From: Fidelibacterota bacterium
GTDB taxonomy: Bacteria > Fidelibacterota > Marinisomatia > Marinisomatales > TCS56
Assembly: GCA_043822705.1 (NCBI GenBank)
Contig: JBDRBK010000016.1
Coordinates: forward strand, 1-18,840
Direction: 5' to 3'
DNA length: 18,840 nucleotides
Below, piece by piece: positions 1 to 18,840 of this stretch (the stretch's first letter is position 1; the number at the start of each line of letters is the position of its first letter). The notes beneath the pieces are model-generated. The model did not search any database. It was not told where the DNA came from and was given only the letters and a program-made list of their open reading frames with translations. The translations under genes and the position numbers were made by a program.

Positions 1-203
1 GGTGACAAATCAACGCAATGCAGGTTGCTGAAACCATTGTGCGCCAGCAGTTTGAGCTGGTCGCCGGTGCCGCCGCAGAGGTCGACGATCGCGGCCTGGC
101 GATCACCGATCAATTCCCGCAGTACGGTCCGGCGGATCGGACGCATGACCCAATTGAGCAGCGGATCGTAAAGCCGGGCGACCAGCGAATAGTTACCGGT
201 CAT
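1..203 (-). CDS. class I SAM-dependent methyltransferase (UbiE-like), 5' part only; runs off the window edge
   Basis: Not in the ORF track. Manual translation from ATG at 203 gives MTGNYSLVARLYDPLLNWVMRPIRRTVLRELIGDRQAAIVDLCGGTGDQLKLLAHNGFSNLHCVDLS, with SAM motif I (VDLCGGTG) and the post-I acidic motif (CVDLS). The ATG directly follows the TGA of the upstream gene. Confidence 0.85.
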   Translation of the reverse strand, partial: MTGNYSLVARLYDPLLNWVMRPIRRTVLRELIGDRQAAIVDLCGGTGDQLKLLAHNGFSNLHCVDLS

Positions 204-725
204 TCAGGATTTTATCCGGTAGGTGATTTGAACTACACCGTCGGGATAAACTTCGCTGGCGATAATCTCCATTTCCATCTCGGCGGCCTGTTCCGCGAAA
301 AGCGGAATTCCCGTTCCCAATGCCACCGGTATGTAGGATACGGTCAATTCGTCTATCAGTCCCGCCCGTAAAAATGCCGCGGCCGTTTTGCCGCCGCCCA
401 CCAGCCAGATATGGTTGTAGCCGGATTGATTCAATTCAGCTACCAACTGATCGACGGTGGTGACGAATTTTATAGCGATATGTTCGCCTATTAACAAACG
501 GCTGGTCAGTACTAAGGCCGGTTTCCCGGAATAGGGCCAGTCGCCGAAGCCACGAATCTGCTCGTAGGTTGTGCGACCCATTACCAGGGCGTCGACTGAA
601 TCGTAGAACGCGGCATACCCGTAATCCTGGTTGCTTTGGTGGAACGGGTCCAGCCAGTCGATGCTGCCATCGCTGCGGGCGATGTAACCATCGATGCTGG
701 CAGCGGCGTAGTAGGTGATTTTCAT
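204..725 (-). CDS. dihydrofolate reductase / RibD C-terminal family protein
   Basis: Motifs AASIDGYIA, LVMGRTTYE, IWLVGGG, GLIDE and PVALGTGIPLF; 173 aa is the typical size. Confidence 0.92.
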   Translation of the reverse strand: MKITYYAAASIDGYIARSDGSIDWLDPFHQSNQDYGYAAFYDSVDALVMGRTTYEQIRGFGDWPYSGKPALVLTSRLLIGEHIAIKFVTTVDQLVAELNQSGYNHIWLVGGGKTAAAFLRAGLIDELTVSYIPVALGTGIPLFAEQAAEMEMEIIASEVYPDGVVQITYRIKS

Positions 726-738
726 TGAGCTTTACCGG

Positions 739-1437
739 CTATGACAGGATCAGATAGCGCTTGCCGACCTCGGCCCTTTTCCGATCCATATTGTATTCCT
801 GCCATATTTCCTTTGGGAAGAGTTTCAGCTTGAACCTGTTGGTCTGGTCATTTTTCTCCGGTGGCAGGAACAGGTGATTCCATGAAGCCACTCGGACCCA
901 GGGAATTCCATCCTGGCTTACAGCATCCAGTTCAATTTTCAGTTCATAATTGGGAATGTTGATTTCCTTATGCTCCGGAATCTCAAACCGCAGTTCCAGT
1001 AATCCTGTCAGGCCGGAATCATCGAAGCTGTATCTGGCATAGATTCCTTCCACGTCATGTTTACCGAACTGGACTTGCTGAATTCCGCCGCTGTTGGGGA
1101 TGTAGAGAAAATTGGTATATACCAGAGGCAGAAAGAACTGTTTTACGATTTCTACCGGCGTAGTCTTGAATCTGCGGCCGAAATCGGGAAATTCGTTCTC
1201 CCAATCGAGGAAGTAGCCGACATGCACTACCCCTTTTTCCCGTTCCACGTTCATCAGGTAATAAACATTCTCCAGCCAGGCCGGATTTTCAATATAAATG
1301 CCCTGGTTTTCGACCCAACGGTGTATCTCTGCCTGGTCGGCCTGGTATTCAAAAATGGACTCGGGAAGAATAGTTGGCTCCTGACAGAACAGACCGCCGC
1401 CCACAGACAGTAGCAGGATTATTTTTCTTATTGGCAT
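739..1437 (-). CDS. hypothetical exported protein
   Basis: 232-aa ORF co-oriented and closely packed with its neighbours; signal-peptide-like N-terminus MPIRKIILLLSVGGGLFC; no family recognised with confidence. Confidence 0.75.
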   Translation of the reverse strand: MPIRKIILLLSVGGGLFCQEPTILPESIFEYQADQAEIHRWVENQGIYIENPAWLENVYYLMNVEREKGVVHVGYFLDWENEFPDFGRRFKTTPVEIVKQFFLPLVYTNFLYIPNSGGIQQVQFGKHDVEGIYARYSFDDSGLTGLLELRFEIPEHKEINIPNYELKIELDAVSQDGIPWVRVASWNHLFLPPEKNDQTNRFKLKLFPKEIWQEYNMDRKRAEVGKRYLILS

Positions 1438-1487
1438 TGATACCCTGTTTTAGTAACAGTTCCGATTGGTCGTAATGGTTATGCTCT

Positions 1488-3179
1488 TCACTTTTTTTCG
1501 AAGACGATTTTGCCACCAACCACCGTCATCAGCACTTGAACATCCCGGATTGTTTCCGGCGGGATGGCGGTCAAATCGCAGTCGATGACCACGAAGTCGG
1601 CCAGCTTGCCCGGTTCCAGGCTGCCCTTGATGTTTTCTTCAAAACTGGCATAGGCTGCGGCACTGGTGTAGGCCCGCAGCGCTTCATCCACGGTCAGTTT
1701 TTCTGCCGGTATCCAGCCGTCGGGGTTTTTATCATCCAGGGTGCGGCGGGTGACGGCGGCATAGATGCCCTCCAACGGGGTCGGCGGCGCCACGTACCAG
1801 TCGCTGCCGAAAGCCAGCGTCACGCCATGGTCGGCCAGGGACCGGAAAGCATAGGTGGTTTTGCAGCGTTCGTAGCCGATATAACTTTCGGCCCAGCGGC
1901 CGTCGTCGATGCAGTGGTAGGGCTGCATCGAGGCAATCACCGCCAGGTCGCGGTAGCGCACGAAATCCTTGGGATCGATATGCTGGGAATGCTCGATCCG
2001 GAAGCGGCGGTCCCGGGGACCGTTCTCCGCTGTGGCGCGGGCGTAGTTATCCAGCAGCAGACTGATGGCCCGGTCGCCGATGGCGTGTATCATAACCTGC
2101 AGGCCGGCGGCATCAGCCTTTTGGATCAGTTGATAGATTGCTTCCGGGTCGTTGACCAGCAGGCCGCTATTGGTGGTATCGTCGATGAATGGTTCGAAAA
2201 AAGCGGCGGTGTGGGAGCCCAGGGAGCCGTCCATGAATTCTTTCAGGCCGCCCCAGCGCAGCCATTCATCGCCATTGGCATTGCCGGTGACTTTTTCCGC
2301 CAGTTTTTCCCAGGTGCCCAGGGGCACGGCGGCGCTGATCCGGACCGTGAGCTGCTTCTTTTGATGGGCCGCCTCGAAGATCCGCAGATCGTCCCAAGTG
2401 CCCATGTGTCCGATGGATGTGACCCCCTGCCGGTTGACATATTCCATGGCTGCCGCCAGGGCGCGGAATTTCAGCGAATCCGGCGGCTCGGACTGGAATT
2501 TATCCACCAGCGGCATGGCATTGTCCTTCAGGATGCCGGTGGGAACTCCCGCCGTATCACGGACGATGGTGCCGCCATCGATATCGGCGATGCCGGCGTA
2601 GATGCCGGCGATTTGCAGTGCCAGTGAATTAGCCAGGGCCATGTGGCCGTCCAGGCGGTTGATCCAGACCGGATTTTCCGGCGTCACGGCGTCGATCCAG
2701 TCCCGCGTGGGCAGCTCGCCGCCCCACAAGGTATGGTCCCAGTCACCGCCGGTAATCCAGGTGCCCGCTTCCAGGGTTTGGGTATATTCGCCGATCCGGC
2801 GGACGAATTCTTCTCTGGTGGCCGCATCACGTAATTGCACCGATGCCAGATTGAAACCACCGCCGAGGAAATGCAGATGGGCGTCGTTGAAACCGGGCGT
2901 GATGAATTTTCCATCGGCGTCGATAATCCTGGTGGTCGGTCCGGCCAGTTGGGTTATCTCCGCCGCCGTTCCCACCGCCAGAATCTTATCGCCGGCTATC
3001 GCCAGTGCTTCTGCGCGTGGCGCGGCCTGGTTGCCGGTCCAGATTTTGGCATTGGTAATCAGCAGTGTTGCTTGCGTGTCCATATTCTTACAACTCCAGC
3101 AGTTGAGTGACATTAAACTCCACAAAATCCAGATCCCCGCCAGGCGCGAGCGCCCGGAGAAATTTTTATTTGTCATCAT
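1488..3179 (-). CDS. metal-dependent amidohydrolase, YtcJ-like (amidohydrolase_3), probably exported or a lipoprotein
   Basis: Motifs PGFNDAHLH, RLDGHMALANS, KEFMDGSLGSHTA, IHAIGDRA, RIEHSQ, FGSDW and GSLEPGKLADFVV. Start moved from 3242 to ATG 3179 (or 3176) because 3242 collides with the divergent gene start. A hydrophobic segment ending in NCWSC follows the start. Confidence 0.92.
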   Translation of the reverse strand: MMTNKNFSGRSRLAGIWILWSLMSLNCWSCKNMDTQATLLITNAKIWTGNQAAPRAEALAIAGDKILAVGTAAEITQLAGPTTRIIDADGKFITPGFNDAHLHFLGGGFNLASVQLRDAATREEFVRRIGEYTQTLEAGTWITGGDWDHTLWGGELPTRDWIDAVTPENPVWINRLDGHMALANSLALQIAGIYAGIADIDGGTIVRDTAGVPTGILKDNAMPLVDKFQSEPPDSLKFRALAAAMEYVNRQGVTSIGHMGTWDDLRIFEAAHQKKQLTVRISAAVPLGTWEKLAEKVTGNANGDEWLRWGGLKEFMDGSLGSHTAAFFEPFIDDTTNSGLLVNDPEAIYQLIQKADAAGLQVMIHAIGDRAISLLLDNYARATAENGPRDRRFRIEHSQHIDPKDFVRYRDLAVIASMQPYHCIDDGRWAESYIGYERCKTTYAFRSLADHGVTLAFGSDWYVAPPTPLEGIYAAVTRRTLDDKNPDGWIPAEKLTVDEALRAYTSAAAYASFEENIKGSLEPGKLADFVVIDCDLTAIPPETIRDVQVLMTVVGGKIVFEKK

Positions 3180-3240
3180 AAAACCTTTCAGTGGTTTTCG
3201 CGCGGTCCTAACTTCCCCGGCAAAGAAACAGCCTTTTGCC

Positions 3241-4146
3241 ATGAAAAATATAGCACCGATTGTCTATCGCCTGATCCCGATTTTTTTTCTGCTCACGACC
3301 GCCGTATCGGCGGCGGAGTGGGAAACCACTGCGGCCGGCCGGCTGGCCGTGGTTTCCATGGAAAACGCCCCCTATCCCGATACCAGCCGCGCCGCTGGCT
3401 ACACCCGCCAGGATGAATTCTATCCCCCGGAAATTCACTACTGCGATCCGTCGGTAGCCCTCTTCGTCCCGGCCGGATTTCAAGCCGGCCAAGCGGTCGA
3501 CCTGCTGTTCTATTTCCACGGCCACGGCAACAACCTGCACCAGGCTCTGGACCAGTTTCGGTTGCGGGAGATGGTGGCTGCCAGCGGCCGGAATGTAATC
3601 ATGGTTTTTCCCCAGGGACCGAAGGACGCCCGTGATTCGGGCTGCGGTAAATTAGAATCCGCCGGTGGTTTCGAACGACTGGTGGCGGAGGTGCTGGACA
3701 CGCTGACGGCGACGGGTATCATCGCTGAGGATAAAATCGGCACGATCATTCTATCCGGACACAGCGGCGCCTACAAGGTGATCGGCCGGATTCTGCATTA
3801 TGGCGGCCTGACCGCAAAAATCAGTGCCGTGTATCTGCTGGATGCCAGCTACGGCCAGCTGGATGTTTTCACTGACTGGGTGGCCGGCGACAAAACCGTT
3901 CGGCTACGCAGTATTTTCACCGACCATCTGGCGCCGGAAAATGTGACCATCATGAAAAATCTCAGCCGGCGGGGTATCAAATTCACACTGCTGGCCGAGG
4001 AATCAGTCACGGCGGCCGACCTCAAACAGCGCGTCCTGTTCCTCCATGCCGCCAATCTGACCCACAACGAAACAGTGAACTGGCTGGAACGTTTCCTGGC
4101 CGGCAGCGCGTTGCGGTCAATACCGGAATTGCGCCGTAAACAATAA
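3241..4146 (+). CDS. secreted alpha/beta-hydrolase-fold protein
   Basis: Real part of track ORF 2602..4146. ATG 3241 starts a signal peptide (MKNIAPIVYRLIPIFFLLTTAVSA). It has an oxyanion-type YFHGHG, a nucleophile elbow LSGHSGAY, YLLDASY and a late His (LTHNE). Confidence 0.8.
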   Translation: MKNIAPIVYRLIPIFFLLTTAVSAAEWETTAAGRLAVVSMENAPYPDTSRAAGYTRQDEFYPPEIHYCDPSVALFVPAGFQAGQAVDLLFYFHGHGNNLHQALDQFRLREMVAASGRNVIMVFPQGPKDARDSGCGKLESAGGFERLVAEVLDTLTATGIIAEDKIGTIILSGHSGAYKVIGRILHYGGLTAKISAVYLLDASYGQLDVFTDWVAGDKTVRLRSIFTDHLAPENVTIMKNLSRRGIKFTLLAEESVTAADLKQRVLFLHAANLTHNETVNWLERFLAGSALRSIPELRRKQ

Positions 4147-4156
4147 AGGATAATTT

Positions 4157-4918
4157 ATGCGACCATATCTGCTGGCCGAGAGCCACTGGAAAGATATCAA
4201 GGAGCGCTCGATCGACCTGGCGATTCTGCCCTGGGGCGCGATAGAAGCCCATAATTATCACCTGCCCTATGCCACCGATGTGATCGAATCGGACCGTCTG
4301 GCCGCGGCCGCCGCGGAAATCGCCTGGCAAAGGGGAGCCCGCCTGATCGTCCTGCCAACCGTTCCCTACGGCGTCAATACCGGGCAAAGCGATATCCGGC
4401 TGGTGCTGAATATCAATCCCAGCACCCAGGCCGCGATCCTGAATGATATAATCGCAGTGCTGGACCGCCAGGGAATACGGAAGCTGTTGATCCTCAATAG
4501 TCACGGTGGCAACGATTTCAAACCGCTGCTGCGGGAACTGGGACTGAAATACCCGGCGATGTTCTTGAGCTGCTGCAACTGGTATAGTGCCCTGAATAAA
4601 TCGGATTTCTTTTCGAACGACGGCGACCACGCCGATGAAATGGAAACCAGCCTGCTGCTGCACCTGGTCCCGGAACTGGCGCTGCCGCTGGATCAGGCCG
4701 GTCCGGGAGTGGAACGACGGTCGAAAATCACAGCCATCCGCGAGGGCTGGGCCTGGAGCGAGCGTAAATGGTCCCGGGTCACCGATGACACGGGTATTGG
4801 CGATCCGCGGCAGGCGACGGCGGAGAAAGGGGCGGCATTTTATCGGGCGATCACGGAAAAACTGGCACAGTTGTTCGTTGAAATCGTCGACGCCGATCAG
4901 GATAGTTTATACGAATAG
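4157..4918 (+). CDS. creatininase (creatinine amidohydrolase) family protein
   Basis: Motifs LPWGAIEAHNYHLPYATD, LNSHGGN, DHADEMETS, TGIGDP and ATAEKG; AAGGA ribosome-binding site at 4146-4150. Confidence 0.93.
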   Translation: MRPYLLAESHWKDIKERSIDLAILPWGAIEAHNYHLPYATDVIESDRLAAAAAEIAWQRGARLIVLPTVPYGVNTGQSDIRLVLNINPSTQAAILNDIIAVLDRQGIRKLLILNSHGGNDFKPLLRELGLKYPAMFLSCCNWYSALNKSDFFSNDGDHADEMETSLLLHLVPELALPLDQAGPGVERRSKITAIREGWAWSERKWSRVTDDTGIGDPRQATAEKGAAFYRAITEKLAQLFVEIVDADQDSLYE

Positions 4919-4948
4919 AACCAGTCGGCGTAATTCCATAAATTCTAT

Positions 4949-4977
4949 GTAGGACAACTCTCAAGAGTTGTCCCGAC
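4949..4977. repeat. perfect palindrome preceded by GTAG (REP-like element; probable bidirectional terminator between convergent genes)
   Basis: GGACAACTCT (4952-4961) CA AGAGTTGTCC (4964-4973) is a perfect 10-bp inverted repeat. GTAG lies at 4949-4952, in the 70-bp gap between two convergent stop codons. Confidence 0.6.
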
Positions 4978-4988
4978 GGAAATATCTT

Positions 4989-7187
4989 TTATCCAACGCT
5001 GATAATTTTTTCGCCCTGTGCTACCACCGTACCGATCCGCCAGGCCTGACCGCCGCCGTCGGTAATTCGCTCTAATAATACATCCTTTTTATCATCGGCA
5101 ACGGCAATCAACAATCCGCCGGATGTCTGGGCGTCGTTGAGCAGCAATTGCCGAACCTCGGAAATATTCCCTACGTATTCGACGAACGGGTCGGTGTAAT
5201 TACGGTTGTCGCGGGTACCGCCGGGCACAATGCCGGCAGCGGCCAGATCAAAGGCACCAGGCAGGATCGGAACGGCGGAGCCGTCGATTTCCGCCCCGAC
5301 GCCCGAGCCGCGCAGCATTTCCAGCAAATGCCCCAGCAGTCCGAAGCCGGTTATATCGGTACAGGCGCGGACGCCCACGGCCTGCATGGCCTCGGCGGCG
5401 GATTTATTCAAAGCGGACATCGTTTTGGTGAGTATTTCGGCCTGGTCCGGTTCCAGCAGGCCGCGTTTCAGGGCGGTGGACAGAATCCCGGTGCCGATCG
5501 GCTTGGTCAGGATCAGGGCATCACCCGGCCGCGCGCCGACGTTGGCGATGATCCGGTCGGGATGGATGATGCCGGTGACGGCCAGACCGAATTTTGGTTC
5601 GGTGTCATCCACGGTGTGGCCGCCGATGATGGCGATGCCGGCCTCGGCCGCCTTGTCCTGGGCGCCGCGCAAAATCGCCTCCAGTACCGACAGCGGCAGC
5701 CGGTTGCTGGGAAAACCGACGATATTCAGAGCGAACAGCGCCCGGCCGCCCATGGCGTAAATATCGCTGAGTGAATTGGCGGCGGCGATGGTGCCGAACT
5801 GGTAGGGATCGTCGACGATCGGCGTGAAAAAATCCACGGTCTGAACGATGGCGGTGTTGTCATCGATGCGATAGACGGCCGCATCGTCGGCGGTGTCGGT
5901 CCCCACCAGGATATTGGCGTCATTCGGAACGGCCAGTTTTCGCAGTACTTCCTCCAAAAGTTGCGGCCGTAGTTTGCAGGCGCAACCGAGGCCATGGGTG
6001 AATTGGGTCAGTCTGATTTCTTCCGGTTTGCCATGATCGATGGCTATTTGATCGACTGGCAGGAGTCGTTTGACGACGTGCGAAATTTCGCCAATGGCCC
6101 GGTCGATCTCGTCGCTGGTGGTGAAGCGACCTACCGAAAAGCGGATCGTACCCATGGCGTATTCCAGCGGTATCGCCAGTGCTTCCAGGACGGTGGAAAC
6201 ATCCACCCGGTCGGCGTGGCAGGCGGCGCCGGCCGAGGCTGCCACTGCTTCCAGTTCCGACAGGATCGTATTGGCTTCCAGTCGCGGAAAACTGACGCTG
6301 GCGGTATTGGGCAGCCGCCGTTCCGGATGACCGTTAATACGAATTTTTGGGAATTCTTTATTTAACCCCGCTTCCAGCCGGTCACGCATTCTGGTCAGGT
6401 GCGCCGTCGATTTTTTCAGGTTTTCTCCGGCCAGCTCGCAGGCCTTGCCCAGCCCGACAATCTCGATCACGTTTTCAGTCCCGGCGCGGCGATTCATTTC
6501 ATGATCGGCGCCGTGGATTTGTTTGCTCAGTTTTACGCCTGCTTTTACATAGAGAGCGCCGACGCCTTTCGGGGCGTAAACCTTATGACCGGCCAGCGAA
6601 AGCAGATCGACACCCAGTTCGGTTACCGTGACCGGAATTTTGCCGACGGATTGGGCGCAATCGCTGTGCAGCAGGACTCCGTGGCGATGGGCGATTGCGG
6701 CTATCTCGGCAATCGGTTCGATGGTACCGATCTCGTTGTTGGCGTGCATGATTGATATCAGAATGGTCTGTGGGGTAATTGCCTCTTCCACCTGCCGTGG
6801 ATCGATCAAGCCGAATTCGTCGACGGGCAGGCAGGTGATTTTGAATCCCTTGGTAGCCAGGTGAGCACAGACTGCGCTCACGGCCGGGTGCTCGATAGCG
6901 GAGGTAATAATATGATTGCCCCGGTCGCGGTAGGCTTCTGCCACGCCCTTGATGGCGTAATTATTGGCTTCCGAACCGCCGCTGGTGAAAATTACCTCGG
7001 AAGGCTCACAGTTCAACAGAGCAGCTACCTGGCGCCGGGCGGAAGCGACGGCTTTGCGGGCGGTGATTCCAAACAAATGGCTGCTGGAAGGATTGCCGAA
7101 ATGTTCGCTGATATAGGGCTGTAGTGCTTCGGCCACCCGCGGGTCGATGGGAGTAGTGGCGTTGTAATCAAGATAAATTGGTTTCAT
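4989..7187 (-). CDS. selD: fused NifS-like cysteine desulfurase/selenocysteine lyase (N-terminal) and selenide,water dikinase SelD (C-terminal)
   Basis: N-terminal ~375 aa: IYLDYNATTP, FGNPSS, IFTSGGSEANN, IEHPAV, MHANNEIG, PLP lysine AGHKVYAPKG, RAGTEN and catalytic SAGAACH. C-terminal ~345 aa: LTQFTHGLGCACKL, DDAAVY, QTVDFFTPIVDDP, ANSLSDIYAMGG, GGHT, LTKPIGTG, TDITGFGLLGHL and DAQTSGGLL. One uninterrupted 732-aa frame. Confidence 0.96.
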   Translation of the reverse strand: MKPIYLDYNATTPIDPRVAEALQPYISEHFGNPSSSHLFGITARKAVASARRQVAALLNCEPSEVIFTSGGSEANNYAIKGVAEAYRDRGNHIITSAIEHPAVSAVCAHLATKGFKITCLPVDEFGLIDPRQVEEAITPQTILISIMHANNEIGTIEPIAEIAAIAHRHGVLLHSDCAQSVGKIPVTVTELGVDLLSLAGHKVYAPKGVGALYVKAGVKLSKQIHGADHEMNRRAGTENVIEIVGLGKACELAGENLKKSTAHLTRMRDRLEAGLNKEFPKIRINGHPERRLPNTASVSFPRLEANTILSELEAVAASAGAACHADRVDVSTVLEALAIPLEYAMGTIRFSVGRFTTSDEIDRAIGEISHVVKRLLPVDQIAIDHGKPEEIRLTQFTHGLGCACKLRPQLLEEVLRKLAVPNDANILVGTDTADDAAVYRIDDNTAIVQTVDFFTPIVDDPYQFGTIAAANSLSDIYAMGGRALFALNIVGFPSNRLPLSVLEAILRGAQDKAAEAGIAIIGGHTVDDTEPKFGLAVTGIIHPDRIIANVGARPGDALILTKPIGTGILSTALKRGLLEPDQAEILTKTMSALNKSAAEAMQAVGVRACTDITGFGLLGHLLEMLRGSGVGAEIDGSAVPILPGAFDLAAAGIVPGGTRDNRNYTDPFVEYVGNISEVRQLLLNDAQTSGGLLIAVADDKKDVLLERITDGGGQAWRIGTVVAQGEKIISVG

Positions 7188-7270
7188 CGGTGCTTCGTTT
7201 CTGTTAGCTAATTATAATATTGGTGACGTTAATGTACGACGCCGGCATGGTTTACTGCCAACGTCAGTGT

Positions 7271-7288
7271 AAATTTATCGCTAAATTT
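7271..7288. promoter_or_regulatory. palindromic candidate operator in the divergent promoter region
   Basis: AAATTTA-TCGC-TAAATTT perfect dyad in the AT-rich gap (7188-7320) between divergent genes; function unproven. Confidence 0.3.
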
Positions 7289-7320
7289 CAGGTTGTTAAT
7301 CATTTAGAAAATAATTCGGT

Positions 7321-8388
7321 TTGGCGCGGCCAATAAAATTCAACCAACTGCCCGATCAGCGTTTCGACGAACGTGATACACTATTCGCCCGCATGAACCG
7401 TTCGGCGGGAACGGAACCGTATAACGATTATTACCAGCGGCGACCGGAATTGCAGGATATCGACGACCGCCTGCGCTCGATGCCGGCGCTGCTCGATCCC
7501 GAGGGACTATATTACGATCAGGAAATAATGACCCGGACCGGACAGTATTTCGCTGATATCGATAAAATTGAAGTTGACCATGAATTTGTCTGTGACTGGT
7601 CCGTCAAACTGACTGCGGCACGGGATAAATCAACTTTAATCAAAAAATTGACCCGGCAGTTAGGTGCCGTTGCCGTTGGTTTTTGCGAACTGGACCAGGA
7701 ATTTATTTATACGCAAAAGGGAAGATTTGATCATGATTATGGTCGGAATATAGAATTGGACCATCCGCGGATGATTGTATTTCTGGTGGAAATGGATTAC
7801 CAGCGGATGCAGCGGGCGCCCAAAGCTGACACTTTCCTGGAGTCGGCCCGCCAGTACTACCGGGCGGCGGTAATTTCCCGGACGGTGGCGGCAATTCTGG
7901 AGCAATCCGGTTATCCAGCCAAGGCCCATTATGATGCTCATTATGATTTGATTCTGCCGCCGCTGGCGATCAAGGCCGGACTGGGCGAACTGGGCCGCAA
8001 CAATATTCTGATTGCCGACAAATACGGCAGCCGGGTACGCATCGGAGCGGTCACGACCGCTTTGCCGTTGTGCCCGGACCACCCGGTTACACTGGGCGCA
8101 AGGCACTTCTGTGAAATTTGTAGAAAATGTGTCCGCCGTTGTCCCCCCAAAGCGCTGGCATTGGGTGAAAAGGAAACCGTTCGGGGTGTTGACAAATGGC
8201 CGACCAAAGTTGAGAAGTGCTACACTTACTGGCGCCGGGTGGGCACCGATTGCGGACTGTGCATGGCGGTTTGCCCGTTTTCGCACCGGAATAGCTGGTT
8301 GCATAATTTGGTACGGCTTTTTATCAGGCATTTTCCGATCCTGCACCGTCCGGCGCGTTGGCTGGATGATCTGATTTACGGGCGCTGA
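7321..8388 (+). CDS. reductive dehalogenase / epoxyqueuosine reductase superfamily protein with two 4Fe-4S clusters (putatively cobalamin-dependent)
   Basis: AGLGELGRNNILI..KYGSRVRIGAVTT, CX2CX2CX3CP (CEICRKCVRRCP) and CX10CX2CX3CP (CYTYWRRVGTDCGLCMAVCP), plus LGAVAVG. TTG start; an in-frame TAA at 7312-7314 prevents extension upstream. Confidence 0.88.
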   Translation: MARPIKFNQLPDQRFDERDTLFARMNRSAGTEPYNDYYQRRPELQDIDDRLRSMPALLDPEGLYYDQEIMTRTGQYFADIDKIEVDHEFVCDWSVKLTAARDKSTLIKKLTRQLGAVAVGFCELDQEFIYTQKGRFDHDYGRNIELDHPRMIVFLVEMDYQRMQRAPKADTFLESARQYYRAAVISRTVAAILEQSGYPAKAHYDAHYDLILPPLAIKAGLGELGRNNILIADKYGSRVRIGAVTTALPLCPDHPVTLGARHFCEICRKCVRRCPPKALALGEKETVRGVDKWPTKVEKCYTYWRRVGTDCGLCMAVCPFSHRNSWLHNLVRLFIRHFPILHRPARWLDDLIYGR

Positions 8389-8451
8389 TTTTTATTTTGT
8401 CATAGAGTAATGCAATTCCGATTTTTCTAATTGCTTACCGTCCTTTGTACA

Positions 8452-8482
8452 TTGACATCGTTGGATAATCTCACTAACTTTG
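8452..8482 (+). promoter_or_regulatory. sigma70-type promoter for the downstream operon
   Basis: Perfect -35 TTGACA (8452-8457), 17-nt spacer and -10 TAACTT (8475-8480), which continues as TAACTTTG. Confidence 0.7.
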
Positions 8483-8551
8483 TTGCCCTTTCCCGTATCT
8501 GGCATGCCTATCCAGAATCGGAAGGGAAGGCTGAATTTCACGAATGCTAGA

Positions 8552-10657
8552 ATGCTGAAGACGACCACTCAATATATACTGATTTTTTCTTGCTTCATTG
8601 CACTGGGGCAAGCTCAGTTCGCGGATGATGAGTATGATAAATACACCACCGTCGGGCAATTGGGCATGGTTATTACCAATTATGGTATACTGGGGAACGG
8701 TTATAATAAAATCAATGGGGAGATTATACCTTCCTGCCTATATCGTCAGCACACGGAAATTCTCCGGGAACAGGTCGAACATTTTTCCTACGCCGGACTC
8801 TGGGTCGGCGGCAAGGTCAATCAGGACCGGCGAGTCAGTACCGCCATCGTGGACGGTGCCTTCGAGTCCGGGGAGGCCGGGTTTGAGTTTTTCGCCGCCT
8901 CTCCGATCACGAACCGGTCATCGCTGCAGGATGCACGCTATTTTTCCACCGAGGCGGTGTCGCATCAGGACATGCTGATGGATTTTCAGGATTTCGGCAA
9001 AGATATAACCGGACATGTTCCTATGGGAATAGGCGTTCATCTGGAAAGTTATGCCTGGAACTTTGCCTTTGCCGATGCCTTCGTGATTCTGGATTATACC
9101 ATCACCAATATGTCCGCCGATTCGATCCACGATGTTTACGCCGGTCTGTGGATCGATGCCTCGATAGGTAATATGAATTATACCAGCGAATATGAACCGG
9201 GCGGCGGCTTCGACTGGTACGATAATCTGGATGGTTTCGATGAATCCGAAGATGATGCCGGTTTTCCTCGCGACATAGCCTTCCAGTACGATGCCGACGG
9301 TGATGATGGCTGGGCTGAATCATATATCGGGATAACATTGTTAGGCAGTTCCACGCCTACCCGCTACGTTGACTCCTTTTACCATCAGTGGACTTGGAAT
9401 AATGCTGCAAATACTGATTATCCGCAGTACAACATGCCGTTGAACGATATCCAGCGTTATGCCGTCATGACAAAAAGTGTAGCTAAGGGTAGTGATTCAA
9501 ATATATACACCGTATTGGGTTATCCTAGTATGCCCAGGAGTTGGCTGTTCCAGTTGTCGGCGGGACCCTTGGGCAGTCGGCCGGCCGATGTTGACTCACT
9601 GGGCTGGGTATTACCACCGGGAGAATCCTGCAAAGCCGTATTTGCCGTAGTGGCCGCCCGCTGGAATGGTTCTGGCCTGGATGGCCTGGACGACGCCAAC
9701 CGCCGCAAGAATCTATACGTCAGCGCTGACTGGGCTCAGAAGGCCTACGACGGCGAAGATATAAACCGTAATAATCAACTGGACGATGACGAAGATTTGA
9801 ATCAGAATGGCATTCTGGACCGTTACATTTTGCCCGAACCACCACCCAGCCCGGCTATGACCGTCGTCGTCGGGGATCAGATCGCCACCGTGTACTGGTC
9901 CGATAACGCCGAAAGTTTTATCGACCCGGTCAGCCAGGAAATCGATTTCGAAGGTTACCGGGTTTATGGCGCCCGCAAGACACTGGTCGAATATCCCCAG
10001 GAATTCACCCTGTTGGGCGAATACGATGTTTATAATCCCGATGACCAGAACATCGGCTACAATACCGGATTGGATGCCGTCCGGATCACCAATGCCGCCG
10101 GCGAACCCGATTCGGTTGCTATCGACGGTGTTTATTATCATTACAAATTTGAAAACCGGGGCGTGAAAAACGGCTGGATGAATTATTATTCGGTAACGGC
10201 CTACGACCGCGGCGACCCGGAGGCCAATGTGGCTAGCCTGGAAAGTTCAAAATATGCCAACCGGGTCTATGTTATGCCCGGTTCCGTCCCCGATACCAGC
10301 GGCTGGCGGGGACAGCCCAGCGTCTACCCCAACCCCTATCGCGGGCAGGCGAACTGGGACGGCTACGGCAGCCGGGACCGGATGATCTGGTTCCAGAATC
10401 TACCGGCCAAGGCCGAGATTCGAATATTTACACTGGCTGGAGATCTGGTGGATATAATTCAGCATGGCAGCGACTATATCGGCCAGGATGTACGGAACAT
10501 CGATCATAATAAAAATCCGCTGTTAAGCGGTGGTGAACACGCCTGGGATCTGATCAGCAGTTACGACCAGGCGGTGGCATCGGGACTCTATTTATTTACC
10601 GTCGAAGACCTCGCTTCAAACGAAGTCAAAGAGGGTAAATTCTTAGTCATTAAATAA
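8552..10657 (+). CDS. secreted protein with putative Ca-binding loops, an FN3-like domain and a T9SS-like C-terminal sorting domain
   Basis: Signal peptide from ATG 8552 (MLKTTTQYILIFSCFIALGQA); the TTG at 8480 lies inside the -10 box. It has EDINRNNQLDDDEDLNQNGILD loops, an FN3-like segment PEPPPSP...VYWSD...DFEGYRVY...YYSVTAYD, and a C-terminal VYPNPY...IRIFTLAGDLV...WDL...VASGLYLF...GKFLVIK. Confidence 0.88.
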   Translation: MLKTTTQYILIFSCFIALGQAQFADDEYDKYTTVGQLGMVITNYGILGNGYNKINGEIIPSCLYRQHTEILREQVEHFSYAGLWVGGKVNQDRRVSTAIVDGAFESGEAGFEFFAASPITNRSSLQDARYFSTEAVSHQDMLMDFQDFGKDITGHVPMGIGVHLESYAWNFAFADAFVILDYTITNMSADSIHDVYAGLWIDASIGNMNYTSEYEPGGGFDWYDNLDGFDESEDDAGFPRDIAFQYDADGDDGWAESYIGITLLGSSTPTRYVDSFYHQWTWNNAANTDYPQYNMPLNDIQRYAVMTKSVAKGSDSNIYTVLGYPSMPRSWLFQLSAGPLGSRPADVDSLGWVLPPGESCKAVFAVVAARWNGSGLDGLDDANRRKNLYVSADWAQKAYDGEDINRNNQLDDDEDLNQNGILDRYILPEPPPSPAMTVVVGDQIATVYWSDNAESFIDPVSQEIDFEGYRVYGARKTLVEYPQEFTLLGEYDVYNPDDQNIGYNTGLDAVRITNAAGEPDSVAIDGVYYHYKFENRGVKNGWMNYYSVTAYDRGDPEANVASLESSKYANRVYVMPGSVPDTSGWRGQPSVYPNPYRGQANWDGYGSRDRMIWFQNLPAKAEIRIFTLAGDLVDIIQHGSDYIGQDVRNIDHNKNPLLSGGEHAWDLISSYDQAVASGLYLFTVEDLASNEVKEGKFLVIK

Positions 10658-10672
10658 CAAGAGGAGCAAGGT

Positions 10673-13600
10673 ATGAAAATTAAACTGTTAACAGTTCTGC
10701 TGTTGCTGGTCTCGGTATCGTTGGCGGATGTCGTCACGATCGCCGAGGCTCGGGCCGCAGTTGGCGATACCGTCACCGTTGAAGGTATTGTCACGACGCC
10801 GAGCTGGTCCCCCGGGTACACCAGCTACCAGATACAGGACGCGACCGGCGGTCTGAACCTGTTTTATTACAGTAAATATGTCGCGCTTTCGATCGGCGAC
10901 CTGGTCAACGTGACCGGTAAAATATTATTGTACAACGGTCTGACGGAAGTGGAAGCATTGCACGATTCCCTGGTCAAGGTGATCAGTACCGGCAATGATG
11001 CGCCGATCTCCCAGCCACTGACGCTGTCAGCGTTGTTGAACGATCCCGAAACATTTGAGTCGGAACTGGTTGTCATCGAGAATGTATCGATTACCAGCGG
11101 CACCTGGCCGGCCTCCGGCAGCAGCGCCACCCTGAAAGTATCCGATGACGGCGGCCGGACCGTGGTCGACCTGCGGATCGACAACGATACCGACATCGAT
11201 GGCGCCGCGCAACCCACCGGCGCTTTCGTCCTGACCGGTGTTTTGAGTCAATACGATGGTTCGGCTCCCTATGATGAAGGTTACCAGATAATGCCCCGTT
11301 CGTACGCCGATTTCGGTGCTCCCTTCGAAGATGTGGTCACCTTCGCCGAGGCGCGGGCTGATTCCGGTAATACCGTAACCGTGCGTGGTTTTATCACGAC
11401 ACCGAGCTTTTCTTCCTCCAGTAATGATTTCGGCTTTCAGGATGCCACCGGCGGTTTGGATTTGTACGCCAGCGGCTCCTCAGTCGGGTTATTCGGCGTG
11501 GAATATGGCGATTTCGTCCAGGCCACCGGCAAGATCGGCGATTACAACGGTAAACGCGAAATCATGCCGACAGATACACTTGATGTTACAATCCTCTATC
11601 GTGGCACAGCCGTTCCGGCGCCGATCGAGCTGACCCTGCGGGAATTGCTGACCGATCCGGAGACCTATGAAGGTATGCTGGTCCAGGTAGTGAATGTTAC
11701 CTACACCGGCACCTGGCCGTTGCTGGGTACTGATGCCAATTTGACGATCACCGATCCCAGCGATACTAGCATGACGATGCGGATCGATAAGGACCATGAA
11801 GTGGACGGCACCGCCGCCCCCGTGGGCGCCTTCAATCTGATCGGCTGGCTGCAGCAATATGATTCTTCTTCACCATATACTTCCGGGTATCAGCTTTCAC
11901 CGCGGTTTCCGTCTGATATCGTGACTTTCGAGAACCAGGCCCCGGTAATCGTCGATGTGTCGATCGAGCCGACGCCGGTTTATGATGGTGATGCCGTGAC
12001 CGTGACCGCCGAGATTACCGATGATGGTACCTTCACCGTTTCCCTGACCTACAATGTCGGTGCCGGCGACGTGGTGCTGGCCATGACCCACACCACAGGC
12101 GATCTTTACACCGCCGAAATTCCCGGTCAGGACGAAGGCACGCTGGTCACCTATTCCGTGGCCGCCGATGACGGTGCCCTGGTTACTGACTCCGGTGATT
12201 TGACCTACCTGGTGCTGGCTTCCGCCGGAACGGTAACGCCGATTTACGATATCCAGTATTCGGCTACCGGCACATCGCCGCTTAATGGGACGGTCGTTAC
12301 CATCAGCGGTATTGTCACCGCCGAATTCTGGGGCAGCTACAAGAACCGCTACCTGTATGTGCAGGATGCGGCCAGCGCCTGGAGTGGTATCTACTGCTTT
12401 GAATATGGCGGCTGGAACAATTTCAATTTCAATTCCGCCTCGGGGCTGGTCAATACCGTTGCCGAAGGTGATAGCATCGCCATGACCGGTACGGTGACAG
12501 AATATACTACCGGAAACAGCACCGTTACAGAGTTGACCGATGTTACTGCCGTCACCATTTACAGCAGCGGTCATACGATGGAATCGACTTTGGTAACTCC
12601 CGGTCAGGTTAATACCGGCGGGACCGAGCAGGAAGCCTACGAAGGTGTACTGGTCAAGATCGCCGATGTGACCGTCGCCCGCGAAAAGAACAGCTATGGC
12701 GAATGGCTGGTCACCGATGGAACCGACACCTTGATGGTCGATGACATTTGGTCCTATTACTACTGGCCCAAGGTCGGCGATGAAATTGATGAAATTGTCG
12801 GTGTAATGGATTTTGCCTACTCGGAGGCCAAATTGCAGCCGCGCCTGGCCCGCGATGTGGTCGAAAAGGGTGTCTGCCGGATTCAACGTATCCAGCAGGT
12901 GCTGTACAGTGATCTGCTCAAGACCGGCCGCCTCGGCGCCGATGGTCTGATCGATCATGTGTCCGATATTTCCTACATGAATTGGATTCCTAATGTAGAC
13001 TCGACCTTCGTCACCATCGAAGGTATCGTTACGATGCCCACCGAACTGGGTTATGCCGGCGCCGGCATCAAGGTAATCTATGAAGATGTTCATGGCGGAC
13101 CCTGGAGCGGTATCCTGTCCTACAGTCCAGACTCAACCGGTATTCCGATTTTGTGGGAAGGCGATACGGTAAGTGCCTACGGTTACATTTCCGAATACCA
13201 GACCGACCACGGTAACATGACTGAATTCTTCGGCTCCGATGTCCTTGATGTTATCGGTTGGGGCGAAGGTGTGCATGGCGTTGGTATTCCACCGGCTGCA
13301 CCGGTGGCCACCGGTGACCTGCGCTGGCCCGAGACTGCCGAACAATGGGGCAATGTGATGGTCAAGCTCAGCGATCTGACCGTGACCAAAGTCAACCCCG
13401 CCGGATCCAATCTGAACAGCGGCATGTTCGCCGTGTCTGACGGCAGCGGCGAAATCTGGATTGACCATGATTCCTGGGTGATCTTCGACTGGTGGGAAAT
13501 CACCGGTCCGCCGGCTGTCGGCGCCGCGATCGATTCGATCATCGGCTGGGTTTACCATCATTTCGACACCTACAGCGACACCGGTGTTACCGTTTATAAG

Positions 13601-13948
13601 GTGGTACCGATATACGTCGAGGACATTTACTTCCCGGTCGTGGGTGTCGCGGAAAATGCACCATTGCCGAAACAGTATGCCCTGAATCAGAACTATCCCA
13701 ACCCGTTCAACCCGACAACGGCGATTCAGTTCGAGCTGGCTGATGCGCAGCGGGTCAAGATGATCGTTTACGATGTACTCGGTCGTCAGGTCCGCACGCT
13801 GGTCAGCAGCGATATGCCGGCCGGAACGTTTACGGTCGTATGGGATGGCAATAACAACCACGGACAAATGGTCAGTACCGGCGTCTATTTTGTACGCCTG
13901 GTTGCCGGTGACTTTGTCTCCGTGAAAAAGATGACGTTACTTCGTTAG
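10673..13948 (+). CDS. large secreted multi-OB-fold protein (four YhcR/ExeM-like modules plus an Ig-like domain) with a T9SS type A / FlgD-Ig C-terminal domain
   Basis: Strong RBS GAGGAG at 10661-10666 and a signal peptide. Repeated modules follow the pattern VT(V/I)xG(I/F)(V/I)T...(Q/E)D...GD.V..TG...Y...TE...E.(Y/F)EG.LV...PR. The C-terminus is YALNQNYPNPFNPTT.I...IVYDVLGRQVRTLV...VVWDG...VSTGVYFVRL...KKMTLLR. Confidence 0.9.
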   Translation: MKIKLLTVLLLLVSVSLADVVTIAEARAAVGDTVTVEGIVTTPSWSPGYTSYQIQDATGGLNLFYYSKYVALSIGDLVNVTGKILLYNGLTEVEALHDSLVKVISTGNDAPISQPLTLSALLNDPETFESELVVIENVSITSGTWPASGSSATLKVSDDGGRTVVDLRIDNDTDIDGAAQPTGAFVLTGVLSQYDGSAPYDEGYQIMPRSYADFGAPFEDVVTFAEARADSGNTVTVRGFITTPSFSSSSNDFGFQDATGGLDLYASGSSVGLFGVEYGDFVQATGKIGDYNGKREIMPTDTLDVTILYRGTAVPAPIELTLRELLTDPETYEGMLVQVVNVTYTGTWPLLGTDANLTITDPSDTSMTMRIDKDHEVDGTAAPVGAFNLIGWLQQYDSSSPYTSGYQLSPRFPSDIVTFENQAPVIVDVSIEPTPVYDGDAVTVTAEITDDGTFTVSLTYNVGAGDVVLAMTHTTGDLYTAEIPGQDEGTLVTYSVAADDGALVTDSGDLTYLVLASAGTVTPIYDIQYSATGTSPLNGTVVTISGIVTAEFWGSYKNRYLYVQDAASAWSGIYCFEYGGWNNFNFNSASGLVNTVAEGDSIAMTGTVTEYTTGNSTVTELTDVTAVTIYSSGHTMESTLVTPGQVNTGGTEQEAYEGVLVKIADVTVAREKNSYGEWLVTDGTDTLMVDDIWSYYYWPKVGDEIDEIVGVMDFAYSEAKLQPRLARDVVEKGVCRIQRIQQVLYSDLLKTGRLGADGLIDHVSDISYMNWIPNVDSTFVTIEGIVTMPTELGYAGAGIKVIYEDVHGGPWSGILSYSPDSTGIPILWEGDTVSAYGYISEYQTDHGNMTEFFGSDVLDVIGWGEGVHGVGIPPAAPVATGDLRWPETAEQWGNVMVKLSDLTVTKVNPAGSNLNSGMFAVSDGSGEIWIDHDSWVIFDWWEITGPPAVGAAIDSIIGWVYHHFDTYSDTGVTVYKVVPIYVEDIYFPVVGVAENAPLPKQYALNQNYPNPFNPTTAIQFELADAQRVKMIVYDVLGRQVRTLVSSDMPAGTFTVVWDGNNNHGQMVSTGVYFVRLVAGDFVSVKKMTLLR
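10727..11932 (+). repeat. intragenic tandem duplication of a ~201-aa module
   Basis: DVVTIAEARA..GDTVTVEGIVTTPS (10727) and DVVTFAEARA..GNTVTVRGFITTPS (11330) start 603 nt apart. Both copies share QDATGGL, TGKI..YNG, LL.DPET.E, GTWP, RID.D..(I/V)DG.A.P.GAF.L.G.L.QYD.S.PY..GYQ..PR. Confidence 0.9.
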
Positions 13949-13961
13949 TATTTGCAGATCA

Positions 13962-14002
13962 GGCGCGGGCGTTCGCCCTATTGACGAGCGCCCGCGCCCT
14001 TT
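13962..14002 (+). terminator. GC-rich stem-loop with a short U-tract (leaky terminator or mRNA-stabilising hairpin)
   Basis: GGCGCGGGCGTTCG (13962-13975) pairs with CGAGCGCCCGCGCC (13985-13998): 14 bp with one G-U pair and a 9-nt loop, followed by CTTTAATT. Confidence 0.7.
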
Positions 14003-14024
14003 AATTAAGGAATTGGTTTCCCGA

Positions 14025-15596
14025 ATGACGATTGACTTCAAAAAGATTGTCTTGCCGGCACTGGCACTGCTGGTGCTATCCTGCTCGCTGTGGGAGTACG
14101 ACGATCCGTCCGCTGCGATCGGCAACCTGTCCCCGGAAACCTACCTGACCCTGGTGGCCGCCGATACCATCTACCGGGTGCTGGATCAAATCATTGAGGT
14201 CACCGATACGGTCAGCGGTATTGTGAGTTATGACTCCACCTGGACCTACAGCATCGGCGTTCCGCCGGCCGACACGGCGGCTTTTATAGGCGATACGCTG
14301 GGCAATGCCTTCACAACTATCACCACCAGCCAGCAGTTGTTGAACTGGTGGGGTGAAGATCAGGACGGCAATGTGGTCGCCTATGACGTCCGCTGGAATA
14401 CCGACAGCAGTTGGACCCGCACTGCCGCGGAAGACAGTCTGTTTAATGTACCAATCCGGACTGTAATGGATGTGTTCCAGTTCTTTGTCCGGGCTGTGGA
14501 TGATTCCGGCGCCGTCGACCTCACACCGGCCATGTTAACTTTTCCCATTAAAAATTCTTTTCCTTCGATCGAGTTCCGTTATGGCAGCAATCCGCAAAAA
14601 GCCGATCACGGTACCGTGTCGTACACTTTTTCCACCCGGACTTTTGTCTGGGACCTGTTCGATCTGGATGGTATCGAAACAATTACCAATGTTTATTACG
14701 CCCTCGACGATACCTGCGATACCTGCTGGATCGCGCTGGATGCCCAAGCGCAGTCCAGCCTCACGCTCACCGGCCTCGAACCGGGGACGCATAAATTCTT
14801 CCTCAAGGCTCGCGATATCGCCGGTGCCGAGAGTCCGGTTATTCGATTCCCTGACAGCGATGATGAATACCAATGCCAGAGATGGGAAGTGAAACCGGTC
14901 GTCGGCGACGTGCTGCTGGTGGATGACTTCCCCTTTAACATCAGTAATGTGACCCGGAACTGGTACAAAAATATATTGGATACACTAGTAGGTACAGATG
15001 GTTATTCGGTCTGGGAAATCGGCGGAGCGTTGCCCTACAGTTCCACTGATATTCTGGCAACGCTGGATTTTTTCGATCATGTGATCTGGTTTTCCGGTGT
15101 TCAAGGGGTAGAAATGTATCTGGATGCCAGCTCCAGCATCTATAGTTACGCCATGGGTGGAGGTAACTTTTTCATTAGCGCCCCCGAACTGAAGGATTCC
15201 ACGTTTATCTGGTTTCCACTAAAGTCGCAGGCTTTAATTAATCCTTCGGGGCGCTGGTTTCCGGGCGCCCGGATCGACTCGCAGGTCGATAACCTGCCCG
15301 ACCTGGTTACGTCTTATACGATTGGTGTCCGGGTCCGGAGTTTTGTCCCGGATGCGACCCAGTTCGCCAGCATAAAAGATTTATATCATCTGTCGCTACC
15401 GCGCAGCAGCGATGAATGGACCGGCACGCCCAATGTCTGCAGCATCGGTCAATTCCAGGCTAGCTTCAACCAGTTGTCCGGTAAGGTGGTGTTGCTGTCG
15501 CTGCCACTGCATAATGGCAGCCAGCCGTTGCTGGAAGGCGAGGGGTCGGCCAGTCAGCTATTGGAATATCTGTTATTCAACGAGTTCGGGCGATGA
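14025..15596 (+). CDS. surface lipoprotein with two Ig/FN3-like repeats and a C-terminal alpha/beta domain
   Basis: ATG 14025 follows AAGGA. Lipoprotein signal MTIDFKKIVLPALALLVLS-C. Two related units: W.GEDQDG.V...FFVRAVDDSGA and WDLFDLDG.....FFLKARDIAGA. A VLLVDD strand opens the last domain. Confidence 0.85.
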   Translation: MTIDFKKIVLPALALLVLSCSLWEYDDPSAAIGNLSPETYLTLVAADTIYRVLDQIIEVTDTVSGIVSYDSTWTYSIGVPPADTAAFIGDTLGNAFTTITTSQQLLNWWGEDQDGNVVAYDVRWNTDSSWTRTAAEDSLFNVPIRTVMDVFQFFVRAVDDSGAVDLTPAMLTFPIKNSFPSIEFRYGSNPQKADHGTVSYTFSTRTFVWDLFDLDGIETITNVYYALDDTCDTCWIALDAQAQSSLTLTGLEPGTHKFFLKARDIAGAESPVIRFPDSDDEYQCQRWEVKPVVGDVLLVDDFPFNISNVTRNWYKNILDTLVGTDGYSVWEIGGALPYSSTDILATLDFFDHVIWFSGVQGVEMYLDASSSIYSYAMGGGNFFISAPELKDSTFIWFPLKSQALINPSGRWFPGARIDSQVDNLPDLVTSYTIGVRVRSFVPDATQFASIKDLYHLSLPRSSDEWTGTPNVCSIGQFQASFNQLSGKVVLLSLPLHNGSQPLLEGEGSASQLLEYLLFNEFGR

Positions 15597-18379
15597 TCCG
15601 CAAATTTTTATTGATCCTGTTGATTCCCTTGAGCCTGCTTGCTCAGAACAAGACTGTCGGCAGCCTGGCCGGGCGGATAATCGACAGCAAGACCGGTGAG
15701 GCGCTGATTGGCGTCAATGTTGTCGTCAAGGGCACCTATTTCGGGGCCGCCTCCGATTTGGACGGCTATTATACTGTTCCCAATATCGAGCCCGGCAGTT
15801 ATGATGTGGAAGCTTCCATTATCGGCTATAAAATCACTCTGCGAACCGGTATCACCGTCAATCCCGGTCAGCGTACCACCCTGGATTTTAATCTGGAGGT
15901 GACCGTCCTGGCGCTGGGTGAAGAAATCGTAGTGCTGGGAAAAAAGCCGCTGTTTGATGTCGACGCGACCTCTTCCACGTCCCTGATCCGTAGTGACGAT
16001 ATCGCCGGCAAGGTCGTCAGCAGCGTAGAGGATATCCTGTCCGAGCAGATCGGCGTGACCACCCAGGACAATGAGATTCACATCCGGGGCGGCCGTGTTG
16101 ATGAAAGTCTGTTTGTGGTAGATGGTTTCTCGATCAAGGATCCACTTTCCGGTTATTCCGGCAACCTGTTCGTCAACGCCGAGGCGATCGAGGAACTGGA
16201 GATCGTCACCGGCGGCTACAACGCCGAATACGGTCAGGCCATGTCGGGTGTCGTCAACATCAAGTTGAAGGGTGGGCGGGATCATTACGAGGGCGCATTC
16301 AAGTACGCCAGCGATAATTTCGGGCTCAATCACGATCAAATCCGTCATTACGCCACCGACCGGATCGAATTCAATCTGGGCGGGCCGTCGCTGATACTGG
16401 AATCACTGCCCCGGCGATTCGGGCTGGACCTGCCCGGCCGTTTCTCGTTTTTCATCAATGGTTACGGCAAAATTTTTGACAGCAACCTGCCGGTCGCCCA
16501 AAAACTGTATCCCCATCGGAACTGGCAACCGCTCCCGGGAATGACCGAAGCCCAAGCCGATAATCTGATGCAAGCACTGGCGCCGCGGGAAAACAACGAC
16601 TGGCACGTTCTGTACAAAATGACCTGGGATTTAGACGCCAAGAAAAAATTAAGTGCCTCGTATGATGTTTCCATGAATATCAACCAGGGCTATTTTATGT
16701 CGCGGGCTTTTTCGTCGACCTACTATCCCTACCGCTATCAGGAGATACTGGACAACTACAACACGATTACCCGCGAATCCCGGCTGTTGAATCTAAGCTG
16801 GGTCCACACGCTGAACACCCAGTCCTTTTATGAGTGGACCCTGGGACGCTTCATCACCATGGAACACAGCGCCGTCCAGGACAAGCACTGGTCCGAATAC
16901 CCGGAACGACTCGATCTGGATCCGATCAATTATGTTTTGCTGGACGAAGAAGGAAATACCAGGATCACCTACGGCAACGAATTCTACGATACCGGTTTTT
17001 CTTCGGAATGGTATGATATTTTCAGCGACAACTGGCGCTTCGACTTCGACTGGACCTACCAGACCAAAAAACGCCATAAAATCAAGACGGGTATCGAGAG
17101 TAGTCTGACCGAAATGCAGGTGCTTGATATCGATGAACCCTGGACCGGCACATCCGGATTCGGCGCCAATTACGACAAGTACCTGGCCCGCACCATGTAC
17201 GGTGCCTTGTATCTGCAGGACCGCATAGTTTTCGAGGGCATGACCGTGAATCTGGGACTGCGCTATGATTACTGGTTCCCCGGCAAGTACGTCGAGGATG
17301 CGGTTTTTGACACCAATGCAGTCATCATAACCGACGTTGCCCGTGAGAAATTCATTGACGAAACTTTTAAATTCATGGGATATCGCGGCAAAGGCCGGAT
17401 CAGCCCCCGCTTTGGTATCTCGCATCCGGTGACCAATAACGATGTTCTGTATTTCTATTACGGCCATTTTTCCCAGCTGCCCACATTCCAATATGTGTAT
17501 GCCAAACTCGACAACAATTCACAGTCTACCTACCAAGTCTTCGGTAATCCCAATCTGAGTCCCAAGACCACCGTGCAGTATGAAATCGGCATCAAGCACC
17601 GCTTCAGCGAGGACCAGGTACTTGAATTGAAAGCTTACTGGAAGGACATGTTCGATTACGAGACATCGCAGACAATCACGCCTTCTAATCCCAAGTACGC
17701 CCATCTCAGCTTCCTGATGTATTTCAACGCCGATTACGCCCGAGCCCGAGGGATCGAATTCATTCTCAAGAGCCGCGTGTTCCGTAACTGGTATGCCGAC
17801 CTCAACTTCAACTATTCGATCGTTACCGGCAAGAGTTCATCACCCCAGGATAACCTGCTGGTGGCGGCTGGTGAAATCAGCGAAAAATCCCTGGGAGAAA
17901 ATTTCATGAGCTGGGACCGGCCGGTTCAGTTCTTCTCCAATCTTTCTTACAACCATCCCAAAAACTGGGGCATTTCCTTCCGGTTCGATTATTCCACCGG
18001 ACGCCGCTATACCGCTTCGATACCGGGTACCAAGGATTATCCCAGCGGTCTGGTTGAGATCGACGGTATTCTGTACTATATCGGCACCACTGACGATGAC
18101 CGGCCCTACTATTCAATCAGCAATGTGGCTGAAAAAACCGTCGATGTCAAAATATTCAAACTACTGGATTTCGGTAAATTCCGGCTGCGAACCTTTATCG
18201 AGATCGAAAACCTTTTCGATCAGCGGGTACCGCGCCGGATCAATTCCTACACCGGTGAAGGTTATGATCCCGGCGAGATATATTCCTATAGTATGCTCGA
18301 TCAACCCAGCCCCAATCTGGATCCGTCGCGGGTACGTCAGCCGCGGGCGGCCACGATTGGCCTGCAGATAATATTCTGA
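15593..18379 (+). CDS. TonB-dependent receptor with an N-terminal carboxypeptidase-regulatory-like domain
   Basis: Signal peptide; GRIIDSKTGEALIGVNVVVKGT..GAASDLDGYY; plug IHIRGGR...FVVDG...IEELEIVTGGYNAEYGQAMSGVVNI; barrel motifs LYLQD, NLGLRYD, ISPRFG, GNPNLSP and YEIG; terminal Phe. ATGA overlap with the lipoprotein gene. Confidence 0.95.
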   Translation: MIRKFLLILLIPLSLLAQNKTVGSLAGRIIDSKTGEALIGVNVVVKGTYFGAASDLDGYYTVPNIEPGSYDVEASIIGYKITLRTGITVNPGQRTTLDFNLEVTVLALGEEIVVLGKKPLFDVDATSSTSLIRSDDIAGKVVSSVEDILSEQIGVTTQDNEIHIRGGRVDESLFVVDGFSIKDPLSGYSGNLFVNAEAIEELEIVTGGYNAEYGQAMSGVVNIKLKGGRDHYEGAFKYASDNFGLNHDQIRHYATDRIEFNLGGPSLILESLPRRFGLDLPGRFSFFINGYGKIFDSNLPVAQKLYPHRNWQPLPGMTEAQADNLMQALAPRENNDWHVLYKMTWDLDAKKKLSASYDVSMNINQGYFMSRAFSSTYYPYRYQEILDNYNTITRESRLLNLSWVHTLNTQSFYEWTLGRFITMEHSAVQDKHWSEYPERLDLDPINYVLLDEEGNTRITYGNEFYDTGFSSEWYDIFSDNWRFDFDWTYQTKKRHKIKTGIESSLTEMQVLDIDEPWTGTSGFGANYDKYLARTMYGALYLQDRIVFEGMTVNLGLRYDYWFPGKYVEDAVFDTNAVIITDVAREKFIDETFKFMGYRGKGRISPRFGISHPVTNNDVLYFYYGHFSQLPTFQYVYAKLDNNSQSTYQVFGNPNLSPKTTVQYEIGIKHRFSEDQVLELKAYWKDMFDYETSQTITPSNPKYAHLSFLMYFNADYARARGIEFILKSRVFRNWYADLNFNYSIVTGKSSSPQDNLLVAAGEISEKSLGENFMSWDRPVQFFSNLSYNHPKNWGISFRFDYSTGRRYTASIPGTKDYPSGLVEIDGILYYIGTTDDDRPYYSISNVAEKTVDVKIFKLLDFGKFRLRTFIEIENLFDQRVPRRINSYTGEGYDPGEIYSYSMLDQPSPNLDPSRVRQPRAATIGLQIIF

Positions 18380-18840
18380 TGAAACGCCTGACAATCATTA
18401 TATCCCTGGCGAGTATTCTGTCGGTTGCGGCGGGACAGAATTTTTTCCCGATTCTCGGCGGTCAGCGGGTCGGCACTTCGATTTTCACTTTCCTGAAAAT
18501 TGGTACCAGCGCCCGGGCGGCCGGTATGAGTGAGGCGGTGGTGGCCCTGAATCAGGATGCGGCCTCACTGTACTACAATCCCGGGGCGGTGGCTCAGTTC
18601 ACGCGACCGGAATTTTCCGCCTCGCGGATTCAGTGGCCGGCTGATGTCAATTATGACTATTTCAGCTATGCCCGGCACATTATCCGCCGCCATTATCTTG
18701 GTTTAAGCGCCGGTATTCTGCACATGCAGCCGATGGAAGAAACCACCGAGTATCTGCCCAACGGCACCGGCAATTATTTCGTCTTCCAGGATCGGTTTAT
18801 CGGTCTGACCTACGGCGCCCGGATGACCGACCGCTTCAGC
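18379..18840 (+). CDS. PorV/PorQ (UPF0164/FadL-like) outer-membrane barrel protein, 5' part only
   Basis: Not in the ORF track. TGATG overlap with the receptor stop. Manual translation gives MKRLTIIISLASILSVAAGQNFFPILGGQRVGTSIFTFLKIGTSARAAGMSEAVVALNQDAASLYYNPGAVA..., matching the FLxIxxxARxxGMxxA...D....YNPA signature. The frame is open to the window end. Confidence 0.88.
   Translation, partial: MKRLTIIISLASILSVAAGQNFFPILGGQRVGTSIFTFLKIGTSARAAGMSEAVVALNQDAASLYYNPGAVAQFTRPEFSASRIQWPADVNYDYFSYARHIIRRHYLGLSAGILHMQPMEETTEYLPNGTGNYFVFQDRFIGLTYGARMTDRFS

Follow-up and report, generated by a model that had tools for sequence, protein, structure and literature searches.

Bacteroides importers use SusD as their partner, and utilisation loci are found computationally through SusC/SusD pairs, so that the genome described here, a member of Marinimicrobia, would score as lacking such loci despite its 11 receptor-partner cassettes next to substrate-specific enzymes. 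One of these cassettes is a six-gene operon at the end of the window (the whole stretch of DNA that was analysed, 18,840 nucleotides).

In the accessible part of a published account (PMC13543919), SusC/SusD PULs share with this operon a receptor with a dedicated surface partner, many copies per genome beside substrate-specific enzymes, and accessory lipoproteins. However, the receptor of the operon is not SusC by profile, and its partner is a predicted all-beta cargo of the T9SS (type IX secretion system) rather than a TPR lipoprotein, expected to be held by a barrel instead of a lipid. A TonB receptor together with a DUF5689/OB protein like HIN-domain DNA binders is shared with ddbABCDEF of B. 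thetaiotaomicron and with RA0C_RS04915/RS04920 of Riemerella anatipestifer, as given in the available portions of two reports (PMC12478041, PMC8459023); the likeness extends to the lack of SusD and to the link with secreted nucleases. In contrast to ddb, the DUF5689 protein of the operon is a T9SS cargo not adjacent to the receptor, no nuclease lies within the six genes, and a supersandwich partner with a variant C-terminal domain (CTD), a PorV paralog of its own and two lipoproteins are added, none of which is described for ddb in those portions. Type B CTDs with PorP/SprF, so far as the accessible sections of two papers go (PMC9143113, PMC12618676), offer a further parallel, namely a tail that is not type A and is matched to a single barrel gene of its own, which in most cases follows immediately downstream; such pairing suggests dedicated shuttling and noncovalent anchoring. 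Here, however, the barrel is of the PorV/PorQ family, the tail has no type B profile match, and the pair goes with a TonB receptor and not with adhesins, PorE or gliding. By analogy, the operon would work like ddbABCDEF with a pairing of the type B CTD/PorP kind added, and would belong to neither. The full-text literature covered, in which subscription papers were few, described no unit of a TonB receptor, a variant-CTD partner and a PorV paralog.

Layout and conservation of the operon

An ORF check of positions 8452..18840 placed g1 to g5 co-directionally on the + strand, with an ATGA overlap between g3 and g4 and a TGATG overlap between g4 and g5, all as in a preliminary description of this DNA. 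That description also had the operon running past the window, and this proved correct: contig C200, which joins by an exact 141-nt overlap with the window's last 141 nt at this junction only, supplies the rest of the PorV-family barrel g5 and then g6, the sixth and last operon gene, after which comes an opposite-strand gene. The features are as follows.

8452..8482, + strand: promoter-like element, TTGACA, 17 nt, TAACTT(TG); boxes at 8452-8457 and 8475-8482
8552..10657, + strand: g1, 701 aa, ATG start; signal peptide, beta-supersandwich of ~400 aa, Fn3-like domain, variant T9SS CTD
10673..13948, + strand: g2, 1091 aa; signal peptide, repeated OB-fold/DUF5689 modules, type A T9SS CTD
13962..13998, + strand: G+C-rich hairpin just 3' of the g2 stop, -31.2 kcal/mol, z -3.2
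14025..15596, + strand: g3, predicted lipoprotein, ATG start; lipobox VLSC, weak Fn3 match, not SusD
15593..18379, + strand: g4, 928-aa TonB-dependent receptor of a non-SusC subfamily; CarboxypepD and Plug domains
18379..18840, then to C200:687, + strand: g5, PorV/PorQ-family barrel of about 335 aa, cut by the contig end
C200:690-2153, outside the window: g6, NHL-repeat lipoprotein (NHL 52.8 bits, lipobox FTGC)

The products are predicted to comprise one outer-membrane importer, one small barrel and four surface proteins. The single promoter proposed earlier held in part: its boxes are in the sequence, but the element fell below the threshold of a sigma-70 consensus scan and was not listed, and among four aligned relatives it was kept in the nearest (L014) and not evident in the other three. 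A longer g1 with a TTG start at 8480 was dropped because it overlaps this element.

The hairpin behind g2 reached z ≤ -3 in 47 of 56 complete loci, while by the same criterion the positions after g1, g3, g4 and g5 did so in only 0 to 1 of 56. It is likely an attenuator or an mRNA stabiliser favouring g1 and g2. Conserved at 13962-13998, it splits the operon behind g2. A search on positions 8400-18390 listed no RNA data set holding them, which is no sign either way of expression.

The survey of gene neighbourhoods proposed in the preliminary description revealed synteny kept across several phyla. The full six-gene order was present in 57 of 87 nonredundant loci, including KSB1 and Calditrichota, and of the other loci 3 were permuted, while most of the remainder broke off at the end of a contig or of the fetched sequence. 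Chance falls far short of accounting for this arrangement, and the gene order is common to Marinimicrobia and several related uncultured phyla. The operon is near-single-copy and conserved at 40-78% identity.

Receptor, surface partner and PorV-family barrel

The receptor g4 scored 60 bits against the SusC/RagA model TIGR04056 (cut-off, 368), in its N-terminal part only; the barrel family was found in 20 of 34 orthologues, and a PDB sequence search gave no match.

No Pfam family matched g1, a PDB sequence search with its profile found nothing, and its N-terminal domain retrieved only unnamed clusters from the ESM Atlas. Its structure model (pLDDT 81) most resembled 7w2t (Z 19.6, rmsd 3.7, 281 residues aligned, 11% identity), and the domain is like the N-terminal supersandwich of GH116, GH15 and GH94 enzymes (Z 17-20). 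These fold matches cover residues 1-406, and the model has four short helices and, after residue 405, strands. The catalytic alpha/alpha barrel that follows the supersandwich in GH15, GH94 and GH116 is absent from the model, and on this ground g1 was rejected as an intact glycosidase; no nuclease fold was among the matches listed. The tail had no TIGR04183 match at E ≤ 0.1 and no CHU_C or type B match, the tail of PorZ being matched weakly, and it scored 85 bits on a variant-CTD profile built without g1 versus 18 bits on a type A (g2-derived) profile. Thus, where g1 had simply been called a CTD protein, the T9SS-type tail stands, but by profile it is a distinct variant, neither type A nor type B. 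We predict that g1 is the surface partner of g4.

The C200 part of g5 scored 104.9 against the PorV/PorQ family NF033709 (cut-off, 90), and the full-length orthologue in L014 scored 179.2; for neither was the PorP/SprF family listed. Against the canonical PorV equivalog NF033710, the L014 protein reached 43.7 (cut-off, 250). The best canonical PorV candidate of the genome, C70:13735 (190.4), sits on a separate tree branch from g5, and on this position and the NF033710 score g5 was rejected as the housekeeping PorV.

This genome has 11 copies of the triad of a TonB receptor, a variant-CTD partner and a PorV paralog, and all 11 of its receptors of the g4 subfamily have a variant-CTD partner. Variant-CTD ORFs stand directly upstream of a PorV-like gene in 9 of 14 cases, versus 3 of 76 for type A ORFs. 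We consider it quite probable that the triad is an uptake unit. The other cassettes adjoin GH38, GH13/GH57, peptidoglycan hydrolases or M12 peptidase, and a scan of 61 of their neighbours yielded no EEP and no nucleotidase. In the present operon, g1 stands 7.7 kb from g5 and not directly upstream of it.

It had been suggested that an operon-specific PorV paralog holds the CTD proteins. This most likely applies to g1, with its variant tail, but not to g2, whose type A tail would take it along the canonical PorV/PorU route, so that g5 most likely serves only g1. The lipoprotein g3 had been cast as feeding the receptor; it is a predicted lipoprotein and not SusD, but it is g1 that recurs as the receptor's partner. 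In the ESM Atlas g3 matched only unnamed clusters; a weak hint of DUF4960/fn3 stayed below 0.9.

SusD (PF07980) was not found in this 93% complete genome with a positive B. thetaiotaomicron control, and was present in 11 of 61 genomes sampled. None of g1 to g6 matched SusD, and no carbohydrate-active enzyme was found among them or among the later genes of C200, in line with the earlier report of neither SusD nor a glycoside hydrolase in the window. An ordinary PUL with SusD just past the window was rejected because on C200 the operon runs only as far as g6, which the opposite-strand gene follows. With no SusD or CAZyme set behind the operon and with synteny conserved, the earlier reading of a different architecture gained support.

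The OB-fold protein and the neighbouring genes

The predicted nucleic-acid-binding surface protein is g2. It scored 60.9 bits for DUF5689 (cut-off, 28.6), a cut-off that only some orthologues reach (1 of 6 in one scan), with OB matches besides, and B. thetaiotaomicron was likewise positive for DUF5689; its type A CTD scored 34 bits on TIGR04183 (cut-off, 23), and part of it matched the noncatalytic region of ExeM/NucH. From its repeats, g2 may hold up to about ten OB folds. The model of its conserved core (pLDDT 87) had OB nucleic-acid binders as its top fold matches, p204 HINab-dsDNA being first by Foldseek (E 1e-9), although whole-model TM-scores against DNA binders were only about 0.25. The structure 4jbm was also matched, which is the one matched by DdbD (PMC12478041). 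No nuclease fold was among the matches listed for the core, and a PDB sequence search gave only FlgD-like tail and weak Ig matches. The core has a pI of about 4.1 in all 31 aligned orthologues, and nucleic-acid binding would therefore need cations or base stacking. OB folds take many ligands.

At 29 of 87 loci the operon has, no more than two genes away, a gene for an EEP nuclease, a nucleotidase, a phosphoesterase, an alkaline phosphatase or the purine-catabolism protein XdhC, the other 58 having none of the seeded enzymes and the seeds having been picked after the Pfam results were seen. One nuclease family accounts for 21 of the 29, mostly in related genomes. The genes adjoin in several arrangements, and in L107 the gene lies within the operon. 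In this genome, no nuclease adjoins the operon or lies within g1 to g6, and a search for the common EEP-LTD nuclease did not find it; contig C171 encodes secreted EEP nucleases and nucleotidases, and deoC is present.

Proposed function and its alternatives

On balance, we favour a reading of the six-gene operon as a surface system that captures environmental DNA/RNA fragments and imports them as nutrients on a SusC/SusD-like triad. For this copy, nucleic acid is the probable substrate, and the earlier guess to that effect drew support from the neighbours in relatives and from the fold of g2. In such a system, g1 and g2 would cross the outer membrane via SprA. By its variant tail, g1 would stay attached to g5, a barrel of its own, in the way that PorP/SprF retains type B cargo, and its supersandwich would reach over g4 as a lid or substrate-selecting partner. 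Proceeding via canonical PorV/PorU, g2 would gather nucleic acid at the surface with its OB-fold array, which we propose is overproduced owing to the hairpin. Secreted EEP nucleases and nucleotidases would cut the gathered nucleic acid, and g4 would import the fragments, with g3 and g6 as accessory lipoproteins.

The same triad could serve another substrate, such as a glycan, a peptide, a phosphate ester of another kind or polyphosphate, in which case the OB array would be a calcium-stabilised scaffold or adhesin. The supersandwich of g1 does resemble domains of carbohydrate enzymes and not nucleic-acid binders, g2 is strongly acidic, the amylase cassette on C30 also has an LTD-containing CTD protein, and several neighbours in relatives are general phosphate genes (Na/Pi cotransporter, GDPD, alkaline phosphatase). 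Nevertheless, we regard this as unlikely: among 75 flanking proteins of relatives only one GH (GH97) was met, against recurring EEP and nucleotidase families, and g2 shares DUF5689 and the tandem-OB likeness with DdbD. We judged it quite improbable that the operon chiefly carries out, in natural transformation, the passage of DNA across the outer membrane rather than serving to feed the cell. Its adjoining secreted nucleases, nucleotidases and phosphatases suit degradation, and neither comEC nor dprA was among the 75 flanking proteins, against which stand an HhH-domain protein encoded, in G119, within the sprA-linked cluster to which the operon there belongs and the description, in the available portion of PMC8459023, of RA0C_RS04915, RA0C_RS04920 (DUF5689) and an HhH protein as essential for transformation in Riemerella. 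ComEC is present in this genome, but says little because 10 of 14 control genomes were positive as well.

A third reading makes the operon an accessory or biogenesis part of the lineage's T9SS, not a nutrient importer. A look for the T9SS core, as planned earlier, showed SprA and PorU both exceeding their cut-offs in this genome; GldM and GldN gave no match, GldK gave two weak partial matches, and GldN was found in 0 of 61 genomes, with no positive control responding for these. At least 21 genomes, drawn from six families, have the operon 10-22 kb downstream of sprA and on its strand, its near-single-copy conservation at the identities given above would fit, and Myxococcus, in the accessible part of PMC6434023, has a TonB-dependent transporter needed for secretion. 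However, the ten paralogous cassettes mostly adjoin catabolic enzymes, and a nuclease still adjoins the operon in G055, where sprA sits on another contig. Moreover, of 151 genomes from the phylum, 108 gave a match to g1 and 43 did not, including all 7 of one family (f2), while SprA was found in 149 of 151; secretion therefore does not need g1. We rate a T9SS part as very improbable.

Beyond the nutrient-import reading of this one operon, we tentatively suggest, at somewhat less than even confidence, that in deep-branching FCB phyla, mostly without SusD, T9SS tails and shuttles of a third class are at work, each TonB receptor having a T9SS-secreted supersandwich lid on its own PorV paralog, with the six-gene copy as an ancient cross-phylum version for environmental nucleic acids. 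The triad would then be a new marker for the nutrient niches of abundant uncultured marine phyla, and would carry the cognate-shuttle principle of the T9SS from adhesins to nutrient uptake, in organisms in which the search (no positive control) did not detect the customary motor genes. If this copy imports nucleic acid, it would be candidate machinery for environmental DNA turnover in sea water and sediments, and on the wider, tentative view Marinimicrobia, KSB1 and Calditrichota would be overlooked consumers of marine dissolved DNA.

Two further cassettes of the genome deserve mention: that on C69 has a near copy, RMAR_RS14120/14115/14110, on a plasmid of Rhodothermus marinus DSM 4252, and on C82 a paralog of g3 stands ahead of the receptor cassette.

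Layout and conservation of the six-gene operon

The preliminary description had proposed a promoter followed by five co-directional genes, and a check of the sequence recovered all five open reading frames (ORFs) and both gene overlaps. These genes encode a supersandwich protein with a variant type IX secretion system (T9SS) tail (g1), an OB/DUF5689 protein with a type A tail (g2), a lipoprotein (g3), a TonB-dependent receptor (g4) and a PorV/PorQ-family barrel (g5). The window is the entire contig C16 of the source genome (G000; 3.3 Mb, 93% complete), and its last 141 nt, a sequence unique to this junction, also open contig C200. As anticipated, the operon runs on: C200 completes g5 (about 335 aa) and adds g6, an NHL-repeat lipoprotein of 487 aa, after which come an opposite-strand gene and two sensor kinases (assigned by reading the sequences). 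Because C200 completes g5, adds g6 and then switches strand, the operon comprises six genes. Lipoboxes are present in g3 and g6, and the reported lack of SusD and of glycoside hydrolases extends to all six genes.

Features of the window outside the six genes
4989-7187, minus strand: ORF of 732 aa, which from its motifs we take to resemble a cysteine desulfurase-selenophosphate synthetase fusion
7321-8388: upstream neighbour, an Fe-S protein (reductive dehalogenase model, 140 bits versus a cut-off of 160); such a protein also lies upstream of the operon at locus L014
8452-8482: proposed promoter, kept in one of four aligned relatives and under the threshold of the promoter scan
13962-13998: strong hairpin past the g2 stop codon, conserved in position and variable in sequence

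At 62-68% identity, the named homologues of g1 carry the labels Marinimicrobia, Fidelibacterota or FCB group. Of the 151 phylum genomes, 108 have a match to g1 (E <= 1e-20), a few of these matches being weak or incomplete and perhaps paralogous. Its profile retrieved 632 clusters at E <= 1e-30 and 2878 at 1e-10 (50%-identity representatives), the distant ones being labelled Ignavibacteria, Calditrichota and Bacteroidota. Forty g1-matched loci on long contigs, spread over families, were combined with 58 more from among the matches listed in a receptor-profile scan, which include KSB1, Calditrichota and unclassified bacteria; removal of 11 duplicates left 87 non-redundant loci. The synteny survey called for earlier revealed the full g1-g2-g3-g4-g5-g6 order in 57 of these 87, across several phyla. 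Three loci have g1-g2 behind g6, 24 are partial stretches bounded by contig or fetch ends, and three lack one gene in the ORF call, where a longer antisense ORF has probably taken its place. The order g3-g4-g5-g6-g1-g2 was seen in L025, L026, L058 and L103, where the adjoining genes encode a nucleoside hydrolase, XdhC, an EEP or a metallophosphoesterase, and in L107 an alkaline phosphatase (4065-5246) lies between g1 and g2.

The hairpin after g2 reached z <= -3 in 47 of 56 complete loci, versus 0/56 after g1, 1/56 each after g3, g4 and g5, and 8/54 after g6; coding sequence makes up most of the control regions after g1, g3, g4 and g5, which are therefore imperfect. The hairpin may set the two secreted proteins above the membrane parts in level.

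Protein anatomy and the receptor-partner-PorV triad

The g1 model (pLDDT 81) places a beta-supersandwich at mature residues 1-405, resembling the non-catalytic N-terminal domain of GH116, GH15 and GH94 (best fold match 7w2t: Z 19.6, rmsd 3.7, 281 residues aligned), followed by an Fn3-like domain and the tail; the catalytic helical barrel is absent from the model. DUF5689 exceeded the cut-off in g2, which also has OB matches, its type A tail and a partial match to the non-catalytic part of ExeM/NucH. As modelled (pLDDT 87), its conserved core looks like a tandem array of OB folds, and individual domains in it resemble AspRS anticodon, RPA and MCM OB domains (Z 11-12). Foldseek ranked p204 HINab-dsDNA first (E 1e-9, with a TM of just 0.25), with 4jbm among the matches. 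The N-terminal part differs among orthologues, which bear LTD, cytochrome-c-like or additional OB modules there, and the protein is strongly acidic in all 31 orthologues (pI about 4.1). In the core alignment Y457-H458 are invariant, H459 nearly so, and many acidic residues are also invariant; judging from the alignment, these residues could form a metal or ligand site.

The source genome contains 11 receptors of the g4 subfamily and 18 PorV-like ORFs (split g5 counted twice). Each of the 10 other receptors is followed by a protein of 600-1340 aa with a g1-like tail, and a PorV paralog comes third in nine of these cassettes, the contig stopping in the tenth. A variant-tail profile made from the ten partner tails, g1 left out, gave the g1 tail 85 bits versus 18 with the type A profile, and the g2 tail 29 versus 138. 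Fourteen ORFs favour the variant profile, including the ten used in its construction. For nine of the fourteen the next gene downstream is PorV-like, which holds for 3 of the 76 type A ORFs. The remaining five comprise g1, the truncated partner on C107 and three ORFs without such linkage (C75:3193-9990 and C90:11659-14031), whose contig strand carries neither a PorV-like gene nor a g4-type receptor; these three are possibly orphans sharing one barrel. On C70 (80689-83649, L116) the partner apparently comes as two genes, one for a 264-aa N-domain and one, of 703 aa, for the Fn3 part and tail. A profile search of the source genome found no SusD, which occurs in 11 of 61 genomes sampled.

Among selected rows, the operon's orthologues form one cross-phylum clade apart from the G000 paralogs in both the g5 tree (support 99/98-99) and a quick g4 tree (SH-aLRT 100), and both trees recovered the C41/C82b/C82c cassette group. 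A scan of 61 cassette neighbours, receptors and barrels excluded, revealed peptidoglycan enzymes on C69, GH38 and sugar ABC genes on C70, GH13 and GH57 on C30, and an M12 peptidase on C41. The C69 cassette (19446-44474; L112, L113) has a counterpart on a Rhodothermus marinus plasmid (NC_013502.1:8638-21117, L138; 44-50% identity) adjoined by a peptidoglycan-recognition protein, and is a candidate muropeptide importer.

Secretion, neighbouring genes and substrate

In the search for the T9SS core that had been suggested, SprA and PorU exceeded their cut-offs in the source genome, where PorV is also present; SprA occurs in 149 of the 151 phylum genomes. GldM and GldN gave no match in G000, nor GldN in any of 61 genomes, in searches run without a positive control; the phylum possibly has a T9SS lacking the known motor.

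A Pfam scan covered 75 proteins encoded beside the operon, 71 of them drawn from the 144 cluster representatives and 4 added. EEP nucleases with LTD and a type A tail recurred, as did other EEPs, 5'-nucleotidase, metallophosphoesterases, nucleoside hydrolase, XdhC, alkaline phosphatase, Na/Pi cotransporter and GDPD; GH97 turned up once, and SusD was not seen. A nuclease, nucleotidase, phosphoesterase, phosphatase or XdhC gene lies at most two genes away in 29 of the 87 loci, a post hoc count in related genomes seeded with the scan's own families; the other 58 loci have none. A single EEP family accounts for 21 of the 29, placed upstream in the operon's orientation, downstream in the reverse orientation or, in one unclassified genome, upstream in the reverse orientation. 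The EEP proteins carry what we take to be the conserved motifs of the DNase I-like family. The operon in G000 has no nuclease, nucleotidase, phosphatase-type or XdhC neighbour. Contig C171 of G000 encodes an EEP lipoprotein together with a nucleotidase-EEP fusion, and in G119 this same pair stands immediately before g1, the downstream genes being shared as well. Both deoC and ComEC are present in G000. In the available part of a Guaymas enrichment study (PMC8630151), Marinisomatota UBA2242 genomes were present in DNA-amended cultures and their many TonB receptors were noted but tied mainly to polysaccharides.

Gene content, order, folds and genomic pairing are observed here; from them we infer protein contacts, location and substrate. 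Most likely, g1 would be exported through SprA and held on its own barrel, g5, as a lid or selector of the receptor g4; g2, exported by the canonical route, would collect nucleic acid, which secreted nucleases would cut, and g4 would import the fragments.

A substrate other than nucleic acid seems unlikely, though it deserves some weight. A role in transformation appears distinctly improbable, and one as a T9SS accessory we regard as slightly less probable still.

A comparison of coordinates by hand put g1 downstream of sprA, at a distance of 10-22 kb and on its strand, in at least 21 genomes from six families. C178, C89 and C171 of G000 are linked by overlaps of 141 nt; read most simply, the operon therefore left an sprA-linked cluster in the G000 lineage. 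The cluster is conserved in these contigs (L137, L123, L136), L135 and L019, and holds the six-gene operon in G119. Its order is Ham1, sprA, M28 peptidase, lipoprotein, PorZ-like-tail protein, two PorV-like genes, deacetylase, asparaginase II, LTD/OB cargo, PorV-like gene, HhH-domain protein, FadL-like barrel, nucleotidase-EEP and EEP.

Relation to described systems

The operon is not a SusC/SusD polysaccharide utilization locus (compared with the accessible part of PMC13543919). The nearest described system is ddbABCDEF, reported in the sections available to encode three nucleases, the receptor DdbC and a DUF5689 protein, DdbD, predicted to form an interface with DdbC (PMC12478041), and to be related to Riemerella transformation genes (PMC12478041, PMC8459023); the term "type IX secretion" was not found in the accessible portion of that preprint version. 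The six-gene operon would work alike but has no in-locus nuclease. Type B cargo, according to the consulted parts of PMC12618676 and PMC9143113, usually has its cognate PorP/SprF shuttle, which can anchor it, encoded directly downstream. The triad likewise pairs a variant tail with a barrel gene, directly downstream in nine cassettes, but its barrel belongs to the PorV/PorQ family.

Full-text literature searches yielded no published description of operon or triad, nor did the accessible parts of PMC5317091, PMC3534657, PMC11205867 and bioRxiv 2025.01.31.636011 describe the triad; the operon is a real and apparently unpublished variant of receptor-based utilisation loci. Three Melioribacter roseus genes, Mros0761-0759, named SusC, SusD and SusE of a starch operon in the available part of PMC3534657, might represent this triad.
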